From the sequence record NC_027349.1: a DNA stretch of 64,000 nt; one strand, written 5' to 3'. This document shows positions 1 through 64,000 of the stretch, piece by piece. The notes under the pieces were generated by a model. That model ran no database searches. It saw only the letters and a list, made by a program, of their open reading frames with translations, and was not told the origin of the DNA. Numbering within the stretch: the stretch's first letter is position 1; the number at the start of each line of letters is the position of its first letter. Origin of the DNA: Escherichia phage HY01. The translations under genes were made by a program, and so were the position numbers.

Positions 1-11
1 AATTTTCCTTA

Positions 12-2189
12 TTAGGCCGCAAGGGCCTTCATAGTTTTAGCGATTTGGGAAACTTCATCATCACTTAAAGAGTTGCGATAACCGATGAAGTCGGAAACAA
101 TACGGAATTTCTTGGTAAACTCAACGACCATTTTATCACTGTTTTTTGAAGCATTATTTGACAATACATCAAAAAGATTAGTTACTGTCCAGATATCATG
201 ACCGATGGTACCTTTTCCACCGTTGAAATATATACCCTGCAATGAACTAACCATATTACCAAGGCGAGTATATTCTTCAGAAACTTCATCTACACTGAAG
301 TACTTCATCATAAAATCGAGTTCAGGATACTTGATAATTTTATCAATATATCGTTTAGCTGAACTTGAATAACCTACATACTTATCATAATCTACATCAT
401 CAAAAGCATCTACATATAAATCACGCAGAGTTTCAAAAATACATTGGCACTGACCGAGTTCTTTTACCTTTTTCTGTAAAAGCGGACGAATAACATAAAA
501 TTCATTAATGCCAATAAGATTAGCCATACGAATCAAAATATTCATAGATGGATGACAAAGCGATGTAGTACCATCCATAGAGAAAATATCAGAACGATGC
601 ATGTATGCTACATAACCAGTAATTTCATCTGCTTCTGATGTGAGCGTAAATAGTTCCTCTTTTTCCCAGCGCCCGTCTTTAATTTCAAACTTAAATGCAG
701 TAGCAGCTTTAGGACGAGGAGCTGTACTTTTTACTGCCTTTGGAATATAACTTTTAACTAAAGCTTCAATTTCTGACAAATAATGAATGTTAACTTCATC
801 ACTTTCAAACATCGCCATAATATCAGGGAGTAAATCAATCTGCGATTCTACTTCTGGATTAATAAACAGAAGACGCTCGTTGTGATGAATATTTAAAGTG
901 TTATTAAATTCACTATCATCTAACGCATGTGCTAATCCACGAACAATATTAACACGATTTTTAATATCATCAATAACGATATTAATTTTTGTTGTATTAA
1001 TACCAAACAGACGATAACTTGATGCGACGGCTGAAGTTTCATGACTTTGCTTAATGCGTTTCAGTCGAGGGTCAAGATTTACTTCATACACAACCCCTGC
1101 ATTGCATAACTTACTATCAGGTTCAAACATGCTCTGCATCTTTTTATATGACAGATTTTTAGTCGTGAATTTGACTGAATTACTAATCATATAATCTCGA
1201 GCAGAATACCCCATCTTCATCAATTCACGATATGTGTGACGAGGAGATGTAGATTCTTTAAATCGTTTTACATCTTCATTGAATGCCTTCTCACTAAGCT
1301 CTTTAACACGCTCAATAATATTTTTACGAGTACGATCATCTAGTGAAAGAGCCTCACGCGATGGAGCAATATCAAGTGAACCCATTGGAAACTTAATATA
1401 ATTCACTTCATTGCGGATGCTTAGCCAGTTACGGTCTCTAATAACACCATCAATAGGATAAACAATACCACCATAGATAGCATATAATCCACCACGATCT
1501 GGCCAGTATCTTTCTGGATTTACGCCGTAATAATCATCAAAATCCGGAAAATAATCAATTTCGCGGTCAAGACCATTAATGATAGCCAAATCTTTGAATG
1601 GTCGCATGATATAAGAAACTTCATAAGCAAAGTTTCTAAAGTCTTTTTCTTCAACTGGAACTACGATTTCAATACCAGTTTTATCATCTGGACCCATTTC
1701 TTTTACGAATGTAGGTTTAATTTGTGGACCATCGCCATCCATGTAAGCTACATAACCACGAATTTCGCCTTTATGATATGAAGTAATACTAAATGTATCA
1801 GTATAACTAAACGGAGATTTAGAACCTAAACCAAATCCACCAATGAAATCGTTAGATTCAGCCTTAGATGAACTAAAGTATGAATTATACAACCCAGGAG
1901 AATTATCATCACCCTGAATATCAAAATCGCTCATACCCGGACCAAAATCTCGACAAACAAATCGCGGATCTAATCGTCCTGGAACTTGAATGATAAATTT
2001 TTCAGGATTTCCATTGAGAGCATGGGCATCAATCATGTTGGTAATCAATTCACGAACCACTGCGCGAATCTTGTTTGTATACAAATCAGATGACAGAATT
2101 TTAAATACTTTAGGAGACGCTGTGATGCTAAATGCTTTTGATTTAGAACCATTACCAAGAATAGTTTCTTTTTCAGTGGTGATAATCAT
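12..2189 (-). CDS. rIIA: rIIA protein (rapid-lysis / exclusion locus, membrane-associated ATPase-like)
   Basis: 725-aa ORF; size, position at the window start and sequence match T4 rIIA as recalled. Confidence 0.93.
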
Positions 2190-2199
2190 AATTTCCTCA

Positions 2200-2403
2200 T
2201 TAATTCATATTGCGTTTAATAACTTCAGCAACTTCTAGTAATTCATCTTTAGTTGCAGTGTCGGATTGAATTTTATCTCTAATATCCTTAAAGCGGTTTT
2301 TAAACTCTTCGGCTTCTCCCATATCGAAAAAGCGTTGAATGATTCTATATTCTCGATGAACTGCTTTATCAAAAAGTTCTAAATTTACTCTGTATGATTT
2401 CAT
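2200..2403 (-). CDS. rIIA.1: small protein upstream of rIIA
   Basis: 67-aa ORF directly upstream of rIIA, fed by an early promoter at about 2429-2458. Confidence 0.6.
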
Positions 2404-2428
2404 TTCAATATCCTCATTTGCCCAATTA

Positions 2429-2458
2429 ATTATACCACATCCTTGTGGTAAAGTAAAC
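2429..2458 (-). promoter_or_regulatory. early promoter (-35 GTTTAC, -10 TATAAT) for rIIA.1-rIIA
   Basis: minus-strand sense GTTTAC-18 nt-TATAAT with upstream A/T tract. Confidence 0.6.
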
Positions 2459-2990
2459 TACTGGCTCATCCATTCTTTACGAAGGTCAGCGTTATCTCCC
2501 ATGAGCATTTCAAAAAGCTCTTTCCAATTCTCAGGAAGTTTAACAACATCATATACTGGGTTTTGAATCATCTCACGATATTCAGATTTTTCCAAAGAAC
2601 CAAGTCCTTTAATATAACGGATGCTATGTTTAGGTAGAGCATCTTTGGCACTCTCATATTCAGCGACTGTATAAAACCATTCTTGTTTTTTGCCGACCTG
2701 AGCGATGATTACAGGAGTTTTGACAAAACGAATTCGTCCTTGCTCAAACAATTCTGGCCAATTACTAAAAAATCCGAGCAGAGAAGGATAAATAGAACCT
2801 AATCCAATAATCTCTTAATTATGAGGTATTTCAATGGATAGCCCGAAGGCTATCCATCGTGATCTGCGTCTGTCATAATAGCGACATTCGCATAGTTCAT
2901 TGAAGAGGATTTAATAGAACGACGGACATTGTTCTGCGATTTATATTTTTTCATATCAATGCTAGAAGAATCAATTTTTACAAATTTCAT
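2458..2990 (-). CDS. 60: DNA topoisomerase II subunit gp60, decoded as join(2853..2990, 2458..2802) across a 50-nt untranslated gap
   Basis: N-terminal segment MKFVKIDSSSIDMKKYK...MTDADHDG ends at GGA-TAG; translation resumes LGSIYPSLLGFFSNWPELFEQGRIRF... after the landing GGA; 46 codons precede the gap as in T4. Confidence 0.9.
2803..2852 (-). other. 50-nt translational bypass element of gene 60 (take-off GGA, stop TAG, UUCG-loop hairpin, landing GGA)
   Basis: mRNA sense GGA UAG CCUUCGGGCUA...UUAUUGGA UUA; the stop codon sits in the stem of hairpin AUGGAUAGCCUUCGGGCUAUCCAU. Confidence 0.88.
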
Positions 2991-3789
2991 TATACACCTC
3001 GTAGAACTTTTCATCAGGAATCCAGCCGCGTTTAAATTCATTAAATGCTCGGCCGAATAATTTTGAATTCACAGTTATATTATTAACTGATTTCCATTTA
3101 GCAACTCCCGTTCGTTTATAATGATCGGGGTCATATTTCGTGACGTACCATTCATATAAATTTGGTATTAATTTTACAGCCTCTGGATTTGTCGCTGATT
3201 TATTATACCATGGTTTCGCTTTTTCAAGTTCAGCTGCTTTTGCAGTAGCAGCAACAGTATTTCCAATACCAACTAATTTTTCAGCTTTAATGCGTGGATC
3301 ATTAACATGAAGACGAAAAACTTCGCCTTTTTCATTTTTAAAGCATGTCATGCCTTTAATTCCAGGAAGCTTAACACCTTTATTAACACCGCACCATTCC
3401 TTTGGGTTAAATGATCCTTTAATTAATAAGGCGCATTTACCCGATTTAATACTTCTCATTAAAACTTTATCTTTCATAAAGTTTTTTGACCATTCAGATA
3501 CTGCTCTTTGATGGTAAATTCTAGCAATTTCATATAATTTACTAGAACGTAAATATTTTTCAGTGTTTAACATTCTATTCATCGCATATGCCATTTCACG
3601 ATTACGATGAATTTTATATAGTAGAAAATGTGCTAAAAAGTGTTCACGAAAAGTCAGTTTCACCAAATTTTCTTTATCATCAGAACCTCCCATTGATCTT
3701 GGAAGGATATGGTGAATTTCACCCTTAAATTTAGAAACGCGGGTTTTACCCCGCACTATTAAGTCATCATAGATTTTTTCGTAATTCAC
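2971..3789 (-). mobile_element. mobA: HNH-family homing endonuclease ORF between topoisomerase genes 39 and 60
   Basis: 272-aa ORF with HNH-like motif HHILPRSMGGSDDKENLVKLTFREHFLAHF; overlaps the 3' end of gene 39 and the 5' end of gene 60; true start uncertain. Confidence 0.7.
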
Positions 3790-5320
3790 CTACTGTTATC
3801 CATTTACCATTAATCTGTACTTCATCATTTTCATTTACAATAATTGTATCACCATTTAGTTCGAGAGTAAACCACTCACCGTCTTCTTTTTCTTCAAACG
3901 CTTTTTCACCAAGAACCAATCCAGTGATTGCGCAAATATCAAATAGTTCTTTGTTTTTAAGCATATCAGCATATGACATACCCCAACTGTTGAGAACTTT
4001 ACCACGCAATGGATAACCACCGTGAAGTTCTTTATCACGAACATCAATAAGATAGCCGATAGCAGAATCACCCTCAGTCAAGAAAAGAGTAGTATCAGCA
4101 TCTTTACCGCAAAGATTCGCTTTAATATGTTTATGAACCTTAGCTTTAGAAGCCTTTTTAGCTGCTTTAGTTTCTGCTGCTTTTTCTGCCGCCAATTTAC
4201 GAGCCAAGGCAGCTTCAATAATTGGCATTAAAATTGCTTCATTATTTAAAATAGCGCGTGAAATCTTTTTAGCATCAAGCTGAATATGACTACGAATTTC
4301 ACCAAATGGAGAAGTCAAACGCTCTTTAGTTTGAGAATCAAATCGCATGTTTTTCATATCACGAACAAACATAACGATAGTCAAACATTCTTTAACCCGT
4401 GCTTTAGTTACATCAATTTTGAATTTACGTTTGATTTGCGGAATAAGGTCTTCACAAATATCATCCATAACACAGTCAATATGATGGCCACCATTCTTAG
4501 TATGAATGTTATTGACGTATGTTAATTGACGAAAACCATCCGGTGAACGACCAACCGCAATAGAGCAATTTTCCTGTTCTTGAACGATAGCATGCTCATC
4601 ATATTGGCGTGCGTATTTCTTAAAATTACCCTGAACCTTTTTACCATTAAAGGTAAATTGAATATCAGGATAAACTACTGCAAGTGTCTGGAGACGATCT
4701 AGTGTAATGTCAAGATAAACTTGGGACAGCTCATTAGTTTCAAATGACATAAAATCAGGAATGAAAGTAACACGAGTTCCTTTCCATTTTCCAGGAATAG
4801 TTTCCCATGATTTATTTTCCATGCCATTTGAACAACGAACTACAATATTATTTTGACCGTCGCCAGTTTCACCGACAAACATCACAGAAAAAATGTTTGT
4901 CAAACTAGAACCAACACCATTCATACCGCCGGTGACGCGTTCTTTATCATCACCGAAGTTACCACCTGCTTTTGGAATAGTCCACGCAGCAACAGGACCA
5001 GGAATTTCTTCGCCGGTAGGTGTTTTAACCATCGCTTGTGGAATACCGCGACCGTTATCTTCAACTGTTACTTGATTGTTTTTGATAGTAACATTAATTT
5101 TATTTGCGAATTTAAACTTAGTACGAATACCTTCATCTACTGAGTTATCGATAATTTCATCAATAAGCTTAACAAGACCAGGTACATACTGAACACTTTC
5201 CCATTTACCAAACAGAAAGCGCTCATGCATTTCATTAGCAGAAGAACCAATGTACATGCCGCTACGCTTTTTGATATGTTCAATATCGCTCAGAATTTTA
5301 ATTTCATTCTTAATCATCAC
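3767..5320 (-). CDS. 39: DNA topoisomerase II large subunit (GyrB-like ATPase)
   Basis: 517-aa ORF with GHKL ATPase motifs (IDNSVDE, DNGRGIP, GLHGVG-like). Confidence 0.93.
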   Translation of the reverse strand: MMIKNEIKILSDIEHIKKRSGMYIGSSANEMHERFLFGKWESVQYVPGLVKLIDEIIDNSVDEGIRTKFKFANKINVTIKNNQVTVEDNGRGIPQAMVKTPTGEEIPGPVAAWTIPKAGGNFGDDKERVTGGMNGVGSSLTNIFSVMFVGETGDGQNNIVVRCSNGMENKSWETIPGKWKGTRVTFIPDFMSFETNELSQVYLDITLDRLQTLAVVYPDIQFTFNGKKVQGNFKKYARQYDEHAIVQEQENCSIAVGRSPDGFRQLTYVNNIHTKNGGHHIDCVMDDICEDLIPQIKRKFKIDVTKARVKECLTIVMFVRDMKNMRFDSQTKERLTSPFGEIRSHIQLDAKKISRAILNNEAILMPIIEAALARKLAAEKAAETKAAKKASKAKVHKHIKANLCGKDADTTLFLTEGDSAIGYLIDVRDKELHGGYPLRGKVLNSWGMSYADMLKNKELFDICAITGLVLGEKAFEEKEDGEWFTLELNGDTIIVNENDEVQINGKWITVGELRKNL

Positions 5321-5370
5321 TTATCCTCGTTTGGTTTCGGGAATATTATACTCCGGTAATCATAAAGCTA

Positions 5371-5386
5371 AAGGCCCGAAGGCCTT
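5371..5386 (-). terminator. UUCG-tetraloop GC hairpin after 39.1
   Basis: AAGGCC-UUCG-GGCCUU in mRNA sense, followed by U-rich sequence. Confidence 0.55.
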
Positions 5387-5647
5387 TTATTTAAAACGAA
5401 TAGTCGAATCCTTGAAGAATAGTCCAGAACATACGGTTCCTTCTACTTTCTGCCCAGTAGGTCCAATAGCACGAAATCCAGTATGCTGGAAATCATTTTC
5501 AGAGCAACCGAACCAATTATATCCAGTGATTTCAATATTAGTAAAACCACTTGAAGACAAAACTTTGGTTGCATTATCAGCATCAGTACATCCTGCTAAA
5601 GACACTGCTAATACTAATGCCGCGATAGAACGATTAACATATTTCAT
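5387..5647 (-). CDS. 39.1: small lipoprotein-like protein
   Basis: 86 aa with signal peptide and lipobox-like LAGC; UUCG hairpin terminator directly after its stop. Confidence 0.55.
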   Translation of the reverse strand: MKYVNRSIAALVLAVSLAGCTDADNATKVLSSSGFTNIEITGYNWFGCSENDFQHTGFRAIGPTGQKVEGTVCSGLFFKDSTIRFK

Positions 5648-5649
5648 AA

Positions 5650-5826
5650 TTACCCTTTAAGTAAGTCGTAAAATCCACCGTTCACATGCTTAGGAGCGGA
5701 AACTAACCGAATAGCAATCCGATGACAATCAGGACATACATCAGTATCTCTTTCAGAAATTTTCTTGATTTTTTCGTATTCTTTTGCACAGTCTTTGGAT
5801 TGACATTTATAATCATAAAGAGGCAT
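5650..5826 (-). CDS. 39.2: zinc-ribbon protein (FmdB-like CxxC...CxxC)
   Basis: 58-aa ORF MPLYDYKCQSKDCAKEYEKIKKISERDTDVCPDCHR... translated by hand (below the ORF-track cutoff); coordinates approximate. Confidence 0.5.
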   Translation of the reverse strand: MPLYDYKCQSKDCAKEYEKIKKISERDTDVCPDCHRIAIRLVSAPKHVNGGFYDLLKG

Positions 5827-5828
5827 AA

Positions 5829-6260
5829 TTATTCCTTAAAGTGAGCTTTCAACATCTGATACAAGGACCATGCTTGTTCATTATTTTCAATAGTAACTTT
5901 CATTACCGGGAATTCAGATGGTTCAGTTACTGGTGCAGGGTCTTCCTGCTCTTCAGCAGCCTGATATGGATTTTCCACTTCATTAAAGAACTCGGCTTCG
6001 TTGCTAGAAAGCCAGATAAAGTTTTCGTCAATGACTGTACCTCGTGATGAATATCCAACTATGCCAGTAGATGTCACAATTTTAGTAGGACGCCCGTAAT
6101 AGTCAACATCTAAAATTTTAAAAGGTTCCATACCTAAACGCCGCGCATAGATTCCGTTATCAGTATGGTCTTTAATAAAATTTTCTTGAGCTTGTTTATT
6201 TTTGAATTGATACCATTTATTAACTTCAAATTTAATAGCCATTAATAAATTTCCTTCCAA
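5829..6260 (-). CDS. goF: GoF-like protein (mRNA metabolism modulator), assigned by position
   Basis: 143-aa ORF in the T4 goF position between 39.2 and cef. Confidence 0.5.
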
Positions 6261-6457
6261 TAAGTTGTGCCATTTTCAGTAATTTCACGAAATACACCAT
6301 AAATTGGTTGTTTATCACCGACTTTCTCATACACATAAACAGAAGTCAAGTGAGTAAACTTGCTAGTATGTTCCTTTTGAACTACTACCAAATTTGGATC
6401 AAATAATACATCTTCAAATTCATCATTAGTGCAATTCTGAACAATTTTACGTTTCAT
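6242..6457 (-). CDS. cef: Cef-like protein (modifier of suppressor tRNAs), assigned by position
   Basis: 71-aa ORF; size and position match T4 cef. Confidence 0.5.
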
Positions 6458-6628
6458 TACAATTTCCTCATTAATTAAACATTGGAGCGATGCGTTTCAG
6501 AAGAGTATCAGCACCTTTGGCGAATTTCCATTTTATTCTCCAAGTTGTTTTCTGTATCAGTAGTTGATATTGATATAGTACCACAATCAACTACTGATGT
6601 ATATAGTTTTATGAAAAAATTTTAAACT

Positions 6629-7126
6629 TTATGCACAGCGAGCTTTGCTATAGTGTTTAATCCAACTTTCAGGAATGACTTTGTATGTTCCTAAAAATAC
6701 CGCGTTGTACAGCTTAACACCATCTTCTACCCACTGATCGGTAATGTATGCACACATAGCGCGAGTACGGCGTTTTTGAACAACCCCTTCCTCATCTTCA
6801 GTAAATTCGAATTCATAAGGAGCAACGAACTTAATAGCCTGACCGAGTTTCCACTTAAAGTCTACACCTACATGCGAAGTATCAATCGTTTCAATTCCTT
6901 TAGCAGGAACAGCTTTCAAAAATGCAGGTTCAAGAAATTTCGCGCGAACATAACCAAACTGAGGCTTAGACTTTCCATCTTTAGGAATGATACGCACTTT
7001 TACTTCAGAATCTTCATCTTTAACACCATGCTTAAGCTGAATGCTTACAATTTCGACCAATTTTCCTGCTGCTTTAGAACGGGATTTATCAGATACACGA
7101 GCAATTTCACCAATATTAATAATCAT
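6629..7126 (-). CDS. motB: MotB-like protein
   Basis: 165-aa ORF in the motB position; C-terminal motif ITDQWVEDGVKLYNAVF shared with the next ORF. Confidence 0.55.
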   Translation of the reverse strand: MIINIGEIARVSDKSRSKAAGKLVEIVSIQLKHGVKDEDSEVKVRIIPKDGKSKPQFGYVRAKFLEPAFLKAVPAKGIETIDTSHVGVDFKWKLGQAIKFVAPYEFEFTEDEEGVVQKRRTRAMCAYITDQWVEDGVKLYNAVFLGTYKVIPESWIKHYSKARCA

Positions 7127-7170
7127 AGTTATCTCTCACTTGTTAAAAAGATTTTATACTCCACAGGACC

Positions 7171-7200
7171 ATTATACTCTGGTCCCAAGAGTTTGTAAAC
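7171..7200 (-). promoter_or_regulatory. early promoter upstream of motB
   Basis: GTTTAC-18 nt-TATAAT on the minus strand; -10 flanked by GGACC/GGTCC inverted repeat. Confidence 0.55.
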
Positions 7201-7202
7201 TA

Positions 7203-7748
7203 TTAATTCAAAATAGCTACCACCGCACTACGAGGTACTACACTAAAATCTCCTGCATGGACAACGTTCAGAAGCTCAACACCATCTTCAATCCACTGGT
7301 CTGTTACCCAACCACAGATAGGATTATCAAAAGGACGACGGATAGACACAGCAGCACACAACAGGTCTGTAGGGTCTTGTTCTTCAACTTCTTGGAACAG
7401 GATGAACTCATCTTCATAAACCAGGTTTTTCTTTATTTTGTTATTATCTAACCGGCGACCGTGGATGACGTAAGATTTGTCAAACCACTCACTTTTGGCA
7501 AATTCTTCAACAATAAATTCGCCTTCGCCAAAAACATCAGTCAGAGTTTTATGACCAGAAATCAAGGCATTAGTTTTAATTTTAGGTTCAACCAGTTTGT
7601 AGGTTTTGCCGATTTCAATAGCGGTAGTCATAGTAGGTTCCTTAATTTCCAGTGGTTTAACAGGGCATACATAAGTGCTTACAACATCAAAATCAATCAG
7701 TTTAGCTACCGGATTTGGTATGTATTCAGGATTATAATTAAATTTCAT
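7203..7748 (-). CDS. MotB-family paralogue (shared C-terminal domain)
   Basis: 181 aa; C-terminus VTDQWIEDGVELLNVVHAG is paralogous to the 6629-7126 product. Confidence 0.5.
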   Translation of the reverse strand: MKFNYNPEYIPNPVAKLIDFDVVSTYVCPVKPLEIKEPTMTTAIEIGKTYKLVEPKIKTNALISGHKTLTDVFGEGEFIVEEFAKSEWFDKSYVIHGRRLDNNKIKKNLVYEDEFILFQEVEEQDPTDLLCAAVSIRRPFDNPICGWVTDQWIEDGVELLNVVHAGDFSVVPRSAVVAILN

Positions 7749-7750
7749 AA

Positions 7751-8290
7751 TTATCTCATTTCAATAAAATCTACGAGTTCAGCATGCGATTTGCGGAACA
7801 TTACTTGGTGCCCACCAATGATAACTTCATCTTCAGGAACTTCGTATACAGCGAGATAAAATCCTTTAGAAGATAATTCTTCCCGCTCTTCTCGTGTGAA
7901 CCATCTCATCATATCATATTCGCTAGCGAAAGCAAAATGATAAAGAGCTATAAACCATCCTGGAATATGATATTCTACTCCAACATAATCTTTCTTGAAC
8001 TTAGTATTAATTACTATATTAGCGTTTTTAACTAACAGTTTATCTTCATGTGGTACAGGAATTCTTTTATTATCATCACTATGATGCATAAAATTAGGTC
8101 TGTCATAACCTACGTGTAATAGCCACTCTTCGCTCCATGAATCTATTATACTCCTGTATGGCGTTATTTGAACACAAAGATTTCGACGTATTGTTATAGC
8201 ATCTTCATAATTAAGAATACTAAACGATGATTCAACACGATAAATTTTCATTTTATTATCCTCAGTAGCTATGATGTTATAATACCACAA
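7751..8290 (-). CDS. hypothetical protein
   Basis: 179-aa ORF with an early promoter upstream (about 8277-8308). Confidence 0.4.
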   Translation of the reverse strand: MWYYNIIATEDNKMKIYRVESSFSILNYEDAITIRRNLCVQITPYRSIIDSWSEEWLLHVGYDRPNFMHHSDDNKRIPVPHEDKLLVKNANIVINTKFKKDYVGVEYHIPGWFIALYHFAFASEYDMMRWFTREEREELSSKGFYLAVYEVPEDEVIIGGHQVMFRKSHAELVDFIEMR

Positions 8291-8314
8291 CTAACCGAGG
8301 AAGTAAACAGCTTT

Positions 8315-8998
8315 TTATCGTTTTGTTGGAAGAGACAGAGGATCGCACTCTTCCTCTGATGGAGCATCTTCAAGACCCATAGCATATCGCAAAGCATACT
8401 TCATCATCAGGATGTCTTTCGCACAGTCATGAATAGAATTATGCGCAACAAATCCATCTAAAGTTCCCTTTGGAAGGGGGCATGTGGTCATATCACGAAC
8501 AAGCAGAAGTGCTTCAATTCTGGTACGAATATCACGCTGATTCCAGAATTTACATGGTTCTAACTTAAATGTGTCAAGCTCATTCTCAGATACACCATTA
8601 AGGCGTTGAATATCACGAATGAGATCGACTAAAATTGGAAAATCAAACGACATTCCACGGCACCAGCCTTGAGATTTCCAAGGATCGATATTATGTGCAT
8701 TGATGTAATCATTAAATTTTGCAATACCATCGATAGTGCTTACATCTTCATCTGATGGTGCAATATTTTTTCTAGCTTCAGGTGATTGATTTTTCCACCA
8801 TTCGATAGTGCTTTTAGTAAAAAGACGATGTCCTTTTTGGCTTTTTAAATCAAATTTGATTTTAATGCCACGTGAAACTAATTCATCAAATGTTTCAACT
8901 ACTTCTGGATTAGGGTCAAAGGCAATAACAGCCAAATCAATAACAGCTGCCTTTTCACCACTTCCCATTGTTTCAAAATCTATAATAAAATCAAACAT
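8315..8998 (-). CDS. dexA: exonuclease A (DnaQ-like 3'-5' exonuclease)
   Basis: 227 aa with DEDD-type exonuclease motifs (FDFETMG ... HNSIHDC). Confidence 0.88.
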   Translation of the reverse strand: MFDFIIDFETMGSGEKAAVIDLAVIAFDPNPEVVETFDELVSRGIKIKFDLKSQKGHRLFTKSTIEWWKNQSPEARKNIAPSDEDVSTIDGIAKFNDYINAHNIDPWKSQGWCRGMSFDFPILVDLIRDIQRLNGVSENELDTFKLEPCKFWNQRDIRTRIEALLLVRDMTTCPLPKGTLDGFVAHNSIHDCAKDILMMKYALRYAMGLEDAPSEEECDPLSLPTKR

Positions 8999-9273
8999 TA
9001 AATTTTCCTTGCTAAATCGCGAATTTGACCTACAGTATAGTCTTGAATATAAACTTTATTAATGGGCTCATCAATAAATTTTGCCACAGATTCAATGTCT
9101 TTTTGTATCTCTTCAAGACTGTATACTATCTTTGAAGCTTTTTCGCGAATAGTAATATTTTCAGGACCTGGATTTTCTTCAATGACATCTTTAACATTTG
9201 TTATAAGAGATTTAAACTGCCACCAACTTAATTCAATCATTAATAACCGCCTTATAAAGATAGCTAATTTCAC
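8998..9273 (-). CDS. dexA.1: hypothetical protein
   Basis: 91-aa ORF upstream of dexA. Confidence 0.45.
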   Translation of the reverse strand: MKLAIFIRRLLMIELSWWQFKSLITNVKDVIEENPGPENITIREKASKIVYSLEEIQKDIESVAKFIDEPINKVYIQDYTVGQIRDLARKI

Positions 9274-9493
9274 CTAAAATATAATCACTGATTGTAACAG
9301 TTTTTACTTCACCACAAAAGAATTCTAACGCAATTAAATCTCGTTCAATTTCTTCTAATTGAAGCATCAACTTACTAGATTCAGTTTTCACATTTTTGCG
9401 ATTTTTGCTATAAGCTATTTCATAAATTTCGCTTACTTTATCTTGAAGAAGATAAAACTGATCTTTAGTTATTTCCACGAATAGCTTCCTCAA
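9233..9493 (-). CDS. dexA.2: hypothetical protein
   Basis: 86-aa ORF. Confidence 0.45.
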   Translation of the reverse strand: MRKLFVEITKDQFYLLQDKVSEIYEIAYSKNRKNVKTESSKLMLQLEEIERDLIALEFFCGEVKTVTISDYILGEISYLYKAVIND

Positions 9494-9499
9494 ATTTAA

Positions 9500-10819
9500 T
9501 CATACATAAAATACATCATAACGACCACGGGTAACACCAACATAAAGAAGTTGTTGGGCCAATTCAGCATCTGCATAATGAATACAAGGCGTATAAATGA
9601 AAGCACGGTCTACAGACATACCCTGAGCTTTATGGAATGTTGATGCAGGAAGTGCTTTCACTTTACTGAACTGTGATTTAGCATCCCAAAAATCACTCCA
9701 AGGTGATTTTCCGCCTTTATTCCAGTTCTTATAAGTTTCTGCCGTTTTACCTAAAAATAGGTTAAACTTATATAGCTCTTCATCAGATGAAATTATTTTA
9801 ATCTTTTCACGATAATATTCATCATCGCCGTAAGTTTCTACTGTTAAATCCCAATGACGAATTAGATATTCTCCAGAAACACCACGAGCTTTAACAAACG
9901 TCGATGTATATTCTGCTTCTATAATACGAACTAATTGTCCGTTATTAAAAATAATTTCTGACACAGGCTTTCCATCAATTTTATATGTTTTAATTAATGG
10001 TTCCTGCATTACAATAATTTCACCGACAATAAAATCTTTATCAGTTTCAAAAATCTTTTTACGAATAATGCTATTTAACTTGTCAACAGATTTATTCGTA
10101 AATGCCATTACGCGATTTTCAAACAAATCATCTAAAGATTTGACGATTGAAAAATAATTTACCATAAAATCGCGTAAAGCGGTATCACCAGTAAATCCAC
10201 GTACTCCATGCCCGTCAACAATTTTATCATAAATCCACTTACCGTTACGAACGTCAGTAGCTACATCAATAATAGGAGCATTACTGCGTTTAACTTCAGT
10301 GAGTTCACACTGATAAAAATCTTTGTGTGTAAAGAATGGACTGATATAAGCAGTGTTTTCTCCTGGGTCAACAGGTCTAATTTGCTTATTATCCCCTATT
10401 CCAATTATAGTACACCAAGGTGGAATAGTTGAAAGCAGAATTTTAAATAGCTTTCTATCATACATTGACACTTCATCGCAGATTAATACCCTGCATTTAG
10501 CTAAATCTGGTACTTCCTTCTGTTCAAAAAGAACATTTTCTTCATATGTTACCGGGTTAATTTTAAGAATGCTGTGAATAGTACTCGCTTCTTTCCCCGA
10601 CAGTTTTGAAAGAATCTTTTTAGCTGCATGTGTAGGAGCTGCTAAAATAATACCAGTTTCACCCGTAGATATTAAAGCTTCAATGATGAACTTAGTAAGA
10701 GTAGTCTTACCAGTACCAGCAGGTCCATTAATAGTTACATGATGTTTCTTTTCTTTAATAGCCCTCATAACGATGTTAAAGGCATTTTTCTGGCCTTCTG
10801 TCAAATCATCAAATGTCAT
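9500..10819 (-). CDS. dda: Dda DNA helicase (SF1B)
   Basis: 439 aa with Walker A GPAGTGKTT and Walker B; size matches T4 Dda. Confidence 0.93.
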   Translation of the reverse strand: MTFDDLTEGQKNAFNIVMRAIKEKKHHVTINGPAGTGKTTLTKFIIEALISTGETGIILAAPTHAAKKILSKLSGKEASTIHSILKINPVTYEENVLFEQKEVPDLAKCRVLICDEVSMYDRKLFKILLSTIPPWCTIIGIGDNKQIRPVDPGENTAYISPFFTHKDFYQCELTEVKRSNAPIIDVATDVRNGKWIYDKIVDGHGVRGFTGDTALRDFMVNYFSIVKSLDDLFENRVMAFTNKSVDKLNSIIRKKIFETDKDFIVGEIIVMQEPLIKTYKIDGKPVSEIIFNNGQLVRIIEAEYTSTFVKARGVSGEYLIRHWDLTVETYGDDEYYREKIKIISSDEELYKFNLFLGKTAETYKNWNKGGKSPWSDFWDAKSQFSKVKALPASTFHKAQGMSVDRAFIYTPCIHYADAELAQQLLYVGVTRGRYDVFYV

Positions 10820-11127
10820 CGTAAATTCCCTGCAATTGGTATACTAACAATACGCCCAGTATCTAAAATTCGCCGATATAATCTTTGTGTGTCTACATCA
10901 GGCTTAACATGTTTAACTTCTATTTTATTAAACCAAAACTTGCGTGGAGTCTCAACTAATCTAGGAATTCCCATACCTAAAGCTAGTCGATACTGCTCTT
11001 TAAGAGTAGTAAATACTTTATCAGCAATCTCCCTTTCAAAAAATACAGCAGGGCGATGTTCATCAAGAGGAACAGGCACCGCAAATCCATCTTTATCTCT
11101 ATACACTATCGCATATACATAAAACAT
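10816..11127 (-). CDS. dda.1: hypothetical protein
   Basis: 103-aa ORF. Confidence 0.45.
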   Translation of the reverse strand: MFYVYAIVYRDKDGFAVPVPLDEHRPAVFFEREIADKVFTTLKEQYRLALGMGIPRLVETPRKFWFNKIEVKHVKPDVDTQRLYRRILDTGRIVSIPIAGNLR

Positions 11128-11128
11128 A

Positions 11129-11875
11129 TTATCCTCGGATAAGTTTAAAAATTGAACAATTTAGCGGGTATCCTCTTTTCAGTTTAAGTTTATCAATAAA
11201 AGACAAGTTTTGATACCGCTCTACACCTTGAATAATTTTATCACACATATCATATTGCATTTCTGCTTCTGACAACTTTTTCACAGTTTTCCAATCCGAG
11301 CCTTTAAGAAGAACGTTCAATTTAACAACTTCAGCGCCTTCTGCTATACGAGAACCATCAATACGAGCTTTAAGCGCTATAATCGTTAGCTTAATGTCAG
11401 ATGTTTGTTTTGATTTAGAAAGCTGAGAAATGTGCTCAATTCGGTTTTCACGTTTTTTCTGTATAGCTTTAATTTGATTATAAGTCTTTTTGATTTTAGC
11501 CCATTTCTTTTCATCTAAATTTAGTTTATGAACTTTTTTCGCAGATGAACGACCAATTCGCAAAGCAAATAAATCACGCTTTTCAATCAACTCTTCTAAA
11601 GTATAATCAGAACGAAATGTATTATACTTTTTCTTTACTGCAATAACATTCCCTTTAATGTATCCAACGTTATTATCAAAACGTTCTAACGATAATTTCT
11701 CTCCTTCAATACGATTATCAAAAGGTTCTCCTGAGTAAGCGCAAACTTTCTGATCTAAAATGTTCTTAATGTAATTGAAGTCTAAGTTAAAATCTTTAGA
11801 ACGTCTTTTAGCTGATGCCTGAGTGTGCTCTAAACGACGTGTAATTTTACGAATTTGATTTTTAGACAGTTTCAT
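11129..11875 (-). CDS. srd: Srd-like protein, assigned by position
   Basis: 248-aa basic protein between dda.1 and modA. Confidence 0.45.
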   Translation of the reverse strand: MKLSKNQIRKITRRLEHTQASAKRRSKDFNLDFNYIKNILDQKVCAYSGEPFDNRIEGEKLSLERFDNNVGYIKGNVIAVKKKYNTFRSDYTLEELIEKRDLFALRIGRSSAKKVHKLNLDEKKWAKIKKTYNQIKAIQKKRENRIEHISQLSKSKQTSDIKLTIIALKARIDGSRIAEGAEVVKLNVLLKGSDWKTVKKLSEAEMQYDMCDKIIQGVERYQNLSFIDKLKLKRGYPLNCSIFKLIRG

Positions 11876-11997
11876 ATTTTTCTCACGGACGGTTAACTAC
11901 TTATATTATATACTATATCATTTTTACTTCAGCTTGTAAACAACTTTATGAAAAATGCTTTAAAACTTTCATGGTATAATGAATCTAAGTCCTTCCA

Positions 11998-12600
11998 TTA
12001 TAGATTAAATCCTTCAAAATCAAGAGTATAGATAGTGTATGTTGAATACTTTTTATATTCATATCTATCCGCAATTCTAAATACACTTCCAGCTGGTATC
12101 ATTACTTCTTGTTCATCTGAAACTAATTCCATATTACGATAGCGATGGCTATCTGGAAATTTAAAACTCGGACTATATTCTTTACAACGTAGAGCTTTTA
12201 TAGCATACTCCTGAAAATTAAATACCATAGGAGCTTTGAATTCAAAAATAACTTGCGTGTTGTATTCTAATCCAGAAGCAAAATGCAGTGCTATATTTTT
12301 ATCATATGAAGCTGATACTACTTTATCAAATGTAATAATATCAATTCCTTGATTTAATACCTGCTTAGTCTCAACTGGAACACCTCTCCAAAGAGGTTTA
12401 TCGTTTGGAACCAAACGAGATTTGATTATTTCATTTAACCAAGAGTGGTCGTCTGGCTTATTAGTAATACAATGAATTAAAAGTTCAATTTCGGATAAAT
12501 TAAATCCTTCGGAAAGTAATTCTTCACGAATAGAAGCACGCACCGATGCATCCATTGATTTGATTTTAAAATCTTTTAATTGCATTGCTGAATATTTCAT
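11998..12600 (-). CDS. modA: ADP-ribosyltransferase ModA
   Basis: 200 aa with R-S-E ART motifs (LWRG ... QEVMIPAGS). Confidence 0.8.
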   Translation of the reverse strand: MKYSAMQLKDFKIKSMDASVRASIREELLSEGFNLSEIELLIHCITNKPDDHSWLNEIIKSRLVPNDKPLWRGVPVETKQVLNQGIDIITFDKVVSASYDKNIALHFASGLEYNTQVIFEFKAPMVFNFQEYAIKALRCKEYSPSFKFPDSHRYRNMELVSDEQEVMIPAGSVFRIADRYEYKKYSTYTIYTLDFEGFNL

Positions 12601-12604
12601 TCAA

Positions 12605-13231
12605 CTACCTCAATATCATACACTTTAAATGTTCCAAATGAATCGTGTAATTTTTCTTTTGAAATGAAGTTATTTTATACTTTCCAATTGGAATCATCCA
12701 TTCTTGTTCACGCACAATCATCATTAAGTTATCAGTACGTTCTGAATCTAATCCATCAGTATCTTCATATGTATACTTAAACTCAGTATTAGGAGAAGAA
12801 AGTATAATATCGCTGATATGGTCAGAGTAATTAAAAGCTTTATCAGTTTTTAAGCGAAGTACTATTTCAGTGAAATATTCAGCATAAGAAAAAGAACACG
12901 CTGTATGCAAACTAGTAGTAAATGAATCTACTCTGTTCGTTGAAAACACTTCTCCAACTTGTAAATCTTTAATGAGTTCTTTTGTCGATTTTGATATACC
13001 ACGATATAGCTGATAAGGCGATTTAGTTAAATGCTTTTTAACGATTTTATTCAACTGCTGATGAAGAGCTTCATTCTTTTTGGCTTCCATACATTGCCAA
13101 AGAATTGACTGTTCAAAGTCCGTAAATTTTTCACAGACCTTTTTATACATATCATATTGAAAATCGACACTTTCAGCTTTTATAGATAACTGTTCAACAT
13201 CTGCGAGATTAATAATCATGATAGCCTCCAT
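12605..13231 (-). CDS. modB: ADP-ribosyltransferase ModB
   Basis: 208 aa with ART motifs (LYRGIS ... EQEWMIPIG); paralogue of modA. Confidence 0.8.
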   Translation of the reverse strand: MEAIMIINLADVEQLSIKAESVDFQYDMYKKVCEKFTDFEQSILWQCMEAKKNEALHQQLNKIVKKHLTKSPYQLYRGISKSTKELIKDLQVGEVFSTNRVDSFTTSLHTACSFSYAEYFTEIVLRLKTDKAFNYSDHISDIILSSPNTEFKYTYEDTDGLDSERTDNLMMIVREQEWMIPIGKYKITSFQKKNYTIHLEHLKCMILR

Positions 13232-13286
13232 ATACTTCAGAAGCTATCATATCATTGTTAGGAAGGAAAGTAAACAACTTTTTGAA

Positions 13287-13469
13287 TTATTTTGCCCAAG
13301 GAGCCCAGGGCGGAGGGTCAAGATGGTATGAAGCTAGTTCTTCTAGAAGAGCATCTGGGGCTTCAATTCCATAATTCTGTAATACTATACGGTACTCTTT
13401 CTTATAATCACTAGAATCATTCTGGATATTCGTAGAATGATTATCTTCTAACATCTCAAATAAATCCAT
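13287..13469 (-). CDS. hypothetical small protein
   Basis: 60-aa ORF. Confidence 0.4.
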   Translation of the reverse strand: MDLFEMLEDNHSTNIQNDSSDYKKEYRIVLQNYGIEAPDALLEELASYHLDPPPWAPWAK

Positions 13470-13477
13470 ATTAATTC

Positions 13478-13948
13478 CTAGCGATAAAAACCAAAATAAC
13501 GATTAGTTTCAATAATCTTTCTTTCTTCTTCGGACATTCTCCAGCGTAGTCCAACATCAAAATGAGCCCAGACCATCTTAACAAATGCATTTATATCTTT
13601 AATATCTTCAATAATGAATGTTTTACTTTTAGAAGGTTGACTCGCTAATTTAACTTTATCATCTTCAAACAGGTCAAAAAGACCATATTCATGAGCTCTT
13701 TTATAGCCTTTAATAGTTAAAGCTTCAGAAGAAGAAAACGGTGAATCAGTATTATGCAAAATATCTTCAGTATGCTTTATAATTAGAATAACATTTTCTG
13801 GATATTTTCTTTCTTTTATATCTTTAATTAAAATATCCGGATTTTCTGCTAAAGGAATAATTAATGAGCACTCTTTATCAAGTGTATTTACCGATTTACC
13901 TTCTTTAGACATAAATTCTATTGAATAATGTTTTGCTACTTCAATCAT
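13478..13948 (-). CDS. hypothetical protein
   Basis: 156-aa ORF. Confidence 0.4.
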
Positions 13949-14101
13949 GTGATTTCCTCTTGCCTACTAATGGGCCGTCAGGAATTTTGTTTTCCTGGAT
14001 ATATTTCTCATTTTCTTCCATCATTTTACTGCCAATTTTAAGAAGCAAATCCAATGCTTCATTTGCTTTAGCCTTGGCCTCTTCTAACGTCATATCTCTG
14101 T

Positions 14102-14305
14102 TCACGATTTATCCCCATAGATGTCTCTCATCAATTTAAGCGCTGAGCGTTCTAATTTCTTTTCTTTCTCGGCACTAATCATTGATTTCATCCATTCTTC
14201 TGATTCGTTCTGCATTTCTTTATTTGCCTGTTCAACCCAACCATCGTCAATATACATTGAGTTTGGTCTATTGAACCATTCAAACATTTTCTTCAGAACT
14301 TTCAT
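14102..14305 (-). CDS. hypothetical small protein
   Basis: 67-aa ORF. Confidence 0.35.
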
Positions 14306-14777
14306 TTGTTTTACCTAAAACAACAGTAGGAGCATCGTCAAATTTATGAATTTTGAGTAAATTTGGATTTAAATTATTCCATAAAGAGGTAATAAAATAT
14401 GATAGTGCATTTTCTTCTGTAATTATAAATTTATTTCCCTTATCTATTTTCCAGTCATATATTGAATCATATGAATATAATGGCAATGGTTTATTGTTAT
14501 AATATGATTCAGCAACATCAATATAGTTAGATTTAGTAAATGCTTGAATTGACATAAATGGAGAATTTCGTACAGTTTCAATAATTCCGATCTTTTTAAG
14601 TTTTATTTCAACATCTTCTGGAACTGGCATTGAAATAAAATCTTCTACTAGATACATGTTATTATCATATCTTTTATCAATCATTACTGCTACTGTAATT
14701 GGAATATCTTTAGCAAACGCCATGCTATCACTGCTAATATACATTTCAAACAAAATCGCTTCCATAATTTTCCTCAA
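14280..14777 (-). CDS. hypothetical protein
   Basis: 165-aa ORF. Confidence 0.4.
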
Positions 14778-15115
14778 TCACAAGATGTAGATGAACAACT
14801 AGAATCGCAAGAACTTCCACACGAATCTCCCGTCCATACATGAACAGGAACATTAGTATCATATGAATCAGAACTAGACTGTGTATTCTGCGTATTAGAT
14901 GATGTAGTAGGTGTTGACCAGCGCCAAGGATTTTTATAATATTCTTGGGCTTCTTCATAAGTCATAGTAACTGCTTCTACTGTTCCATCTCCCATATAAA
15001 CATATTCAACTACAGTTAAAGGAAGGTAGTCGTTTGAAATAGGAACTACACCTTCTCCAGGAGCTGTAGAGAAAAAATCCGTAAAGAAATTTTTAAACCA
15101 GTTAAAGATAAACAT
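14774..15115 (-). CDS. hypothetical protein with Cys/Ser-rich C-terminal tail
   Basis: 113 aa ending [18 protein letters not shown]. Confidence 0.4.
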
Positions 15116-15321
15116 TACAAAAAGCCTCTCTTGAATTCGACTTGCTTCTCGCCATAATCATATCGAATCTCTGCATTAAATTCGACAGAACCATCTGCGT
15201 ACATCATAAATGAATGCACAACAACTTCTGTAGACCATGGCTGCAGTTCATATTTCTTCATTACATGCCGTGAAATGATAATATCTAAATCTTCATTTGG
15301 TTTAATCCAACGATTTAACAT
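15115..15321 (-). CDS. hypothetical small protein
   Basis: 68-aa ORF just downstream of a promoter/terminator module. Confidence 0.4.
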   Translation of the reverse strand: MLNRWIKPNEDLDIIISRHVMKKYELQPWSTEVVVHSFMMYADGSVEFNAEIRYDYGEKQVEFKRGFL

Positions 15322-15392
15322 AGTGCTCTCCTCTATAAGATAATTCTATTATACCATACTCATTTTGGAAAGTAAACCGGTAAAATGAAAAA

Positions 15393-15410
15393 GGACTCCC
15401 GAGGGAGTCC
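15393..15410 (-). terminator. intrinsic terminator hairpin after soc
   Basis: 7-bp GC stem GGACUCC/GGAGUCC with U5 tract on the minus strand. Confidence 0.65.
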
Positions 15411-15418
15411 TTGAATTA

Positions 15419-15655
15419 TTAACCACCTATTTGTGTAGGCGTAAACATTGCAGCATTCTTAGTTTTCCAATCAGCTGCATCAGAAACTACAGTAGAATAT
15501 GCTGCCTTTTCTGACGGAAAGATCTGATAATGAGAATCTGCGATACGGTGCTCGTTAGAATAAATTTCAAACGGAACAGAAACTTCCATACCTTTAACTT
15601 CTTTGCCTTCACCCGCTGGATGAGTAAAGGTCTTGATGTTAACGAAACCACCCAT
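15419..15655 (-). CDS. soc: small outer capsid protein Soc
   Basis: 78 aa with Soc family motifs (YVNIKTF ... YQxFPSEKAAYSTV); late promoter TATAAATA about 30 nt upstream; diverged from T4 Soc. Confidence 0.85.
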   Translation of the reverse strand: MGGFVNIKTFTHPAGEGKEVKGMEVSVPFEIYSNEHRIADSHYQIFPSEKAAYSTVVSDAADWKTKNAAMFTPTQIGG

Positions 15656-15683
15656 AATAAACTCCTTTATTGTTTAATTACAA

Positions 15684-15695
15684 GTGTATTTATAT
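15684..15695 (-). promoter_or_regulatory. late promoter (TATAAATA) for soc
   Basis: TATAAATA on the minus strand about 30 nt upstream of the soc start; coordinates approximate. Confidence 0.55.
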
Positions 15696-15868
15696 CAGTC
15701 TTCAATGAAAACTTGTGCCAGGAATTCGTGTTCATCTTGAATTTGTTTATATAAAGCCATTACAGCATTTATATTAGAGCTATCTACTTTAAGCTGATAA
15801 GCATACCACTCGTATAAATTAATTAAAGCTTTTTGTCGTCTAATAAATTCTTCTTTGGATATTTTCAT
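15695..15868 (-). CDS. hypothetical small protein
   Basis: 57-aa ORF translated by hand; ATGA overlap with the next ORF; coordinates approximate. Confidence 0.3.
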   Translation of the reverse strand: MKISKEEFIRRQKALINLYEWYAYQLKVDSSNINAVMALYKQIQDEHEFLAQVFIED

Positions 15869-16074
15869 TTTGAATGCTCTATAATTAATTTTAAGGCTTC
15901 TTCACTGACAAAAATTTCATCAGGACCTTCTTCTACAACCCAATCAACCCAATCAACCACACGAAGCTGATTAGATAAGAGCTCACATACGAGCTCCTTG
16001 TCATAATTTTTAAATAGCTGGTCAATACGTTTCTTGCGGGCTTTCTTAAGCTGACGTTTATTTAAACGAGCCAT
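15865..16074 (-). CDS. hypothetical small protein
   Basis: 69-aa basic ORF. Confidence 0.4.
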   Translation of the reverse strand: MARLNKRQLKKARKKRIDQLFKNYDKELVCELLSNQLRVVDWVDWVVEEGPDEIFVSEEALKLIIEHSK

Positions 16075-16592
16075 TAATAACCTCGGTCTTGACGAGCGAA
16101 GTTTTCAGCATTTTTCAGATAATAAAGTTTAAAGATTTCTTCAGCAGTAAGGCCGAGACCTTGGAACATGTTCAGAACGAAATGAAGAATATCAATCATT
16201 TCGAATTTAATTTCCAACTGGTCTTGAGGAGACAAATCAGTAATTAGAGTTTCACGGCGTTCACCATGCTGCGACTTCCAAGGCTTCCATACAGCAGATG
16301 CATCTTTTTCACCATTGCTCATACCACCAAGAGAAGTCAGAAGTTCGCGGAATTCATCATCAATGTAATCTTTCTGATTACGCAGCCAATCAACAACTTC
16401 GCCTGCAGTAGCCAAATCATCAGGATGACGGTTATATTCAGGTTTATCTTTAGCTAAACGAACCTGCAAAGATTTCTGCATATCAAGCATAACTTGCAGT
16501 GGGTCTTTTTCGTCACCGAGAATATCCCAGTATTCATTTTGAGCTTTATCAGCGCCTTCGATCAGTTGCGAGCATTCATTAAAGTAAGCCAT
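16074..16592 (-). CDS. 56: dCTPase/dUTPase (MazG-like NTP pyrophosphatase)
   Basis: MAYFNECSQLIEGADKAQNEYWDILGDEKDPLQVMLDMQ... matches T4 gp56; true start is the internal Met (ORF track extends upstream to 16685). Confidence 0.88.
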   Translation of the reverse strand: MAYFNECSQLIEGADKAQNEYWDILGDEKDPLQVMLDMQKSLQVRLAKDKPEYNRHPDDLATAGEVVDWLRNQKDYIDDEFRELLTSLGGMSNGEKDASAVWKPWKSQHGERRETLITDLSPQDQLEIKFEMIDILHFVLNMFQGLGLTAEEIFKLYYLKNAENFARQDRGY

Positions 16593-16626
16593 TATTTTTC
16601 CTTTCAATTCATGGGTTAGTAGATTA

Positions 16627-16652
16627 ATTATACAATAAATATATAAAGCAAT
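16627..16652 (-). promoter_or_regulatory. MotA-dependent middle promoter for gene 56
   Basis: minus-strand MotA box ATTGCTTTA followed 11 nt later by TATAAT. Confidence 0.55.
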
Positions 16653-16663
16653 AAGGAGGACAT

Positions 16664-16864
16664 ATGGTACAAAAATTAATGGCACTTGTTAATGCCATAA
16701 AAGGTAATAAAAAACGTATAGCTTTTACTATTTCTGCTATGATAGGAATTTTACTCTGGAATTTTGTTTTATCACCAATTGCTATTGCTCATGGTGTTAA
16801 TATTCCAGTAATTACTCTTGATACATTCGTAGATTTAGCATTTGCTTTAGTTGGGTTAATTTAA
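16664..16864 (+). CDS. putative small membrane protein (two hydrophobic segments); only plus-strand candidate
   Basis: 66-aa ORF filling the 56-61 intergenic region, preceded by AAGGAGGA 5 nt before ATG; overlaps a minus-strand middle promoter, so it may be fortuitous. Confidence 0.3.
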   Translation: MVQKLMALVNAIKGNKKRIAFTISAMIGILLWNFVLSPIAIAHGVNIPVITLDTFVDLAFALVGLI

Positions 16865-17889
16865 ATCTTAGCATATTTAGATAGCCGCATTTTAGCCATC
16901 AACCCTTGGGCAATATTATTTTTCATATATTCCATAATTTGTTCAGGGGTTGCACCTTCCTTTCTAATCATATCATTAACATCTTTTGATTTCCAGGGAG
17001 ATTTATCCCAAAACATAACTCTTTCTCCTGCATCAACTAATTTAGTCATTCGTTTAATAGTGTCAGGGTGACGAGGTTCATTATCTAAAACCCATACACG
17101 TCTATCTTTAAATGGAACAATTTCTAAGTCTAATTGACCACCCGTAATAGCTATACCATTTTCAATAAAAAGAGAATCTATAGGTCCTTCTAGAACATAT
17201 ACATCACCATCTTTAACCCGTTCGACTCCATAGATTTTTGTTGCCTCAGGATAAGCTTTGATGGTGATATATTTTTGAGGAGCATCTTTCTTTAATGCAC
17301 GTCCTTGAAAAGACTCAGCTTTTCCATTAGCATTATAAATTGGAATAACAAGACGAGGCTCAGGTATTTCCTTTTTGTATGTTCCTGGTGCTATGCTATT
17401 AACTAATTTAGGCCATTCGGTTGTAAACCAAAGATATTTCCATTTATCCTTTGGAATACAGCGAGCTTTTACATATTTTATAATTGGATGGTCTTCCGCC
17501 AGTTTATCTAATCTAATGCATGACGGAAGAGATTTAATTATTTTCTTCTCAGGTTGTTTAGGAAGTTCTTTAGGTTTTTCTACTGGACGACTTTTACCTT
17601 TTTCTTTTCTTATTTCAAAGATATACTCACGATATAAATCAGGTTCAAACTCCTTTAAATATATTCCTATTGGTGCATGATAGTTACAGTTATAACAGTG
17701 AATATTTCCTTCATTATTATCACCATAATACCATCCACGGGCTTTATTTTGGTCGGTTTTTGAATCTCCACAAACCGGGCATCTAAACCGTAATTTAAAA
17801 GTTGAACTATTATTTACTTGTGTGAATTTAGGTAAATGAGCTAGCGCACGATATGCAAACTCATTATCAATCCAAGGTATTGATGACAT
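16861..17889 (-). CDS. 61: DNA primase
   Basis: 342 aa with N-terminal zinc ribbon CPVCGDS...CYNCNYH and a Toprim domain. Confidence 0.93.
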   Translation of the reverse strand: MSSIPWIDNEFAYRALAHLPKFTQVNNSSTFKLRFRCPVCGDSKTDQNKARGWYYGDNNEGNIHCYNCNYHAPIGIYLKEFEPDLYREYIFEIRKEKGKSRPVEKPKELPKQPEKKIIKSLPSCIRLDKLAEDHPIIKYVKARCIPKDKWKYLWFTTEWPKLVNSIAPGTYKKEIPEPRLVIPIYNANGKAESFQGRALKKDAPQKYITIKAYPEATKIYGVERVKDGDVYVLEGPIDSLFIENGIAITGGQLDLEIVPFKDRRVWVLDNEPRHPDTIKRMTKLVDAGERVMFWDKSPWKSKDVNDMIRKEGATPEQIMEYMKNNIAQGLMAKMRLSKYAKI

Positions 17890-17891
17890 TT

Positions 17892-18056
17892 TTACTCTTC
17901 TTTTTCTTTAGATTCCTCTTTTTTCTTTTTAGGAATCTGCTCAGGACCTTTATTTACTACAGCGCCTGACGTTGTTCCAGTGGAGATATTTTCAGGATTA
18001 CCACCTGAATCTCCAGCGACCATATCTTCTTTGATAAATTCTTTATATGTTTTCAT
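17892..18056 (-). CDS. 61.1: hypothetical small acidic/lysine-rich protein
   Basis: 54-aa ORF translated by hand directly upstream of gene 61; coordinates approximate. Confidence 0.3.
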   Translation of the reverse strand: MKTYKEFIKEDMVAGDSGGNPENISTGTTSGAVVNKGPEQIPKKKKEESKEKEE

Positions 18057-18057
18057 A

Positions 18058-18414
18058 TTAACCTCTATTCATAAAAGCATTAAAAATTTGGTCATCAATA
18101 GATGGAATAACAACCTTTTCGGCATCATTTAACAAATCATTAATTTCATCAGATAGCATAACACGTGTACCTTTATTTCCTGTAATTGTTACTGCACAAT
18201 TACGAACATTTTCTTTATCGAATTTTAGGTTAATATTTTCGTAGTGAAAATCCTTTAATGCCGAATATATTTTTAAAATGAAATTGTCTTTTACTACAAT
18301 AAACCCAACCTCGCTATTAAAACGTGGTTCATGGAAACTGTAATAAACCTTTTCATCTATAAAATCGTATGAAATTTTTTCCATTTTTAAATATGAAAAT
18401 TCAGAACTATACAT
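18058..18414 (-). CDS. hypothetical protein (61.2 position; AdfA-like by synteny only)
   Basis: 118-aa ORF between 61.1 and spackle. Confidence 0.4.
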   Translation of the reverse strand: MYSSEFSYLKMEKISYDFIDEKVYYSFHEPRFNSEVGFIVVKDNFILKIYSALKDFHYENINLKFDKENVRNCAVTITGNKGTRVMLSDEINDLLNDAEKVVIPSIDDQIFNAFMNRG

Positions 18415-18426
18415 ATTAGCCTCTAA

Positions 18427-18720
18427 TTACTCACCTACCACTTCAGCGATGATATTTTTATTATTAAAGTTTTTATCGCAATACAGAACATAATTATACT
18501 GCATTACACCACCAGACTTAAGTTGTTTTTGCACTTCAGCTTTCATTTCAGGACGATCACGCTCAACGATATTCATAATATCTGCTTCAATCTGAGTTTC
18601 AACCTCAGTCTGATCTGCAGTCATAGACCATTCGCACAAATCTTTATCATAACCTGCCATAGCAGGCTGAGCAGCACAAGAAGCTAAAGCAAAAATTGTA
18701 GCAAAAACAAATTTTTTCAT
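18427..18720 (-). CDS. sp: Spackle periplasmic protein
   Basis: 97 aa with signal peptide MKKFVFATIFALASCAAQPAMA; near-identical to T4 Spackle as recalled. Confidence 0.88.
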   Translation of the reverse strand: MKKFVFATIFALASCAAQPAMAGYDKDLCEWSMTADQTEVETQIEADIMNIVERDRPEMKAEVQKQLKSGGVMQYNYVLYCDKNFNNKNIIAEVVGE

Positions 18721-18780
18721 GATAATCTCCTCAGTAGTTTATGTTTATATAGTATCTCAATTTCCAACAAAAGTAAACAC

Positions 18781-19038
18781 TTATTTTAAAACTTCTGCAT
18801 AATCACATGTTACAAACTGTTTCTCTAACTTGACGATTTTACGAAAGTATCTTTTGCATTGGCGAATCTGTCGCTTCGTAGGGCGCGCAGCAAACTTAAT
18901 AAATTCCACTCGACCAAATGGAGGGCTTTCTTCTGCTGGAATATCTAACACCAATTCCCATGTATCCGCAATAAGTGCTTTGAATTGTGTATTTTTCCTG
19001 ATGTTATACGGAGTAGGTTTAAATAAAACCGTATGCAT
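18781..19038 (-). CDS. hypothetical basic protein (61.4 position; TifA-like by synteny only)
   Basis: 85 aa from the internal ATG (MHTVLFK...); the ORF-track start at 19083 is a TTG. Confidence 0.45.
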   Translation of the reverse strand: MHTVLFKPTPYNIRKNTQFKALIADTWELVLDIPAEESPPFGRVEFIKFAARPTKRQIRQCKRYFRKIVKLEKQFVTCDYAEVLK

Positions 19039-19039
19039 A

Positions 19040-19231
19040 TTACCCTCGCCAATCAGATTCAAAAACTTTTTTATCATTAACAAATGCTTTAACTAAAGCT
19101 TTATTAACTTCAGCAAGTTGTGAAGTGACCCATAGAATTTGATCTTTATCAGACACATCCATAGTAATTTCTTTGGTAAACATATTACCATTTTCAAACC
19201 AGCCAATAAAAACAATCTTTGCTAATTCCAT
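19040..19231 (-). CDS. dmd: Dmd-like antitoxin, assigned by position next to gene 41
   Basis: 63-aa ORF immediately downstream of gene 41 with an early promoter upstream. Confidence 0.55.
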   Translation of the reverse strand: MELAKIVFIGWFENGNMFTKEITMDVSDKDQILWVTSQLAEVNKALVKAFVNDKKVFESDWRG

Positions 19232-19289
19232 AACAATCTCCCCATTTAACCAACAAGACTACTATACCATAGTCTTGTCAGTTTGTAAA

Positions 19290-20717
19290 CTAAAATTTTA
19301 ATTCATTTGCTAAAGCATCTAACTGAGCTCGAGTGGATTCGTTTCTTTGATAGCGGTTCTGTTCAGCCTGAATCTGCTGTGAACCTGCTACTTCGTTCAC
19401 TTCAGTTGGAGTAGAATCTTGTTCAATTTCTACCCATTTCTGATTTCCTTTTTGAACACCCATCAAAAACTTATTCCATTTATTCTTATCACCATATCGT
19501 GATTTGATTTGCTTAATGAGTTGTTGTTCAGCCGCTGCTAACTCTTCAGTTTCAATGACCGCAAGCATAAAATCGGCTGTGGCTGGAAGACCGGCAGATT
19601 CTGCAATATCGCTCATGTTAACATCAGAAGAATCCCAAGCTTGTTTACCAACCTGTGCTGCAGTCCAAAGAACAGTTTCGGTTTCAACAGCTAGAGCACG
19701 CAATTCCTCTGCGATAGCTTTAACAGTTGTGTAACTATTTTCTGAATAAACTCTGATGCGGCAAGATTTACAAATACCCAGATAGTCGACAATAATGATT
19801 GTTGGAACAAAATTCTTCTTGAGCTTTAATTCATTTAAAAGGGATCGAAATGTATTAGCGTCTGCTCCACCAGTAGGATACTGTTTAACGATTAAACGAC
19901 CGAGAGTAGATTTCTCACGCCATTTTTCCATTTTTCCTTTATACTCAGCATAAGAAATATGCCCATCATCAATGTCATCAAGAGAAACATCAAGCATATT
20001 AGCGTCAATACGTTTAGCACAGACTTCTTCTGCCATTTCCATGGAAATGTAAAGAACATTATGACCGAGCTGTAAATAATCTGCTGCCAATGAACACAGA
20101 CCTAATGACTTACCAACGTTAACGCCAGCCATTAAAACGTTCAGTGTTCCAGTCTCAGCTCCGCCTTTAGTAATTTTATTTAGAATTTTGAGTTTAAATG
20201 GAACCTTACGAGCTTTATTCATATAAGATAGCCAACGTGCTTCATAGTCATCCATCCAATCATGACCAACGTAACTATCAAATGAAATTGATAATGCTTG
20301 GCGCATGATGTCAGGAATAGCACCAACATCCGGCATTTTCTTATTTCGTTTTTCTGGAGGAAGCTCAGCATTGGTTTGAATTTCAATTATTTTAGATGTG
20401 GCGTTAAACATCGCCCTTTGCTGAACATATTTTTCTGTTTCTTTTACTAACCAGCTGTGGTCTTCCGGAGAATCGGTTAGTTTTGAAATAAGTGTTTTTA
20501 CACCAGAATATTCTGTTTCAGTAAATGAACTATTTTCTAATGCAACATTTAACGCATTAATAGATGGAACGCTATGGTACTCATTAACATGAGATTTAAT
20601 TAATTTGAATGTATTTTTAGCTGGACCACTTTCAAAATATTCTGAATCCATATATGGCCAAACTTTTGAAAAATAAGCTTGATCAAATATGAGATGAGAA
20701 AGAATAATTTCTACCAC
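19290..20717 (-). CDS. 41: replicative DNA helicase (DnaB family)
   Basis: 475 aa with Walker A GVNVGKS and DnaB-like motifs. Confidence 0.93.
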   Translation of the reverse strand: MVEIILSHLIFDQAYFSKVWPYMDSEYFESGPAKNTFKLIKSHVNEYHSVPSINALNVALENSSFTETEYSGVKTLISKLTDSPEDHSWLVKETEKYVQQRAMFNATSKIIEIQTNAELPPEKRNKKMPDVGAIPDIMRQALSISFDSYVGHDWMDDYEARWLSYMNKARKVPFKLKILNKITKGGAETGTLNVLMAGVNVGKSLGLCSLAADYLQLGHNVLYISMEMAEEVCAKRIDANMLDVSLDDIDDGHISYAEYKGKMEKWREKSTLGRLIVKQYPTGGADANTFRSLLNELKLKKNFVPTIIIVDYLGICKSCRIRVYSENSYTTVKAIAEELRALAVETETVLWTAAQVGKQAWDSSDVNMSDIAESAGLPATADFMLAVIETEELAAAEQQLIKQIKSRYGDKNKWNKFLMGVQKGNQKWVEIEQDSTPTEVNEVAGSQQIQAEQNRYQRNESTRAQLDALANELKF

Positions 20718-20726
20718 ACTTACTCC

Positions 20727-21083
20727 TTAAAAGAATTTAAATTTTTTCTTTGACCTTTTATTAAATGCATCTTGTAGTTGCATTGTAATACATTTTTCTA
20801 CATGAGGAGCTAACTCAGCTTTTCTTTCTTGGTCAAGAACAGCAAAGTCCATTACGACTTTTCCATCAACCCAATCTAATTTTGTCACATACACAATGTG
20901 TGTAGAACCATCTTCTAGTTTAATGACAATCTCCTGGATAACATTTTCCATGGCAGATTTAATTATCTTAAGAGATTCATTAAAAAGACGTTCTTTTCTT
21001 TCTTCTTCCCCCTCCGAAGAGGGGGATTCGTCGATAATTTCTAAATCTAAATCATCTTTATTCATTAAATTCTTCCATATCAC
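20727..21083 (-). CDS. 40: gp40-like head assembly protein
   Basis: 118-aa ORF between uvsX and 41; contains an internal GC hairpin. Confidence 0.55.
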   Translation of the reverse strand: MIWKNLMNKDDLDLEIIDESPSSEGEEERKERLFNESLKIIKSAMENVIQEIVIKLEDGSTHIVYVTKLDWVDGKVVMDFAVLDQERKAELAPHVEKCITMQLQDAFNKRSKKKFKFF

Positions 21084-22239
21084 TTAACTGATCTAGGTCA
21101 GTTTCTAAATCAGCTGCTGATTTACTTTTACTTTCTGGAGATTTAAATTTTTCAACCTTTGAGTTAATCAATTCATCAACTTCAGCTTCAACAATTTCAT
21201 TACTATCAATAGCACCTAATTGATAAGCACGTTTAATAGCATCTCGGAATGGCTGATGCTTAAATAAAGGACCCCAGAATGTAGTGCAATTGGTATCTTT
21301 TGCACGCCAAGATTTTTCTTCGCGAATCATCTCGCCGGTTTCTTCATCAAGAAATTCACGAGCATACCAGCCATTTTTAGGTTTTACTACAAATCCTAAT
21401 TCAAGAGCCATGTCTAACAATCCAGAATAAGGATCGATACCACCGTCAAATTTAACATCAATAAAGAATTTACTTTTTTCTTTGACGGTACGAGATTTTT
21501 CTACATTTAGAACAAATTGATACCCCTGAAGATCAGAACCATCTTTAATCTGACGCTTACCGATAATGAATACAGTATCAGCCGAATACATTACGCCTGT
21601 ACCACCTGTCATCACGGTTTTACTAAACATTTCAATTGTTTCAATTGTATGGTTAACCGCAACACATGGAATGTTTTTAATACTAAAATAAGGAGTAACA
21701 ATACGGAATAATGACTTCAGTGATTTAGCACGAGTCATATCTGCCACAGATTTTTCATTCAAGGCATCTTCCGTTTCTTTCTTAGAAGCCATATTACCGA
21801 TTGAGTCGATGAATACAATAACTTTTTCACCGCGCTCAATAGCTTCAAGCTGATTCACCATATCAATTTTCAGTTGTTCAACTGACTGAATTGGCGTATG
21901 AATTACTCGTTCCGGGTCAACTCCCATGGATCGCAAATAAGCTGGAGTAATACCAAATTCGCTATCATAGAATAAACAAACCGCATCAGGATATTTGTTC
22001 AAATACGCCGCAACCATAGTCAAAGACATATTTGATTTAAAGTGTTTAGAAGGACCTGCAAAAATGGTTAAACCAGACTGCATACCACCATCAATCGCGC
22101 CAGAAATAGCGATATTAAGCATTGGGATTTTTGTACGAATTACATCCTTTTCATTAAAGAATTTAGATGTAGTCAGTTCAGCAGTCATTTTAGAAGTGGA
22201 AGCTTTAATCAAACGGGATTTTAAATCTGCAATAGACAT
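21058..22239 (-). CDS. uvsX: UvsX recombinase (RecA-like)
   Basis: 393 aa with Walker A GPSKHFKS; C-terminal half matches T4 UvsX as recalled, N-terminal part diverged. Confidence 0.93.
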   Translation of the reverse strand: MSIADLKSRLIKASTSKMTAELTTSKFFNEKDVIRTKIPMLNIAISGAIDGGMQSGLTIFAGPSKHFKSNMSLTMVAAYLNKYPDAVCLFYDSEFGITPAYLRSMGVDPERVIHTPIQSVEQLKIDMVNQLEAIERGEKVIVFIDSIGNMASKKETEDALNEKSVADMTRAKSLKSLFRIVTPYFSIKNIPCVAVNHTIETIEMFSKTVMTGGTGVMYSADTVFIIGKRQIKDGSDLQGYQFVLNVEKSRTVKEKSKFFIDVKFDGGIDPYSGLLDMALELGFVVKPKNGWYAREFLDEETGEMIREEKSWRAKDTNCTTFWGPLFKHQPFRDAIKRAYQLGAIDSNEIVEAEVDELINSKVEKFKSPESKSKSAADLETDLDQLSDMEEFNE

Positions 22240-22316
22240 TCATTTTTTCCATAGGCATCATTATATTTTCCTCACTGGTTAAAGATAGGGTAATTATAAC
22301 ACAATAAATTTAGGCA

Positions 22317-23165
22317 TTAATCAACTGCTATTGGATGAATAGCATTAAACTTATGAAACGCTTCTGATTTTTCTTTGCGCGAAACACACATGCGAAGAAC
22401 CTTTAATGGCTCGTCTTCTTCACCTAATGATTTTCGTTTTTCAATATTAGAAGTTTTCCAACGAGCTTGCTCTGGAAACTCTCTATTGATTTGCTCAAGC
22501 GCTCTATTATGTTTAGAATTACTACGAATTGAACTACATCCACCGGGGGCTTGTGCTTTTCCAGATACAACTAGATATTTGAACAAGGCCAAATGTGGAT
22601 AACCTTGATTAATTAAATTGAGAAATGCATACATATCTTCGCATAAATCAATTTTTCCATACCCAATTTGTTCTGTTGTAAGTTTTCCGAGGTCATACCA
22701 GGTATTCGTGAATCCATACGAATTTTCACGATAATTACCCCAAGATGAAGTAATTTTAAAAATAGGTAGACGAGCATGACCATGATAATACCCGCAATCC
22801 ATTGCATCTTCCACGTATTGAATCAATTCATAGAACTGTTCACGGGTTAATTGATTAATTTTATCTACGCAGCGACGATCATCTTTCTTTCGCATTGAAC
22901 TCATACGAATAGTAGTATCATCATCAATCATCCAAATTCGTTGACCTGCATACATATCAGTAATCGCTTTACGAGTTCCAGCAATTCCATTTACATCGTC
23001 GGGAATAGTTATAATTTTAGCTCTAGACCCATAAGCATCATAATAAGCTTTTTCTTCGTGTTCACGTACTACAATATGTGGTTCATAATCAGATGGAAAC
23101 ATATCAAGGGCAGAAACTGCCCCTACGCGTTGATAGCTTGGAATTACAAATTGAATCATTTCCAC
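22317..23165 (-). CDS. putative DNA-modifying glycosyltransferase occupying the T4 beta-gt locus (not T4 beta-gt)
   Basis: 282-aa ORF MEMIQFVIPSYQRVGAV... between uvsX and 42; does not match T4 beta-glucosyltransferase (351 aa) as recalled. Confidence 0.45.
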   Translation of the reverse strand: MEMIQFVIPSYQRVGAVSALDMFPSDYEPHIVVREHEEKAYYDAYGSRAKIITIPDDVNGIAGTRKAITDMYAGQRIWMIDDDTTIRMSSMRKKDDRRCVDKINQLTREQFYELIQYVEDAMDCGYYHGHARLPIFKITSSWGNYRENSYGFTNTWYDLGKLTTEQIGYGKIDLCEDMYAFLNLINQGYPHLALFKYLVVSGKAQAPGGCSSIRSNSKHNRALEQINREFPEQARWKTSNIEKRKSLGEEDEPLKVLRMCVSRKEKSEAFHKFNAIHPIAVD

Positions 23166-23896
23166 TCACCATTATAATCTTTTTTCGCAATATGAGTTTC
23201 GCCAGTTTTCCACCAATGGTCAACCAAATAAAAATGACGAGAATACACATGAAGACTTCCGACATTCCATATAATGGAACCTGCTTTATACTGACGAGTT
23301 GAATCACCTGCATTCAAATCAGATACTAATTTATCTAGTACGTATTTTTGCCATGCATAATCATTACGGAATCCGAAGACCACGTCATTTGAGCGCATGT
23401 TTACTACTGCATTGACTTTCTTATCACGAATCAGGTACTGTACTGTATTCGTACACATGAAATCTGACATACCATCTTTGTTGTAGTCAAACTGCATGGA
23501 TGGACGAGTATAAATCATGATACCACGTCGAGAATCAGGATTTTGACCAAGTTCAGCTAAACACATATCATACTGAGCATAGTTATCTTCTGACCAGATG
23601 GCCCAACCGTAATTCGAATTAATTTCGCCTTTAGAAGATGCTACCTGCTGCCAAATCTTTGGTGTTTCACCTGGAATATCTTTAACAAACAGACTTTGAG
23701 ACTTATACCATTCAAGTTCACGCTGAATGTATTCATCATTAAGAGCGCCAAAAATAAAAGGTTCATCTGCTACAAATGATGCACCAATAATTTCAATAGT
23801 TTTAACACCGGTTTTATCAATTACGAAATCTTTTTCCTTTAATGCAAGACCCAAATCAAGACGGATTTCTTCAACTGTCATATAATCGTTAATCAT
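23156..23896 (-). CDS. 42: dCMP hydroxymethylase
   Basis: 246 aa, thymidylate-synthase-like fold; size and position match T4 gp42. Confidence 0.92.
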   Translation of the reverse strand: MINDYMTVEEIRLDLGLALKEKDFVIDKTGVKTIEIIGASFVADEPFIFGALNDEYIQRELEWYKSQSLFVKDIPGETPKIWQQVASSKGEINSNYGWAIWSEDNYAQYDMCLAELGQNPDSRRGIMIYTRPSMQFDYNKDGMSDFMCTNTVQYLIRDKKVNAVVNMRSNDVVFGFRNDYAWQKYVLDKLVSDLNAGDSTRQYKAGSIIWNVGSLHVYSRHFYLVDHWWKTGETHIAKKDYNGEWK

Positions 23897-24049
23897 TTAA
23901 ACCTCAATTGATGCATTCATATTTAACTTGTAACAGTAATAAACTCCAACCTATAATAAGTGGCGGAATCATAAGAGGAACTGTTACGCTATAGTATATA
24001 CTTATTATAATCATCAAGATTAAAAGCAATACTGCTAAAATTTTGCTTT

Positions 24050-24301
24050 TCATTCCTTCTCTCTGATGATAATTACTTGATTTTGCTGTACAGATTTTTT
24101 AGTTTCACCCGCAATTGACCAAATAAATGTAATAAACCAACCAATGATTGACCAGTTAAACAGTAAAGATGTGAAAAAGATTCCTACTGTCGATTTTGAC
24201 CCACGCATCAAGGCGATGAACCATGGAAGCATGTATATAATAATAGCCAACACGCCTGAAACTAAAACCATAAAAATTGAACCTGCTACTAAAGTTTCCA
24301 T
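24050..24301 (-). CDS. imm: superinfection immunity membrane protein Imm
   Basis: 83 aa with two TM helices; size and position match T4 imm. Confidence 0.82.
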   Translation of the reverse strand: METLVAGSIFMVLVSGVLAIIIYMLPWFIALMRGSKSTVGIFFTSLLFNWSIIGWFITFIWSIAGETKKSVQQNQVIIIREKE

Positions 24302-24308
24302 GTTTTCC

Positions 24309-24689
24309 TCACTTAGTCAAATTTTTTACACATGAATTATAAGAATTTACTACATACTCCATCGGAGCATTTTTACCGGTACGCCATTGGTAATTATTAG
24401 CCCAATTAGCCCAAAGCTCAGCGCAGTAGTTTTCAATTTTTTCTTCGCGTGTAATTACATCTGAATTACGATATGCTTGAGCAGATTCATCTGGGCGAAT
24501 AGCTTCGTCAAAATTCGCCTGCATCTGTTCTACTGTCTGTTTTGGAGCTTCTTTATAACACTTAACATTAGGATTATAAAATTTGCTTGAACAGTTTACA
24601 ATTTTTCCTACATCAGATTGATTTACTACCGGTCCTTGAGCTACACAGCCAGTAAGACCTAATGCAATAACCAAAATAGCGATTTTCAT
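24309..24689 (-). CDS. imm.1: lipoprotein-like protein
   Basis: 126 aa with signal peptide and lipobox LTGC. Confidence 0.5.
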   Translation of the reverse strand: MKIAILVIALGLTGCVAQGPVVNQSDVGKIVNCSSKFYNPNVKCYKEAPKQTVEQMQANFDEAIRPDESAQAYRNSDVITREEKIENYCAELWANWANNYQWRTGKNAPMEYVVNSYNSCVKNLTK

Positions 24690-24699
24690 AACAATTTCC

Positions 24700-24957
24700 T
24701 CAAATACAAGTAGTAATTACTCCAGTAGTGCTTACACAGGTATTACCTAATTGAACACCCAACGTTCCATTAGTATTCATATGAAGATTATCATCAATTT
24801 TTGTTGATACTTTACCATTCATGTGAATAATAGTATTAGATTCAATCACATTCTGAGTGTCATTTTCAATATCAATAAATGGAACAGTTGCTAATGCAAC
24901 TAAACACGCTGCTAATGCAACTAAACACACTGCTAAACAACCATAAACAATTTTCAT
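24700..24957 (-). CDS. small secreted/lipoprotein-like protein with tandem-repeat signal region
   Basis: 85 aa from the internal ATG (MKIVYGCLAVCLVALAACLVALA...); encoded by a 21-nt tandem repeat. Confidence 0.4.
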   Translation of the reverse strand: MKIVYGCLAVCLVALAACLVALATVPFIDIENDTQNVIESNTIIHMNGKVSTKIDDNLHMNTNGTLGVQLGNTCVSTTGVITTCI

Positions 24958-24980
24958 TTCATTCTCCAAATCCGCATCAG

Positions 24981-25011
24981 TTGATAGTTGTATAGTACCA
25001 CGGAAGAACAG
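24981..25011 (-). promoter_or_regulatory. early promoter with conserved -10/leader module
   Basis: GTTTAC-18 nt-TACTATA followed by CAACTATCAAC leader shared by several promoters. Confidence 0.5.
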
Positions 25012-25109
25012 GGATGTAAACAGTTTTGCGAAAAAATTTTTAATGAATTCCAGAGGTCCAGAATCATCTATTTTTCCTAAGTATAGATTTATATTACTTG
25101 TATGAAAAA

Positions 25110-25125
25110 GGGACCCGGAGGTCCC
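25110..25125 (-). terminator. intrinsic terminator hairpin after gene 43
   Basis: GGGACC-loop-GGUCCC followed by U5. Confidence 0.65.
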
Positions 25126-25138
25126 TAGATTTATTCTA

Positions 25139-27835
25139 TCAGCCAAACAGGAAGTCTAACGAAGCTTTTTCCTCATAGTCCATACCTGCCGATTCACACA
25201 TGCCTGCAAGCGGTTTAACAAACGATTTTTGGAACAAAGTTGAGTAGTCAATCCAAGACAGTACATCAGAACGAATTTCTTTTGGAAGTTCCGTACCCGA
25301 CGGCCAAGCAATGCACTTGTCACCAAATGGATTTCCCTCACGTAATGGAAGAACCATTACCTTATTTCCATCCAAAATTGGAGCTACACCTAAACCACTA
25401 ACAGCTCGACGATAAGTTAGCACCCCACGAATGTGGAACGGGCATTTAAATCCTGGCCAACCTTTATCGTCATATTTCGCTATATCGTTCGCGGTTTTTA
25501 CTTCAGCAATAACTTTATAGTCAAGTTGACGATATTCTTTCTCAAAGTTCTTGTAGTATTCTTGTACAGACTCTTCGCCTTCCTGAAGAATACGACGAAT
25601 ACTTTCTTCGAGAGCTTCTTGTACTGCTTTTGGTGTTGAACTCTGCTGAGTTTCCATACCCATGATTTTTAGATGTGGTTCAGCAAATCGCTTATCTTCC
25701 ATATCATAAACGTTCAGAGCATAACGCTTTTTCGCTTTCCAAAATCCACCAACACCCTTTGAACCAAGTGGAGGGCAAGAAATAGCTTCACGGTCCATAT
25801 GCATCAGATGCTCGCGGTTATTCATATAATCACATAACTCACGATATGCAACATCAATCATAGGTTCCATCTTTTTCTTACCGAACTGATTCATGAATTC
25901 AACTAAATCATTTTGTTCTTTAAAGCGGTCAAGACCTACTTTTTCAATAACTTTATCTACACAAACATATACCGAATCAGTATCACCTGCTGCGATGAAA
26001 TCTTCGCCATCAGTTCCACATACTTTATTCAGATATTCATTAATTTTACGAGCAATCCACTGAATACCAACTTGACCGAAAATTGTGATAGCAGTAGCAT
26101 TTCGCAAATCATAGTAGCGGAAATGAATATTACCAAGAGCACCATAAAGACTGTTAATAAGAATTTTACGGTTCAGCTGATTTGTGTTAGCAAGTGTAGC
26201 TGCTTTTTCACATTCTTCGATCAGACTATTAAGAACAGATTCAGTGTAATTCGATAATTCGTTTAAGAAATCATCACTGAACTTAACATATCGTTCAACT
26301 TCTGGTTTAGTTGAGCAAGACCCTGCACCTTTCATAATAATCTTTTTAATAGCTTCGGCATTCATTTCTTCAGCGAACATTTTCTTTTTCCAATCTTTAC
26401 GCTGGAAAAATACTTTAGCGATTTCCTTTGGAATGATACCTTCTTGGTGCTTATCATACATCCATCCATTCGGAGAGCAAGAATATTCATCACTTGGCTT
26501 AGGAGCTGTTCCTGCGATATATTCATGAATTGGATGAACTTTAAACTGTCCACGAATAGTCTCAGGACTAATGTTAACCTGACGAATAATACTTGGATAC
26601 AGAGACGTCAAGTCAAAACTCATAATGTATCGACGAGCAATCGCTTTAGGTTCAAACACAAATGCACCTGGAAAACTTTGTTTAACGTGCGAACCTTGTT
26701 GAGGAATAACCTTGTGTTCACCTTTCAACGAGTTAAAAATAATAGCATCCCAAGTTTTAATAGGACTCATTACACCAGAAAAAGGCATTTTAGCATAATA
26801 AGACATACTTAAAACTAGATCGATAAACCCACGAATTTTATCAATTGCTTGAACTGATTCTACGTCAATGATGTTATAACTAATGTATCGTTGATGATTA
26901 GTCTCACGAAGTTTATTAATAGGACCATCATACGGTAATTTACCTTTTTTGGTTTCATGTTGAGCAACCGATTCCAAAGAGAACGATGGCAAATTAGTAA
27001 ATGCGAATTTCTTGTACAAATCTAAATAATCAAGAATAGATACGCCATCAATAGAATAAATTTCTTTGCTACCGTACATATTTTGAATTAGTTTAGATTT
27101 TACTCGACCGATTGGAGAGAAGCGTTTCATACTGCGTTCACCGAGAACCATTTTAACGCGATTCATGATATACGGAACGTCAAATCCCTCAATATTCCAA
27201 CCGGTAAAAATAGCAGGTCGTTTCTGTTCCCAGAGATTAATATATTCCATGAGCATATCACGCTCATTATCAAATGGCATATAAATTACTCGGTCAAGAA
27301 TTTCTTGAGGAACTTCATCACCACCTTCACAGTCAAGCTTAGCAGCTAACTTTGCATCCCATTTTGATACTGAACCGTACATTGAATTCAACAAATCAAA
27401 GACGTAAAAACGGTCGTCAATTGAATCATAATGAGTGATAGCATCAATTTCATATTCTGCTTTCATTGGGTCAGGAAATTTATCGCCAGTAACCTCAATG
27501 TCGCAGTTAGCTACACGAACAAATTTTCGGTCATAAACAATTTCTGAACCATATGTATCACTGATATAAGCGAGTTTAAAATCGTTCATACCGAGAGCTT
27601 CGAGACCGATGTCTTCCATTCGTTTCATCCAATCTCGTGCATCTTTCATTGATGGAAATTTTTGAGGAGCACAGTTTTTACCATAAATGTCTTTGTATTT
27701 TGACTCTTCCTTACAATGCCTAAACATAGTCGGAAGATATTCTACTTCACGAGTACGTTCCTTTCCGTTTTCATCAATGTAACGCTCAACAATGTTATTT
27801 CCGACTGTTTCGATAGAGATATAAAATTCTTTCAT
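25139..27835 (-). CDS. 43: DNA polymerase (family B)
   Basis: 898 aa with exonuclease and polymerase motifs (DIE, YGDTDS); matches T4 gp43 length. Confidence 0.96.
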   Translation of the reverse strand: MKEFYISIETVGNNIVERYIDENGKERTREVEYLPTMFRHCKEESKYKDIYGKNCAPQKFPSMKDARDWMKRMEDIGLEALGMNDFKLAYISDTYGSEIVYDRKFVRVANCDIEVTGDKFPDPMKAEYEIDAITHYDSIDDRFYVFDLLNSMYGSVSKWDAKLAAKLDCEGGDEVPQEILDRVIYMPFDNERDMLMEYINLWEQKRPAIFTGWNIEGFDVPYIMNRVKMVLGERSMKRFSPIGRVKSKLIQNMYGSKEIYSIDGVSILDYLDLYKKFAFTNLPSFSLESVAQHETKKGKLPYDGPINKLRETNHQRYISYNIIDVESVQAIDKIRGFIDLVLSMSYYAKMPFSGVMSPIKTWDAIIFNSLKGEHKVIPQQGSHVKQSFPGAFVFEPKAIARRYIMSFDLTSLYPSIIRQVNISPETIRGQFKVHPIHEYIAGTAPKPSDEYSCSPNGWMYDKHQEGIIPKEIAKVFFQRKDWKKKMFAEEMNAEAIKKIIMKGAGSCSTKPEVERYVKFSDDFLNELSNYTESVLNSLIEECEKAATLANTNQLNRKILINSLYGALGNIHFRYYDLRNATAITIFGQVGIQWIARKINEYLNKVCGTDGEDFIAAGDTDSVYVCVDKVIEKVGLDRFKEQNDLVEFMNQFGKKKMEPMIDVAYRELCDYMNNREHLMHMDREAISCPPLGSKGVGGFWKAKKRYALNVYDMEDKRFAEPHLKIMGMETQQSSTPKAVQEALEESIRRILQEGEESVQEYYKNFEKEYRQLDYKVIAEVKTANDIAKYDDKGWPGFKCPFHIRGVLTYRRAVSGLGVAPILDGNKVMVLPLREGNPFGDKCIAWPSGTELPKEIRSDVLSWIDYSTLFQKSFVKPLAGMCESAGMDYEEKASLDFLFG

Positions 27836-27913
27836 AGATATTCCTTAGTTTATAGCCCGAGTTATTAGGCTCTTGATATATTATACTCCAAATAAGGGGC
27901 CGAAGCCCCTTGC

Positions 27914-28135
27914 TTAAATTAATACCATTTGTCGGTGAAAAATTGTCAATCCATCTGCATTAATTGACTTAACCACTGCGGTAAAGTGTTTTTGTTCTGG
28001 GTGAACTAATTTTTGAAATTCTACCTGAAATTTTAATTGGAGGTTTTCTGGTAAATCAAAAAGCGTTTCTGTTGCAGAAAGATTATATTTTTCTTTAAGA
28101 GACGCCATGTATTCTTGCGGAGTTATAGCAGTCAT
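27914..28135 (-). CDS. hypothetical small protein between regA and 43
   Basis: about 73 aa from the internal ATG; followed by a UUCG hairpin. Confidence 0.35.
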   Translation of the reverse strand: MTAITPQEYMASLKEKYNLSATETLFDLPENLQLKFQVEFQKLVHPEQKHFTAVVKSINADGLTIFHRQMVLI

Positions 28136-28136
28136 A

Positions 28137-28505
28137 TTAATTACCAATCGTATATTTAGGAACGAGTTTCCACTCATGTTTTTGTTTAAAAGAAATAACT
28201 CGGAAGTTATTGGTTAAATCTTTCATAAAAGTTCTTTGACCGGGAGCAATTTCAATCAGTCCCCAATCTTCTAACAGCCATGCAATCGAATCACGACGAA
28301 TTTCATCTTCTTCTGTCATTTCAACTTGGCGACCATCCATACGAAGCATTTCTTTAAAATGGACGATATAGTATAGTCCTTTTTTCTGAAGAATGTGGCA
28401 GGACTGATACAGAACTTTATCTTTATTATTAGCAATTCCCATACGAGTCAAGGTTTCTTTTACTTTCAGAAAATCTTCAGGTTTTTTAAGAGTAATTTCA
28501 ATCAT
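28137..28505 (-). CDS. regA: translational repressor RegA
   Basis: 122 aa; size and position match T4 regA. Confidence 0.88.
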   Translation of the reverse strand: MIEITLKKPEDFLKVKETLTRMGIANNKDKVLYQSCHILQKKGLYYIVHFKEMLRMDGRQVEMTEEDEIRRDSIAWLLEDWGLIEIAPGQRTFMKDLTNNFRVISFKQKHEWKLVPKYTIGN

Positions 28506-28506
28506 T

Positions 28507-29070
28507 TTACCATTCCAATGCTAGTTTTTTGAGTTGTTTCTGTTCTTTTACGTTCTTAGTCACTTCTTTCAAAAAATCATCCGTGACTAAACCTTTTAGT
28601 TCTTTTAATACTAAAGGAAGTTTTCCATTTTTAGTAAGAATTGATTTATAGTTAATTGCATCATTTGTATTAACTTGATACCGCTTAGCAAGTAACTTAA
28701 TAATCAATACTTCAGTAGAATCTTCAACCAGTTTTGCCCATTTACCATATCTTTTACCACGAGGAACAGCAGCCATTAGATAATTAAAATGGGCTTCATC
28801 ACTTAAACCTGATCCAATTAAATTCATAGCATATATAGCTGGCATGCACTCCGGAAATTGTGATAATGCATTCTCAACCATGTATTTTGAATAATCTTTT
28901 TGAGCAATAGAGCATTTAGTTTTATTATTGATCGCTCCAATTATTTCAAAAAATTCATTTTCAGCTTTTTCCTTAAAAGAATCAGCAGCAGATTGGACAG
29001 CTGTCCAATCTTTTGAATACCAAGCAACTTGATGCTCGTTTAATTGAATATCATCTTCAAATAAGCTCAT
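28507..29070 (-). CDS. 62: clamp loader small subunit
   Basis: 187 aa upstream partner of gp44. Confidence 0.88.
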
Positions 29071-29071
29071 A

Positions 29072-30031
29072 TCACTTCCACTGCATTTCGCATGCTAATT
29101 GAATGAAAAGATATGCTAAATGTAATTCCGTATTAGCCGCAATTCCATGATACTGATTATTTTCACCAACAATTTCATACATACGAATAATACTTTGCGG
29201 AGTTACACGTGAATAAATTTCTTCGGCAAGTTTACCTACGAACCACGAATAATCAGCTGCATATTTTGGTGCTAAAGCTCTGAGTTGTTTAACATCTTTA
29301 TTTTTGAGAGATTCAAGAACATCATCAATAGCACCACGATCGTTAGTAACCAGTGATAAAATACCAGCATCCAAAACACCTTTAGATGAATAACTATCGA
29401 GCTCGCCAATAGTTTTACGAAAATCAGGAAAATTCTTTTTAACCAAAGCTGCTACAACTTTCATATCAGCTATAGCAATTCCTTCACGCTTGCAGATTTC
29501 AGTCAATCGACGAATCATCTGCTTCATCATTTCAATTTTATCTTCATCGGTCGGTTGACCGAATGTAATAACTCGGCAGCGTGACTGAAGCGGTTTAATA
29601 ATACCATCAATATTGTTAGCAGTAATAATAATACTACAGTTTGAACTATAAGCTTCCATAAAGGAACGAAGATGTCGCTGAGACTCTGCTAACCCTGAAC
29701 GGTCAAATTCATCAATAACAATTACTTTTTGACGACCATCAAATGAAGCTGCACTAGCAAAATTAGTCAAAGGACCACGAACGAAATCAATTTTACAATC
29801 TGACCCATTCACAAACATCATATCAGCATTTACGTCATGACACAATGCTTTTGCTACAGTTGTTTTACCTGTTCCTGGAGAAGGAGAATGAAGAATAATA
29901 TGCGGAATCTTACCTTTACTTGTAATAGATTTAAAGGTTTCTTTATCAAAGGCGGGAAGAATACATTCATCGATAGTAGATGGACGATATTTCTGTTCAA
30001 GAATGTGTTCTTTTTCATTTACAGTAATCAT
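29072..30031 (-). CDS. 44: clamp loader AAA+ ATPase subunit
   Basis: Walker [11 protein letters not shown] and SRC motif; start taken at MITVNEKEH (track extends to 30046). Confidence 0.9.
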
Positions 30032-30065
30032 AATTTCCTCATTCAAGTTTTAGTGTAAATTATAA

Positions 30066-30079
30066 AGGGCCGAAGCCCT
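30066..30079 (-). terminator. UUCG hairpin after gene 45
   Basis: GGGC-UUCG-GCCC between genes 45 and 44. Confidence 0.5.
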
Positions 30080-30082
30080 CTA

Positions 30083-30769
30083 TTAAAAATCGTGGGTAGA
30101 ATCAGCTTCAAGAGCTACTACATAATTCGCATGTTCACCTTCAAATTTAGCAGCACCTTGTTTACCTTTTGCCCAGAGCAGAAGTTTATAATTTCCTGGT
30201 TGCATTTTCATATTTGCCATATTGATAATGAAATTAAATGTATTTTCACCATCATAATCACCAAGAGTCAAAGAATATTTAACACGAGTCAAAGCAGAAT
30301 CTTCTACTTTATTAAAACCGTTAATTACGATTTTACCTTCTTTTACTGTGATAGCAATTGTATCAATCTGCAGACCGCGAGATACACGCAATAGCTGTTG
30401 AAGGTCTTCAGCTTTAATTTCAGTAACAACAGATGCTACTGGGAATGGAATTGGTTTATTAGGAGCAACTACTGTACTCGGATCGGCTGCTGGCCAAAAA
30501 ATTGTTGAACGGGCATCAGCAATTTTAATATTACCATCTTCTGACTGGGAAATTTCTGCATCATCATTAACTAGGGACAGAATACCGAGAAAACCGTTCA
30601 AATCGTAAATTGCTACATCAAAATCAATAGTGTCAGAAATATTTGCTTCCGCATAAGTTGTACCATTAACCGCGCGAGTCATAATAAATTGACCGGATTT
30701 AAGCATAATACCAGAGTTAATAGTAGCGAAATTTTTAAGCAGAGCAGTAGTATCTTTAGACAGTTTCAT
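30083..30769 (-). CDS. 45: sliding clamp
   Basis: 228 aa; size and position match T4 gp45. Confidence 0.9.
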   Translation of the reverse strand: MKLSKDTTALLKNFATINSGIMLKSGQFIMTRAVNGTTYAEANISDTIDFDVAIYDLNGFLGILSLVNDDAEISQSEDGNIKIADARSTIFWPAADPSTVVAPNKPIPFPVASVVTEIKAEDLQQLLRVSRGLQIDTIAITVKEGKIVINGFNKVEDSALTRVKYSLTLGDYDGENTFNFIINMANMKMQPGNYKLLLWAKGKQGAAKFEGEHANYVVALEADSTHDF

Positions 30770-30824
30770 GTAATTTCCTTCAATTCAAATGAGATTTAAT
30801 TTTATAACTAATTTAATAAAGCAA

Positions 30825-31214
30825 TTAACGATTAAAATCAGCAGCAATTGTTTCCGCAACAATTTGAGCAGCAACAATTAGACGTTCATCTGCATTACCG
30901 CAATAATCATCTTCAAGGCGTTCACCACATGAAGTCATAATAAATTTAGCACCAGCATTTAGAGATTCTGTCGTATGTTTGCGCATCAGTTCAATCCATT
31001 TATCACTCACTTCACGATCGATAGCTTCATAATATGCATGACGAGCAGGTGCAGATTTAATTTTGTTCTGAATAACTTCCATTGCGTTATCAGAAAGAGA
31101 CAAAACCCATGCTCGACGAATTTTATTTTGGTTTTGCGGATTTGATTCAGAACGCACGTGTTTTGGCTGGATATCTTTTACATCAACAGTATAATTCACA
31201 GTAATTTTAGTCAT
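30825..31214 (-). CDS. rpbA: RNA polymerase-binding protein RpbA
   Basis: 129 aa in the rpbA position between 45 and 46. Confidence 0.75.
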
Positions 31215-31223
31215 AATACACCT

Positions 31224-31412
31224 TTAGTCATAATAATCAGTAACAGTCCAAGCTTCATTTCTGTTGGACATTATTTTCGTATATTCTGCTTTAAATGCAT
31301 TCTTAAGCATAGATTCAGTAACTATATGCTCTTCATTAGAAAAATTATTTCTCAGAATATATCGTTTTATTTCAGGAATAGTTAATAGATGCTGTCCAGT
31401 TGAATATTCCAT
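31224..31412 (-). CDS. 45.2: hypothetical small protein
   Basis: 62-aa ORF. Confidence 0.5.
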   Translation of the reverse strand: MEYSTGQHLLTIPEIKRYILRNNFSNEEHIVTESMLKNAFKAEYTKIMSNRNEAWTVTDYYD

Positions 31413-31467
31413 GTTTTTCCTCCATAGAGATTATACTCTAATAAATTAAAGCATAATCTCTTATAAA

Positions 31468-33150
31468 TTAAACCATTACAGTAAATCGACCAACTTTCTT
31501 CATTTGAAGATGCTGACCATATTCTTGTGGGTCATGGTCTTTATGCGAAATTATAAAAACATTAGTGTTTTTCATTGAATTTATAATATTAGCTACACCT
31601 TTAATACCTTCGGCATCAAATGACCCATCAAACACTTCATCAAGAATTAATGTACTAATACTAACACCAGATACGATAGAAGCAATATCACGCCAAGTAA
31701 ATAAAAGAGCAATATCAATGCGTGCTTTTTCGCCTTCACTAAATGAAGCATAACTAAAATCTTCACGACCACGGGATTTAATTGTCTCATTAAATTCTTC
31801 ATCTAATGTAAACACATAATCCGCTTCCATTATTTTAAGATAATGGTTAATTTGCTTATTAAATAATGGAATGTACTTTTTAATAATAGCACCTTTAATA
31901 CCAGAATCTTTGAGCATATCAGTCAAAATTCCTCTGTGGTATTTTTCCATTACTAAATTAGTTTTTGTCTTAACAATTTTATCAAGTTCTTCTTGAAGCA
32001 GTGCTATTTCATCAGCATGGTCAATAAACTCGGATGATGCTTTTTCTATAGCCGCTTTAACTTTTTTAGCTTTATCTACCGTCGTGATTAGAGATTGCTT
32101 TTTATTGCGAATATCATTTGCCAACGTCTGCTGGGTTTTAATATTATCTCGGTATTCATCAACAAGAACTTTTAAATTATCACGGTGTGTTGAAAGCTGT
32201 TCAAACGAATGCGTGCATTCAGAAACTTTATCTTTAATTTTAGAAACAACTTTATCACCGGAACTTAACTGTGACAAACAAGTTGGGCATAATCCACCTT
32301 CGTGATACATATTAATGACTTTATTATACGAGTCAATTTTTGATTTAATTAAAAATGCTTCTTGACCGATTTTATTAAATGCATCAGTCGGGTCTTCATC
32401 CAAAACAATATTAACTAATCTTTCATTAGCTTCTTCTATTTCCGATTTTAGCGTTCTAGCTTCCTTTGCCAAATCGTCATACATATTCTGCAGACGAGTA
32501 AGGTTGTCACCAGACAATTTTTTCTGGCGTTCAACATTATCGTTATATATTTTAATTTGTTGGATAATACTATCTTTTTTAACATCAAGCACTTGGTTTT
32601 GTGAATTTAATTCACGTATTAGTGCTTTATTAAGCTTATCCATTTCAGCTAATGTTCCTACCTCGAGCAGGTCTTCGACGAGTTTTCTTCTTGCAGGAGT
32701 GGATAGGCCCATAAAAGGGGTATATCCAGCCGTGCCGAGTACGACGATCTGTTTGAAACTGGCGTATGACATTCCGATAAGCTGTTCAAATTCTGCTTGG
32801 AAATCTTTACTGCTGGCAGATTCATTAAGACGTGTACCGTTAACGGTGATTTCGAAAACATTTGGTTTTTGTCCTCTTTTGATATAGTACTTTTTCTCAT
32901 CATATTCCATCCACAGTTCAACTAAAAGCTCTTTCTTATTTGTACTGTTTATTAATTGACCTTTCTTTACATCACGAAATGGCTTGCCAAAAAGCCCAAA
33001 TGTGATGGCTTCTAACATAGTAGACTTACCACCGCCATTTCGTCCAGTAATAAGAGTTTTTTGAACCTTATCTAATTGAATGTCAATAGGATTTCCACCT
33101 ACTGACATTATATTTTGATACCTAACTCGGTTTAGTTTAAAATTCTTCAC
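31468..33150 (-). CDS. 46: recombination endonuclease ATPase subunit (Rad50/SbcC-like)
   Basis: 560 aa with Walker A GRNGGGKST, coiled coil with CPTC zinc hook, signature and Walker B motifs. Confidence 0.93.
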   Translation of the reverse strand: MKNFKLNRVRYQNIMSVGGNPIDIQLDKVQKTLITGRNGGGKSTMLEAITFGLFGKPFRDVKKGQLINSTNKKELLVELWMEYDEKKYYIKRGQKPNVFEITVNGTRLNESASSKDFQAEFEQLIGMSYASFKQIVVLGTAGYTPFMGLSTPARRKLVEDLLEVGTLAEMDKLNKALIRELNSQNQVLDVKKDSIIQQIKIYNDNVERQKKLSGDNLTRLQNMYDDLAKEARTLKSEIEEANERLVNIVLDEDPTDAFNKIGQEAFLIKSKIDSYNKVINMYHEGGLCPTCLSQLSSGDKVVSKIKDKVSECTHSFEQLSTHRDNLKVLVDEYRDNIKTQQTLANDIRNKKQSLITTVDKAKKVKAAIEKASSEFIDHADEIALLQEELDKIVKTKTNLVMEKYHRGILTDMLKDSGIKGAIIKKYIPLFNKQINHYLKIMEADYVFTLDEEFNETIKSRGREDFSYASFSEGEKARIDIALLFTWRDIASIVSGVSISTLILDEVFDGSFDAEGIKGVANIINSMKNTNVFIISHKDHDPQEYGQHLQMKKVGRFTVMV

Positions 33151-33410
33151 AAAAGATTCCTTTTAATGTATCTTTTAGACCATTCTATCATATCATCATA
33201 ATCTAAAAAGTATTCATCAAATTCAGCCATACAAACCACACCTTGTGCTGCTTTTGATGTGATATAAATTATTCCAACATGTCTAGAATCTTCTTCGGTG
33301 TAATCAATATTTGCTATGAATTCATCATTAATGTCAAATGTCGAAAACTTCACAGTATGCATCCTTAATACAAGATACAGCCATATCTTGTAATGATTTA
33401 GGTGTGTCAT
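33147..33410 (-). CDS. 46.1: hypothetical small protein
   Basis: 87-aa ORF (start possibly internal). Confidence 0.4.
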   Translation of the reverse strand: MTHLNHYKIWLYLVLRMHTVKFSTFDINDEFIANIDYTEEDSRHVGIIYITSKAAQGVVCMAEFDEYFLDYDDMIEWSKRYIKRNLL

Positions 33411-33597
33411 TATCTAAAATGTTGAAGTTAAAAGATACAGCCCAGTCAGTGCAGACTGTAACCTTTTTAATACAATTATCTTCAACCTCTAGTGGTTCAA
33501 ACCAGTATTCAATAATTTCTTTATGACCAATATCATCTTTTACTTCACATTCAAAATGCTGACTCATCATAACATTTTTAAATTCATCAAAAGTCAT
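33334..33597 (-). CDS. 46.2: hypothetical small protein
   Basis: 87-aa ORF. Confidence 0.4.
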   Translation of the reverse strand: MTFDEFKNVMMSQHFECEVKDDIGHKEIIEYWFEPLEVEDNCIKKVTVCTDWAVSFNFNILDNDTPKSLQDMAVSCIKDAYCEVFDI

Positions 33598-34613
33598 TGT
33601 GTTGCCTCTACATATAACTGATTTGCATATTGAATAAGTGCTTCACGGTCAGAATCAGTGATGTCTGGAATTGCATTAATGTATTCTTCCATCAACGTCT
33701 GAAGAGATTGAACTTCAACTTCTTCGCTATCATCTGACTCGACAGAGTTATCAATCTTTGACACAACTCGTAATGAATGCACAACTTTTTCTAGTTCAGA
33801 TTCGAACTTCGTTAGATTTTTGTCTACCTCAGTTACTATAACACGTACTGACAGATTTGTAAAATCTTTATAGTCAATTTTTCCCTTAAATGGATATTGA
33901 ATTCGACGATGCCAGGTAGTGTTGTTTGGAATAAATTCCATTCGTTCTGTTTCTGTATCAAACATCCAGAACCCGCGAGGGTCATTCTCGTCACCTGCAG
34001 TTAGTGTCCATGGTGTCCCAATATATTTGACGTTAGCAGCCTCAGAGATAGTATGGAAGTGACCAGACCACACTTCTTTATAAGTCTTAAGGAAATCAGG
34101 TTCAAGACCGTGAGATTTCATTCCTTTATAAAAATAAAATCCATTCAGTTCCCAGTGACCAACACAAAAGGAAGCAGATGAAGTTTTAATATGTTCAAGA
34201 ATTTCACCGGTATTTTCTTCACACATCCAAGGAATTAAATCAATCAAACATCCGTCAAAATCTACTGTAGTAGGCTTATCATATACTTTAACATTAGGAT
34301 ATTTAGCCAAAAGCTCAGTAGAAGCATTTGGAGTTAAAGTATTTTTAAAGTGCATATCATGGTTTCCTACAATAGTATGTAGGGTAATACCAGCATCATC
34401 AAGCATTTGAACTATTTCACGGGCAAACTCCATAGTTTTATGCGTAATTGCTTTTCGCACATCAAAAATATCACCATATTGAATCCATGTAGTAATTCCG
34501 TTTTTCTTAGAATATTCTATCGCTTGCTTAATTCCATCCAACTGAATGGATTGAATCCACTCATCATCAGCTTTAACGCCTAAATGCCAATCACCTAAAT
34601 TTAAAATTTTCAT
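33594..34613 (-). CDS. 47: recombination nuclease subunit (Mre11/SbcD-like phosphoesterase)
   Basis: 339 aa with calcineurin-like phosphoesterase motifs (GDWH, GNHD). Confidence 0.93.
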   Translation of the reverse strand: MKILNLGDWHLGVKADDEWIQSIQLDGIKQAIEYSKKNGITTWIQYGDIFDVRKAITHKTMEFAREIVQMLDDAGITLHTIVGNHDMHFKNTLTPNASTELLAKYPNVKVYDKPTTVDFDGCLIDLIPWMCEENTGEILEHIKTSSASFCVGHWELNGFYFYKGMKSHGLEPDFLKTYKEVWSGHFHTISEAANVKYIGTPWTLTAGDENDPRGFWMFDTETERMEFIPNNTTWHRRIQYPFKGKIDYKDFTNLSVRVIVTEVDKNLTKFESELEKVVHSLRVVSKIDNSVESDDSEEVEVQSLQTLMEEYINAIPDITDSDREALIQYANQLYVEATQ

Positions 34614-34749
34614 ATATCAAGAACCGTCATTGAAATGCAAAATAAAATTATTGAAATAAATCCATCTGGAGTACTAAAGAACCCAATCCAACACGCTCTG
34701 GTGAACAAATAAAACGCTAGAAAAAGTATCACATATCCAAGAAATATCA
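34610..34749 (-). CDS. hypothetical small hydrophobic membrane protein
   Basis: 46-aa ORF translated by hand; TGA/ATG overlap with gene 47 start; coordinates approximate. Confidence 0.3.
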
Positions 34750-34789
34750 TTATATCAAACTCCGTATAAAGCTAAAGGGCCGAAGCCCT

Positions 34790-35992
34790 TTATTTTGTAA
34801 TAATGTCAAACTGCTCTTTAAAGCAGAAGCTTGAATCTTGGTGCTGATACAAAAATTCATAAGCTTTTTCACGTTCACGGTCATAAAGAGCTCGGTCAGA
34901 TGACAGTTCTTTAATACGTTCAAATGTTGATTCCATGTCATTTTCATCAAACCAAACGATACCGCTATCATGTGAAATTAATGGAGTATTATCAACACGA
35001 AATTTTAAATTTTCGCCAGTAGATTTCCAAAATACTGGAATTGTTCCGCATGCACCAAGCTCGAGATGAGTGTATTCTAAAGAACGTTGTAGATATTTTT
35101 TATCTAATTTACTCAGCTGATAACCAAATCCGGATTTACTCATGCGTTCAAGCATTTCGCTATTTACATAACGATCGAGAATTTGCGTTGGCAAATTAGG
35201 AGCAATTTTAATTTGGTCTACTTGATGAAGACGATAATACTCGTATGGAATTCCTTTTTCTTTAATAGGAATGAATGCTGGAGAACGTTCCAGACCTTCC
35301 ATAATAGTACTTAGTCCTGCAGGTTTAAGATGTTTTTCGTGAAAATCAAACATCTGATAAAAGCCTTTCCATGTAGTAGTACGACCAATCCAACGGTTGA
35401 TATTCATGTTAATTTCAGAAACATCTTTCCAGTAAGTTGATCGAACCTTCGCAATATCCATAGGAGGCTGAAAGTTATATACAGTCGGTGCTTCTTCAAT
35501 ATCATCAAACAAAGAAACAGTTTCCGGATACCATTCTTTCATTAAAACTTTATTAAAATCACCATTATCAGAATGACTAAAAATAACATCAGCTCGACGA
35601 ACAGTTTCTTCTAATCCCAAATTTCGGCGCAAAGAAAGAGAAGAATGGTCATGTTGATAAACTACAACACGAACTGAAGGTTTAATGTTATCAATAATTT
35701 TTTTATAGTTATTAATAGTGTCTTCTTCGACTGAAGTAGCAGGAACTGAATTGATAATTAGAATATCACAATCATTTACCAGCTTAAGTGTTTTATCGTA
35801 TTCTTTTGCCAATAAAACCGGAATTGAAAATGATTTATAATCATGCGCGCAATTACGGGTAAATGATTTATCTTTAGCATAAACCAAAGTTACTTCATGA
35901 CCATTTTTAATAAACCAATCACGTTGCTCAAGAGAAAATTTAGTTACACCGCAACCTTCAAGACCTCGAGCCATAAAAATGCATACTTTCAT
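34790..35992 (-). CDS. a-gt: DNA alpha-glucosyltransferase
   Basis: 400 aa; near-identical to T4 alpha-gt as recalled (MxxCIFMARGLEGCGVTKFSLEQRDWF...). Confidence 0.9.
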   Translation of the reverse strand: MKVCIFMARGLEGCGVTKFSLEQRDWFIKNGHEVTLVYAKDKSFTRNCAHDYKSFSIPVLLAKEYDKTLKLVNDCDILIINSVPATSVEEDTINNYKKIIDNIKPSVRVVVYQHDHSSLSLRRNLGLEETVRRADVIFSHSDNGDFNKVLMKEWYPETVSLFDDIEEAPTVYNFQPPMDIAKVRSTYWKDVSEINMNINRWIGRTTTWKGFYQMFDFHEKHLKPAGLSTIMEGLERSPAFIPIKEKGIPYEYYRLHQVDQIKIAPNLPTQILDRYVNSEMLERMSKSGFGYQLSKLDKKYLQRSLEYTHLELGACGTIPVFWKSTGENLKFRVDNTPLISHDSGIVWFDENDMESTFERIKELSSDRALYDREREKAYEFLYQHQDSSFCFKEQFDIITK

Positions 35993-36016
35993 TTAATATC
36001 CTCATTGTTTTGGTTT

Positions 36017-36042
36017 ATTTTACCAAAAATTTATAAAGCAAT
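36017..36042 (-). promoter_or_regulatory. MotA-box middle promoter upstream of alpha-gt
   Basis: minus-strand ATTGCTTTA then TAAAAT about 11 nt downstream. Confidence 0.45.
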
Positions 36043-36058
36043 ATAGGAGCCGAAGCTC

Positions 36059-36232
36059 CTATCCGCACAATACGCCATACAAAGGCTCGTTAGAGCTTCT
36101 AAATTTTATACGCTTATGTGTTATAGTTCCTTCTGCTTTAGCTTTATCATGGGACTCTTTAAAGCGTCTCATCATTTCTACTTTAGAGGAACGAATTTTA
36201 TTATAATCTATTTCAGAAGTCTGGGTGTTCAT
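36059..36232 (-). CDS. hypothetical small protein
   Basis: 57-aa ORF translated by hand; coordinates approximate. Confidence 0.3.
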   Translation of the reverse strand: MNTQTSEIDYNKIRSSKVEMMRRFKESHDKAKAEGTITHKRIKFRSSNEPLYGVLCG

Positions 36233-36235
36233 CTT

Positions 36236-36442
36236 TCACAGTTGCCACCATTTTTTGACTTGATAGGAATCAACCCACACTTTCATATTAGGGTCTGCTC
36301 TTACAATAGGAGGATTAACTTCTTTAATTGAACTATCATGGTATTCTTTTTCAGAAATTTTCACACAAAGATGACCGTTCAAAGATTCAGTAAATCCTGC
36401 ATTAATTTTAAGACGCTTGAATTTTACGTGTGTAAGCATCAA
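36236..36442 (-). CDS. hypothetical small protein
   Basis: 68-aa ORF. Confidence 0.4.
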   Translation of the reverse strand: MMLTHVKFKRLKINAGFTESLNGHLCVKISEKEYHDSSIKEVNPPIVRADPNMKVWVDSYQVKKWWQL

Positions 36443-36725
36443 TCATATCCTCAATCTGTGATCTAGTAGTCTTCCAAAGAATACTAATGAGTTCATCGTT
36501 ATATGGCTGTTTTAGAATATCCCGACTTTTCTTGATAGCATATTCGTATTGAGCAAAATTATTGTTTTCAGCTGCAATCTGAGCGTGTTTATAAAGACGG
36601 TTCAGTTCGCGTTTATTTTTAGACAATAACTTATTTGCTTTTCTTTCTGCTTCAAGACGGTTCTTTTCTTCAATAGAAGAAATAAGCTTTTCCACTTCAT
36701 CATTAATTTCGGGTTTATCAGTCAT
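36408..36725 (-). CDS. hypothetical protein
   Basis: 105-aa ORF. Confidence 0.4.
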   Translation of the reverse strand: MTDKPEINDEVEKLISSIEEKNRLEAERKANKLLSKNKRELNRLYKHAQIAAENNNFAQYEYAIKKSRDILKQPYNDELISILWKTTRSQIEDMIDAYTRKIQAS

Positions 36726-36726
36726 A

Positions 36727-36945
36727 TTATTTCTCTAATATAAAATAAAAATCATCATCTGTTAAATGATACCGATAGTTTAATTCTACACCATTAGATT
36801 TAAAAGCGGTATCATACGGATTTTCTGGATCAATATCAATGTCAAGAGCTAAAACTTCCCTGAGATACATTTTAAGTAAATAGGGAATAGCTTCAACTTC
36901 AGGTATTTCTTCCAAGAATCCGGAGAGGTTAATCGTTAGCCTCAT
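36727..36945 (-). CDS. hypothetical small protein
   Basis: 72-aa ORF. Confidence 0.4.
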
Positions 36946-37486
36946 ATAAAAAATCCAAACTAGGAGAATCGTCTACAACACTTTTCTTTTCAGCCCCCGG
37001 TGTTCTATAGGTTGATTCTTCGTAATGCGTCATTTTATCGTAGATGTCTTGAATAAAAGTTTCATCTACTAACGCAACCATATCGTCGTCACGACTGTCA
37101 TAGACATTGTGAACGAAGTAACTATATTTCTTTGCAACTTCCTTACGTTCTTTTTTAATACGTTGGACGAATGCATTAAAACAAGCTTGAGTTATATATG
37201 CATGTGGGTTTTTATATTTCGTTTCATCAAAATTATGAAGTCCCTTAATAGAAGCTTCTATACCATCTGCAATCATTTCTTGTTTCCAAGACTGGGTGTA
37301 TCCTGAAAAGTTGAAACGTTTAGATAAGCCTTCTGCAATAAGCATAATGGCTAATCCGATAGTATCATTCTGACGAACTACTTTATTTGGGTCTTTATTA
37401 TTTGCTAATTCTGTTTTCCAATCAATAATAGCTTGTAAAAGCTCTTTATTGTTTACGTAATTATATTTAGGCTTAGTTTCTGACAT
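36929..37486 (-). CDS. 55: late-transcription sigma factor
   Basis: [23 protein letters not shown]... matches T4 gp55; start at third codon of the track ORF. Confidence 0.9.
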
Positions 37487-37566
37487 TTTCACCTCTTAGC
37501 TCAATTCATAGATCTATTATATCATAATATTTGAAGATCTATCTTAAAGCATAGAGGATGAATCAG

Positions 37567-37836
37567 CTATCTAAGTAAACAGTATGCTTGGAATACTTTC
37601 TCCATCATCTTTTTAAATTCATGAATATCTATATAATGACTAGTTAAATCAGCATGATATAAAAAGTCTAAAAACTTTTCATGTGTGCTAACATATTCGC
37701 TTTCATTTAATTCAGAAACATGGCTTTCCCAATATCCAACACCAGTCTTATTTGGGAAAAATGAAATTTTCATGTATTGGTCAACATAGAAAATGCCATA
37801 ATTTTCAATAGTAATAGAAATATTAATAAATTTCAT
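37567..37836 (-). CDS. 55.1: hypothetical protein
   Basis: 89-aa ORF. Confidence 0.4.
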   Translation of the reverse strand: MKFINISITIENYGIFYVDQYMKISFFPNKTGVGYWESHVSELNESEYVSTHEKFLDFLYHADLTSHYIDIHEFKKMMEKVFQAYCLLR

Positions 37837-38048
37837 ACATTCATCAACTTAGCCGCTTCAAGAGCTGCATCTAGTGAATCAAATTGATCGACATATTCAA
37901 TCAGTTTGCCGTAATTAGCATATAACCACCATTGGCTAAATTCATACTCAAGGATAAATCCATTTCCTTCAATTTGAGTTAAACCACTGCCGTTTGTATT
38001 TACTTCATATCCGGCAAGACGTAAATCGTTAATAAGAGCTTCGTTCAT
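37833..38048 (-). CDS. 55.2: hypothetical protein
   Basis: 71-aa ORF. Confidence 0.4.
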   Translation of the reverse strand: MNEALINDLRLAGYEVNTNGSGLTQIEGNGFILEYEFSQWWLYANYGKLIEYVDQFDSLDAALEAAKLMNV

Positions 38049-38050
38049 AA

Positions 38051-38377
38051 TTATGCCTTAGTAATTTTCAGGTCAGCAAATTTTTTCTTGCGTTGATTTT
38101 TCATACGACGAATAGTTTTATCGGAAATTTCATGTTTTTGATAAGCTTTAGATTCTACGCCAAAAGCTTTAACATCAAATTCTGACAAGATATATTGAAC
38201 TAACAATTCACGGACAGTATTGCGTCCAATTTTCTGATCATTCTGTTTCATCGTCTGATGAAGCTCTTTTTCCCATTTATCCAAAATTTGAGGAGTTACA
38301 ATATCGCCTTTTTCTAGCAGAGAAACTACTTTGTCATATGCGTAAGAATTGATGGCGTTTTTAATTTGAATAGTCAT
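38051..38377 (-). CDS. hypothetical protein
   Basis: 108-aa ORF. Confidence 0.4.
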   Translation of the reverse strand: MTIQIKNAINSYAYDKVVSLLEKGDIVTPQILDKWEKELHQTMKQNDQKIGRNTVRELLVQYILSEFDVKAFGVESKAYQKHEISDKTIRRMKNQRKKKFADLKITKA

Positions 38378-38429
38378 ACATTATCCTCAATTACGTTAAA
38401 ATTTTATTATCCAAAAAGGGCCGAAGCCC

Positions 38430-38630
38430 TTAGCTAAACTGTTTGGCGCCCTTCCAGCCTTCATACATCATTGCGGCTGATATTAATATTGCTCCTGCGC
38501 ATTTTGAATATTTGTGATTCCAAAACCAGTTCAGAAAAACTTCGTCATCAATACCTTGGGCTATCATATTTTCAAAGAACTGACGACGAGCTTCGGCAAT
38601 TCGTTGCGATAATTTAGATTCAGGATTCAT
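38430..38630 (-). CDS. hypothetical protein
   Basis: 66-aa ORF. Confidence 0.4.
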   Translation of the reverse strand: MNPESKLSQRIAEARRQFFENMIAQGIDDEVFLNWFWNHKYSKCAGAILISAAMMYEGWKGAKQFS

Positions 38631-38762
38631 TTAAATTTTCCAGTTACCATTTTCATTAATGAATTTAATCCAGTCATTTACTGACCACTTGGTCGTATCG
38701 CCTTTTGGAGCAACATTTAAAGTGTATAATCCTTGTTTAAAAAGCATTCGTTTGATATTCAT
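38631..38762 (-). CDS. hypothetical small protein
   Basis: about 43 aa from the internal ATG of track ORF 38631..38846. Confidence 0.3.
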   Translation of the reverse strand: MNIKRMLFKQGLYTLNVAPKGDTTKWSVNDWIKFINENGNWKI

Positions 38763-38769
38763 ATTTTCC

Positions 38770-39084
38770 TCAGCTATAACGATAGCACTCGTTTGATTTA
38801 CGCTTAGCAACTCGTTGAGAAGTATTGTAATCAAAATCATCGTCAATGTAAACTGATTTTTTCAACTTTCTTACTTCACCACGTAATTGACGATTTAACT
38901 CATCTTTAACTTCTGAATCAATGCCTTTCATTCTACGCCATTTATCAGAGCGAAAAATGTTTTCAACCATATCTTTATGACTTACACCATCAGGAGCTTT
39001 ACGCTTTCCGAAATAGTCATAATCACGAACTTTCAAGTCTTTACGACGATACGTTTTACCCATGGAGTTTAATTTCCTTAGCAA
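38770..39084 (-). CDS. hypothetical basic protein
   Basis: 104-aa ORF. Confidence 0.4.
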   Translation of the reverse strand: MLRKLNSMGKTYRRKDLKVRDYDYFGKRKAPDGVSHKDMVENIFRSDKWRRMKGIDSEVKDELNRQLRGEVRKLKKSVYIDDDFDYNTSQRVAKRKSNECYRYS

Positions 39085-39238
39085 CTAAACTAAATACAGC
39101 ACGGTCACAAATCATCTGTTTATGTAACTTGAGTATAAGATAATAAACTTCAAAACCGTTTACATAAGTAACACGAACAACATTACCATTAATAAAATAA
39201 TATTGTCCCTTTTTAATTTCTTTATCAACCACAACCAT
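39056..39238 (-). CDS. hypothetical small protein
   Basis: 60-aa ORF. Confidence 0.35.
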   Translation of the reverse strand: MVVVDKEIKKGQYYFINGNVVRVTYVNGFEVYYLILKLHKQMICDRAVFSLVAKEIKLHG

Positions 39239-39396
39239 ATCAATTCCTCAAAGGCAATTCATATGTTAATAATACCACAGTTTGAACTTGTTGTAAACAA
39301 CTTTGTGAAAATTATTTTAGGGAATGATAAGAAGGGAACGATAGCTTAGAATGGTAATATACAGAATGTGAGAAAGAAAGGCCCAAAGGGCCCGTC

Positions 39397-39705
39397 TTAG
39401 TCTTCTATGATATCTCTATCATATCCAAGTGAAATGAGAGTTTCTTTGAAGTGTTTAATGTTCTTTTGTCTAGAATCATTAATGAAAATGACTGGATAAC
39501 GAATGTTAAGAGATGTGAATCCAGCACGTTTAGCAAGAGATACAATCAGTGGACGATCATACTCAATCTTACCATTATTTGTAAGAACTTTATAGAAAGT
39601 AAAAGGAGCATTGAGCTCCTTTAGAAGTTTTGTAACTGATTGACATCCAGGACAACGACCTACTTCATCTGGAATTCCATAGACTTCAATCTTGTTTTGT
39701 TTCAC
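39397..39705 (-). CDS. nrdH: glutaredoxin-like redoxin (NrdH-like)
   Basis: 102 aa with CPGC redox motif in a thioredoxin-fold context. Confidence 0.65.
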   Translation of the reverse strand: MKQNKIEVYGIPDEVGRCPGCQSVTKLLKELNAPFTFYKVLTNNGKIEYDRPLIVSLAKRAGFTSLNIRYPVIFINDSRQKNIKHFKETLISLGYDRDIIED

Positions 39706-39707
39706 AA

Positions 39708-39944
39708 CTATTCCTTACTAAGAGCAGCATTCAGCTTGTTAGTAATTTTATCCAGACGCTCATTGAACTCGCTAGAAGATAAGCCTTTTTCTGGAGAAAT
39801 TAAGCTAATCACGAAAAATATAGCAATAAAAGGAATAAGAAAAATAGCACCAACTGCCATAAACAAAAAGAACGTTACAGTTGTAAGAAAATCAGCTAAA
39901 CCTTTACGAAATTTATACATATTTACCCTTAATTGATTAACCAA
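39708..39944 (-). CDS. small membrane protein
   Basis: 78 aa with one long hydrophobic segment. Confidence 0.4.
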   Translation of the reverse strand: MVNQLRVNMYKFRKGLADFLTTVTFFLFMAVGAIFLIPFIAIFFVISLISPEKGLSSSEFNERLDKITNKLNAALSKE

Positions 39945-40034
39945 GCATTGATAAGTACTAAACTATACTGCGAATAAAATTCTGGACCAAAATGAAAAAT
40001 CATATCATTTATAGTATCAATAATATAATTCAGT

Positions 40035-40505
40035 TTAATCATGTTTCCACACCCCATCGGTATTTGACCAAAGTCGCTGATTATCTGAACCTCGCCACAG
40101 CTTTTTGGTCGGAAGATTTTTCTCATACTTCCCATCAATAATAACATCAACATATTTAAGCATTTCTAGTTGTTTAATATCTTCAAACTTATATCCTGTC
40201 CACAACCAAATGCTTTTATTCGGATAAAGATTTTTTACCGTTTGAACAATGCAATGAACATCATCTCGGTTATCAGGATAAAGAGGGTCTCCTCCAGTTA
40301 TAGTTAATCCTTCTATATAATCATTATTCAAACATTCAATTAATTGTTCTAGTGTTTCACCAGTAAATGGAACGCCATTTCTAGCATTCCATGTTGATTT
40401 ATTATAACACCCTTCACATTTATGCAAACACCCCGTAACGAAAAGAACGACCCTGCATCCAGGGCCATTCACAAAATCACAGGGATAAAATCTATCGTAA
40501 TTCAT
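40035..40505 (-). CDS. nrdG: anaerobic ribonucleotide reductase activating protein (radical SAM)
   Basis: 156 aa with CxxxCxxC-type cluster (GCLHKCEGC). Confidence 0.88.
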   Translation of the reverse strand: MNYDRFYPCDFVNGPGCRVVLFVTGCLHKCEGCYNKSTWNARNGVPFTGETLEQLIECLNNDYIEGLTITGGDPLYPDNRDDVHCIVQTVKNLYPNKSIWLWTGYKFEDIKQLEMLKYVDVIIDGKYEKNLPTKKLWRGSDNQRLWSNTDGVWKHD

Positions 40506-42319
40506 TGGTGTTTAACCCTATGCATGATTTCTTTATTTTTGCCAAGATTAAATCCGCGTTCGTTCGGATTTCCCAAATAGCCACATGTTCTTCTTATTGT
40601 GTTCATCTTTTTAGGATCAGTTTCTCCACAAATAGAACAAACAAATCCGTTTTCAGTAGGAGTCATTTCATGGGTACTTCCACACGTAAAACATTTATCT
40701 ACTGGCATATTAACACCAAAATAATCTAAATGTTGTGCAGCATAATCCCATACAGCCTCAAGGCCTTTTAAGTTATTTTTCATATCAGGAAGTTCAACAT
40801 AAGAAATGTGACCACCTGTCGCAATGAAATGATACGGTGCTTCGCGAGAAATCTTTTCAAATGGAGTAATATTTTCTTCTACTGAAACGTGGAAACTGTT
40901 AGTGTACCAGCCTTTATCAGTAACATCTTTTACACTTCCATATTTTTCGGTATCAAGTTTACAGAAGCGATAGCACAGGTTTTCAGCAGGAGTAGAATAC
41001 AAACTAAAAGCAAATCCGGTTCTTTCTGTCCATTGTTTAAGATGAGTATTCATTTTAGTTAAAATTTCTTGCCCAATATCACGACCGACAAGAATATTCA
41101 ATTCGTGAATACCAATGTATCCTAGGGACACTGAACTTCTACCGTTTTTAAATAACTCAATTATATCGTCATCAGGTTTAAGACGAACCCCGAATGCACC
41201 TTCTTGGTAAAGAATAGGAGCAACAGTAGCTTTAACTCCTTTTAAGGAACTAATTCTACACATCAATGCTTCAAAACATAAATCCATTCGCTCATTGAAC
41301 AATTCGGCAAATTTCTGTTCATTGAACTGTGTTCCAATATAAGAATCTAGCGCAATGCGAGGAAGATTCAGTGTTACAACACCAAGATTATTACGTCCAT
41401 CAAGAATTTCATTACCAGTCGAATCTTTCCATACACTCAAGAAACTACGACAACCCATTGGAGAAACAGGAATAGATGAACCGGTGATAGCTTTATTGTT
41501 CTTAGCCGAAATGATGTCAGGATACATTCTTTTACTTGCACACTCTAGAGCAAGCTGCTTAATATCATAGTTCGGATCGTCTTTATAAAGATTAACACCT
41601 TCTTCAACGAACATAACAAGTTTAGGGAAAATAGGAGTTATCCCGTCACGACCAAGGCCTTTAATACGATTTTTCAGAATTGCTTTCTGAATCATTCGTT
41701 CAGTCCAGTCAGTTCCCGTACCAAATGTAATTGTTACAAAAGGCGTTTGTCCGTTTGAACTAAAGAGAGTATTTACTTCATATTCATAAGCTTGGAATGC
41801 ATCGTATACGTCTTTTTCTGTTTTAGATTGGGCATAATTCAACGCATCAGCGATTTGCCATTTTTCTGCATCCTCAATATGTTTTGCATAGGTGCGTTTA
41901 ACATAAGGAGAAAGTACTTTATCTACATTCGCAAAAGTCGTTCCACCGTATTGATGGGAAGCAACCTGTGCAGTAATTTGTGCCATAATTGCAGTAGCAA
42001 CGCCGATTGATTTAGGAGTTTCAATCTGTGCATTACCGAGCTTAAATCCGTTCTCAAGCATTCCTTTTAAATCTACTAAACAGCAATTAGTAAATGGAAG
42101 AGCAGGGGAATAATCAATATCATGGAAATGAATAATTCCGCTTTCATGCGCTTTCATAATAAAAGACGGGACCATATTTTTGGCAATGTGTTTAGACACA
42201 ATACCAGCCATAAGGTCCCGTTGAGTTGGAAAAACACGAGAATCTTTATTAGCATTCTCGTTTAAAAGGTCTTTATTAGTTTTATGAATCAATCCTTCAA
42301 TTTCTTTTTCAATTGTCAT
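40502..42319 (-). CDS. nrdD: anaerobic ribonucleoside-triphosphate reductase (glycyl radical enzyme), uninterrupted
   Basis: 605-aa contiguous ORF with C-terminal glycyl-radical motif RTCGYLG and Zn ribbon CFTCGS...CSICG. Confidence 0.93.
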   Translation of the reverse strand: MTIEKEIEGLIHKTNKDLLNENANKDSRVFPTQRDLMAGIVSKHIAKNMVPSFIMKAHESGIIHFHDIDYSPALPFTNCCLVDLKGMLENGFKLGNAQIETPKSIGVATAIMAQITAQVASHQYGGTTFANVDKVLSPYVKRTYAKHIEDAEKWQIADALNYAQSKTEKDVYDAFQAYEYEVNTLFSSNGQTPFVTITFGTGTDWTERMIQKAILKNRIKGLGRDGITPIFPKLVMFVEEGVNLYKDDPNYDIKQLALECASKRMYPDIISAKNNKAITGSSIPVSPMGCRSFLSVWKDSTGNEILDGRNNLGVVTLNLPRIALDSYIGTQFNEQKFAELFNERMDLCFEALMCRISSLKGVKATVAPILYQEGAFGVRLKPDDDIIELFKNGRSSVSLGYIGIHELNILVGRDIGQEILTKMNTHLKQWTERTGFAFSLYSTPAENLCYRFCKLDTEKYGSVKDVTDKGWYTNSFHVSVEENITPFEKISREAPYHFIATGGHISYVELPDMKNNLKGLEAVWDYAAQHLDYFGVNMPVDKCFTCGSTHEMTPTENGFVCSICGETDPKKMNTIRRTCGYLGNPNERGFNLGKNKEIMHRVKHQ

Positions 42320-42789
42320 TTTAAACTCTTTCTAAGCTGCTTCTTAAATGAAGCTATTAATTGTGTTTTAGTGTCAGATTCATTATATTCAAATCCTCTT
42401 TGAAGCATCTCAGCCATCATTTCCTCTTTTCCTAAACGAGAAAATTCCTTTGATTTATCTCCAACGAAGTTAGGGTGAATATTATTTTGGGTGTAATCGG
42501 ATTTTAAATAAGTAAGTAAATTTTCTAACCATTCAAGATAATCAACACCTTGTCCCTTTAAGCCAGAACGATTAAATTTATGCTTCATTTGACCTTCTGC
42601 AGCATTACAGAGATTACACAGCAACCCACGTACCTTTCCTGCTTTTGGTCCATTTAATTCATGGTCATGGTCAAGGTGATTAGCTTGAACATCAGGATTT
42701 AGTTCTCGTTGGCAAATTAAGCATTTACCGTTTTGTGCATTATAAAATTTTTGTTTTTCTTCTTTGTACAATTTGCCAGTCAATAACAT
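42316..42789 (-). CDS. 49: endonuclease VII (Holliday junction resolvase)
   Basis: 157 aa; essentially matches T4 endo VII as recalled (MLLTGKLYKEEKQKFY...CLICQRE...). Confidence 0.9.
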   Translation of the reverse strand: MLLTGKLYKEEKQKFYNAQNGKCLICQRELNPDVQANHLDHDHELNGPKAGKVRGLLCNLCNAAEGQMKHKFNRSGLKGQGVDYLEWLENLLTYLKSDYTQNNIHPNFVGDKSKEFSRLGKEEMMAEMLQRGFEYNESDTKTQLIASFKKQLRKSLK

Positions 42790-43007
42790 AATAAAACCCT
42801 TACCTTGAATAGATAAGGGTATTTATTATTTTCAAGTATTGTAAAACATTCGATGCAATCGCTTATATTGTCGAATCATCTTTTTAGTAGGACGAGAATA
42901 AGTTCCTATACAAGTGGTCATATTAGGGTCAGTAGGACTTCCTTTAATAAAAAGTTTCCAAACCTTACCACCATTTAACTTTTCAGTATAAACCAATTCA
43001 GTTTTCA

Positions 43008-43472
43008 TTAAAATGCTCGGTCAGAAAAAGAAATTTGAGTTTCAAGCCATTCAATATATTCTGCCGCAGCTTGCATCAAATTTCCTTCATAGCCATCGTT
43101 GTTTTCTTGCGCAGCTAATTTAGCTAATGCATATGAAATGCGTTCACCTTGAAAAGCGGCTTTAGGTTTATGAATAGCTTGATCAACTCGTTCTACAACT
43201 TCTTCAATTTCGCCATTTTCTACTGATTCAGTATTCCATAAGCACCAATACGTAATTGGCTTATCGTAGATGTTAATAATCTTTCCATCAGAAAGTTCAA
43301 TTTCAATAATTCCAGTATCAGGTTCTATATCATCTTCGCATTCTTTTGCGAGTTCACGAACTTTAAAGACAGTACCTGCACTAAGTTCTGGCCAATAATT
43401 ACATAGCCCTTTATCAGCACGATTAATTCTAAACCACTTATCTACTGTAATCATGTCCCATCTCCATATCAA
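43008..43472 (-). CDS. hypothetical protein (possibly pin, Lon protease inhibitor, by position)
   Basis: 154-aa ORF upstream of gene 49. Confidence 0.35.
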   Translation of the reverse strand: MIWRWDMITVDKWFRINRADKGLCNYWPELSAGTVFKVRELAKECEDDIEPDTGIIEIELSDGKIINIYDKPITYWCLWNTESVENGEIEEVVERVDQAIHKPKAAFQGERISYALAKLAAQENNDGYEGNLMQAAAEYIEWLETQISFSDRAF

Positions 43473-43577
43473 TTAAGTCATTTATCGTAGGTTCATTATA
43501 TACTGTTTCTTCATCAGTGTAAACCGGTTCTTCCGGCTCTGGCTCTACTGTTTCCCATCTAGCCGCCCACCAGGGTT

Positions 43578-43898
43578 TTATAGCGTAATCCATTCTCGTA
43601 TTGTCTGAATTACTACACGTTCACGGGGCTCGACTAGTTCAACAGTCGGAACTGCATAATACCAGTCAGAATGGTAAGAACCTGAGCGAGTTTCATTTAC
43701 AGACACATGAACGTTATGTTTTGGACTAAAATAAACGCACTGCCGATATTGGCATTTGCCGTCTTGTACCCAATCTTCTATTTCGATAGGTTTAAGATAA
43801 TCCGAAAAATCGAAATCATAATTTTCTGAAAATGCATCATGGTCTTCGATGATTTCACTCAGAACTGCATCAACATCTAATTTATTTTCAGTATTCAT
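43578..43898 (-). CDS. hypothetical protein
   Basis: 106-aa ORF. Confidence 0.4.
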   Translation of the reverse strand: MNTENKLDVDAVLSEIIEDHDAFSENYDFDFSDYLKPIEIEDWVQDGKCQYRQCVYFSPKHNVHVSVNETRSGSYHSDWYYAVPTVELVEPRERVVIQTIREWITL

Positions 43899-43908
43899 TT
43901 GTCACCAC

Positions 43909-44118
43909 TTAATTTCGCAATTTATTAAGTTCTTCATAATCAATCCAGGATTCTAATCCTGATGGCAAATCAGATTCAATTTCCCAAAGAAGTTCTTCAA
44001 TTTTCTGAAGACGATCTAGTTCTTCAGCAGAAATAGTAACCATTGACGGAGTTCTTGATGCACTAATATCATAAATCATATTTACCCCAGTTTGACCATA
44101 CAATCGCCATATTTCCAT
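43909..44118 (-). CDS. hypothetical small protein
   Basis: 69-aa ORF. Confidence 0.35.
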   Translation of the reverse strand: MEIWRLYGQTGVNMIYDISASRTPSMVTISAEELDRLQKIEELLWEIESDLPSGLESWIDYEELNKLRN

Positions 44119-44297
44119 TTAGAAATAGACTTTTCACCGTTAGAATAATAAACTTCGAGTTTAGCGCGGCCATTTTTAATTTGAATAACCTTTGCTGTCA
44201 TCAAAGTTCCATACCCATAGTAAACTGCAACCCCATCACCTACATATACCGCGCTTCCGCGGTAGTCATGGATATAATCAGTTCCTTCGAGCATCAT
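44082..44297 (-). CDS. hypothetical small protein
   Basis: 71-aa ORF. Confidence 0.35.
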   Translation of the reverse strand: MMLEGTDYIHDYRGSAVYVGDGVAVYYGYGTLMTAKVIQIKNGRAKLEVYYSNGEKSISKWKYGDCMVKLG

Positions 44298-44557
44298 TTA
44301 AAGTATTCCCGCAATTGGTCAAATCCACCAATATGACTTCCATCAGGAGCAAATACTTGTGGCATCGTCAAACCAATTTGAGTATCACGACCTAGTTTCG
44401 TCAGAAGCTCAGCGATTTTCTCATCATCAAAAACACCTTTTTCCGGCATAATGTTGATAAATTCAAACGGCTGTTTCTTCACAGTCAAAAGACGTTTTGC
44501 ATTATCGCAATACACACATTTATGAATGTTGCTATCATAACCATATACTTTAAACAT
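44294..44557 (-). CDS. nrdC: thioredoxin/glutaredoxin
   Basis: 87 aa with CVYC active site; matches T4 NrdC. Confidence 0.85.
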   Translation of the reverse strand: MFKVYGYDSNIHKCVYCDNAKRLLTVKKQPFEFINIMPEKGVFDDEKIAELLTKLGRDTQIGLTMPQVFAPDGSHIGGFDQLREYFK

Positions 44558-44558
44558 A

Positions 44559-44816
44559 TTATTCCTTAATTCCTAGTACTTGTTTAAAAGTCTCGTCGTA
44601 ATCAAGACTTTGACCTGTTTGTTCTTTATGTTTGTATATAATATCACTTACTTCTGATAGCATATTTTTATATGAACGAGTTAAAGCAGATTTAAGCACG
44701 CTGTATCTATCAGGAAATTTACCATGTTCATTATAATACGCTATTGCTAATTCACGGACTGCCTTTTCAGCAATCTCCATATATTCTTTACGCTTTTTCA
44801 TTTTCTTCTCGGTCAA
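44559..44816 (-). CDS. nrdC.1: hypothetical protein
   Basis: 85-aa ORF. Confidence 0.4.
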
Positions 44817-45105
44817 ATCGGTGTTTGCAATGACGACATTTATAACGAAGAATACTAGTCTGCCAATGAACTAATTGTACCTGTTCAGTACCGCATTCAG
44901 GACAACTAGGAACGTTTTTAGAAGCCCTTTCACGACGTTCAACCATAACCATAATGGCATCCCAAGCTGGAGGTTTAAAGTCTAAATCATCGCAACCATG
45001 AATCTTTCCACGCATTTCTAAATCGTCTTCTTCACCAGCCATAATAATTTTAATTAGACTGGAATTACTTGAAGCTGCAATATCTTCTAATAGACGCTTT
45101 TTCAT
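44788..45105 (-). CDS. nrdC.2: zinc-ribbon protein
   Basis: 105 aa with CPECG...CRHCKHRF (C2C2 zinc ribbon). Confidence 0.45.
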
Positions 45106-46031
45106 TTCAATACCTCAATAGCATTACGTAAACCATTTGCTTTTGCATTAAGAGCTTTTAACAATTTAGTGTGTTCGGCAATCTGAGCTTCAACTTCAAC
45201 TAGTCGAGATTTGAGGTATTCACGTTCTTCGCTCAAGTTATCAACCTTTTCTACTTTAGGTTCTTTTACAACTGGCTTATATGTATTAGGGTTCTTCAGT
45301 TTAATTAGAATGCGTGAACTGTATAACATTGAACCATTATCTTCGGTTTCGTCATACATTTCTACTACGTCCATGATTTTTAACATCATGCGGAGTTTAT
45401 AAGATAACGAACGAATAGTTTTGTTGTGCTTATTAATTTCTCTAGAGTTCATGGTGCCGAGATTACGTGAGTAATAATAAGGAACCTGGATATTAATTAA
45501 TACTGATGAACCACCTGGCTTATGTGTTACTTCATCAGCAATAACCCAATCCTTAACATGAACTGTATTTGTACGGTCATCGCCCGCGGTAAATAGTTTG
45601 CGAGCATGCTTAAAAAGCATATTCACTTGGTCATTGAATTGACAAGTAAATTTATCAGCAAATTTAGTTTCAGGAATGGTAGATAACCAATCAGCCAAAT
45701 GGGTCTTTTTAACATCGTTAACAATAGTAAATTCAACCAAATCAGTTATAGATGTCTCAGATTTAATAAAGCTCGGCTTCATAAAGTTTTTAATGTTATC
45801 GCGAGCTACAGTAGAAGATAACATACGAGAACGTTTAAACCATTGAAGCAAATTGCCTAATGAATGAGAATAGGCGTTCTGAGTATCTTTACAGATATGA
45901 TTTTCCTGCCCAACATATTGAAGGAAATCACGAAGAATATTATTGATTACTGCTCTGTGCCCGATTTGATAATTACGGTGTTTAGTAATAAGACTGTCAA
46001 AATAATCAATATAATGTTTACGAGTTTTCAT
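45102..46031 (-). CDS. member 1 of a tandem paralogous family with C-terminal coiled coil
   Basis: 309 aa; C-terminal heptad-rich tail; shares W..F..F+.Q.L..A.+L-type motif with the next three ORFs. Confidence 0.45.
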   Translation of the reverse strand: MKTRKHYIDYFDSLITKHRNYQIGHRAVINNILRDFLQYVGQENHICKDTQNAYSHSLGNLLQWFKRSRMLSSTVARDNIKNFMKPSFIKSETSITDLVEFTIVNDVKKTHLADWLSTIPETKFADKFTCQFNDQVNMLFKHARKLFTAGDDRTNTVHVKDWVIADEVTHKPGGSSVLINIQVPYYYSRNLGTMNSREINKHNKTIRSLSYKLRMMLKIMDVVEMYDETEDNGSMLYSSRILIKLKNPNTYKPVVKEPKVEKVDNLSEEREYLKSRLVEVEAQIAEHTKLLKALNAKANGLRNAIEVLK

Positions 46032-46083
46032 GTTCTTCTCACTTGGTTAATGATTTATACTCCGAGCCATCCTTGGCTTTAAA

Positions 46084-47136
46084 TTACTTAATTAACTGTA
46101 AAGCTTGTTCAAGACGATCCAGGCGATTAACAGATTCTTCCCAAATCCTTTTAGCCTGCTCATATTCTTTCTGCGCTTTATTAGAAATTTCTAGAGCTTC
46201 TTTATAAGCTTTTTCTAATGCAATAACTTCTGGACGAATTTCTACCGATTCAGGTGAATCATCAAGATTATCCATTAGTTCCTCAAGGGTAGTTTCTTCT
46301 TTAGGGGTATTCACAATTTCCTCACATTTTTGTTGGTAAATTTCTTTATCAGTAAGTGAGTACGCACATTTCACTTCACGAAGACTAACTACAATTTTAT
46401 ATCCTTCCCAACCGCACATATTCTTAAAAGGATAAGTATGAATATTTTCTACTGTTTCCATACAAAGTAATGCGGTTTCTAATTGACGAGTTATAGTGCT
46501 AGCAATTGAGAAAAATTTATTAATATTCTTTTGGTTAGTTTCTGGTGTAAAAAATCCATAATTCACAAAAATAGATACTTTATTTTTATCAAGTTCATAT
46601 TCTTTTATGATAATCATATCAGAAGCCAAAGGATGAATTTGACGATAATCGCCATAACATAATTTAGAAGCTGATTTTAGAATCTGTCCTTTGAAAAGTC
46701 TGAAATTACTAATCCAACGACGAGTAAAAATATTCTCAGGGTCTTCTTTATTATTAAGATGATAAGAATTAACATCACCGAACCAATTATATCCTACTAC
46801 ATCTTTAGTTCGTTTAATTTCTTTCCCAAATTTACCAAGAATATCCCGATTAACCAAATATGAAAGAAGACGAGACTCTTTAAAGGTTTTCTTGATAACA
46901 TCTTTATCTACACGGCTAGAAATTTTACGAATTTCATGAATAAATTTAGTAGAAGAAACAATACTTGCATCAACACTATTGAGCCATTGATTGATAATAG
47001 AAAGAACGATATTTTGGCCAAACATCGGTATAGCTTTATCATCAATAACGCTATTAAATGATTTGATATATTCGTCACGAGTCATATTAATCTCCTCAGT
47101 AGAAAGTAAGAACATTATACCACATCCTTGTGGCAA
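46084..47136 (-). CDS. member 2 of the tandem paralogous family
   Basis: 350-aa ORF (start possibly at internal MTRDEY); motif RRWISNFRLFKGQILKSASKL; coiled-coil tail. Confidence 0.45.
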   Translation of the reverse strand: MPQGCGIMFLLSTEEINMTRDEYIKSFNSVIDDKAIPMFGQNIVLSIINQWLNSVDASIVSSTKFIHEIRKISSRVDKDVIKKTFKESRLLSYLVNRDILGKFGKEIKRTKDVVGYNWFGDVNSYHLNNKEDPENIFTRRWISNFRLFKGQILKSASKLCYGDYRQIHPLASDMIIIKEYELDKNKVSIFVNYGFFTPETNQKNINKFFSIASTITRQLETALLCMETVENIHTYPFKNMCGWEGYKIVVSLREVKCAYSLTDKEIYQQKCEEIVNTPKEETTLEELMDNLDDSPESVEIRPEVIALEKAYKEALEISNKAQKEYEQAKRIWEESVNRLDRLEQALQLIK

Positions 47137-47142
47137 AGTAAA

Positions 47143-48159
47143 CTAGTTTAGTGCATTTAGTGCATTGTTCAGTTTAGAACGTTGCTTCGTAAGATTTTTG
47201 ACTTTTTCTTGAGCTTTTTCTAGCATCTTTTCAGCTTCTAACACTTCATTAGTTGCTTTAACTAGTTCATCATCTACTGCTTTAAGAGAATTCTCAATCG
47301 CATCTGCATGCCATTTTTCAACAGGTTTAAGACTCGGATTTTCAACAGGAAGAAAATTCACTTTATTGAATTTCCATGCATCCTTATTACCTGAACTATA
47401 CATCCAAAATTTAGGATCGTTTGATGAGTAATTGGATAAATTTAAATTTAAGTTATCTTGCACTTCTTGCTTTTTCTCTTGCGTGACTTCATCCTTTCTC
47501 AAAAAATCGTATTTAAATGAAACGATCATATCAAGTTCATATGTTGTTGTGTCTAATAAACGAGGTAAAATCTTAGACTGAACAGCGGCAACAACATCCA
47601 TATACTTAAATGCTTCTGTCAACTGCGATTTAAGGCATTCGCAAATTGAAAGAGAATTTTTTGTATTAGGTTTAAAGCTAATTCGTGCAGTTCTGTTATT
47701 TTCTTTTAATGGTCTTACTTCCATCTGAAGAGTATAACCATCAAATTTCAAGTTCTTTAAGTTAATATCAGAACCTTTTAATCGACTCGCAGTTGATAAA
47801 ATTTGCTTTAATTGTCTACGGAACAGAGCAATAAATCTCCATTCAATACGATAATGATTTGGATTGAAAAATCCAGATGATAAATCGACCTTACTTTGAC
47901 CAACGCCTTGAACAAATAAAGGATTTTTATAATCAATAGTTTTACAGAAATCGGTGAGTTGCTCACGAGCAGTCATTTGTGTAATATATCCCGCTTTACT
48001 AAAATTACGCACCCATTCACTGCTATTCGTATACTTAAAGTGATGAATAACACGATTAACTTTATCAGGGTCTAAATTATTTTCACACAAAAATGTCATA
48101 ACATCACAAGTATAACTGGCATTACGAACCATATCTTCAATTTGAGAACGAGTTTTCAT
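47143..48159 (-). CDS. member 3 of the tandem paralogous family
   Basis: 338 aa; motif RIEWRFIALFRRQLKQILSTASRLKG; coiled-coil tail. Confidence 0.45.
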   Translation of the reverse strand: MKTRSQIEDMVRNASYTCDVMTFLCENNLDPDKVNRVIHHFKYTNSSEWVRNFSKAGYITQMTAREQLTDFCKTIDYKNPLFVQGVGQSKVDLSSGFFNPNHYRIEWRFIALFRRQLKQILSTASRLKGSDINLKNLKFDGYTLQMEVRPLKENNRTARISFKPNTKNSLSICECLKSQLTEAFKYMDVVAAVQSKILPRLLDTTTYELDMIVSFKYDFLRKDEVTQEKKQEVQDNLNLNLSNYSSNDPKFWMYSSGNKDAWKFNKVNFLPVENPSLKPVEKWHADAIENSLKAVDDELVKATNEVLEAEKMLEKAQEKVKNLTKQRSKLNNALNALN

Positions 48160-48167
48160 AGTGTTCC

Positions 48168-49094
48168 TTAAGATTTAAGTAAATCAACAATTTTAATTAA
48201 TTTTTCACGCTCAGATTTAGCTTTATTACTCAATCCAGATAGTCTGAAAATTTCATCGTCATACTGTTGAATAGAAATATTCAGCTCTTCAATTTGCTTA
48301 TTAAAATAATCAATTTGTTCAGAATGTTTTTCATTACTACGAACTGGTACAGGTTTTGTAGGCAATTTAGTTGAACTGGATTCATCCGGGCGATAAATTA
48401 AAATACAACTTGAACCAATCGGGCATTTAGCACCAGACGTATATTCTAATGTTCCAGCTTCTTTTAAAACTTCAAAAGCTAAACAGAGATGATGCCCCAT
48501 ATTAGCATAATCTGTAGAGTGAGCTCTGATGTAATAATCATCTCCACGAATACTAAATTTAAAGCATTTAAGGTCTTCTGTATTATTGGTCTTAAAAATC
48601 ATTTGTTTATCTAGACCTTTAGCTAATCGAGCGCCTAATGCTAATAATCGTCTTTGATTTTCCCACAAATCCGCTATCATTTGATCGAATGATAATTTTG
48701 GCATCAGTCGACCATAAAGGTCATATCCTTTATTATAATTACGAAGGATTTCACTCGCGTTAATACGAGACAATGCTCCAATTTTATTAAGGGCTTTCAT
48801 AATGCGATTAGATAAACTCATTCCAGATCCGCTTGTTCGCTGCAAATGTTTTTCTAATCCAAATCCAATATCAACTTTAAACTTATCTAAAATTTCGGCA
48901 TGAACATCTTTATCAATAACATTCAAATCCAAAGTTGGGTTAAATCTATGAAAAAATTTATCTGGCTCTCCACGACGAAGTACAGTCCATTCATTCATCA
49001 TTTTTTTATTAACTAAAGATTTAATTACTGCATTGACATTATTAATTACTACTGACATATTTTCCTCACTCAATTTCAATTTTACTAAATACAC
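48168..49094 (-). CDS. member 4 of the tandem paralogous family
   Basis: 308 aa; motif LWENQRRLLALGARLAKGL; coiled-coil tail. Confidence 0.45.
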   Translation of the reverse strand: MYLVKLKLSEENMSVVINNVNAVIKSLVNKKMMNEWTVLRRGEPDKFFHRFNPTLDLNVIDKDVHAEILDKFKVDIGFGLEKHLQRTSGSGMSLSNRIMKALNKIGALSRINASEILRNYNKGYDLYGRLMPKLSFDQMIADLWENQRRLLALGARLAKGLDKQMIFKTNNTEDLKCFKFSIRGDDYYIRAHSTDYANMGHHLCLAFEVLKEAGTLEYTSGAKCPIGSSCILIYRPDESSSTKLPTKPVPVRSNEKHSEQIDYFNKQIEELNISIQQYDDEIFRLSGLSNKAKSEREKLIKIVDLLKS

Positions 49095-49473
49095 AGAATA
49101 TGATTGAACAGACTACATAAGCACCGCACACAGATTGAACTAATACCATCCCAAAGAACCAAACAATATTATCAAACAATGTCTGTTTTACGTCGAAAGG
49201 ACGTAAACTTACAGTAATATTATCACCTTTTTCTATTGAAGAATACATCTCTGGGGAAATATATTCACTAAATCTATAACCGTCTTTGAGTTCATATACG
49301 GCAATAAACGATAAACTAGACCCTTTTCCTTGTGTTCCTGTAATAGTATTAACTACAGTAACATCATAATCTTTATAATGCATATAATCATTAATTGCGT
49401 AATAACCATATGCAACTACTACACATAAACAACATATCAATAAATTCAATCTTTTAATTATCAACTGTTTCAT
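49066..49473 (-). CDS. membrane protein with N- and C-terminal TM segments
   Basis: 135-aa ORF. Confidence 0.4.
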   Translation of the reverse strand: MKQLIIKRLNLLICCLCVVVAYGYYAINDYMHYKDYDVTVVNTITGTQGKGSSLSFIAVYELKDGYRFSEYISPEMYSSIEKGDNITVSLRPFDVKQTLFDNIVWFFGMVLVQSVCGAYVVCSIIFCVFSKIEIE

Positions 49474-49528
49474 AATAATCTCAATTAAAAGGGCTTAGAA
49501 CCATTATACCATCCTTGGTATAAAGCGG

Positions 49529-50056
49529 TTATGCGAGTACCGTCTTTAACCGTTCTTCAAACTTCCGAAGAGTATTTTGGCGTTCAGCTCTTTGCTTTTT
49601 GTAAGTTTCAATACGCTCTGAAATGAGAGTGTATCGTTCATTTACTGATTCTTTCATAAAATCAGGAATTTCACGAGAAGCTTTAATCTCATCAAATTTA
49701 TCAATAACAGCTTGCTCTTCAGCAATTAAGTTATCATACATTAAAATATCTTTCTTGATGAACTCAATATCTTCTTGAGTTACACGAGATAATTTAGATG
49801 CTTTATCCTTTTTGTACTGTTCGTTAGTATCACGAGACCAATGTAATGTACGATTTTTATTCGTATTCTTGTAAATTTCTACAATACCAATCTCATCGAT
49901 AATAACGATCCAATTCCAACGGGATTTATAAATTTGTCCTCCATCAACTGTGATTTCACCTCCGATTGAGATGTCATTAAAGAACTTGCTTTGTGCTTCA
50001 GATTTAAATTTACCATCGTTGTAATTTACCAAGTTGAAAATATCTTTAGCATTCAT
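49529..50056 (-). CDS. hypothetical protein
   Basis: 175-aa ORF with an early promoter upstream. Confidence 0.4.
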   Translation of the reverse strand: MNAKDIFNLVNYNDGKFKSEAQSKFFNDISIGGEITVDGGQIYKSRWNWIVIIDEIGIVEIYKNTNKNRTLHWSRDTNEQYKKDKASKLSRVTQEDIEFIKKDILMYDNLIAEEQAVIDKFDEIKASREIPDFMKESVNERYTLISERIETYKKQRAERQNTLRKFEERLKTVLA

Positions 50057-50084
50057 TTTGTGTTCCTCCGTAGTTGATAGTTGT

Positions 50085-50114
50085 ATAGTACCACAGAGGA
50101 ACAGTCTTGTAAAC
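50085..50114 (-). promoter_or_regulatory. early promoter with conserved -10/leader module
   Basis: GTTTAC-18 nt-TACTATA-CAACTATCAACTAC. Confidence 0.5.
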
Positions 50115-50116
50115 CA

Positions 50117-50431
50117 CTAAAAGAAACTTCTTTCACAATTTTTTCCACTGAACCATGCGCTTACCGCTTTCTTAGTCTCAGGAGCAGTGTTATCCATAAA
50201 CCATTCAAAGGCAGCCTTTTTATGATTCTGGAGGGCTTCTCGGGCTTTAATCTGCTCACGGTCTATTAACACTAACATATGAGCCTTTCTTGTCACCATG
50301 GGCTTCTTATGATTTTTTGAATACTCCCAGTCATTTGTCCATCGCATTGTCGTTGCGAATTGAAATACTGCTTCTTTAATCTTAGTTTCGTAAATTTCAC
50401 GAGCCTTTGAGTATAACATCACTACCTCCAT
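50117..50431 (-). CDS. hypothetical protein
   Basis: 104-aa ORF. Confidence 0.4.
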   Translation of the reverse strand: MEVVMLYSKAREIYETKIKEAVFQFATTMRWTNDWEYSKNHKKPMVTRKAHMLVLIDREQIKAREALQNHKKAAFEWFMDNTAPETKKAVSAWFSGKNCERSFF

Positions 50432-50520
50432 TCACCAGTTTAATTCTAGTCATCTTTTTAATGGCAGTCCATATAATCTATTTCTGAACTGCCTTTTTGT
50501 CATAGAAGTCCTCTTATGAA

Positions 50521-51501
50521 TTATTTCAGAAGAGTAACCTCAGCAATTTCTTCCCAACCGTTTTTGTCGGTCATAATAAAGTCAGCAAGATAAAGAGCAG
50601 TACGCAGTGAAACATTGCGTAAACGATTAACATTAACTTTCATCCATGATAATGCTTTATAAGTTTCTTCATCAGAAAGACCGCGCTTTTGCATCATGTC
50701 AGTTGAAAGAATAACATCTTCAACCCTGACCATAATTTCTTCATTAGTATGAACACCCAAATCCAAATAAACTGAGCGGGACACTAATGCTTGTAAGTGT
50801 GGAGCAAGTTTAGTACCACGGTCTAATTCGCGGTCAATGTCAACGTTTGTGATAAAAACAATCGTTCCTTTAAATTCAAACTCACGCTCAATGCCTTTTT
50901 CTTCTAAGTAAGAAGATGCAGTGCTCCAGCAGACTTTACGGGTTTCTCCGGTGTCCAGAGCGGCTTTTAGAAGATTAAGAATGTCCATATCAGAGAAAAC
51001 ATCCACATCATCAATCAAAAGGACAGAATTCTCTTCACGATTATTCCAAAGCTGTTCATAAAGACCAATACCAGAGATTTTACCATTAATGCTTTTATAT
51101 TCAATGTATCCAATATCATTTGCTTTATTTAAAGCTTTATCTAAAGAATACGTTTTACCAATACCTGCTGCGCCAGAGATAATTAATGAACGAATATTTC
51201 CATTAATAATACCGTTCGTCATCATTCCCATAACATTAAATCTTTTATTAATGCGGGTTTTCATATCTTCATATGATTCTTTAACTTCTTCAACTTTTAC
51301 ACCATCATATGAAATATCTGATTTGTAAACCCAAACACCGCGACGTTTACCGTCAATTTCAACAAAAACTTTACCATCTCCTTGTGCATCTACCGGAGCA
51401 TTATCTGGGAACCATTCGCCTAAGAGCTCAAAAGTTCCAGAGATTTCTTTACCAAAGTAGATACCCTTATTGATAGTTACAGTTTTCATTTTATTCTCCA
51501 A
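50521..51501 (-). CDS. P-loop (AAA-like) ATPase of unknown function
   Basis: 326 aa with Walker A ISGAAGIGKTY, Walker B VLLIDDVD and sensor-like FITN. Confidence 0.55.
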   Translation of the reverse strand: MENKMKTVTINKGIYFGKEISGTFELLGEWFPDNAPVDAQGDGKVFVEIDGKRRGVWVYKSDISYDGVKVEEVKESYEDMKTRINKRFNVMGMMTNGIINGNIRSLIISGAAGIGKTYSLDKALNKANDIGYIEYKSINGKISGIGLYEQLWNNREENSVLLIDDVDVFSDMDILNLLKAALDTGETRKVCWSTASSYLEEKGIEREFEFKGTIVFITNVDIDRELDRGTKLAPHLQALVSRSVYLDLGVHTNEEIMVRVEDVILSTDMMQKRGLSDEETYKALSWMKVNVNRLRNVSLRTALYLADFIMTDKNGWEEIAEVTLLK

Positions 51502-51525
51502 ATCTGTATCAGTAGTTGATAGTTG

Positions 51526-51556
51526 TATAGTACCATAAAGCTTTATGCTTGTAAAC
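51526..51556 (-). promoter_or_regulatory. early promoter with conserved -10/leader module
   Basis: GTTTAC-18 nt-TACTATA-CAACTATCAACTACTGATACAG. Confidence 0.5.
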
Positions 51557-51615
51557 TGTTTTGTGAAAAAATTTTTGAAATAAAAAGGGGCCTTTAGGGC
51601 CCCCTTTGTGTTGAT

Positions 51616-52101
51616 TTATTCCATTTCTACTATATGCATGTTCTTTTTGCTATCAAAATATATGTTTTTAACTATTAACTCAGAATTAATTGGCAGTAAA
51701 AACTCTCTTTCATAATCTACCATACAAAGATTATCATAAAGCTTGTTAAGCTTATCATCGTCAGTTTGGCCAGATTCTTCAATTGCGATTAAATTTTCTA
51801 AAATGTCAATCATGGCAGTCGAATAGTCGAAAACGTTTGCATTTTTTAACACTACTAAAACATTAGTCATATAGCGTTCTGCCGCAAACGTTTCAGCTAT
51901 ATGAGACTCACTGCTAAAGGAAGTTATTCTTTTAAATTTGATTCTCCTATTAACTTCAAACTTATAAGATAGCACTTCCTCTATTGTAAGTCCTCTAAAA
52001 AGTATGTCTTTAATCTCAAGTTTGTCTTTAATGTAATCATTAACACGCTTATGATTAAAATCACTAATTTTGTTGCCAAGGCATTGCATTAAAATATGCA
52101 T
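51616..52101 (-). CDS. hypothetical protein
   Basis: 161-aa ORF followed by a GC hairpin terminator. Confidence 0.4.
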   Translation of the reverse strand: MHILMQCLGNKISDFNHKRVNDYIKDKLEIKDILFRGLTIEEVLSYKFEVNRRIKFKRITSFSSESHIAETFAAERYMTNVLVVLKNANVFDYSTAMIDILENLIAIEESGQTDDDKLNKLYDNLCMVDYEREFLLPINSELIVKNIYFDSKKNMHIVEME

Positions 52102-52207
52102 TGTATTCTCCTCAATTTTTAAAGAGCAATTAATTAACTACACATATATTATAATATGCTTTGTGATAGAAGTAAACAACTTTGTGACGTCATTTTAAAC
52201 AAAAAAG

Positions 52208-52225
52208 GGGAGCCCGAAGGCTCCC
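52208..52225 (-). terminator. intrinsic terminator after the nucleotidyltransferase cassette
   Basis: GGGAGCC-UUCG-GGCUCCC followed by U6 on the minus strand. Confidence 0.65.
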
Positions 52226-52228
52226 TTA

Positions 52229-53242
52229 TCATTTATAATAACTTCGGTGGTTTTCAAGATAAACCCTCTCAAGGAAGTCATCCCAGAAACTCATGTCTAC
52301 TTTTTGCTGCATACCGTTCTTAGAAGCTTCAATGGATGCTGCTTCTACTTGATCGACCACATCTTCCAAAAACTCTTGAACAGTTTTAAATGGGTGTTTA
52401 CCCAGCTTCACGTCGAGAATAAATGGAGCGTCTTGAAGTGGATAAACCAAGTCACCAGTTTTGTAAATTTCCAATAGTTGGAGTCCACCACGACAAGCAT
52501 GACTTAGAGCTTTCCAGTCAATGCCCTCATTCGCTTCAGCCTTACGAGCACGTTCGCCATATTCAGCATCAAGTTTATTCAAAGACTGCTTAAGCTCAAT
52601 AAGAGAAAGTGTTGTCTGATATTTACGACCCAACACGGTATAGAACGTTTGCGGGCCTGTTTTCTCATGGTTATGGAATACCCATTCACAGAACTCGTTT
52701 TCAGGGAGTCTGTGTTTGATATCTTCTACCTTAGTACGACGAAGTCTATCAGGAATTCCTTCTTGATAGTCGACCCACTGGTCAGGGATTTGATTAACTA
52801 CTTTCAATACATCACGTAATGCGGCCAAACGAGAACCCTTGACACCGTATTTAGAAGCTTGCTTGCGGACATATCCTAAATAGGATTTCATGTTAGTTGT
52901 ATAAAACCGTGAACGATTGTCTTGGATAAATTTCCATACATCAGGCAAATCAGATTTAACCACTAGTTCAGGCGGAGTGTGAAGCATATCCAATGCTACA
53001 GTTTCACCATCTGCTGCTAATTTAAAGAAATACTTAAGACTGTACAGTTCATGGTCAATATCATCTTTGGTGTTTTTAGATGATGTGTTGTTAGTGTTTT
53101 TACTCATATGCTCTTTAACATTTCCGATAAGAATATCGCGAGCAGGAGGAACAAAGATTTCTTTAAAATCTACATCAGATTCTGGAGTAGAAGTTCCATA
53201 AAGATGACTACCAAAATAGCTTTTCATTACTGTTTTCATCAT
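52229..53242 (-). CDS. Pol-beta-superfamily nucleotidyltransferase-like protein
   Basis: 337 aa; N-terminal G-S-x10-D-x-D motif (GSHLYGTSTPESDVDF) with a downstream acidic residue cluster and helical C-terminal region. Confidence 0.5.
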   Translation of the reverse strand: MMKTVMKSYFGSHLYGTSTPESDVDFKEIFVPPARDILIGNVKEHMSKNTNNTSSKNTKDDIDHELYSLKYFFKLAADGETVALDMLHTPPELVVKSDLPDVWKFIQDNRSRFYTTNMKSYLGYVRKQASKYGVKGSRLAALRDVLKVVNQIPDQWVDYQEGIPDRLRRTKVEDIKHRLPENEFCEWVFHNHEKTGPQTFYTVLGRKYQTTLSLIELKQSLNKLDAEYGERARKAEANEGIDWKALSHACRGGLQLLEIYKTGDLVYPLQDAPFILDVKLGKHPFKTVQEFLEDVVDQVEAASIEASKNGMQQKVDMSFWDDFLERVYLENHRSYYK

Positions 53243-53700
53243 TCAGCCTTATATTCAATAACAGGACATACTTTAGCTTTACGCGCTTTTAAAAATTCGA
53301 CGATAATAGATTTCTTGGGTTGAATAGGAGGTAAACCTTTATACGCCCTATCAATATTTTCTACATGTAAAGCATAATCCTTTTTCCATTTATAATCTTT
53401 ATATTTTTCATGCAATTGTGCAGGAATAACAAATGAACCGATAATAAGTAAAACAAGCAAAATGGCAAGTATAAATGCTGCTGGAATAAGAGTCCATAAA
53501 CTACCAAAAATAAGCCATTTCTGTATGATTTCTGCACAGATGATAGTTAGACCTGCGAGTATAGTACATCCGAAAAAAGAAACGAAAAATGTAGGAATAA
53601 CAATAGACCAAAAATACGCGCATAGTGTCTTAGGTCGTTTCCATTCATCATTAAACATTTTGAATAATTTATAGTGCCAAGAGCTTTCATTAATAATCAT
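53239..53700 (-). CDS. integral membrane protein (2-3 TM helices) with basic cytoplasmic tail
   Basis: 153 aa; ATGA overlap with the downstream nucleotidyltransferase gene. Confidence 0.45.
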   Translation of the reverse strand: MIINESSWHYKLFKMFNDEWKRPKTLCAYFWSIVIPTFFVSFFGCTILAGLTIICAEIIQKWLIFGSLWTLIPAAFILAILLVLLIIGSFVIPAQLHEKYKDYKWKKDYALHVENIDRAYKGLPPIQPKKSIIVEFLKARKAKVCPVIEYKAE

Positions 53701-53702
53701 AA

Positions 53703-54224
53703 TTATCCTTTCATTGAAGGTGTAACAGTTGTTAAATACTTAATCATAGCTTCAGCTTCTGATTTTGATAATGAAATTTCTCCATTGTTTTGACGAATAG
53801 AAATAAAATCCGGATGACGGTCACCACCAGCTTTCAAAACACACATATAAGTATCAGTTTCATCTTCAATATTTGAAATGATTGAAGCAGTTCCACATGA
53901 ATGTGGTTTTTGATAAATCAATACGGCTTTTCTTCCACCGTTTGACTGTTCATAAACTTTTAACACATCAAACAAATCAATTCTTTTATCAATAGCTAAG
54001 ATGTTGTTTTCATCTTCAATGTTAAATCCTTCGGATACTTCATAAAGTGTCACCCATAAATCACCGATGTCAATAACAACATTTACTTTTCCATGACTTT
54101 CAAGAGCATTACAAATTTTCTTGATTTCGTCATAACTCATTTTAATAATATCATCTCCTTGAATAAGGAAGATGTCATTTTTAAATTCAACACGAATTAA
54201 ACCACTTCCACTTGAAATAAACAT
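53703..54224 (-). CDS. hypothetical protein, paralogue of the 54231-54788 product
   Basis: 173 aa; C-terminus SKSEAEAMIKYLTTVTPSMKG resembles TKDEAIALKTYLDSVIPTMISK. Confidence 0.4.
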   Translation of the reverse strand: MFISSGSGLIRVEFKNDIFLIQGDDIIKMSYDEIKKICNALESHGKVNVVIDIGDLWVTLYEVSEGFNIEDENNILAIDKRIDLFDVLKVYEQSNGGRKAVLIYQKPHSCGTASIISNIEDETDTYMCVLKAGGDRHPDFISIRQNNGEISLSKSEAEAMIKYLTTVTPSMKG

Positions 54225-54230
54225 ATTTCC

Positions 54231-54788
54231 TCACTTTGAAATCATAGTTGGAATGACAGAATCAAGATAAGTCTTTAGCGCAATAGCTTCGTCTTTGGTA
54301 AATGTGACAATATGTGATCGAAAATCGTCAATTTGGCGAATAGTTAAGACATCTCCCTCTTCATAACATTTTGATACATTTAAAAGAGTTTCATCATTCT
54401 GATTGTAAGAGTTAGTAATAATAGCATTGCAATTTTTGAGCCATTTTAAACTATGTTTTCTTTCATTAGAATAATAAAAATATTTAATCTTAGCTATAAA
54501 ACTATCCCAATGGATAACTGATAAACACATTGACTCACTTTTAATATTAAATCCTGGGCATGAAGAATAAAAATGAATTTTGTGCTCATCATTGATGCTT
54601 ACTATTTTATCAGTATAAGGATATTCAATTTGGGTTAAATGAATAATTTCGCTAGGCGTAAAATATAGCATATCGTCTTCTTGCGTCAAACGATACATGT
54701 TATTTACTTTTTCTATAGCCAATTCACCAAAAAGCGGACTAACTTCTAATACTAATCGTTTCATATTGATTCTCTTCGACTCACTCAC
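54231..54788 (-). CDS. hypothetical protein, paralogue of the 53703-54224 product
   Basis: 185-aa first gene of the cassette, downstream of an early promoter (about 54905-54950). Confidence 0.4.
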   Translation of the reverse strand: MSESKRINMKRLVLEVSPLFGELAIEKVNNMYRLTQEDDMLYFTPSEIIHLTQIEYPYTDKIVSINDEHKIHFYSSCPGFNIKSESMCLSVIHWDSFIAKIKYFYYSNERKHSLKWLKNCNAIITNSYNQNDETLLNVSKCYEEGDVLTIRQIDDFRSHIVTFTKDEAIALKTYLDSVIPTMISK

Positions 54789-55118
54789 AATTACATACTC
54801 CTTTGAATAATATCAATAATGTTGTTCACTAGATTATAAGTAAACATTGGGTAATTATATTGAATCATCACATACACAACAAACAAAACTTTCATTCTCT
54901 TCTCCTTGGCAGTTGGCAAGATTACTATACCATAACCTTGCCAACTTGTAAACCATTAAATGACGTTTTCAATAAAATTCTGAAGCTTTGTGTGAGCATC
55001 AACCATGATTTTCATTTCTTCCTTTGCGAAAGCTGTACCTCTTTCTCGAGAAGAATACTCATAGTCAGAAACTGCATTAGCATATTCTTCAATTAGCTTC
55101 ATTAAAAACATCTGCTTT

Positions 55119-55313
55119 TCAGTTTTCATTATTCCACCTAATCATTTCAAGATATTGAACTAACTTAGCTTTGGATTTATCCAAATCCTTTTTAGCTGCT
55201 TCTATACCATCGTACGAATATCCTTCACAATGTTCAACTGCCAATTGGTATGAATCTATTTCAATATCACGTGCTAATTTAATGATTTTTTCAAACTGTT
55301 CACGTGTCAGCAT
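55119..55313 (-). CDS. hypothetical small protein
   Basis: 64-aa ORF. Confidence 0.35.
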   Translation of the reverse strand: MLTREQFEKIIKLARDIEIDSYQLAVEHCEGYSYDGIEAAKKDLDKSKAKLVQYLEMIRWNNEN

Positions 55314-55315
55314 AC

Positions 55316-55534
55316 TTAAACTCTCGTATTGTGATCGATAATTTCATCAAGAAACATATCTAAAGCTTCTAAAGCATTATCAACTTTAGCTTCAAATTCT
55401 TCAATACCTGATAAGGCAAAGTTAATGCGTTCCTCATCTGCTTTGCGAATTAAAGCTACCAATTCTTTAATTTTATCTGCTTGTTCGATATTAATCATTA
55501 TTCCACCACATATGAAAGAGAGAATATTGCACAC
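55316..55534 (-). CDS. hypothetical small protein
   Basis: 72-aa ORF. Confidence 0.35.
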
Positions 55535-55731
55535 GCCATGTGAGTTGCAGCTTCATCACACATATCATAACGTTTCTTAAGAAGTTCTTCAAGTTCTTCA
55601 CTGGTAACTTCATCCATGTCGACGAAAAAATCACCATTAATGATGACGTAGATATTTCCTTCTTGATTAAGTGCTTCAATTTTCATGATGTTCTCCTCTT
55701 TATCCGATGGTTGTATAGTATCACAGCTCAA
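55498..55731 (-). CDS. hypothetical small acidic protein
   Basis: 77-aa ORF. Confidence 0.35.
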
Positions 55732-55760
55732 ATGGAAAGTAAACCGGTAAAATGAAAAAA

Positions 55761-55776
55761 GTCTCCCGAAGGAGAC
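55761..55776 (-). terminator. intrinsic terminator after rI.-1
   Basis: GUCUCC-UUCG-GGAGAC followed by U6. Confidence 0.65.
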
Positions 55777-55781
55777 TAATG

Positions 55782-56168
55782 TTATTCGAGGGAAAGAAGA
55801 TACTTACTCTGGTAAAACATTCCAGTAATATCATCTATCGTGCTTTGAATGGCTGGAGGCATTTCTTTGTAAATGCTGTTAGATTGGTCTAGTATACGAT
55901 CAATCATTTTAATTGTGTCGGTAGGAAGTTTACTAGCATCTGGAATTGAAGGTGTGTATTTTCTACCAGAATACCCCAAATACTGCTCACCAAATTTATC
56001 AATCAAATCTGGCAACTCAGAGAAAATAAAATCGTATGCCTTGTGTCTAGCATAACTTTTAGTTTCAAAATGCGCAGAATGAAAATAAGCTTGTGCAGCC
56101 ATTAATAAACCTAAGTATTCATCTGCCTTTGAAGGTTTTCCACTTTGTGAAAAGTCGCTGAATTTCAT
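55782..56168 (-). CDS. rI.-1: hypothetical protein upstream of rI
   Basis: 128-aa ORF overlapping the rI start. Confidence 0.5.
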
Positions 56169-56458
56169 TCAGTCTCCAATTTAATGTTCATAATTCTAGC
56201 GTATGATTGTGCCATCTCCGCGCCTCGTTCTATACATTCAAAATCGGAAGAGCACGGGTCATTTTTATAGGTCGTTCGCATAAAACTATAGAACTGTTCA
56301 GATGATTCTACGCTTTTATTTTCAAAAAGCATATAAACATGTCTAATACCAGATTCCATAAATTTATCAAAATGAGGATCGACATTCGCTTCAATCGGTG
56401 GAGATAAAGCAAACGCTAATCCTAGCATGGCAAATAGTGCCGTTGCTTTTAAGGCCAT
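56165..56458 (-). CDS. rI: lysis inhibition regulator (antiholin) RI
   Basis: 97 aa MALKATALFAMLGLAFALSPPIEANVDPHFDKFMESGIRHVYMLFENKS...; near-identical to T4 RI as recalled. Confidence 0.9.
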   Translation of the reverse strand: MALKATALFAMLGLAFALSPPIEANVDPHFDKFMESGIRHVYMLFENKSVESSEQFYSFMRTTYKNDPCSSDFECIERGAEMAQSYARIMNIKLETE

Positions 56459-56470
56459 AAAGGCCTCCTA

Positions 56471-56683
56471 TCATTTTTGTCCTGTATTTACTTTATGCCG
56501 ATGCACGGCCTTAACTTTATCAAGGTATTTTTCAAAATTTCGCAATCTAGTATAGTCTGCCGGAGATTGGTTGAGTGATACTTCTCGACGCAAAGCTGAA
56601 ATGATATTTCCAACTTCCCTACGAATTTCATCTAATTGAAGAACAGTAAGATTGCGAAGTTGCTTTTCAGTTAATTGTAGCAT
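56471..56683 (-). CDS. rI.1: hypothetical small protein
   Basis: 70-aa ORF. Confidence 0.45.
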
Positions 56684-56725
56684 ATATACCCCTTTAGTTA
56701 GATAAACCTATTTATAACTTTTGCA

Positions 56726-57307
56726 CTAACCGAGCTTTTTAGTTAATTCATTCCAATGTTTTCTGCACAAAGAAACATAAATTTCATCACCAATACAGAT
56801 TTGATTACCTTCTTTAACTGGTGTTCCATCTTCCATTAATCGAGCCGTCATAATCGCTTTTTTACCGCAATGACAAACTGCCTTTAGTTCAATAAGTTTA
56901 TCTGCAATCGCCAAAAGTTCTTTAGAACCTTCAAATAATTTTCCAGCGAAATCAGTCCTTAGACCATAAGCCATAACAGGAACATTGTATGTATCGACAA
57001 TTCGGCTTAATTGATGCACCTGTTCAGTTTTTAAAAACTGAGCTTCATCTACAAATACGCAATGAATATCTTTTTGTGCTTCAGCCCATTTATAGAACTC
57101 AAAAATATCCATATCATCCGTAATAATATTCGCTTCCTGCTTAATTCCAATGCGAGAAACGACTTCACAGACAGAATCGCGAGTATCAATAGCAGGCTTA
57201 AGAACTAATACACCCATTCCGCGTTCTTTATAATTATGCGCAGCAGTCAAAAGAGAAGCAGATTTTCCAGCATTCATTGCTGCATAAGTAAAAATTAAAC
57301 TCGCCAT
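56726..57307 (-). CDS. tk: thymidine kinase
   Basis: 193 aa with P-loop AAMNAGKS and a zinc-binding Cys cluster. Confidence 0.9.
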   Translation of the reverse strand: MASLIFTYAAMNAGKSASLLTAAHNYKERGMGVLVLKPAIDTRDSVCEVVSRIGIKQEANIITDDMDIFEFYKWAEAQKDIHCVFVDEAQFLKTEQVHQLSRIVDTYNVPVMAYGLRTDFAGKLFEGSKELLAIADKLIELKAVCHCGKKAIMTARLMEDGTPVKEGNQICIGDEIYVSLCRKHWNELTKKLG

Positions 57308-57316
57308 ATCACCTTC

Positions 57317-57502
57317 TTAAAGCGTATTCACATAAGCTATTAATTCGTTTTCTTTCTTATCAAACCGGTCAGCAAATTCTTCTTGTTGTTCGGGAGATAG
57401 CGGGCCGTATTCATCATAAAAGGTGTTTGCTTCTGCATTCTCATCTAGAAGTTCATGGATAAGCTCAAACAATTTATCTTTTTGTTCTTTACTCAGACTC
57501 AT
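57317..57502 (-). CDS. tk.1: hypothetical small acidic protein
   Basis: 61-aa ORF. Confidence 0.4.
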   Translation of the reverse strand: MSLSKEQKDKLFELIHELLDENAEANTFYDEYGPLSPEQQEEFADRFDKKENELIAYVNTL

Positions 57503-57668
57503 ATATTAATTTCCAGGAGTTTTAAAATAATTCGCTTTTGCTTAAATATTTCCGTAGTTAAATGGTCAGTATCTTTTTGACCGATTCCAACGGCAAAACC
57601 TTTATTAACAGCGAGTTCAATTAAATTATCAAGCTCACGTAACACTTCATATTGTAACTCAAAATTAT

Positions 57669-57896
57669 TCATTTTGGTTTACCTTCTTTAACGAAATCAG
57701 GATAAGGATAAAATCCTGAATAAAATCCTTCACCTTTATGATTGATGCATCCTTTATTAGAACAATAGCACCAATAGTCGAAATCACAGGCCATTTCATC
57801 ATTACATAAAGCAAAAACAACAGGCCATTTACACTTTTCACAATGGGCATTTTTAAGAATACTAGTTTGGCTCATAACCATGTAACCTTTAAGCAA
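57669..57896 (-). CDS. small Cys-rich protein (possible metal-binding)
   Basis: 75 aa with 8 Cys (CEKCKWP...CNDEMACDFDYWCYCSNKGC). Confidence 0.4.
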   Translation of the reverse strand: MLKGYMVMSQTSILKNAHCEKCKWPVVFALCNDEMACDFDYWCYCSNKGCINHKGEGFYSGFYPYPDFVKEGKPK

Positions 57897-58084
57897 TATT
57901 CTTCTACATGTTGTTTACGACCTTTCCTATCAATGAAGGTATATTCAACGAATGTTCCAATATAGTCTTTATCTACATCATGAGGACTATTAATTGGGCA
58001 TTTAGTACGGCAAATGCGTTTCCATTGACGAATAATTTCCACTTTGTTTTTAGGATCAAACGGATGCGGGCAATGTACTTTCAT
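57872..58084 (-). CDS. small Cys/His-rich protein
   Basis: 70-aa ORF. Confidence 0.35.
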   Translation of the reverse strand: MKVHCPHPFDPKNKVEIIRQWKRICRTKCPINSPHDVDKDYIGTFVEYTFIDRKGRKQHVEEYCLKVTWL

Positions 58085-58535
58085 AATCCACCACTATTAA
58101 ATCAATATCAGGAGTAAACATGTCGATTAATTTAGAAACCTTATCCCAATCACCGCCAGCAATACCACAACCTATGCGTGGAATGTAAATTACTGGTTTA
58201 AACAGAAGGGTCTCTGCCTGTAGATTTAATTCTATCATGCAGTTTACTAAAGCACCATAATCAAGATTAGGACCCGGTTCGTATTGCGTATACAGGTTAT
58301 AGCATATACCAAATCCCGTAGGACTATGTTTAAAAACAATAGACATATCGCCTAATTTATCGCGAGAACCGTACTCGGTAGTAGTTTTATCTATTTCTAA
58401 AATTTTAGGATAGGCCCTCGCTAATTGACCCGCTACACCTGAACCCATAGTATGAAAGCAGTTGCACCCGTGCGCAATAATATTACCTTGAAGAAATAGG
58501 GCGACAATATCGCCCTTGATATATTTTACAATCAT
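58056..58535 (-). CDS. macro-domain protein (ADP-ribose binding / ADP-ribosylhydrolase-like)
   Basis: 159 aa with macro-like motifs GDIVALFLQGNIIAHGCNCFHTMGSGVAG and IPRIGCGIAGGDW. Confidence 0.55.
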   Translation of the reverse strand: MIVKYIKGDIVALFLQGNIIAHGCNCFHTMGSGVAGQLARAYPKILEIDKTTTEYGSRDKLGDMSIVFKHSPTGFGICYNLYTQYEPGPNLDYGALVNCMIELNLQAETLLFKPVIYIPRIGCGIAGGDWDKVSKLIDMFTPDIDLIVVDYESTLPASV

Positions 58536-58873
58536 CTAGTACTCAATCCTCGATTATAAGAATCTACCAAACGGTCAACCATTGAATGACAAGCGGCTTT
58601 ATCTTTCTCCTCCGCAACTGAACATTCTAAGGTATTCCACTTTTTAGCATATCGTTTTAATAAAGTATCGTTCTTGTATCTACTTGATTTATCTCTTTCT
58701 CCGTCTTTATATGCATATATTAATTTCTGCGCAAATTCAGCTTGACATGCTTTATTTTTCCCACAATAATCCGCGGCAGTACGGTTTACATACTCTCTAA
58801 TTTCAGTGTATGATGTATTTGCTAACGCAGAAAATGAAATTAATCCTACACATAAAACCAAAATTTTAGTCAT
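58532..58873 (-). CDS. secreted Cys-containing protein
   Basis: 113 aa with N-terminal signal peptide MTKILVLCVGLISFSALA. Confidence 0.45.
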   Translation of the reverse strand: MTKILVLCVGLISFSALANTSYTEIREYVNRTAADYCGKNKACQAEFAQKLIYAYKDGERDKSSRYKNDTLLKRYAKKWNTLECSVAEEKDKAACHSMVDRLVDSYNRGLSTR

Positions 58874-59411
58874 TTACTATTTCCAACAGTTTATTATTTT
58901 TAAGGTAGTTAGCCTTTTCTAGGACTTCAGAAGCATATTTAGAACCTGCTTTAACATTCCATCCCGAATTATAAGAGGATATTGCCTTTCTTATATCGCC
59001 CTTATGTATATTTAACCAATAAGAAAGTTCAATGTACGCCCAGGAAGCTGAATTGGACCGTTTATTCAACATTCTTTTTATTTCAGCATCGGTCATATTA
59101 TAACCAAGTTCCTTAACTCTTGCTCGCATGGTCGGCAAATAATTTTGGAACATTCCATAGGCATGATGCTTTGGTTTAGATTTTAAATTAACTCCGGCAG
59201 AGCTTTCTTGCCATAAAATAGCAGCCATTATATGACCTAATCCACTCTTGTGGATATTTTTGTGTGTTTTATATTTTCCATCCTTAGAAAATTGTTCCCC
59301 GAATTGATATGCGTAACGCATGTTATCGAGTTGGACATTACTGAAAGTATGCTCGGAGCTATGTGCCATCATTGAAATGGCCAATAGACCAGCGAGTAGT
59401 GCTTTTCTCAT
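58866..59411 (-). CDS. secreted lytic transglycosylase-like protein (SLT domain)
   Basis: 181 aa with signal peptide and SLT motifs (LWQESS, AYGMFQ, SYNSG). Confidence 0.6.
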   Translation of the reverse strand: MRKALLAGLLAISMMAHSSEHTFSNVQLDNMRYAYQFGEQFSKDGKYKTHKNIHKSGLGHIMAAILWQESSAGVNLKSKPKHHAYGMFQNYLPTMRARVKELGYNMTDAEIKRMLNKRSNSASWAYIELSYWLNIHKGDIRKAISSYNSGWNVKAGSKYASEVLEKANYLKNNKLLEIVND

Positions 59412-59418
59412 GCTTACC

Positions 59419-59880
59419 TCATTGAGTTTTAATTACTGCTTTAGAAGCCTTTCCTGGTAAACGACGACTGTTAATAATTGCCATCCTGCACTGAAGCGAC
59501 GGGTCTTTGAACTTCGCATTAGGTTTACAAACTGTAAATCCAAGCCAAAGATTTCCATCTGTGATTTCTAAACGCCCAGGACGATATTCAACCCCATCAA
59601 TAAAATCCTCGTCAATGTCAGGACGCGGAGGCATACTCAGGAATTCATTAACTTCTAAAACATGGTCTTTTATTTTGTGGAATAATTCAAAAACATATGT
59701 CTCATCAATCTCCCGTTGAATTGCACGATCAAGAAGATGTTGAGAATATTTTAGATGAAACGATGAGACCCCTGCTGCTTTTGATGCCTCACGAATCTCA
59801 TTGTTAATTTGACGAAACTCCGACTCAAAGTGACGACGGAGCTTATTTCGACGGATAAAAACTTCTGTGTTGATAGTCAT
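59419..59880 (-). CDS. regB: RegB endoribonuclease
   Basis: 153 aa; matches T4 RegB as recalled. Confidence 0.88.
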   Translation of the reverse strand: MTINTEVFIRRNKLRRHFESEFRQINNEIREASKAAGVSSFHLKYSQHLLDRAIQREIDETYVFELFHKIKDHVLEVNEFLSMPPRPDIDEDFIDGVEYRPGRLEITDGNLWLGFTVCKPNAKFKDPSLQCRMAIINSRRLPGKASKAVIKTQ

Positions 59881-59939
59881 GTTATTCTCCTCTTAACTGA
59901 TAGAAAAATTATACCACAGTCAAGAGGAAAAGTAAACAG

Positions 59940-60260
59940 TTATTCTTTAAATCTAATCAATTTATTCATAGACTTTGAAACTTCTGCACGAACCTCATGT
60001 AGGTTTTTGAGCTGTTCAAGACGCTGCTCATAGTAAGCAATTTCATCTTCTTCGAGACAGTCCTGTGAATCTTCTTTAAGATAACGTGCATAGTCCTGGA
60101 AAGCTTTACGGACTACTTCCTGGAAGTCATCAAGACTTTGAATTTTCTTAGGAGCAACAGATACACGACGAGGGGCAGTATAATACTCATAACCAAACCC
60201 TACGCTTAATTGAGCCATTAATATTTTTCCTCTGGTTGGAACACAGCACGACAAGCCCAC
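59940..60260 (-). CDS. vs.3: hypothetical protein
   Basis: 106-aa ORF. Confidence 0.4.
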
Positions 60261-60484
60261 ATACTGGCTTCTTTGAGTTTCGTTTTAGCAATAGTTAACT
60301 GATCGAGGCTTTCAGCATAATTCTTTGCGAATTCACAGTCTTCACAATTATCCAGTGCTTCCCAGAATTCATCATATAAAGCATCAAAGATAAGTCCTAA
60401 ACGAACTTCAGCGTCTTTGATAGCATTCACTTTACCGATTTTCTCTTCAGTGTGCGGCTTATAACCTTTAATGTCTTCAATCAT
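60218..60484 (-). CDS. hypothetical acidic protein (vs.4 position; Acb2-like by synteny only)
   Basis: 88-aa ORF two genes upstream of regB. Confidence 0.4.
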
Positions 60485-60698
60485 ATTCTACTTCCTCACC
60501 TGTTCCCAAATCATATTCAACTAAACGAATAGGCTCATGAATGCCATATCCTTGAACAGAAATTTCTGTCGTAGGATAAATTCCATTAATATCACCCATG
60601 TTCCACGCTTCATTAAATTGCTGTTCGCCTGAATTACTAAACCACTCGGCGAAAGCATTTAGCACATCTTTAGAACCTTCAATAATTATCTTTGCCAT
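60477..60698 (-). CDS. hypothetical small acidic protein
   Basis: 73-aa ORF. Confidence 0.4.
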   Translation of the reverse strand: MAKIIIEGSKDVLNAFAEWFSNSGEQQFNEAWNMGDINGIYPTTEISVQGYGIHEPIRLVEYDLGTGEEVEYD

Positions 60699-61060
60699 TA
60701 CAAACTCTCAGTAAAGGTACGAGCGATAACGTCGCGCTGCTGTTCCGGAGTCAGAGAGTTAAAGCGAACTGCATATCCGGATACACGGATGGTCAGCTGC
60801 GGATATTTTTCCGGATGCTTAACTGCATCTTCCAGAGTTTCACGACGCAGAACGTTTACGTTCAGGTGTTGACCACCCTCAATTTTAACTGTAGGCTGTG
60901 TTTCAATTTCAATTTCACGGGCATGCAAACCATAGAAAATTTCTGGGTCTACAAAAGAGTCCTCTTTAAAAGTTTTAGAGACAATAATTCGTGCTTGAAT
61001 ACCGTCTTCAAAATAAATAGTACCTTTATGCGTGCCTTCAAGAATTTGATATGCTTTCAT
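60698..61060 (-). CDS. autonomous glycyl-radical cofactor (GrcA/YfiD-like)
   Basis: 120 aa; C-terminal about 60 residues [61 protein letters not shown] match E. coli GrcA as recalled. Confidence 0.8.
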
Positions 61061-61070
61061 ATAACCCCTC

Positions 61071-61451
61071 TCAATTAGAAAATAAATTTATCCAAGATTG
61101 CTCTTTAATTAAAAATGGCTCAGAATCATATGCCATTAAACTTTGGGTAATTAGTCCTTTAAAAGGCCCATCAATAAATTCCATGGTAAAATATGGAATT
61201 TTATTCATTAATCTTGCATTAGGAGCAGTGCATAAAACTCTGCATCCTTTGAATACACCTTTTTGTAATTTGTATTGCTTAGGATAAAATTCACTCAAGA
61301 CGTTGTTATTTGCCAAAATTTCAAAATGATTCACCAATTTATTTTTAATAGTTTTTGGCGAAAAATAAAGATATTCGAAAAGTTGCGTGTCTGTCATCAT
61401 TGCATTCCGATTATGAAAAACTGTGGACGAGTAATACCACCAATGCAACAT
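61071..61451 (-). CDS. hypothetical protein
   Basis: 126-aa ORF (start probably internal). Confidence 0.35.
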
Positions 61452-61984
61452 TTACTATTGCAACAGTGGTGCACAGTTTCAATATGAATATCGTAAATTT
61501 TATCCATATCAGGAGATTTAACAGGCTCATCAATTATATACAAAATCCGCGAAAGCGATAAACCTCTGAACTTGCTTCCTTTATTACCGATAAAACTACG
61601 GACAGAATCGGTAAATAAGCGGAATCGAATATCATCGCCAGAATAACGAGAAAATTCTTTTTTAATGTGGCCCGCAGAAATTTTAGCGTAAGCTGAAGTA
61701 TTAGAAAGAACAATAACTGTTCCACCATCATACAGCCAATTAGCAGCAAAGTTAGTCACAGCAGTTGATTTACCGGATTGTCTGCCACCATCTAATCGAA
61801 GTGTGCAATACTGCTTGAGTAAGTCTTCAAATGGTGGGATATAATCGTTTTTACAAATTTCTTCTACTCTAGCATCAGAATGGTGTGTAAAAGCATTCAT
61901 CAGGGATAGATAAGGACCAGTTAAAAATGTTCTCATTTTATTCTCTCTAAATTTGGGCCATTCCATGGCGCATGAATTGTCCAT
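61397..61984 (-). CDS. P-loop NTPase-like protein
   Basis: 195-aa ORF with Walker A GGRQSGKST and a Cys cluster HHCCNSKCC; start may be the internal Met near 61936. Confidence 0.45.
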   Translation of the reverse strand: MDNSCAMEWPKFRENKMRTFLTGPYLSLMNAFTHHSDARVEEICKNDYIPPFEDLLKQYCTLRLDGGRQSGKSTAVTNFAANWLYDGGTVIVLSNTSAYAKISAGHIKKEFSRYSGDDIRFRLFTDSVRSFIGNKGSKFRGLSLSRILYIIDEPVKSPDMDKIYDIHIETVHHCCNSKCCIGGITRPQFFIIGMQ

Positions 61985-62089
61985 TTCTGTATTTACCCAT
62001 TACCGCACTTGGGCTCGACCTTATTACAGGTTGGCGGGAATCCCTCACAGAATCATGAGGTCCAGGTTGTTCCCATATTTCTTATTTGC

Positions 62090-62563
62090 TTATTTGAATG
62101 ATTTAACGTACTGAATAGAACCTTTACTATTTACAAAGGCAATTTTACCATTTTTATTGTACATAGTAGCAGTACGCTGATAACCATAAGTTTGTTTACC
62201 AGATTGATAACCAACTAATGCGAAATTATCTTCGCCCATTTTATTCTGTTTAGCGCGGATGCGTTCATGACCGTGTGCCATAAGAACCTTAGCATCACCA
62301 GTTGAAATTGATCTACGAGTTTTTTCATCTTCAACTGTATTAACAAAGTCGTCAAATGAATCAAATTTAGCATGGGATTTATTATACAGTTTTCCATCTA
62401 CTGCATAATTATATCCCTGTACATCCATCTCAACTTCTGTACCATCATCCAATACAGCAGTGATTTTTTGACCTTTTTTAAATTTCAAAAGATCAGTAAA
62501 AGATTCAGCAATAATTTGAGAATTAATAGCTGCTTCAGTGATAAATTCTTGATATGTTTTCAT
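62090..62563 (-). CDS. capsid-targeted internal protein (IP family), distinct from T4 IPII/IPIII
   Basis: 157 aa beginning MKTYQEFITEA (capsid targeting sequence consensus); between denV and e. Confidence 0.65.
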   Translation of the reverse strand: MKTYQEFITEAAINSQIIAESFTDLLKFKKGQKITAVLDDGTEVEMDVQGYNYAVDGKLYNKSHAKFDSFDDFVNTVEDEKTRRSISTGDAKVLMAHGHERIRAKQNKMGEDNFALVGYQSGKQTYGYQRTATMYNKNGKIAFVNSKGSIQYVKSFK

Positions 62564-62572
62564 ATGTTTCCT

Positions 62573-62989
62573 TTAAATGTAAATATTTTTGCCGTAATAC
62601 TTGTACCAGTGTGGCTTCATTAAAATTTTTTTATCGAGTCGTTGTTGACTCAATTTAATAGCTGATTTGCATGGATTATAATCATTTTTCCATTCTGCTG
62701 GAATATCGCTGATGTCAGGAACTTCAGTATCTTTTATACTAAACCCACGTTTTAAGCATTCCATTATAATGTCTGATTGACGCTTTCGCAAAAATTCTAA
62801 CTTGTCGTAAAAGAACGTAACATGACCAGAACCTAAAATAAACTCGGAAGATATTTTAAAATCTTTAACCCGCTTACCATTTGCCACGTGTTTACGAACT
62901 ATACCAAAAACGCGTGGCAATTCACGGTATTCTGCGATTAAATGTTGATCAGCAAGTTCAGATACTAAAGTCAAATTAATACGAGTCAT
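62573..62989 (-). CDS. denV: endonuclease V (pyrimidine dimer DNA glycosylase)
   Basis: 138 aa [17 protein letters not shown]...; matches T4 endo V family. Confidence 0.9.
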
Positions 62990-63048
62990 TTTATCCCTCC
63001 AAGTAACTGTGAATATACTATCACAATTCTAGGAGAAAGTAAACCACT

Positions 63049-63579
<531 letters not shown>

Positions 63580-63580
<1 letters not shown>

Positions 63581-63990
63581 TAAAAGAGGCTGTTCATTAT
63601 TCGGTAAAGTGAAGGACCCATCACATATTGCCACTGGGTACGAGGAATAAGAGCAAAAGCGTCCATCTCTGGAATCATAATGCCATCTTTATTTTCAAAA
63701 TAAGACTCACAATGGCAATTTCTAAACATCTCATGCTCTACTGGAATCGTATAATAAAATAACTGTAAGTCTTTATTACTAGAATATTTAAATACACCTA
63801 GGTCTTCTAGAAGGTCTGGATTATAATTGCTAAAACCAGTCTCTTCTAAACATTCTCTTCGTGCTGCATCTAGTGCGTTTAAATCAGAATTTTCTACGCG
63901 GCCCTTTGGGATATCCCAGCGATGTGCCATCATTCCAGGCTTACGAGAACCAGTAACCCGACCCATAAATAAATCTTTATCTTCTGTCAT
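63580..63990 (-). CDS. nudE: Nudix hydrolase
   Basis: 136 aa with Nudix box GRVENSDLNALDAARRECLEETGF. Confidence 0.85.
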
Positions 63991-64000
63991 AAAGATAATA

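Follow-up and report, generated by a model that had tools for sequence, protein, structure and literature searches.

The 64,000-nt stretch of DNA from Escherichia phage HY01 that was analysed here (NC_027349.1; the window) in all likelihood carries a programmed translational bypass of the T4 type in gene 60, located in an intact MobA element, through which the topoisomerase gene is divided into genes 39 and 60. Judged from its sequence, the bypass element is homologous to that of phage T4 and not a chance likeness. As the textbook example of a programmed translational bypass, the hop in gene 60 has been under study since 1988 (Huang et al. 1988; Weiss et al. 1990). An initial annotation of the window had named this region the classic ribosome hopping element, and both the homology to T4 and all sequence-level hallmarks described below bear this out.

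The feature lies on the minus strand of the window. Gene 60 starts at ATG 2990..2988 with a GAGG ribosome-binding site in front and has the following parts:

2853..2990, minus strand: gene 60 segment 1, codons 1-46, translated as MKFVKIDSSSIDMKKYKSQNNVRRSIKSSSMNYANVAIMTDADHDG, an N-terminal extension derived from the element.
2803..2852, minus strand: coding gap of 50 nt, from UAG through the landing GGA inclusive.
2812..2814, minus strand: GAG, Shine-Dalgarno-like, with a 6-nt spacer (AUUAUU) before the landing codon and A/U-rich surroundings.
2458..2802, minus strand: gene 60 segment 2, 114 codons from UUA 2802..2800 to the stop codon 2460..2458, beginning LGSIYPSLLGFF.

The take-off codon is GGA 2855..2853, which is codon 46, and UAG 2852..2850 follows directly on its 3' side. 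A second GGA, at 2805..2803, is the landing codon. The minus-strand reading agrees with the initial annotation that gene 60 stops at GGA-TAG after 46 codons and resumes 50 nt further on after a second GGA, the first codon being UUA 2802 after GGA 2805..2803. The coordinates given there, 2803-2852, were also correct, but the minus strand was omitted. Due to its length of 50 nt the gap shifts the downstream reading frame by +2, and all three frames of the gap carry stop codons; gaps of this type change the frame and/or hold stops, by which a product made without bypass is truncated. Joining of segments 1 and 2 gives a gp60 of 160 aa, to which segment 2 contributes the C-terminal part of the parental topoisomerase large subunit (TOPRIM_C). 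The 20-mer GGATAGCCTTCGGGCTATCC occurred once in the 64-kb window with 3 mismatches allowed, where 0.00 occurrences were expected by chance.

A mini Shine-Dalgarno sequence at the landing site is recognized as GAG, GGG, GGA or AGG that precedes the landing codon by 5-7 nt in an A/U-rich context; in the window it is the GAG at 6 nt. A role of this GAG in landing has been described in the literature, and the GGA/GGA take-off and landing pair is present in every member of clade 1 of the MobA elements (bioRxiv 10.1101/2022.08.31.505936). The promoter of gene 60 was not found by simple pattern scans. A sigma-70 consensus scan yielded fewer sites in the window than in shuffled sequence, and the region immediately upstream of gene 60 had none. 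The MotA-box middle-promoter pattern was enriched in the window, with 18 occurrences against 4.7 expected, but did not occur on the minus strand in the region 2990-3900.

Comparison with T4 showed that the two loci are alike in the gene concerned, the coordinates, the 50-nt gap, the GGA/UAG/GGA arrangement, the CC-UUCG-GG hairpin tip, the GAG at 6 nt and the 5' stem-loop. Both T4 (NC_000866) and T4T (HM137666) carry a misc_feature 'non-coding translational bypass region in mRNA' at the same 2803..2852, and the T4T layout matches that of the window base for base (gene 60 join 2458..2802 and 2853..2990, mobA 2971..3789, gene 39 3767..5317). Alignment to T4 gene 60, which had been proposed as a check on the annotation, gave the same coordinates and a gap that is identical at 48 of its 50 bases without any indel. 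The initial annotation did not mention that the sequence is not identical to that of T4. Over 571 nt the window differs from T4 by 13 substitutions and no indel. The identity of the 701-nt locus is 98.1% to T4, where it has the same coordinates, and 100% to PEC04, a phage of the species Tequatrovirus hy01 to which the first 25 kb of the window are 100.0% identical as well. Over 64 kb the window and T4T are colinear with an identity of 91-98%, with differences in accessory genes.

Splicing was the first hypothesis for T4 gene 60 and was later excluded; Huang et al. reportedly found in 1988 that the T4 gene 60 mRNA retains the 50 nt. For the window, an intron that took the 50 nt out of the RNA would leave a continuous ORF in the mRNA, and a sequencing or assembly artefact would make the gap spurious. 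We assign these possibilities a practically negligible probability, since the identical 701-nt locus is present in the independent PEC04 record and the gap occurs in 40 T4-like records. Furthermore, a search against Rfam gave no family at threshold in the whole window, group I and group II introns included, which rules out a recognisable intron. We know of no Rfam family for the gene 60 bypass element itself.

Folding of the mRNA around the gap predicted three structures:

2832..2859, minus strand: take-off stem-loop of 28 nt, with 12 contiguous pairs closing a UUCG tetraloop, obtained by folding.
2865..2892, minus strand: predicted 5' stem-loop of 5+4 bp, with a sequence identical to that of T4.
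2732..2793, minus strand: predicted structure 3' of the landing site, from an MFE fold that covered the first 80 nt of segment 2.

Both the take-off GGA and the UAG are located within the 5' arm of the take-off hairpin, the tip of which is CC-UUCG-GG. The 12-bp stem found by folding supports the earlier statement that the stop codon sits inside a UUCG-tetraloop hairpin. The folding energy of the 29-nt take-off hairpin was -17.9 kcal/mol (z = -5.4), with none of 200 shuffled sequences as stable, and the 61-nt context of the hairpin also folded much more stably than expected (-23.0 kcal/mol, z = -5.9). Conservation of pairing was examined in a small sample of six distinct natural variants (window, T4, G50, S16, PM2 and Thanatos-1). 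In these six, 97.2% of the cells of the take-off stem were paired, compared to 18-42% if the 3' partners were slid, and cells without a pair occurred only where T4 and G50 have their G/A mismatch. At the take-off codon's third base the pair was A-U, U-A or G-C depending on the clade, which is covariation within the six variants. The pairing result is consistent with the published survey.

The 5' stem-loop ends 9 nt before the take-off codon, and a stem-loop upstream of the take-off hairpin is a feature of clade 1 only. The predicted structure at 2732..2793 is a candidate counterpart of the 'forward slippage barrier' stem-loop of T4. From the landing site down to position 2729 (ca. 75 nt) the sequence is exactly that of T4. 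The sequence specificity of the forward slippage barrier structure has been doubted in the literature.

The peptide encoded by segment 1 contains the signal that acts in the nascent chain:

2904..2954, minus strand: nascent-peptide bypass signal, codons 13-29, MKKYK-SQNNVRRSIKSSS, where T4 has L at position 18.

This signal has been defined as KKYK-LQNNVRRSIKSSS, residues 13-29 (bioRxiv 10.1101/2024.12.09.627546), with KKYK as its most important part (PMC5009743). The residues K5, I6, Y16, R24, S28, Y33, M39, T40 and H44, which were identified as contacts by cryo-EM (PMC5462505), are every one present in the translation of the window. The pattern expected for the signal comprises KKYK, Y16, Q19, V22, R/K24, Y/F33 and T/S40, to which clade 1 adds S28, M39 and H44; the peptide of the window has KKYK and the conserved Y16, Q19, V22, R24, Y33 and T40. 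Residue 18 is S in the window, L in T4 and A in S16, and it is outside the listed conserved and contact residues.

To relate the joined protein to an uninterrupted topoisomerase we used phage RB14, which has an unsplit '60plus39' gene. By blastp the 160-aa gp60 aligned with residues 472-605 of RB14 60plus39 with no gap at the junction. Residues 27-46 of segment 1 align with RB14 residues 472-491, and segment 2 is identical to RB14 residues 492-605 at 114 of 114 positions. At the junction G46 corresponds to RB14 G491 and L47 to RB14 L492, inside the Toprim motif IMTDADHDG|LGS. The insertion point is a fixed position in the large subunit of topoisomerase II (after D490/G491, RB14 numbering). Joined gp60 matched Pfam TOPRIM_C at 6.1e-8 and PHROG topoisomerase II families over its full length. 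The claim that the two segments together make a complete subunit is borne out by this gapless alignment of the 160-aa product with RB14 60plus39.

If the UAG simply terminated translation, gene 60 would give a 46-aa peptide and an independently initiated downstream part, i.e. two polypeptides. Automatic annotations of PEC04, HY03, LH2 and other phages do list a separate downstream CDS, starting from the TTG that corresponds to window position 2751 (97 aa) or from a later ATG, and in T4 the bypass is left unfinished by about half of the ribosomes, which yield the 46-aa product (bioRxiv 10.1101/2022.08.31.505936). The frame of segment 2 is difficult to reconcile with such initiation. It opens after a UAA, only 4 codons before the landing GGA, and holds no ATG, GTG or TTG ahead of codon 18, so that the conserved N-terminal part cannot stem from independent initiation. 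Its first canonical start codon is the TTG 17 codons in; a product begun there would miss LGSIYPSLLGFFSNWPE, a sequence that is 100% conserved with RB14 and shows silent changes only, and the DxDxD-G part of the Toprim motif would be cut off from its continuation. Segment 2 differs from 12 relatives by 2-52 nt, and in 10 of the 12 the differences (2-13 nt) are all silent with zero amino acid changes, which indicates strong purifying selection and translation of the frame after the gap. Moreover, the joined protein and the unsplit RB14 protein run exactly colinear across the junction, and in vivo mass spectrometry of T4 identified as the sole bypass product one that lands at the equivalent GGA (bioRxiv 10.1101/2022.08.31.505936). 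Production of two separate polypeptides is in our view extremely unlikely.

The bypass element belongs to the larger MobA unit, which extends into the preceding genes:

3767..5317, minus strand: gene 39, 516 aa, ORF1 of the topoisomerase II large subunit in its split form, at the coordinates of T4T gene 39.
3770..3898, minus strand: C-terminal extension of gene 39, residues 474-516 (43 aa), derived from the element and without counterpart in RB14.
2971..3789, minus strand: mobA, an intact ORF of 272 codons, gene of a free-standing HNH-type homing endonuclease, at the coordinates of T4T mobA.

The ORF listing starts gene 39 with GTG at 5320, one codon upstream of the ATG used by T4T. Residues 1-473 of gp39 are parental, being 99.8% identical to residues 1-473 of RB14 60plus39 by blastp, and the similarity ends there. 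The gene 39 product matched Pfam HATPase_c and DNA_gyraseB. The overlap of mobA amounts to 23 nt with gene 39 and to 20 nt with gene 60. MobA differs from T4T MobA by two amino acids (N8D and T169A) and matched PHROG 655 'homing endonuclease' at 1.4e-57, while its match to the Pfam HNH family scored slightly too low (20.1 bits, with the cut-off at 21.4 bits). In the reference record of T4, 11 extra single nucleotides break mobA into 60.1 and a mobA fragment, whereas in the window the gene is intact. For published MobA elements the endonuclease is 269-279 aa long and overlaps gene 39 by 1-20 nt and gene 60 by 8-32 nt (bioRxiv 10.1101/2022.08.31.505936). The corresponding values of the window are 272 aa, 23 nt and 20 nt.

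The element of the window is structurally the same as those of MobA 'clade 1' described by Manning and Atkins (bioRxiv 10.1101/2022.08.31.505936), and phage HY01 is the worked example of that paper. The clade 1 layout includes a C-terminal extension of about 43 aa, an overlapping HNH endonuclease of 272 aa, a 46-aa N-terminal extension and a 50-nt cassette, as in the window. Likewise, the last 16 or so amino acids of the N-terminal extension are homologous to the deleted parental stretch. This published layout, together with the 272-codon ORF and the PHROG 655 match, upholds the initial view that the mobile, topoisomerase-splitting cassette with mobA is intact here.

The gap is nearly identical to that of T4, and both of its substitutions fall within the lower take-off stem. 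At gap position 17 (2836) U in T4 is C in the window and a G.U pair becomes G-C, and at gap position 20 (2833) A is replaced by U, by which a G/A mismatch becomes G.U. Together they give 12 contiguous pairs compared to 10 in T4 and a folding energy of the 61-nt context of -23.0 vs -17.5 kcal/mol. The change at position 20 also removes the second in-frame UAG of T4. Segment 1 differs from T4 by V11I (codon 2958..2960), L18S (codon 2937..2939) and one silent change, so that 44 of the 46 residues of the peptide are identical; L18S is inside the defined nascent-peptide signal and adjoins KKYK. The variants were distributed as follows:

Peptide I11/S18: window, PEC04, pSe_SNUABM_01, JEP6, HY03.
Peptide V11/L18: T4, ELT1, G50, LH2, 215Ecol030PP, GRNsp7, CJY920.
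Gap C17/U20: window, PEC04, pSe_SNUABM_01, JEP6, ELT1.
Gap C17/A20: G50, LH2, 215Ecol030PP.
Gap U17/A20: T4, HY03, GRNsp7, CJY920.

The natural combinations are I11/S18 with C17/U20 or U17/A20, and V11/L18 with C17/U20, C17/A20 or U17/A20. This mixing of peptide and gap variants suggests that they are interchangeable and tolerated. The lower-stem sequence CAUUG is shared by the window, the S16 clade and the Proteus clade, which makes T4 and not the window the outlier. The gap of the relative GRNsp7 is 51 nt long.

The same differences could be read as signs of a decaying or weakened copy, in which L18S, the 12-bp stem and the lost second UAG largely disable the bypass and the topoisomerase is non-functional or dispensable. 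Against this stand the clear purifying selection seen in both segment 2 and gene 39 and the mobA gene, which is intact here but not in the reference record of T4. The position of L18S within the defined peptide signal, and a lower stem that is about 3-5 kcal/mol more stable than that of T4, would agree with decay, but the same variants recur in mixed form in several independent isolates (window, PEC04, pSe_SNUABM_01, JEP6, HY03 and ELT1). Furthermore, the S16 clade has A at residue 18 and shares CAUUG with the Proteus clade and the window, so that the window is nearer to the cross-clade pattern than T4 is. Stepwise loss of MobA elements has been described by the published survey, in other lineages. 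Decay of the copy in the window is considered very unlikely. A milder effect is possible, if doubtful: the haplotype of the window, with its 12-bp stem, Ser18 and no second UAG, may differ from laboratory T4 in bypass efficiency, temperature dependence or landing fidelity.

The distribution of the cassette was investigated in phage genome collections. The N-terminal extension together with the gap was found in 52 of 50,697 phage records, comprising 40 T4-like records at 97% identity or higher and 12 records of the S16, Proteus and Shewanella clades, whereas the surrounding topoisomerase sequence was matched in 497 phage records. A protein-guided scan of IMG/VR gave 64 loci, in all of which the topoisomerase is uninterrupted (residues 27-160 in one piece) and has no cassette, and an exact-pattern scan of IMG/VR with GGATAGCCTTCGGGCTATCNATNGAAATACC gave no match. 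The sporadic distribution is as expected from a homing element and fits the published account. Two kinds of IMG/VR matches were rejected as candidates. Those that seemed to reach the N-terminal extension (residues 12-158) are ordinary fused type IIA topoisomerases of 1073 aa. The 14-mer hairpin core TAGCCTTCGGGCTA was present in at least 120 IMG/VR contigs, none of which had gene 60 context according to tblastn with the gp60 segments, and represents a generic UUCG hairpin.

The cassettes of S16/Gelderlandvirus, Proteus PM2 and Pm5461, and Shewanella Thanatos-1 share with the window the insertion point, the UAG after the take-off codon and the CC-UUCG-GG tip, except that the tip of Thanatos-1 is CC-UUAG-GG. 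In contrast to the GGA/GGA pair of the window, these other clades use GGU/GGC, GGG/GGA or GGU/GGU pairs with compensating changes in the 3' arm of the stem. Their gap lengths also differ from that of the window, and the DNA identity is about 70-80%. The 'byp' elements in the mitochondria of Magnusiomyces capitatus act in a comparable manner, as non-coding inserts of 27-55 nt that ribosomes skip; the codons on either side are matched or nearly so, and the A-site codon is slow to decode (bioRxiv 10.1101/2022.08.31.505936). They are unrelated in sequence to the gene 60 cassette, occur many times per genome and are read by mitochondrial ribosomes, and they form a separate family. Unlike gene 60 they apparently depend neither on mRNA context nor on a signal in the nascent peptide.

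The mechanism of bypassing has been worked out for T4 (PMC5462505, PMC6551183, PMC11194080), and for HY01 both the bypassing of the gap by ribosomes of the host and its efficiency are inferred from the near-identity to T4, in which bypassing has been demonstrated; purifying selection on segment 2 in the frame after the gap supports it indirectly. Codons 1-46 would be translated first, and the nascent peptide, through KKYK, Y16, R24, S28, Y33, M39, T40 and H44, would grip the exit tunnel and slow the ribosome. Once GGA occupied the P site and UAG the A site, the hairpin tip CC-UUCG-GG would form in the A site and block release factor 1. The peptidyl-tRNA(Gly) would then leave the GGA and be retained in the ribosome, while the 5' stem-loop, refolding behind the ribosome, would together with EF-G push the mRNA forward. 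Translation would restart at UUA in the +2 frame, yielding the 160-aa gp60. At the DNA level, the 50-nt insert would shield the topoisomerase gene of the phage itself from nicking by MobA. In the part of the work of Bonocora et al. 2011 that is relayed in bioRxiv 10.1101/2022.08.31.505936, which concerns the T4/T2 pair, MobA reportedly nicks topoisomerase genes that are free of the cassette, and the DNA of the phage itself is protected by the 50-nt insert.

The element in the window has already been described, and the Tequatrovirus hy01 lineage is already in the published catalogue of MobA and bypass elements, so that the analysis adds no new biology. It does bear on annotation, since many GenBank records of T4-like phages misannotate gene 60 as two unrelated CDSs or as one of them, where a joined CDS with a bypass should be given. 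The natural variants of the lower stem and of residue 18 are usable as test sequences for work on the mechanism. If the haplotype of the window does behave differently from laboratory T4, these variants would constitute an allelic series for the lower stem and for the residue next to KKYK.

The mobA gene of the bypass element, intact in the window, differs from that of the T4 reference record (NC_000866) by 11 extra single nucleotides in T4 inside about 220 nt (T4 3351..3767 versus window 3430..3650). Because of these additional nucleotides the T4 gene is in two pieces, '60.1' and a short fragment labelled 'mobA'. An intact 272-aa mobA is annotated in T4T (HM137666) at the same coordinates as in the window, which implies that T4T does not carry the 11 extra nucleotides. 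For so many 1-nt insertions in one cluster, old sequencing error seems more likely than natural decay, although a published survey assigned pseudogene status to mobA of lab T4.

A deviation in the cassette itself was found in GRNsp7, a T4-like phage.
About 546..596 of ON720975: gene 60 gap of Salmonella phage GRNsp7, equivalent to window 2803..2852.
This gap is 51 nt long due to one additional T between GAG and the landing GGA (AAGAGATTTATTGGA), giving a GAG-to-landing spacer of 7 nt instead of 6. Segment 2, the post-gap part of gene 60, is intact in GRNsp7 and shows 0 amino-acid differences from that of the window. There are two readings of the longer gap: a natural length variant that is tolerated, landing being set by codon-anticodon pairing rather than by the length of the gap, or an error in sequencing a homopolymer.

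Gene 60 is mis-annotated in most GenBank records of the cassette-bearing phages examined (L002-L014; PEC04, HY03, pSe_SNUABM_01, JEP6, ELT1, G50, LH2, 215Ecol030PP, GRNsp7, S16 and others). The gene appears as two unrelated CDSs, a 46-codon ORF and a second one further downstream that begins with an internal TTG or ATG, as only one of these two, as 'hypothetical protein' or with a 'frameshift' note. A joined CDS with the bypass was present in none of these records.

Matches to a pattern resembling T4 middle promoters (TGCTTNA, 11-13 nt, TANNNT) numbered 18 in the window against 4.7 expected, and lay mainly on the minus (coding) strand. Examples are:
16627..16650, minus strand
31428..31453, minus strand
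36017..36040, minus strand
The whole-window scan gave no match to this pattern upstream of gene 60 or mobA.

Several ORFs distinguish the window from T4 or T4T.
22317..23165, minus strand: 282-aa ORF matching PHROG 842, 'beta-glucosyl-HMC-alpha-glucosyltransferase' (3.5e-89), where T4 has segA and beta-glucosyltransferase (1.9 kb).
51616..52101, minus strand: 161-aa ORF not found in T4T, similar (2.1e-23) to the C-terminal part of a PHROG that carries the annotation RNA polymerase ADP-ribosylase.
53239..53700 and 53703..54224, both minus strand: two ORFs replacing T4 mobD, one for a predicted membrane protein (phrog_944), the other for a protein of unknown function (phrog_1502).
With alpha-gt retained, the 282-aa ORF in place of segA and beta-glucosyltransferase suggests a DNA glucosylation pattern that would be T2/T6-like rather than T4-like.

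Three genes of T4T, dam, mobB and mobC, are absent from the window, as are the nrdD group I intron and the endonuclease that belongs to it; segF appears to be missing as well.
~16633-16652, ~35984-36007, ~40485-40505, ~41781-41784 and 15601-16110: window sites of these differences from T4T, taken together.
The absence of Rfam matches across the entire window is consistent with the missing intron. In view of these absences, the mobA/bypass element has been retained while most other T4 homing-endonuclease genes of the region are missing.

Follow-up and report, generated by a model that had tools for sequence, protein, structure and literature searches.

How did an ORF with an HNH motif come to lie between the two pieces of a topoisomerase gene, and is it still a working endonuclease? 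This question is raised by a locus of Escherichia phage HY01 (NC_027349.1), of which we analysed a stretch of 64,000 nucleotides, hereafter the window; unless another genome is named, positions are those of the window.

The split topoisomerase gene and the inserted element

A megablast search with positions 2400..5400 retrieved 532 phage records, nearly all of them from Tequatrovirus. Phage PEC04 is 99.8% identical to the window over this region and the T4 isolates are 97.6% identical. Since the T4 isolates align at the same coordinates, 2400..5400, the first position of the window coincides with the conventional start of the T4 genome; rIIA occupies 12..2189. The ORF listing of the window gives an ORF of 272 residues with a GTG start on the minus strand. 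Upstream of it in the coding orientation lies an ORF of 516 or 517 residues (3767..5317/5320) with HATPase_c and DNA_gyraseB domains, which is gene 39. Downstream are two short ORFs, the second of which (2458..2751) carries TOPRIM_C and GyrB C-terminal domains. In the annotation of phage T4T (HM137666), gene 39 occupies 3767..5317 and gene 60 is a join of 2458..2802 and 2853..2990, with a 'non-coding translational bypass region' at 2803..2852. The ORF bears the HNH motif EIHHILPRSMGGSDDKENLVKLTFREHFLAH and overlaps gene 39 by 23 nt (3767..3789) and gene 60, whose ATG is at 2990, by 20 nt (2971..2990), both out of frame. The initial annotation of an HNH ORF placed between these genes and overlapping both is thus borne out.

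The coordinates of the ORF are identical to those of the T4T CDS annotated 'mobA, homing endonuclease, H-N-H family', and in PEC04 the mobA CDS and its flanks have the same layout as in the window. The protein is 100% identical to PEC04 MobA (0 amino acid differences) and matches T4T MobA at 270 of 272 residues, the differences being N8D and T169A. A GTG start and a 23-bp overlap with gene 39 have been described for T4 mobA (PMC2988022), and the window shows the same values. The N-terminus M-N-Y-x-K-I-Y is kept among homologues, which supports the GTG start. The ORF is the already described mobA of T4-type phages and is not novel.

The borders of the inserted DNA were obtained by aligning the window, in coding orientation, with the genes of T2 and RB14. 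Both phages possess a single uninterrupted topoisomerase large-subunit gene of 1818 nt (605 aa), labelled '60plus39' in RB14. An identity of 95.8-97.4% extends to nt 1418 of this gene (window 3900), breaks abruptly at 3900/3899 and resumes at window 2793, which corresponds to T2 nt 1483. The host-derived segment of gene 39 is 95.8% identical to T2 and 97.4% identical to RB14. Comparison with a fused 39/60 gene, proposed together with the initial annotation, thus defines 1106 nt of foreign DNA carrying the ORF inside a gene of the T2/RB14 type, and supports the view that an HNH homing endonuclease split an ancestral topoisomerase gene. The endonuclease ORF in a split gene had been correctly recognized; what had been missed is that the cassette is composite. 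After the host part of gene 39, the element contains in order a 43-aa gp39 tail, mobA, gene 60 codons 1-46, a 50-nt gap and 9 recoded nucleotides (Table 1).

Table 1. Positions of the features of the mobA locus in the window
Feature	Positions	Strand	Basis
Gene 39, host-derived segment (ATPase and transducer domains of the topoisomerase II large subunit)	3900..5317	minus	HATPase_c, DNA_gyraseB; colinear with T2/RB14 nt 1-1418
Complete mobile element (MobA), 1106 nt, lacking in T2/RB14; replaces 64 nt (nt 1419-1482)	2794..3899	minus	T2/RB14 alignment
gp39 C-terminal extension (CTE), 43 aa FEEKEDGEWF...GELRKNL, in frame with gene 39	3770..3899	minus	Protein comparison with T2
Free-standing gene for the HNH homing endonuclease (mobA), 272 codons, GTG start	2971..3789	minus	Coordinates of annotated mobA in T4T and PEC04; PHROG 655; homologues
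HNH core of mobA, residues 23-54	3723..3628	minus	Invariant residues and model
Helical C-terminal region of mobA, residues ~190-272, presumably DNA binding	within 2971..3789	minus	AlphaFold2 models
Gene 60 codons 1-46, element-encoded N-terminal extension (NTE) with nascent-peptide bypass signal and homR	2853..2990	minus	Annotation, T2 comparison
50-nt coding gap of gene 60, bypassed by ribosomes	2803..2852	minus	Annotated bypass region at the same coordinates in T4T
Gene 60 downstream of the landing site (C-terminal TOPRIM portion of the large subunit)	2458..2802	minus	TOPRIM_C; 97.9% identity to T2

The gene 39 stop codon lies at 3767..3769 on the minus strand. The last ~16 of gene 60 codons 1-46 form homR (NYANVAIMTDADHDG; T2 counterpart NYHNIAIMTDADHDG), a recoded copy of the deleted segment with 76% identity to T2 nt 1427-1472. 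The first 9 nt of gene 60 after the landing site (2802..2794) are an element-derived synonymous recoding, TTA GGT TCT in the window versus CTA GGA AGC in T2, and the remainder is host-derived. Manning & Atkins 2022 (10.1101/2022.08.31.505936) describe an endonuclease ORF of 269-279 aa that separates the two parts of the topoisomerase II large-subunit gene, and illustrate the element with HY01, in clade 1, a phage related to PEC04 at the species level. According to these authors the element spans 1097-1106 nt, is inserted at nt 1399-1419 and replaces 55-75 nt (64 nt in HY01); it encodes a CTE of ~44 aa and an NTE of 44-46 aa, its homR is 67-81% identical to the deleted segment, and clade 1 has the extra 9 nt. 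The cassette of the window matches the published MobA element in length, insertion point, deletion, CTE, NTE, homR and the 9 nt. Its 23-nt overlap with gene 39 slightly exceeds the 1-20 nt range given in 10.1101/2022.08.31.505936 and equals the T4 value in PMC2988022. At the sequence level, the element is the known MobA element of clade 1, with only allelic differences from that of T4.

The 39.1-39.2 region, just upstream of the topoisomerase gene, is a further indel-polymorphic spot. RB14 (4600..4971) and T2 (4652..4969) have an extra RB32ORF005c-like ORF between 39.1 and 39.2, which is absent from the window (5647..5650), T4T and PEC04, and phage e11/2 is 27% divergent from the window across 39.1-39.2.

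Intactness of mobA and its probable spread and mode of action

mobA is 819 nt long and has a single terminal stop codon in all 8 cassette-bearing genomes, i.e. the window, T4T, PEC04, JEP6, HY03, F26, e11/2 and PD112. It differs from the T4T gene by 1 non-synonymous and 4 synonymous changes (pN/pS ~0.06), and from those of F26 and PD112 by 0 non-synonymous and 5-6 synonymous changes. The initial annotation had held that intactness cannot be judged from sequence. Yet it can be: the gene is full length and colinear in seven other phages, pN/pS is low and the residues that are invariant among homologues are kept.

The old T4 reference (NC_000866.4/AF158101) annotates mobA as defective. Positions 1551..1768 of NC_000866.4 correspond to 3450..3657 of the T4T genome and contain 11 extra bases, mostly C, in ten insertion events; these split the mobA ORF into '60.1' and a 'defective' mobA. 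The extra bases are absent from T4T. The 819-nt ORF is uninterrupted in T4T, the window and six other phages, so that the pseudogene annotation of NC_000866.4 probably reflects the record and not the biology. The extra bases are likely to be errors or strain-specific lesions of that record.

These data bear on the possibility that mobA is open but dead or decaying, a post-fixation remnant without homing activity. The life cycle of homing endonucleases predicts decay after fixation and such genes commonly do decay; mobA has been reported as pseudogenised or deleted in KARL-1, Aes012 and the T4 reference (10.1101/2022.08.31.505936), and the substitutions N8D and T169A could be counted on the same side, as could the label of the old T4 record. 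However, that label rests on 11 inserted bases unique to the old reference, none of the 8 genomes compared has a truncated ORF, all invariant residues are kept, the ratios of non-synonymous to synonymous changes (1/4 versus T4T, 0/5-6 versus F26 and PD112) are low, and the very low synonymous divergence points to recent spread. We thus consider a decaying gene unlikely. The reading that we favour, with a probability of roughly 85%, identifies the ORF with mobA, which encodes the HNH homing endonuclease of the MobA/gene 60 bypass cassette, and takes the gene to be apparently intact and probably active.

Divergence was compared between mobA and its flanks. Relative to T4T, F26 and PD112, mobA has a pS of 0.025-0.038, versus 0.126-0.184 for host gene 39 and 0.09-0.12 for host gene 60; its synonymous divergence is thus about 5-fold below that of the flanking gene 39. 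Among the eight cassette-bearing phages, the mean pairwise nucleotide divergence is 0.56% for mobA versus 3.3% for gene 39. The presence of the cassette is incongruent with the phylogeny and similarity of the flanks: gene 39 of cassette-free RB14 is 97.4% identical to that of the window, and gene 39 of cassette-bearing T4T 96.6%. Only ~40 of the 532 related records retrieved with 2400..5400 (~7%) span the cassette. A tblastn search found full-length MobA in 71 phage records, and the listed examples (PEC04, T4, Salmonella S16, Acinetobacter Abraxas and Aeromonas 60AhydR15PP) all lie between topoisomerase pieces. The low divergence of mobA and the patchy presence of the cassette fit a recently spreading homing element, as concluded in 10.1101/2022.08.31.505936.

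Two further observations were made on the cassette and its surroundings. The gp39 CTE (3767..3899, minus strand) shows a pS of 0.15-0.19 versus T4T, F26 and PD112, like host gene 39 although it belongs to the inserted element, and it exists as two alleles distinguished by F/L at one residue and 5 synonymous changes. This divergence, ~5-fold higher than that of the adjacent mobA, together with the two alleles suggests recombination breakpoints inside the cassette, from small counts. Phage CJY920 (PQ349265) has an additional insertion of ~917 nt (391..1307), located at the point equivalent to 2489/2490 of the window. Within it, an ORF on the minus strand (476..1288) specifies another HNH endonuclease of the Mob type, 270 aa long (MNYRKIY...HHILPKSMGGSN...), and follows directly on a gene 60 C-terminus that has been recoded (...MGNDPELRKDWMLG*). 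Downstream lies what remains of the original end of gene 60 (PDLRKEWMSQ*), and identity is only 86% over the neighbouring 87 nt. The structure of this insertion suggests that a second free-standing homing endonuclease targets gene 60 too.

The published properties of MobA outline how the cassette would move. MobA and MobE are both reported to cut a single strand of their targets and to be inherited frequently in mixed infections; the mobA gene lacks its own promoter, and its GUG start and 23-bp overlap with gene 39 suggest low-level coupled translation (PMC2988022). Summarising Bonocora et al. [quoted passage not shown] The sequence features that match this mechanism are all present in the window. 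Transcription of mobA would be shared with gene 39, and its weak translation would begin at a GUG that overlaps the region of the gene 39 stop codon. When a relative with an uninterrupted gene infects the same cell, MobA would bind that gene and nick one strand in the homR-equivalent segment, and recombinational repair templated by the cassette genome would transfer a copy of the entire 1.1-kb element to the recipient. Host viability would be preserved because the element supplies the gp39 tail and the gp60 N-terminal extension that let the split subunit reassemble. The element would be self-protected because the 50-nt insert beside the nick site disrupts the MobA target in the cassette-bearing genome, and ribosomes would hop over this insert so that gp60 is still made. 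For the window allele, nicking, homing and self-protection are probable by virtue of the literature on the near-identical protein of the T4 group.

The nuclease might alternatively have been co-opted mainly for competition between phages, damaging or excluding cassette-free T-even genomes in co-infections, and not serve simply selfish homing. Nicking of competitors and localised marker exclusion are known for free-standing endonucleases of T4 (PMC2988022), and the cassette persists in several Tequatrovirus species. On sequence data this role is inseparable from homing, but a cassette carried by only ~7% of related records does not suggest a strong selective advantage and the element is considered possibly mildly deleterious (10.1101/2022.08.31.505936). 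A mainly competitive role thus appears very improbable.

The nuclease domain and its relatives

A database search yielded 132 homologues of the protein. Ten of them are full-length and MobA-like, with 48-98% identity, including one from Acinetobacter phage Stupor; many others match only the N-terminal ~100 residues and have different C-terminal regions, often with NUMOD3 or NUMOD1. In an alignment of 46 homologous sequences, H26, H27, I28, N41, V43, H50, H54, L56 and L57 are invariant, and the conserved catalytic His, the structural or metal-positioning Asn and the metal-binding His of the H-N-H pattern are all present. Residues 1-265 match PHROG 655, 'homing endonuclease', with an E-value of 1.4e-57. 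The Pfam HNH match (residues 24-43) scores 20.1 bits, 1.3 below the gathering threshold of 21.4. A sequence profile search of the PDB gave 5 matches, all of them HNH domains (among them 6ME0, a group II intron maturase, Cas8-HNH and McrA; E=0.0014-0.033), and the alignment spans E-I-H-H-I-L-P...G-G-S-D-D...N-L-V...H. Two other candidates were rejected. A sub-threshold Pfam match of residues 60-112 to the baseplate family Gp6_C-III, echoed by 9F4A at E=0.19, was put down to chance similarity of helical segments, and NCBIfam returned for the HNH core only an IscB match, far below threshold.

AlphaFold2 modelling of the N-terminal domain gave a mean pLDDT of 87.4 and a pTM of 0.75, with β-strands at residues 24-27 and 42-45 and an α-helix at 47-61, where pLDDT is ~90. 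The full-length model (mean pLDDT 81.8) shows the same β-β-α elements. The HNH fold, whose absence from structure prediction had been named beforehand as an argument against the assignment, is thus seen locally as a β-β-α topology with the catalytic residues present. In global fold searches with the models, no HNH nuclease reached a significant score. With Foldseek against the PDB, HNH-bearing chains took 14 of the 15 top places, all non-significant (E of at least 0.44), significance in such searches being probably out of reach for a motif as small as the HNH core. A chance ORF, or a non-nuclease protein with an HNH-like string, is effectively refuted by the PHROG 655 match, by the 132 homologues and the H-N-H pattern invariant in the 46 sequences aligned, by PDB sequence matches that are all HNH domains and by a position inside the topoisomerase gene that is kept across five phage groups.

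MobE, found between nrdA and nrdB in T4 and splitting nrdA in Aeh1, and other Mob-type HNH endonucleases of T4 share with MobA an N-terminal HNH domain of ~100 aa (MNYxKIY...HHILPRSMGG...NLV...REH), with 40-55% identity in tblastn matches annotated as mobE or homing endonuclease. They also resemble MobA in being free-standing genes without a promoter, in nicking a single strand, and in their ability to divide a host gene into two parts whose polypeptide products reassemble (PMC2988022; 10.1101/2022.08.31.505936). In contrast, these relatives have different C-terminal DNA-binding regions, many with NUMOD1 or NUMOD3, which Pfam does not detect in MobA, and they have different target genes without a bypass cassette. 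The HNH 'En' domain of the group II intron maturase (6ME0), Cas8-HNH and McrA are the best sequence matches among solved structures, sharing EIHHILPxxxGGSDDxxNLVxxxxxxH across the catalytic core, and they are also the top, non-significant Foldseek matches. Their likeness to MobA is limited to ~30 residues, and their domain context and biology are entirely different.

The bypass gap and significance of the allele

The locus is a textbook selfish homing endonuclease that splits an essential gene, and the gene 60 bypass is, to our knowledge, the only well-studied long-range programmed ribosome bypass. In the window, the take-off codon GGA (2855..2853) and the landing GGA (2805..2803) are 50 nt apart. 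A UAG follows the take-off codon, the take-off hairpin is capped by UUCG and a GAG precedes the landing GGA by 6 nt. All the features published for bypass are thus found: matched codons, a stop after take-off, where either a stop or a hungry codon is expected, a stem with a stable tetraloop and a mini-SD, which is expected 5-7 nt before the landing site.

The closest known system is the MobA/gene 60 cassette of T4 (Manning & Atkins 2022, 10.1101/2022.08.31.505936), which has the same locus, coordinates, element length, insertion point, CTE, NTE and homR, and the same 50-nt gap with its GGA take-off and landing codons, UAG, UUCG hairpin and GAG mini-SD. The differences are allelic only and consist of N8D and T169A in MobA, V11I and L18S in gp60 and two substitutions in the gap. 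The latter, at window 2836 and 2833, change T4 CUAUCUAUAG into CUAUCCAUUG, so that a G.U pair becomes G-C and a G/A mismatch becomes G.U. The take-off stem of the window has 12 bp and -20.2 kcal/mol (z = -7.1), versus 10 bp and -14.7 kcal/mol in T4 and -17.0 kcal/mol in F26. The A-to-U change also removes a second in-frame UAG. This gap variant is common to PEC04 and JEP6 and is partly present in HY03 and F26, F26 having the first change only. In gp60, V11I (codon 11, 2958..2960) and L18S (codon 18, 2937..2939), on the minus strand, are also found in PEC04, JEP6 and HY03, and L18S lies within KYKLQNNVRRSIKSSS, a stretch of the nascent peptide to which a part in bypassing is ascribed. The hairpin changes, the loss of the UAG and L18S might measurably alter the efficiency of bypass or the self-protection against MobA, a tentative proposal that we hold to be somewhat doubtful. 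If it were true, this natural variant would be useful for dissecting ribosome hopping.

Nothing in the data suggests a new kind of system. The window provides one more intact copy of mobA, identical to that of PEC04, and adds nothing conceptually. Its use is modest: it confirms that mobA is intact in modern genomes, unlike in the old T4 reference annotation, and its bypass hairpin and nascent peptide are natural variants that can be compared with those of T4.

Follow-up and report, generated by a model that had tools for sequence, protein, structure and literature searches.

A predicted early promoter enclosed in a conserved stem-loop between motB and cef of a T4-like phage

The window, the whole stretch of 64,000 nucleotides analyzed here, belongs to the Tequatrovirus Escherichia phage HY01 (NC_027349.1). 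Its G+C content is about 35%, and its GC skew is negative throughout, placing the genes on the minus strand. A 1.6-kb region surrounding the element described below is 100% identical to Escherichia phage PEC04 and 93-99% identical to hundreds of Tequatrovirus genomes, including RB32, and a 261-nt intergenic stretch shows ~95-96% identity to T4, T2, and T6. The element is located in the 171-nt spacer between motB and cef. In minus-strand order its parts read AAAATTTTTTCATAAAAC-T-ATATAC-ATCAGTAGTTGAT-TG-TGGTA-CTA-TATCA-AT-ATCAACTACTGAT-ACAGAAAACAACTTGGAGAATAAAATG, and the features of the locus are as follows.

6629 to 7126, minus strand: motB coding sequence, the upstream gene (ORF list and annotation of the identical PEC04 and RB32 records)
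6631 to 6629, minus strand: motB stop codon TAA, ~30 nt before the hairpin
6606 to 6623, minus strand: A/T-rich UP-like block AAAATTTTTTCATAAAAC, seen in the sequence and common to other early promoters, for example upstream of 51556 and 25021
6599 to 6604, minus strand: degenerate -35 hexamer ATATAC (4/6), from a by-eye alignment with the 51556 promoter; other copies have GTTTAC
6586 to 6598, minus strand: upstream (5') arm ATCAGTAGTTGAT, promoter positions -30 to -18, a 13-mer unique in the window
6575 to 6583, minus strand: extended -10, TGG plus TACTAT (hexamer 6580-6575), at the hairpin apex
6571 to 6583, minus strand: hairpin apex in the fold, inner stem UGGUA (6583-6579)/UAUCA (6575-6571) and loop CUA (6578-6576)
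6556 to 6568, minus strand: downstream (3') arm ATCAACTACTGAT, whose first base, 6568, is the predicted +1
6508 to 6541, minus strand: GGAG Shine-Dalgarno (6541-6538) and ATG (6531-6529) of a 7-codon remnant ORF, from the sequence and comparison with T2 and RB3
6242 to 6457, minus strand: cef coding sequence, the first intact gene downstream (ORF list and PEC04/RB32 annotation)

The ATG at 6531-6529 is the start of an 89-amino acid ORF in T2 and RB3. This ORF (phrog_3720, function unknown) lies between cef and the promoter, which would drive it, in T2, RB3, and many other isolates (L004 471-740; L006 404-673). The window, T4, and T6 lack ~209 nt of its interior, and the deletion junction shows AAAA microhomology. 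The remnant (6471-6531, minus strand) comprises the Shine-Dalgarno sequence and ATG, a frame of 7 codons, and the 3' end of the ORF, which is out of frame. On the other side of the element, the upstream gene is not motB in RB3 and in two metagenome contigs (L182 and L183), and the alignment looks like a gene replacement ending at the promoter cassette. At the junction in these three, a duplicated GCATAAA lies just before the UP-like block (L006 260-310).

A perfect inverted repeat is present at 6556-6598, as a previous reading of the letters alone (hereafter the sequence-only reading) had reported, and is longer than the 11 bp given there. The repeat comprises 13 bp, with arms ATCAGTAGTTGAT and ATCAACTACTGAT occupying 6556-6568 and 6586-6598 in plus-strand numbering and 17 nt between them, and extends to 20-nt arms of 85% complementarity around a 3-nt center. 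No other perfect inverted repeat in the 64-kb window reaches 13 bp with a loop of 3-40 nt; 0.07 per window would be expected by chance in first-order Markov sequences. The corresponding hairpin has 18 bp, made up of the 13-bp stem, a 2x2 internal loop, a 5-bp inner stem, and a 3-nt loop. Folding confirmed the earlier expectation that it would be stable in DNA or RNA, giving -21.3 kcal/mol for RNA (z -5.5, with 0 of 200 shuffles as low) and -11.4 kcal/mol for DNA (z -5.2). The 13-mer of the 3' arm, ATCAACTACTGAT, recurs as the initial transcribed sequence of the 51556 early promoter, which lacks the repeat.

Because no U-tract follows the stem (GAUACAGAAAAC here and UAUCAAAACAA in other genera), the cef hairpin is not a canonical intrinsic terminator. 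A scan for terminators between 5500 and 8500 returned no entry for it, and the sequence after the stem is ACAGAAAAC. An Rfam search returned no family at its gathering score. The only match, mir-217, had an E value of 0.13, far below its gathering score, and was taken as chance.

T4 early promoters carry UP elements and the consensus GTTTAC at -36 to -31, TGn, and TAnnnT. The cef site has the TGn, the TAnnnT, the UP region, and a -35 to TACTAT spacing of 18 nt, the same as in 18 canonical GTTTAC promoters of the window; its -35 is degenerate. On this comparison the feature is a predicted sigma-70-type early promoter between motB and cef. Run lengths in the UP-like block differ among Tequatrovirus isolates. 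The GenBank record of T4 has no annotated promoter features. From the T4 early-promoter numbering (GTTTAC at -36 to -31, hexamer at -12 to -7), we infer a start site at 6568, 7 nt after the -10 hexamer. The hairpin then spans -30 to +13 and encloses the -10, with the -35/-10 spacer as its 5' arm. As this arm lies upstream of the predicted +1, RNA initiated at the promoter would be without the hairpin, which is therefore possible only in RNA reading through from motB. Such read-through would come from the predicted motB promoter at 7200 and from further upstream. The GGAG and ATG of the remnant ORF lie 15 and 25 nt past the stem, which ends at 6556, and both are outside it.

The sequence-only reading had also described a motif recurring 18 nt after a shared -35 GTTTAC, taken as an early-promoter -10 with its initial transcribed sequence. 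A motif search found TGGTACTATACAACTATCAAC 18 nt after GTTTAC at three minus-strand sites (extended -10 at 25000-24991, 50093-50084, and 51535-51526), together with a weaker copy at 55723-55714 and the variant TGGTACTATAtCAAtATCAAC at cef. The motif fits the T4 early consensus when the two are compared. The shared GTTTAC holds for the other copies but not for cef, where the -35 is ATATAC. A version of the reported motif with an additional N had no match; the shared string is TGGTACTATACAACTATCAAC.

The element is present in T4, T2, T6, RB3, RB32, and other Tequatrovirus phages. A search matched 535 phage records, 488 of which were at least 95% identical over 59 nt. Across 21 distinct sequences, variation affects 3 of the 43 positions in the hairpin, compared with 22 of 60 in the flanks (30 nt on each side). 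Both variants within the arms replace A with G, so that an A-U pair becomes G.U in the sense strand; one is in the 5' arm (SholemSchwarzbard) and one in the 3' arm (Lv5cm). Nine Tequatrovirus metagenome contigs found with a 26-base anchored pattern had invariant arms and added no covariation. A 14-nt loop pattern run against IMG/VR gave mostly chance matches and only one T4-like contig.

Orthologous sites in other Tevenvirinae were located via similarity to the cef protein. In other genera the spacer from stop codon to ATG is only 50-75 nt and is filled by promoter and leader. Here too, an early promoter occupies the short interval between motB and cef, and its -10 forms a hairpin loop, but the stems differ, as listed here.

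Mosigvirus: GGTCTATG/TATAGACC
Dhakavirus: GGTAGGGTAGTG/TATTACCCTATC, with three G.U pairs
Kanagawavirus: GGTGTAGG/CCTACACC
Karamvirus: GGGCTATG/TATAGCCC
Gelderlandvirus: GGGTTATG/TATAACCC
IMG/VR contigs: GGTAGGAGCGTG/TATGCTCCTACC, GGTGTAGGAG/CTCCTACACC, and GGTAGAAGACTGTG/TATGGTCTTCTACC

Gaprivervirus is also among the genera in which the structure is kept and the sequence is not. The orthologous stems have 8-14 bp and end 8-15 nt before the Shine-Dalgarno sequence. The -35/-10 spacer and the discriminator and leader would be the sole parts free to vary, and a hairpin built from these two would necessarily enclose the -10.

Covariation was assessed in 23 distinct sequences aligned on the -10, for a 14-pair helix joining -21 to -14 with -9 to -2. 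Standard pairs filled 76% of the cells, against 64.9 ± 1.3 in shuffles (0 of 500 reached the observed value), a figure that, like the sense-strand bias below, is somewhat inflated, since any promoter with TGn plus TAnTAT automatically provides the pairs U(-15)-A(-8) and G(-14).U(-9). Double-sided changes were found at 9 of the 14 pairs (6.5 ± 1.0 in shuffles; 4 of 500 as high) and in 46 cells (16.8 ± 3.8; 0 of 500), all counted on a helix that was read off the same 23 sequences. Slid registers were at most 49% paired. The axis of the Tequatrovirus hairpin lies ~2.5 bp further downstream than that of the other genera, and its pairs are for this reason not positionally homologous to theirs.

In 21 of the 23 orthologues, RNA of the sense strand forms a more stable fold than the antisense, by a mean of 2.5 kcal/mol, because a G.U pair on one strand is A.C on the other. 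A count of G.U versus A.C over all 14 columns was uninformative, as columns beyond the short stems add noise, and the folding comparison was used instead. The VR25-like phages (L141 and L175-177) keep GATAGGGTA-ATTTT-GCCCTATC, clearly homologous to the Dhakavirus hairpin, and have neither GTTTAC nor TGn-TAYTAT at the hairpin. The hairpin thus outlives the promoter. One clade (L172-174) has a small spacer hairpin in place of a -10-enclosing one. Taken together, the covariation, the sense-strand bias, and the retention of the helix after promoter loss argue that a helix in the sense RNA has been under selection.

Scanning with GTTTAC-N17-19-TAnn[AT]T detected 18 sites on the minus strand, to which the cef promoter was added as the 19th. 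Most of the 19 are preceded by an A/T-rich block, carry TG two bases ahead of the hexamer, and are followed 20-35 nt downstream by a Shine-Dalgarno sequence with ATG. The modules at 25021, 50114, and 51556 are near-identical and form a repeated family in the same genome. The region from -30 to +20 of each promoter was folded, and -10-enclosing hairpins at or below -17 kcal/mol were counted. Such hairpins were found at six of the 19 promoters: 63044, 59937, 50114, 8308, 7200 (motB), and 6604 (cef). Their z-scores are -4.2 to -8.0 with spacer and leader shuffled separately, and of 342 chimeras in which a spacer was joined to another promoter's leader, only 2.3% attain -17 kcal/mol. In all six, folding favors the sense strand by 3.6-13.9 kcal/mol. 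The five hairpins other than that of cef are comparably stable but imperfect, so the motif is not embedded in such a structure once, as the sequence-only reading had it. An overall test of pairing between the upstream 50 nt and the promoter's own leader was not significant across all promoters (Mann-Whitney p 0.10), because anti-Shine-Dalgarno-like spacers pair with any leader; the local folds with separate shuffling and chimera controls replaced it.

At four of the six promoters (63044, 59937, 50114, and 8308), the 3' arm contains the promoter's own Shine-Dalgarno sequence. These hairpins (62992-63040, 59885-59933, 50062-50110, and 8255-8303, minus strand) fold at -18 to -21 kcal/mol and have the -35/-10 spacer as their 5' arm. 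According to the predicted structures, the ribosome site would be paired in RNA reading through these promoters from upstream and unpaired in promoter-initiated RNA. The motB hairpin holds a GGAG other than the motB Shine-Dalgarno, and the cef hairpin holds none. The same promoter-in-hairpin design is found at the motB-upstream orthologues in JS10 and VR25, and a Mosigvirus promoter has a 13-bp perfect repeat that includes its Shine-Dalgarno sequence.

Promoter-early stem-loops (PeSLs) were defined in phages RB49 and phi1, where the stem-loops are described as "overlapping the -10 box" and are proposed to terminate or attenuate upstream transcription; a part in the modular exchange of genes was also ascribed to PeSLs (Arbiol et al. 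2010, PMC2839356). The one stem-loop tested there matched rrnB T1; it came from RB49/phi1 and is G/C-rich, unlike the cef type. A later paper extended PeSLs to the T4/PST pair and placed the stem-loops there immediately before the promoter (Comeau et al. 2014, PMC4122927).

PeSLs combine an intergenic sigma-70-type early promoter, an A/T-rich upstream region, and a downstream Shine-Dalgarno sequence and ATG with a stem-loop that has G-T pairs and overlaps the -10 box; they form repeated families of ~100 bp and are linked to gene gain, loss, and replacement between close relatives. At cef, a stable stem-loop overlaps an early promoter between an upstream stop codon and a downstream Shine-Dalgarno/ATG, and the promoter cassette belongs to a repeated family of the same genome. 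Insertions, deletions, and replacements distinguish close relatives here, and gene content differs on both sides of the element, as reported for PeSLs. The cef element belongs to the published PeSL class, for which an attenuation role has been proposed. It also differs from the described members. The RB49/phi1 stems that overlap the -10 are of the polyG/polyC type, whereas the cef stem is A/U-rich, reaches +13, and lacks a U-tract; and covariation at one orthologous site across genera is absent from the PeSL descriptions in the accessible portions of the two papers. Within this published class, the cef stem-loop encloses the -10 and is supported by covariation between genera at one orthologous site.

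The late promoters of T4 genes e, soc, 49, and I-TevI likewise lie inside a hairpin that only the longer upstream RNA folds (Uzan and Miller 2010, PMC3014915). Those are late promoters, however, and their stem holds the Shine-Dalgarno sequence and/or the AUG, whereas the cef hairpin holds neither; the Shine-Dalgarno-in-stem feature is matched instead by the four other early promoters of the window described above. A looser parallel is offered by promoter-coupled terminators of bacteria (Fletcher et al., bioRxiv 10.64898/2026.08.19.745784), in which the termination and initiation signals of tandem units share a short intergenic DNA. In these the stem-loop is at the -35, a T-tract borders on the -10, and the RNA 3' end falls ~10 bp short of the start site; at cef, the -10 itself makes up the loop and no T-tract is present.

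We consider it probable, at roughly 60%, that the cef element is an early promoter inside a PeSL-type stem-loop that serves as an RNA boundary element for read-through transcripts. The two sequence-free parts of the promoter, the -35/-10 spacer and the discriminator running into the first transcribed bases, are complementary to each other, with the constrained -10 as the loop. Transcription from the cef promoter would start on the first base of the 3' arm, leaving its RNA without a hairpin; in RNA that reads through from motB, the complete stem-loop (-21 kcal/mol) would follow the motB stop codon by ~30 nt. As for the effect on read-through RNA, the hairpin could pause or attenuate transcription, possibly assisted by Rho, and/or could act as a 3'-protective helix for the motB message after downstream cleavage. 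The GGAG 15 nt beyond the stem is a candidate cleavage site, RegB being known to target GGAG in early mRNAs. In that case, expression of the cef-goF group would depend chiefly on its own promoter. The effect need not equal that of the other hairpins in the window, because the cef hairpin, unlike four of the other five, contains no Shine-Dalgarno sequence. Of the two roles suggested by the sequence-only reading, an operator or an RNA-processing site, the latter is partly right insofar as the element would act at the RNA level as a stem-loop, although its restriction to read-through RNA, its recurrence, and its published class had been missed.

The operator role, in which a dimeric DNA-binding protein of phage or host would occupy the two 13-bp half-sites and repress or time the promoter, is very improbable. 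A perfect repeat that straddles -30 to +13 with half-sites ~30 bp apart center to center has the appearance of such a site, and MotB, encoded directly upstream, binds DNA and could have a high-affinity site. No sequence specificity was seen for MotB, however. A protein half-site would conserve sequence, the opposite of the observed pattern: the arms are wholly different between genera, with complementarity maintained by double changes; G.U pairs, which are mismatches in duplex DNA, are tolerated; the register shifts between genera; and the 3' arm is an initial transcribed sequence held in common with the repeat-less 51556 promoter. Action of the repeat in DNA, or its origin there as a by-product without RNA function, is rather unlikely. 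It might be a recombination hotspot, a cruciform of the PeSL mini-circle exchange type, or a quasipalindrome perfected by template switching, as the differing gene content on both sides and the unusual perfection of the Tequatrovirus repeat would suggest. The compensatory changes across genera and the persistence of the helix after promoter loss point instead to selection on pairing, and the G.U bias of the sense strand favors RNA; in the single deletion that was examined, the AAAA microhomology ends are inside the downstream ORF and not in the hairpin.

Among RNA functions, translational masking would have the read-through hairpin hide a ribosome-binding site, so that only promoter-initiated RNA is translated. 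The promoter-inside-hairpin geometry is that of T4 e, soc, 49, and I-TevI, and the promoters at 63044, 59937, 50114, and 8308 have their own Shine-Dalgarno sequence in the 3' arm. At the cef site, by contrast, the GGAG and AUG are 15 and 25 nt beyond the stem, and the stems of other genera also stop 8-15 nt short of the Shine-Dalgarno sequence; the defining feature of masking is therefore missing, and masking is an unlikely function of this hairpin. Cleavage of polycistronic early RNA between motB and cef by an endonuclease such as RNase III is improbable to a similar degree. RNase III sites consist of about two helical turns (around 20 bp) of double-stranded RNA, and the 18-bp Tequatrovirus helix with its symmetric internal loop resembles phage RNase III sites. 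The orthologous stems of only 8-14 bp would be too short for this enzyme, however, making such a site unlikely as the general function, and no Rfam family matched at gathering score.

The boundary-element reading can be extended, tentatively and with more doubt than confidence, to the proposal that about a third of T4-like early promoters are deliberately placed inside hairpins, so that read-through RNA is structurally unlike promoter-initiated RNA, its Shine-Dalgarno sequence being masked or a boundary helix being formed. If this is true, each early gene would answer mainly to its own promoter, the classic mechanism of the late genes e, soc, and 49 would extend to the early class, and PeSL stem-loops would gain a post-transcriptional role instead of or besides termination. 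The cef element shows that the 'free' parts of a promoter, its spacer and initial transcribed region, can encode an RNA structure unique to upstream transcripts. Were the hairpins to insulate neighboring early units, this would bear on the separation of immediate-early from read-through (delayed-early) expression in T4, an old open point, and would explain how PeSL cassettes move genes without disturbing their neighbors. The cef case is one more example of a published class, -10-enclosing hairpins recur in the same window, and the cef element, being unchanged in T4, is present in the best-studied phage.

Several minor observations concern the locus and its sister promoters. In a fold of the 241-nt read-through RNA (minus strand), AAUUUUUUCAU of the UP-like block (6611-6621) pairs with AUGAGGAAAUU (6460-6472) in the cef Shine-Dalgarno region through 11 pairs, two of them G.U. 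This may be due to chance in A/U-rich sequence, and the partners are far apart in phages that keep the 89-amino acid ORF. The motB promoter is enclosed by a GGGACCA/TGGTCCT stem (7150-7195, minus strand), and the stems differ in JS10 and VR25 (L137 80-158; L141 151-229). The GGAG after the motB stem reads GGAGAATAAA in JS10 and VR25, with no start codon nearby, and the real motB Shine-Dalgarno lies ~30 nt beyond the hairpin GGAG, which could be a vestigial translation start or a RegB target.

Canonical G+C-rich hairpin terminators with a T-run lie directly upstream of four early promoters (55744, 52177, 51556, and 15377, minus strand), giving composites of the type described by Comeau et al. 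Two of these terminators lie at about 55760-55777 and 51584-51604, and in this arrangement the T-run merges into the UP region. Upstream terminators (four promoters) and -10-enclosing hairpins (six) never occur at the same promoter, an exclusion that is not significant with 19 promoters. The spacer of the 51556 promoter (51533-51550, minus strand) differs in placement from the cef repeat. Finally, an identical module beginning GTTTACTTTGCCACAAGGATGTGGTAT is found at 47143 and 2458 (minus strand) with a small spacer hairpin, CCACA-AGGA-TGTGG, and recurs nearly unchanged as the cef promoter of distant Klebsiella-phage-like contigs (L172-L174).

Follow-up and report, generated by a model that had tools for sequence, protein, structure and literature searches.

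The DNA between gene 56 and gene 61 of Escherichia phage HY01 contains a reading frame of 66 codons on the plus strand, and the same DNA carries signals for transcription of the minus strand. This raises the question whether the frame is a gene and, if so, when it would be expressed and what its product may do, or whether it is a fortuitous by-product of regulatory DNA. The window, i.e., the whole stretch of 64,000 nucleotides that was analysed (from NC_027349.1), belongs to a T4-like Tequatrovirus. The elements that define the locus are:

16664 to 16864, plus strand: open reading frame (ORF) of 66 codons with ATG start, plus TAA stop; predicted small membrane protein of PHROG 2024, corresponding to PEC04_0097 in the identical phage record
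16653 to 16660, plus strand: Shine-Dalgarno (SD) sequence AAGGAGGA, 3 nt upstream of the ATG of the ORF (4 nt counted from the GGAGG core)
16074 to 16592, minus strand: gene 56 (dCTPase), left neighbour of the ORF, 77% identical to T4
16861 to 17889, minus strand: gene 61 (DNA primase), convergent right neighbour, its stop codon overlapping the stop of the ORF

The gap between the two genes measures 268 nt (the ATG end of gene 56 is at 16592, the stop of gene 61 at 16861), and the convergent stop codons of the ORF and gene 61 overlap (TTTAAA). The ATG-to-TAA frame of 66 aa and the strong SD in front of it are present as described in the first-pass annotation; the SD-ATG spacing, given there as 5 nt, was measured as 3 nt. 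The description as a lone plus-strand gene also agrees with our data. Escherichia phage PEC04 matches the 1.4 kb surrounding the ORF at 100% identity, and many relatives match it at 96–98%. The PEC04 annotation lists the ORF as 'hypothetical protein' PEC04_0097, the sole plus-strand CDS among 59 CDS in the surrounding 33.4 kb. The window has 38 ATG ORFs of 60 aa or more on the plus strand, and among them a strong SD precedes the 66-codon ORF alone. Its length by itself is within chance, while the SD, the promoter motif described below and the conservation are beyond chance. As a 'hypothetical protein' the gene is already catalogued in the source phage and in hundreds of relatives, which the first-pass annotation had missed, and it is not novel in kind.

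One other strong SD followed by an ATG was seen on the plus strand of the window (ATG at 55779, region 55757–55781). It was rejected as a gene start: it is the stem of a GC hairpin (GTCTCC-CGAA-GGAGAC), a terminator 3′ of a minus-strand gene. A stretch of 43 nt in this region resembles the DNA 3′ of soc in T4 (88% identity).

To determine the distribution of the ORF, its product was used as tblastn query; 691 phage records were matched, 685 of them over the full length, and the Mosigvirus copy as query matched 722 records. The ORF was found intact in about 690 phage genomes, which represent at least six genera of Tevenvirinae. It is always convergent on the right-hand gene, usually gene 61, with a 4-nt stop overlap, and it occupies the same site and strand in T4 and T6 (Tequatrovirus), ST0 (Mosigvirus), VR26 and RZ (Gaprivervirus), Moon (Moonvirus), KEN39 (Jiaodavirus), Klebsiella phage Potts1 and a metagenomic lineage. 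In Krischvirus RB49, outside the subfamily, just 14 nt separate genes 56 and 61, and the ORF is absent. The HMM of PHROG 2024 matched the ORF product with E = 8.2e-31, residues 2–66 aligning to positions 1–65 of the 65 profile positions. Members of this family, named 'hypothetical protein', are PEC04_0097, RB32ORF030w, bas37_0144, gp031 of VR26 and gp35 of Moon. Like these, the ORF is a plus-strand gene of Tevenvirinae that converges on the primase end of the 56–61 interval; it agrees with them in length, in strand and in its location beside the primase gene, we saw no difference, and the ORF is a full member of the family. A profile search yielded 115 cluster representatives, nearly all of 62–68 aa and from contigs of about 165–175 kb. 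An exhaustive HMM search of 1.8 billion representatives gave six matches only, all close relatives, and a search of IMG/VR gave seven loci only.

Eight copies from Tequatrovirus vary at 20 sites, 12 of which are third codon positions, and their pairwise dN/dS ranges from 0.07 to 0.31. Between genera the nucleotide identity is 43–57% and synonymous sites are saturated (pS about 0.7; pN 0.14–0.35), yet the protein motif, the length, the start and the stop are kept. Frame +1 is open in 10 of 10 diverged lineages, every other frame having stops in most of them, and the SD (AGGAGG or AAGGAG) is kept in all lineages. As judged from these substitution patterns, the ORF is under purifying selection and is not a chance ORF. 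This supports the earlier suggestion of a real gene for a small membrane protein. The reservation that the SD-like sequence could be fortuitous is not supported, since the SD is conserved, the ORF is conserved over its full length, its frame is open in diverged lineages, and selection acts at the level of codons. An ORF disrupted by indels in close relatives next to a conserved minus-strand promoter had been named as the picture that would speak against a gene; we found the ORF and its frame intact in the relatives.

A motif typical of T4 late promoters is conserved upstream of the ORF, which had been missed before:

16634 to 16641, plus strand: late promoter element of the T4 type, AATAAATA, which is TATAAATA with A at −13; predicted transcript start at about 16647–16648

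As expected for the promoter of a late gene, a TATAAATA-like element, with variants at −13 allowed, is found shortly upstream of an SD and a start codon. Among 50 listed T4 late promoters, 32 have the perfect TATAAATA and 9 have A(−13) (PMC2988020), and the base at −13 is poorly conserved in T4 relatives (PMC1524935). The late-promoter core (A/G/T)ATAAATA is located 10–26 nt upstream of the SD in the lineages examined (at least six genera), and Moon alone deviates (ATTAAATA). The ORF is preceded by AATAAATA in the window, T6, ST0 and KEN39, by CATAAATA in VR26 and RZ, by GATAAATA in T4 (NC_000866.4 17709–17716) and in the lineages L006, L007 and L018, and by the perfect TATAAATA in Potts1. The DNA 5′ of the motif is unrelated between lineages: the neighbour can be gene 56, dam, a gene for a homing endonuclease or yet another gene.

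The sequence ATAAATA is about 4-fold depleted in the window, with 9 copies on both strands versus 39.8 ± 5.8 expected (2788+, 15693−, 16635+, 42826−, 56715−, 61013+, 63563−, 63576− and 63965+). All five minus-strand copies are located 20–38 nt 5′ of SD-led starts, namely those of soc, 49, e (twice) and a 70-aa ORF, and gene 49 of the window is also preceded by AATAAATA. The plus-strand copies at 2788, 61013 and 63965 are not followed by an SD-led ORF and could be antisense late promoters. Soc, e and the late transcript of gene 49 are T4 late genes in early regions that have their own TATAAATA promoter, and the ORF shares with them the core in front of an SD-led start. Unlike these genes, which are on the early-gene strand, the ORF is encoded on the other strand, convergent with gene 61, and we infer its late transcription.

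Early and middle transcripts of T4 are all of one polarity, while late transcripts can have either polarity (PMC2988020). Since the strand of the ORF is not used by early or middle transcription, late transcription would be the only available route. Based on these signals the ORF is apparently late-expressed: the gp55-directed late RNA polymerase would read it from AATAAATA at 16634–16641, and the predicted leader of about 16 nt would bear the strong SD. Two features count against a late gene, namely the motif of T4 itself (GATAAATA), which is a rarer −13 variant, and the short distance between SD and ATG. A literature search on ribosome profiling, start-site maps and reannotation of T4 found no mention of the ORF.

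The opposite strand carries the following signals in the same DNA:

16651 to 16644, minus strand: MotA box TTGCTTTA of the middle promoter of gene 56, within the leader of the plus-strand ORF
16632 to 16627, minus strand: −10 hexamer TATAAT of the gene 56 middle promoter, with an 11-nt spacer to the MotA box
16698 to 16669, minus strand: terminator-like hairpin downstream of gene 61, 8 bp with loop AACA followed by a U-rich tail (z = −2.05)

The MotA-box middle promoter of gene 56 that had been proposed on first reading was thus recovered (TTGCTTTA, 11 nt, TATAAT), and it agrees with the GenBank record of fPS-2, in which a middle promoter and a terminator are annotated at the corresponding places. 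This promoter (16651–16627) overlaps the late promoter and the leader of the ORF, and the terminator-like hairpin is embedded in codons 2–12. On the plus strand these 75 bp hold the late promoter, the SD and the beginning of the ORF, and on the minus strand an overlapping middle promoter and terminator. The hairpin is restricted to Tequatrovirus and absent from Mosigvirus, Gaprivervirus and Jiaodavirus, so that it cannot account for the conservation of the ORF. Rfam searches of both strands gave only sub-threshold noise, and nothing meaningful was seen among repeats. According to the T4 annotation the gene 56 transcript is the primer of the origin oriA (NC_000866 16763); in phages without dam, the gene 56 middle promoter may thus serve the origin.

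Hydropathy analysis of the ORF product confirmed the two hydrophobic segments noted at first, residues 19–42 with a mean Kyte-Doolittle value of 2.0 and residues 45–66 with a mean of 1.85. The N-terminal 18 residues have five basic and zero acidic charges. After residue 42 the T-even-type copies have one or two acidic residues and no basic one, the Jiaodavirus type has one Lys, and the C-terminus is hydrophobic (...LAFALVGLI). Trp32, Asn33, Pro38 and Gly44 are invariant over 28 diverse members, and Pro48 and Gly64 are nearly so. AF2 on the 28-member alignment predicted helices at 2–12, 16–42 and 52–63 (pLDDT 80.8). The same plan was predicted for a Jiaodavirus-type homologue (helix 14–40, loop, helix 50–59), and some subfamilies have three prolines in the loop before the last helix. 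A single span with the N-terminus inside and the C-terminus outside is favoured by these models over a two-span hairpin, because the last helix is too short to span the membrane and because of the three prolines in some of the loops. The basic N-terminus is predicted to be cytoplasmic and would be followed by one membrane helix of 24–27 residues with Pro and Gly at its outer end. The short acidic-hydrophobic C-terminal helix, too short to recross, would probably be on the periplasmic side. An Asn that is invariant within a membrane helix classically drives helices to associate, and for this reason helix-helix binding is proposed as mode of action. Late in infection, the protein would associate through its helix in the inner membrane with itself or with a membrane partner of host or phage, and it may have a dispensable accessory role related to the envelope or to the timing of lysis. 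For both the topology and the mode of action the basis is limited to rules of sequence and to AF2 models, and the protein is tiny and hydrophobic.

Database searches pointed to the family itself. Pfam had no match to the ORF product and has no model for PHROG 2024, PADLOC (defence and anti-defence) gave no match, the sequence profile search of the PDB had a best E of 0.13 with unrelated membrane segments, and the BFVD fold search returned family members only. Names attached to homologues were not adopted. The T6 RefSeq record NC_054907 uses the label 'putative head morphogenesis protein', which was rejected since the transferred notes of this record are erratic (the dCTPase is noted as 'similar to ferredoxin'), and we also judged the labels 'Holin' (UniRef/BFVD, OE5505 homologue) and 'DNA packaging ATPase' (homologue of Klebsiella phage SAKp28) to be unreliable.

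A common 'FVLSP' stretch prompted a comparison to the T4 antiholin RI, and homology was rejected (hhalign probability 0.8%). RI, with its signal-anchor-release domain, is likewise a small late envelope protein, and its membrane segment ends in a similar L-S-P-x-I-x-A. It differs in having a periplasmic domain of 70 residues, compared to about 22 residues in the ORF product, and there is no detectable homology. The T4 superinfection exclusion proteins Imm and Sp are also small membrane or periplasmic accessory proteins that are non-essential in the laboratory, and they are encoded in the same genome region as the ORF. In contrast to the ORF, imm and sp are early genes on the minus strand, and their products are unrelated in sequence to the ORF product.

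Functional data come from HIDEN-SEQ of the T4 relative Bas37, in which bas37_0144 is a plus-strand gene of 201 nt that overlaps the primase gene by 4 nt (bioRxiv 10.1101/2025.11.20.689424). By position, length and strand this gene is the orthologue of the ORF. Transposon insertions were found at 20 of its 24 TA sites and it was classified as 'Non-essential' (bioRxiv 10.1101/2025.11.20.689424). In the three host comparisons considered here, its log2 fold change was 0.33, 0.20 and −0.28, with q = 1 in each case (bioRxiv 10.1101/2025.11.20.689424). The annotation of T4 in that study does not contain the ORF, so that there is no score for the T4 copy (bioRxiv 10.1101/2025.11.20.689424). Moreover, ATT replaces the ATG in T6 (two independent sequences; L002:1501–1503) and in Yersinia phage PST. 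When a 60-nt query was used, 435 records were matched, and T6 and PST alone were identical to the T6 sequence. The T6 annotation has the start shifted to Met6, a codon that is not preceded by an SD. The tolerance of transposons and the loss of the start codon in T6 and PST suggest that any function of the ORF is dispensable under laboratory conditions, or conditional.

Other explanations were also considered. If the gap were minus-strand regulatory DNA, comprising the terminator of gene 61 and the middle promoter or origin of gene 56, conservation of AT-rich sequence at the DNA level could have yielded an ORF and an SD by chance. The minus-strand promoter and hairpin do occupy DNA of the ORF, plus-strand frames of at least 60 aa are found 38 times in the window, and the orthologue is non-essential. 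However, the minus-strand signals span only about 16627–16698, while the whole frame of 198 nt is conserved, and genera without the hairpin retain the ORF. The preservation of protein motif, length, start and stop at 43–57% nucleotide identity and saturated synonymous sites, together with dN/dS well below 1, leaves a fortuitous ORF scarcely credible. It is also very unlikely that the late promoter mainly serves to silence gene 61 and the replication genes late in infection, through antisense RNA or through collision with the RNA polymerase that it sends into them, and that the ORF is translated only secondarily. [quoted passage not shown] Nevertheless, purifying selection acts on the protein and the SD is kept in all lineages, and in RZ and L018 the downstream gene is not 61. 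The metagenomic lineage L018 (2705–2745) has a strong GC hairpin, CTCTAGAGC-TTCG-GCTCTAGAG, and a T-run directly after the ORF stop, which would stop read-through.

Two further explanations accept the gene and differ in the function of its product. The size of the protein resembles that of class II holins, and a holin- or pinholin-like lysis protein would be a small membrane protein of two helices that forms timed holes. Class II holins and pinholins such as S68 of phage 21 have about 65–70 residues, are hydrophobic and are made late; the ORF product is also small and hydrophobic, has late signals and at least one predicted membrane-spanning helix (residues 19–42, hydropathy 2.0; AF2 helix 16–42), and its OE5505 homologue bears the name 'Holin' in UniRef/BFVD. 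On the other hand, it lacks a charged hydrophilic C-terminal tail (the end is hydrophobic, with no basic residue after 18), the second helix has just 10–12 residues in the AF2 models, no Pfam holin family was matched, and the gene is not linked to the endolysin gene e, which is about 47 kb away. T-even phages already possess the holin T, the loss of which blocks lysis, while the orthologue bas37_0144 is non-essential (20 of 24 TA sites), and we regard a holin as highly improbable. The protein could instead be the precursor of a secreted peptide, residues 1–42 being a long Sec signal peptide that is cut by signal peptidase after P-x-A-x-A, a motif present in most lineages, to release a periplasmic peptide of 22–24 residues. 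In agreement with this, the n-region is basic and the h-region hydrophobic, position −5 is Pro, and positions −3/−1 have small residues (AIA, ALA, ASA, AVA), with a conserved (H/Y/N/Q)-G after the predicted site in most lineages. The hydrophobic core of about 24 residues is, however, much longer than is typical of signal peptides that are cleaved, and there are exceptions to the small residues, namely L at −3 in Mosigvirus and T at −1 in the b-type paralogue. We regard a secreted peptide as quite unlikely.

We therefore consider it highly probable that the ORF is a genuine accessory gene of the Tevenvirinae, encoding an inner-membrane protein of 63–68 residues that would be transcribed late, act by helix-helix association and have a dispensable accessory role. 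A specific role in lysis or lysis inhibition is doubtful and would be a guess. A more far-reaching idea, which we view as rather unlikely, is that an overlooked late gene of the T4 group tunes the end-game at the envelope (timing of holin and antiholin, lysis inhibition) or releases a periplasmic peptide of 22–24 residues that acts on a host envelope protein. Its importance would then be visible only under conditions that were not screened, like high phage density, superinfection or particular hosts.

The first-pass annotation had noted that T4 carries dam at this locus, which proved correct: alignment of the 56–61 interval revealed a difference in gene content, with dam present in T4, and neither dam nor segF occurs anywhere in the window. 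It had missed that T4 also has the ORF, at NC_000866.4 17738–17938 on the plus strand, in the 309-bp gap between dam and 61. This copy is not annotated in the T4 records AF158101.6, NC_000866.4 and MT984581, and automatic annotation of a T4 derivative calls it, with phrog 2024. The block of 97% homology to T4, comprising the ORF and gene 61, starts at 16653 within the SD, and the junction is at 16633–16652; to the left of it, gene 56 is just 77% identical. The promoter motif is kept across this non-homologous junction, which indicates that it is retained through recombination junctions. Thus, the curated reference records of T4, the best-studied phage, omit a conserved and probably expressed gene of 66 codons, and omics studies and gene-by-gene screens that use this annotation skip it. 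This is mainly a point of annotation and housekeeping, which adds one more small, apparently late membrane protein to the T-even inventory and changes no current concept.

The 56–61 interval is a hot spot for cargo, which includes dam in T4, a homing endonuclease in fPS-2 and an HNH endonuclease in RPN226. RZ has a gene of 250 aa between the ORF and 61, and L018 has a gene of 124 aa. Cargo loci in the interval are L013:1878–2627, L018:2704–3078 and L021:1–330. The ORF and its promoter are intact throughout these variants. VR26 has a tandem paralogue (L012:1707–1907) of 23% identity with the same W-N...P...G...P motif and its own SD, and a copy of this b-type is found alone at the site in Potts1 (L016:2501–2701), Marfa and related Klebsiella phages.

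Follow-up and report, generated by a model that had tools for sequence, protein, structure and literature searches.

The interval between the primase gene 61 and the helicase gene 41 in the phage sequence analysed here (Escherichia phage HY01, NC_027349.1; the 64,000-nucleotide stretch is referred to as the window) very probably represents the conserved early-gene cluster 61.1-61.5 of the T-even phages in a T2-like configuration, in which a short gene is present as a paralogue of adfA and dmd is an imported allele. The cluster itself is already known, and the idea of an "anti-TA island" was published in 2022. In that report the T4 island comprises 61.1, 61.2/adfA, sp, 61.4/tifA and 61.5/dmd between genes 61 and 41 (Srikant, Guegler & Laub 2022, eLife, PMC9391042). 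The T2-like form is common; it lacks the full-length anti-DarT gene adfA and has only a half-size relative of that gene. Relative to T4, recombination has swapped two cassettes, each the size of a gene: the short gene is found in place of adfA, and dmd is a foreign allele. We infer the activities of all of the products by reading across from their homologues.

Gene content of the 61-41 interval

The minus strand between genes 61 and 41 contains five ORFs (Table 1), which together occupy positions 17892-19231, with the stop of the 61.1 homologue at one end and the dmd start at the other. T4, T2 and the present interval have the order 61 / 61.1 / X / sp / 61.4 / dmd / 41 in common. The region is 100% identical to that of Escherichia phage PEC04 (KR233165.1, a Tequatrovirus), in which the same five CDS are annotated. 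Comparison with T4, T2, RB69 or VR25 homologues gave dN/dS values of 0.06-0.27 across all five ORFs, which is indicative of purifying selection. Therefore, the five ORFs are genes and not chance ORFs. Both the placement of five small ORFs between genes 61 and 41 and the equation of the interval with T4 61.1-61.5, as put forward in an earlier sequence-only reading of this stretch, are upheld by these results. The same reading held that only Spackle was recognisable by sequence. BLASTP against the T4 counterparts returned significant similarity for each of the five ORFs, confined in the 118-aa ORF to residues 109-208 of T4 AdfA. Since the 61.1, sp, 61.4/tifA and dmd products are 96%, 98%, 95% and 67% identical to those of T4, respectively, that statement is incorrect, and all of the proteins match a Pfam or PHROG family. 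PADLOC and NCBIfam gave zero matches for any of the five proteins, an Rfam scan of positions 16500-21000 found no RNA family, and a search for an intrinsic terminator found none.

Table 1 Features of the interval between genes 61 and 41, with positions in the window
Feature	Position	Strand	Evidence
Gene 61, DNA primase, 342 aa (lower boundary)	16861..17889	-	97% nucleotide identity to T4 gene 61 region; primase annotation in PEC04 and T4; weak Pfam DNAG_N match
Gene 61.1 homologue, 54 aa	17892..18056	-	96% identical to T4 gp61.1; phrog_1823, E 7e-34
Segment for shared C-terminal tail ...SIDDQIFNAFMNRG*, 49 bp	18054..18102	-	Second blastn match to adfA tails of vB_VIPECOOM01, SHBML-50-1 and RB69
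Short AdfA-like protein, 118 aa, T2-type "gp61.2", phrog_4122	18058..18414	-	36% identical to T4 AdfA residues 109-208 only (BLASTP)
Spacer, 12 nt, with AGAGG ribosome-binding site of the 118-aa gene	18415..18426	-	Sequence read
sp, Spackle, 97 aa, signal peptide residues 1-22, periplasmic superinfection-exclusion protein	18427..18720	-	98% identical to T4 Sp; Pfam T4_Spackle (PF25676) 151 bits
tifA-sp intergenic region, weak early-promoter-like GTTTAC...TACTAT/TATATA (putative promoter)	18721..18780	-	Sequence read; 9/12 consensus match at 18747-18719
tifA, gene 61.4, 85 aa from ATG, ToxN inhibitor, T4-type allele	18781..19038	-	95% identical to T4 TifA; Pfam DUF7279 (PF23945) 71.8 bits, cut-off 24.5
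dmd, gene 61.5, rare 63-aa allele, 3-residue insertion	19040..19231	-	Pfam Dmd (PF17587) 94.1 bits, cut-off 27
Early sigma-70-type promoter (predicted), (G)TTTACA-N17-TATAGT, upstream TG, within the 58 nt separating gene 41 from dmd	19261..19289	-	10/12 consensus match; sequence read
Gene 41, replicative helicase, 475 aa (upper boundary)	19290..20717	-	95% nucleotide identity to T4; Pfam DnaB_C 64 bits

In comparison with the T4 anti-TA island, the interval has the same position, strand and gene order, flanks of 95-97% nucleotide identity, an early promoter upstream of dmd-tifA, and 61.1, sp and tifA proteins that are 95-98% identical. It differs from T4 in that a different, shorter gene, with a body of 323 nt, takes the place of the 580-nt adfA body, and in that dmd is a foreign 63-aa allele. 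Thus dmd, tifA and adfA are not all present together; dmd and tifA were found, while the short paralogue replaces adfA. The 61-41 interval of T2 (NC_054931) contains 61.1 / short 118-aa ORF / sp / 61.4 / dmd and is colinear over 3.7 kb at 95% identity. Unlike the present interval, T2 has a T4-type dmd of 60 aa, and in its record the short gene is annotated as 327 nt, starting internally.

The gp61.1 core motif is invariant over three genera and its gene has dN/dS values of 0.00-0.16 (versus T2, SHBML-50-1 and T4); the protein is conserved, yet assignable to no function. The sp product combines a full-length PF25676 match and an N-terminal signal peptide with a solved homologue. Among the solved structures, 6x6o covers the full length and 7cn6 begins at residue 23, the start of the mature chain. 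Spackle would be exported to the periplasm, where it would block the tail lysozyme of superinfecting T-even phages. Because Spackle functions in superinfection exclusion and gp61.1 is without known function, the portrayal of the interval as a dense counter-defence neighbourhood holds for two of the five genes (dmd and tifA). The roles that the earlier reading gave for Dmd against RnlA/LsoA, TifA (61.4) against ToxIN and AdfA (61.2) against DarT agree with the published reports (PMC9391042, PMC10853763, PMC11825919).

The 61.2 slot contains a short paralogue of AdfA

The 118-aa gene is a separate one-module paralogue of the AdfA C-terminal half and not an adfA orthologue. The Pfam AdfA profile (PF23813) matches its product at 33 bits, above the cut-off of 27, over profile positions 113-211 of 211. 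An hhalign comparison of the short family with the AdfA family, using alignments built separately, gave a probability of 98.2% (E 3.7e-14). The AdfA proteins of RB69 and T4 (gp61.2) share the slot, the homologous C-terminal ~100 residues and an identical tail, DDQIFNAFMNRG, with the short protein. They are 208-216 aa in length, whereas the short protein is 118 aa, is missing the N-terminal module and has 20 N-terminal residues with no AdfA counterpart. In vB_VIPECOOM01 and SHBML-50-1 the short gene stands in tandem with a full adfA. Junction searches, whose counts are approximate and depend on BLAST coverage thresholds, located the short-gene/sp junction as found here in ~139 records, T2 included, and a short-gene/adfA junction in ~154. 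As the 118-aa gene lies beside full-length adfA in the latter records, it is a different gene from adfA. The contents of the 61.2 slot are mosaic, with three configurations (adfA, the short paralogue, or both), and blastn breakpoints against vB_VIPECOOM01 and SHBML-50-1 place the insertion of the adfA cassette of other phages at the 18425/18426 junction.

The present protein is 93% identical to the T2 ORF, the gene recurs at 90% identity or more in 291 phage records, and homologues of 116-125 aa with 39-49% identity occur in Gaprivervirus and other T4-like phages. Searches for remote homologues returned only 3 clusters with HMMER against 1.84 billion representatives and 5 with a word-indexed search. 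The AlphaFold2 model of the 118-aa protein has a compact fold (pLDDT 83). An internal duplication within AdfA, of which the short protein would be a single repeat, was also considered and is not claimed. In the AlphaFold2 model of AdfA, which is weak (pLDDT 63), the order of secondary structure is equal in both halves (five strands, helix, strand). An hhalign comparison of the AdfA N-half with the C-half gave only E 1.2e-3 at 19% probability and BLASTP gave nothing; hhalign of the short family with the AdfA N-half gave E 3e-3 at 10%.

The tail shared with AdfA is encoded by a 49-bp segment whose last codons, AGA GGT, also provide 61.1 with its Shine-Dalgarno sequence. Where a phage has both genes, this segment forms a direct repeat that closes adfA and the short gene alike. 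Comparison of the tail codons demonstrated an invariant peptide with synonymous changes. The motif has no second occurrence within the window, and IMG/VR yielded only 16 stretches with it, almost all of them on large contigs (51-172 kb) comparable in size to T4-like genomes. VR25_038 (145 aa) was evaluated as a free-standing AdfA N-half and rejected, its alignment being limited to the 14-16-residue tail. A likeness of the tail to clamp-binding motifs is a poor fit to the consensus and is not claimed.

Possible functions of the short AdfA-like protein

By position, the 118-aa ORF had been taken for this phage's AdfA, the equivalent of T4 61.2 that neutralises DarT by binding. The ORF does occupy the slot between 61.1 and sp, it does exceed the Pfam AdfA cut-off, and the portion of AdfA that it keeps includes the region of specificity residue 164 and the C-terminal tail. 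AdfA is a DarT1-binding anti-DarT factor in which a His at RB69 position 164 (T4 H165) enables DarT1 binding (PMC11825919). At the RB69 R164/T4 H165 position the short protein has Asn72 (MAFFT, hhalign) or Cys73 (BLAST) and not His, and this difference, together with the half-length profile match and the coexistence with full adfA, renders the AdfA identity improbable. The phenotype of T2 argues in the same direction. T2 "naturally lacks an adfA homolog", and without adfN neither T2 nor T4 forms plaques on DarTG1 cells (PMC11825919). Since T2, which has the short gene only, becomes DarTG1-sensitive once adfN is deleted, anti-DarT1 activity of the short gene is not supported, on indirect evidence that concerns a T2 protein 93% identical to the present one, native expression and a single DarTG1 system. 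T4 AdfA itself gives no phenotype at its native level and works when overexpressed (PMC11825919). The short ORF could instead be regarded as a decaying adfA remnant, a 5'-truncated pseudogene without function, as only half of AdfA is represented and T2-type phages are treated in the literature as being without adfA. This we consider extremely unlikely. The gene has its own ATG and AGAGG ribosome-binding site, and against decay stand its conservation in the 291 phage records, its homologues of similar length in other genera, dN/dS values of 0.08-0.21 (0.12 versus VR25), the compact predicted fold and the N-terminal residues that AdfA lacks. The remaining alternative is that the short protein is an active counter-defence against a different host toxin, for example another DarT homologue or an unrelated system, with adfA, the short gene or both serving as interchangeable specificity cassettes. 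Homology to a known toxin binder, the island neighbours dmd and tifA (PMC9391042), the mosaic presence and absence of the two genes, the conservation of the tail at the peptide level and the published proposal that "some other DarT homolog" is the target of T4 AdfA (PMC11825919) all point in this direction, and we regard it as a possible, although somewhat doubtful, explanation.

By analogy with AdfA, the 118-aa protein would most likely act by binding some host protein stoichiometrically, and the E. coli DarT1 examined to date is probably not its target. Protection against DarTG1 would stem from adfN (gene 30.3), elsewhere in the PEC04 genome; adfN of PEC04 is intact, lies outside the window and encodes a full-length AdfN that is 95% identical to that of T4. 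A more speculative extension, to which we attach slightly less weight than to the different-toxin explanation, is that the short AdfA-like proteins of 116-125 aa, comprising phrog_4122 and its relatives, might constitute an unrecognised counter-defence family. Its members might be single-module toxin binders acting via an invariant C-terminal helix, DDQIFNAFM, that is common to AdfA and to an otherwise unrelated 145-aa family of the same slot, and recombination at the 49-bp tail might exchange the three families for one another as specificity cassettes.

tifA and dmd

The TifA protein resembles that of T4, T2 and T6 (PMC9391042, PMC10853763) in its length of 85 aa and in its C-terminal extension, which RB69 TifA is without. 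It differs from T4 TifA by four conservative substitutions (I3T, V13I, V51A and I83V), of which V51A adjoins the basic motif. Residues P53, T54, K55, R56 and R59, which form the basic helix needed for RNA binding and ToxN inhibition (PMC10853763), are all present. Residue 41 lies at the predicted ToxN interface, where F is weaker and S or H is stronger (PMC10853763); the present protein has F, the T4-type weak allele. By analogy with its homologues, TifA would bind RNA and ToxN so that ToxN becomes trapped in an inactive ribonucleoprotein. Given the weak F41 allele, toxIN at the chromosomal level should be overcome while high-copy toxIN should not.

The Dmd protein matches profile positions 1-60 of 60 with residues 1-63, a full-length Pfam match in common with the Dmd of T4 (PDB 5HY3 chain B, with LsoA) and RB69 (PDB 5I8J). 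It belongs to phrog_2102 (E 8e-35), and it recovered PDB 5hy3_B and 5i8j_A at E 1.8e-22 to 1.8e-21. Its gene is the first downstream of gene 41, preceded by the predicted early promoter and followed by 61.4, and T4 and RB69 dmd have the same placement past the promoter. In T4 the equivalent sequence is described as the promoter from which the dmd-tifA operon is transcribed early (PMC9391042), and the promoter at 19261..19289 is presumed to drive dmd-tifA. On the T4 model, host RNA polymerase would start at this promoter, just downstream of gene 41, and transcribe dmd and tifA as one unit. Work on T4 and RB69 suggests that Dmd would serve as a surrogate antitoxin for RnlA and LsoA, two HEPN RNase toxins to which it would bind, and phage middle and late mRNAs would therefore be spared degradation.

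The dmd allele is rare, with at least 95% identity in just 23 of 797 records. Nucleotide identity falls to 50-87% within the gene versus at least 93% in its flanks. The dS of dmd versus T4 is 1.0, while that of neighbouring genes is 0.10-0.16; this value, 6-10 times that of the neighbours, points to import of the allele from another lineage. The protein is 67% identical to T4 Dmd by BLASTP and 65% identical to RB69 Dmd in a MAFFT alignment, and over T4, T2 and RB69 the aligned identities are 65-70%. RB69 Dmd is equal in length to the present allele (63 aa) and no closer in sequence. Outside of the identical set, the nearest alleles are from Mosigvirus (85%, LH01) and Gaprivervirus (75%). This divergence, the mid-protein insertion of 3 residues, the rarity of the allele and its apparent import from another lineage raise the question of altered antitoxin specificity, for example tuning to toxins that the isolation hosts carry, whether LsoA-type or otherwise of the RnlA family, and not to K-12 RnlA. 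Against this, RnlA and LsoA are both already inhibited by the Dmd of T4, and RB69 Dmd has reportedly been studied as an RnlA binder. Furthermore, 31 of the 63 positions are invariant over T4, T2, RB69 and the present allele, and a dN/dS of ~0.2 indicates conserved function. A shift in specificity is thus possible but, in our judgement, rather unlikely.

Implications

The suggestion that variants at this locus may change counter-defence specificity is a reasonable one, and it would apply to the 61.2 slot and to dmd, the two cassettes of gene size. For annotation, an AdfA label given by synteny is unsuitable for the 61.2 slot of T4-like phages; anti-DarT1 activity has so far been shown only by full-length adfA alleles with His at 164. 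Where PEC04-like O157 phages are considered for therapy or for predicting host range, the expected counter-defence set would comprise a predicted rare-allele Dmd, a T4-type "weak" TifA and an AdfN encoded elsewhere, with AdfA absent. The locus represents textbook cassette exchange in an already described accessory-gene island, and the remaining point of interest is the short AdfA-like family with its invariant C-terminal tail.

Gene content of the interval

The interval between genes 61 and 41 carries five minus-strand genes, and its 61.2 slot is occupied by a short, uncharacterised AdfA paralogue instead of AdfA. Both the sizes and the coordinates assigned to these genes in the sequence-only reading were confirmed by ORF reading and by the record of Escherichia phage PEC04 (KR233165.1, Tequatrovirus, E. 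coli O157:H7 isolate), which annotates the same five CDS and is 100% identical to window 17700-19400. Several hundred further T4-like phages share 90-95% identity with this region. Pairwise protein comparisons were made against the annotated T4 record. BLASTP demonstrated clear similarity to T4 61.1, 61.4 (tifA) and dmd, and Pfam (T4_Spackle, 151 bits; DUF7279, the 61.4 family, 72 bits; Dmd, 94 bits) and PHROGs assignments agree for Spackle, 61.4 and Dmd; the view that Spackle alone is recognisable by sequence therefore has to be abandoned. The dN/dS values of 0.06-0.27 obtained for the five genes (versus their T4, T2, SHBML-50-1, RB69 and VR25 homologues) show that purifying selection acts on all of them.

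Features of the 61-41 interval and related sites (window numbering unless a record or locus is named)
Feature	Position	Strand	Remark
Conserved 66-aa ORF	16664-16864	+	at the dam position
Gene 61, primase	16861-17889		interval boundary
54-aa ORF, gp61.1 homologue	17892-18056	-	96% identity to T4 gp61.1
Shared tail, window	18054-18102	-	
118-aa ORF, short AdfA-like	18058-18414	-	partial match to T4 gp61.2/AdfA
97-aa ORF, Spackle (sp)	18427-18720	-	98% identity to T4 Spackle
85-aa ORF (counted from ATG), gp61.4/TifA	18781-19038	-	95% identity to T4
63-aa ORF, Dmd	19040-19231	-	67% identity to T4 Dmd, 3-residue insertion
Predicted early promoter	19289-19261	-	gene 41-dmd gap
Gene 41, helicase	19290-20717		interval boundary
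Shared tail, L003 (two-gene phage)	1850-1898		
Regions with the shared tail, L007 (VR25)	2059-2496 and 2498-2857		
adfN, PEC04	KR233165 110597-111055 (L025:8598-9056)		outside the window

Gene 41 and dmd are separated by 58 nt containing a T4-early-type promoter sequence, (G)TTTACA-N17-TATAGT with an upstream TG, and this predicted promoter corresponds to the early one reported for the dmd-tifA operon of T4 (PMC9391042). A weaker GTTTAC-type site is present in the tifA-sp gap, and neither terminator-like sites nor Rfam families were found in the interval. The 61-41 interval is highly plastic between genera. In RB69 (L006, 15500-22000), imm, imm.1 and four extra ORFs are inserted within it. The tifA homologue of VR25 adjoins 61.1 rather than dmd, and thus the dmd-tifA operon layout is not universal.

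A short AdfA paralogue in the 61.2 slot

The 118-aa ORF stands apart from the other four: comparison with T4 61.2 (adfA) returned only the half-length match of a paralogue. The 118-aa protein aligns solely with residues 109-208 of the 208-aa T4 gp61.2/AdfA (36% identity, BLASTP), and the Pfam AdfA profile is matched only at positions 113-211 of 211 (33 bits, cut-off 27). Separately built alignments of full-length AdfA and of the short family (116-125 aa, several T4-like genera) were matched by hhalign (probability 98.2%, E 3.7e-14), again within the AdfA C-terminal half. The 118-aa gene is an adfA paralogue and not an adfA allele; some phages, such as vB_VIPECOOM01 and SHBML-50-1, carry both genes in the tandem order 61.1 / 118-aa gene / adfA / sp. 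T4 is colinear with the window DNA as far as 18102 and resumes at 18426, the intervening 323 nt of short-gene body having no T4 counterpart, and in the two-gene phages the adfA insertion falls exactly at window junction 18425/18426.

According to tblastn, 291 phage records (T2, RB14, RB27, PP01, AR1 and wV7 among them) encode the 118-aa protein with at least 90% identity, and 487 encode full-length AdfA. Probes of 191 bp located the window-type short-gene/sp junction in ~139 records, indicating that this arrangement, which T2 shares, is common; the short-gene/adfA junction was located in ~154. When 1.84 billion representative proteins were searched exhaustively with HMMER, only three clusters were recovered for the short family, which is therefore small. 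The two halves of AdfA display the same order of secondary-structure elements in a weak model (pLDDT 63), with an hhalign E of only ~1e-3, which is suggestive of an internal duplication but does not establish it.

Three protein types end in S[IV]DDQIFNAFM[NK]R[GD]: AdfA, the short family, and a 145-aa protein (VR25_038 of Gaprivervirus VR25) that outside this tail cannot be aligned with the other two. Tail codons vary only synonymously between genera and the peptide is invariant, indicating that the constraint falls on the peptide. The final codons, AGA GGT, double as the ribosome-binding site of the next gene. Where both genes are present the 49-bp tail forms a direct repeat; recombination between the two repeats would remove the short gene and leave the layout seen in T4. 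The motif has no further occurrence within the 64-kb window, and IMG/VR yielded just 16 stretches with it, almost all of them on large contigs (51-172 kb, in the T4-like size range). AlphaFold2 predicts the tail as a helix on a floppy linker, and it could serve as a common interaction handle.

Counter-defence functions

RB69 AdfA gains DarT1 binding through the escape substitution R164H, and the corresponding T4 residue is His (PMC11825919). The aligned window residue is Asn72 (MAFFT, hhalign) or Cys73 (BLAST), neither of which is His. T2 "naturally lacks an adfA homolog", and deletion of adfN (gene 30.3) from T2 or T4 leaves no plaques on DarTG1 cells (PMC11825919). Since T2 ΔadfN fails although it carries a short gene 93% identical to the window's, the natively expressed short protein, with the T2 protein as proxy, gives no protection from the DarTG1 tested. 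T4 AdfA likewise has no phenotype at native level, yet is active on overexpression (PMC11825919). The PEC04 adfN is intact and full length, its product retaining 95% identity to T4 AdfN together with E36 and K43 (Pfam Phage_30_3, 230 bits), and protection of this phage against DarTG1 is expected to come from it. The GenBank record leaves adfN unannotated in a 447-nt gap between the 30.4 and 30.2 homologues.

The window TifA differs from that of T4 by four conservative substitutions (I3T, V13I, V51A and I83V). It retains P53, T54, K55, R56 and R59, which are needed for RNA binding and ToxN inhibition, and F41, a weaker natural interface residue (PMC10853763). The near-identical TifA proteins of T2, T4 and T6 each inhibit ToxN (PMC9391042). 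Judged by its sequence, the window TifA should behave like that of T4, sufficing against chromosomal toxIN and not against plasmid-borne toxIN.

Identity to T4 across dmd is 50-87% per 30-nt block against at least 93% in the flanks, and synonymous divergence reaches 1.0 as compared with 0.10-0.16 for 61.1, sp and tifA, which indicates that the allele was brought in by recombination. This 63-aa allele is present at 95% identity or more in 23 of 797 dmd-carrying phage records (including RB9 and vB_EcoM_SP1), and almost every Tequatrovirus carries the 60-aa T4 type; the next nearest alleles are those of Mosigvirus LH01 (85%) and Gaprivervirus VR25 (75%). Among T4, T2, RB69 and the window allele, 31 of 63 Dmd positions are invariant, and both solved Dmd structures are matched by the window protein (E ~1e-22).

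Spackle, gp61.1 and the dam position

Spackle, whose structure has been solved (6x6o, 7cn6), functions in superinfection exclusion. Its signal peptide contains a lipobox-like L-A-S-C at residues 12-15, which probably lies behind the PEC04 label 'lipoprotein lipid attachment domain'; this label looks like an annotation artefact because mature Spackle begins at residue 23 in the solved structure. The gp61.1 core, EDMVAGDxGGxPxxIxxGTTxGAVVNKGPEQIP, is invariant in Tequatrovirus, Mosigvirus and Gaprivervirus, and after it comes a variable end rich in Lys and Glu; RB69 gp61.1 (92 aa) has an additional N-terminal extension. PEC04 names gp61.1 'putative major capsid protein', a spurious name. The dam methyltransferase located between T4 genes 56 and 61 has no counterpart in the whole 64-kb window, where the spacer L001:726-935 is the sole part of the T4 locus (L001:1-935) to be matched (16653-16860). 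The 66-aa ORF at the dam position has no Pfam match and is assigned to phrog_2024 in a related record.

Extent of the counter-defence neighbourhood

The anti-toxin roles given in the sequence-only reading for Dmd (RnlA/LsoA), TifA (ToxIN) and AdfA (DarT) agree with the literature (PMC9391042, PMC10853763, PMC11825919). An "anti-TA island" with these three genes was published in 2022 (PMC9391042), and later work followed up the TifA and AdfA mechanisms and the existence of AdfN (PMC10853763, PMC11825919). The proposal of a dense counter-defence neighbourhood holds for dmd and tifA, the two supported counter-defence genes among the five, but not for the remainder: Spackle acts in superinfection exclusion, gp61.1 is without an assigned role and the 61.2 slot does not encode AdfA. 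The neighbourhood is a known feature of a deposited genome, and the finding is an ordinary one. The sole thread leading beyond the known island is the role that the short AdfA-like proteins and their common tail may play.
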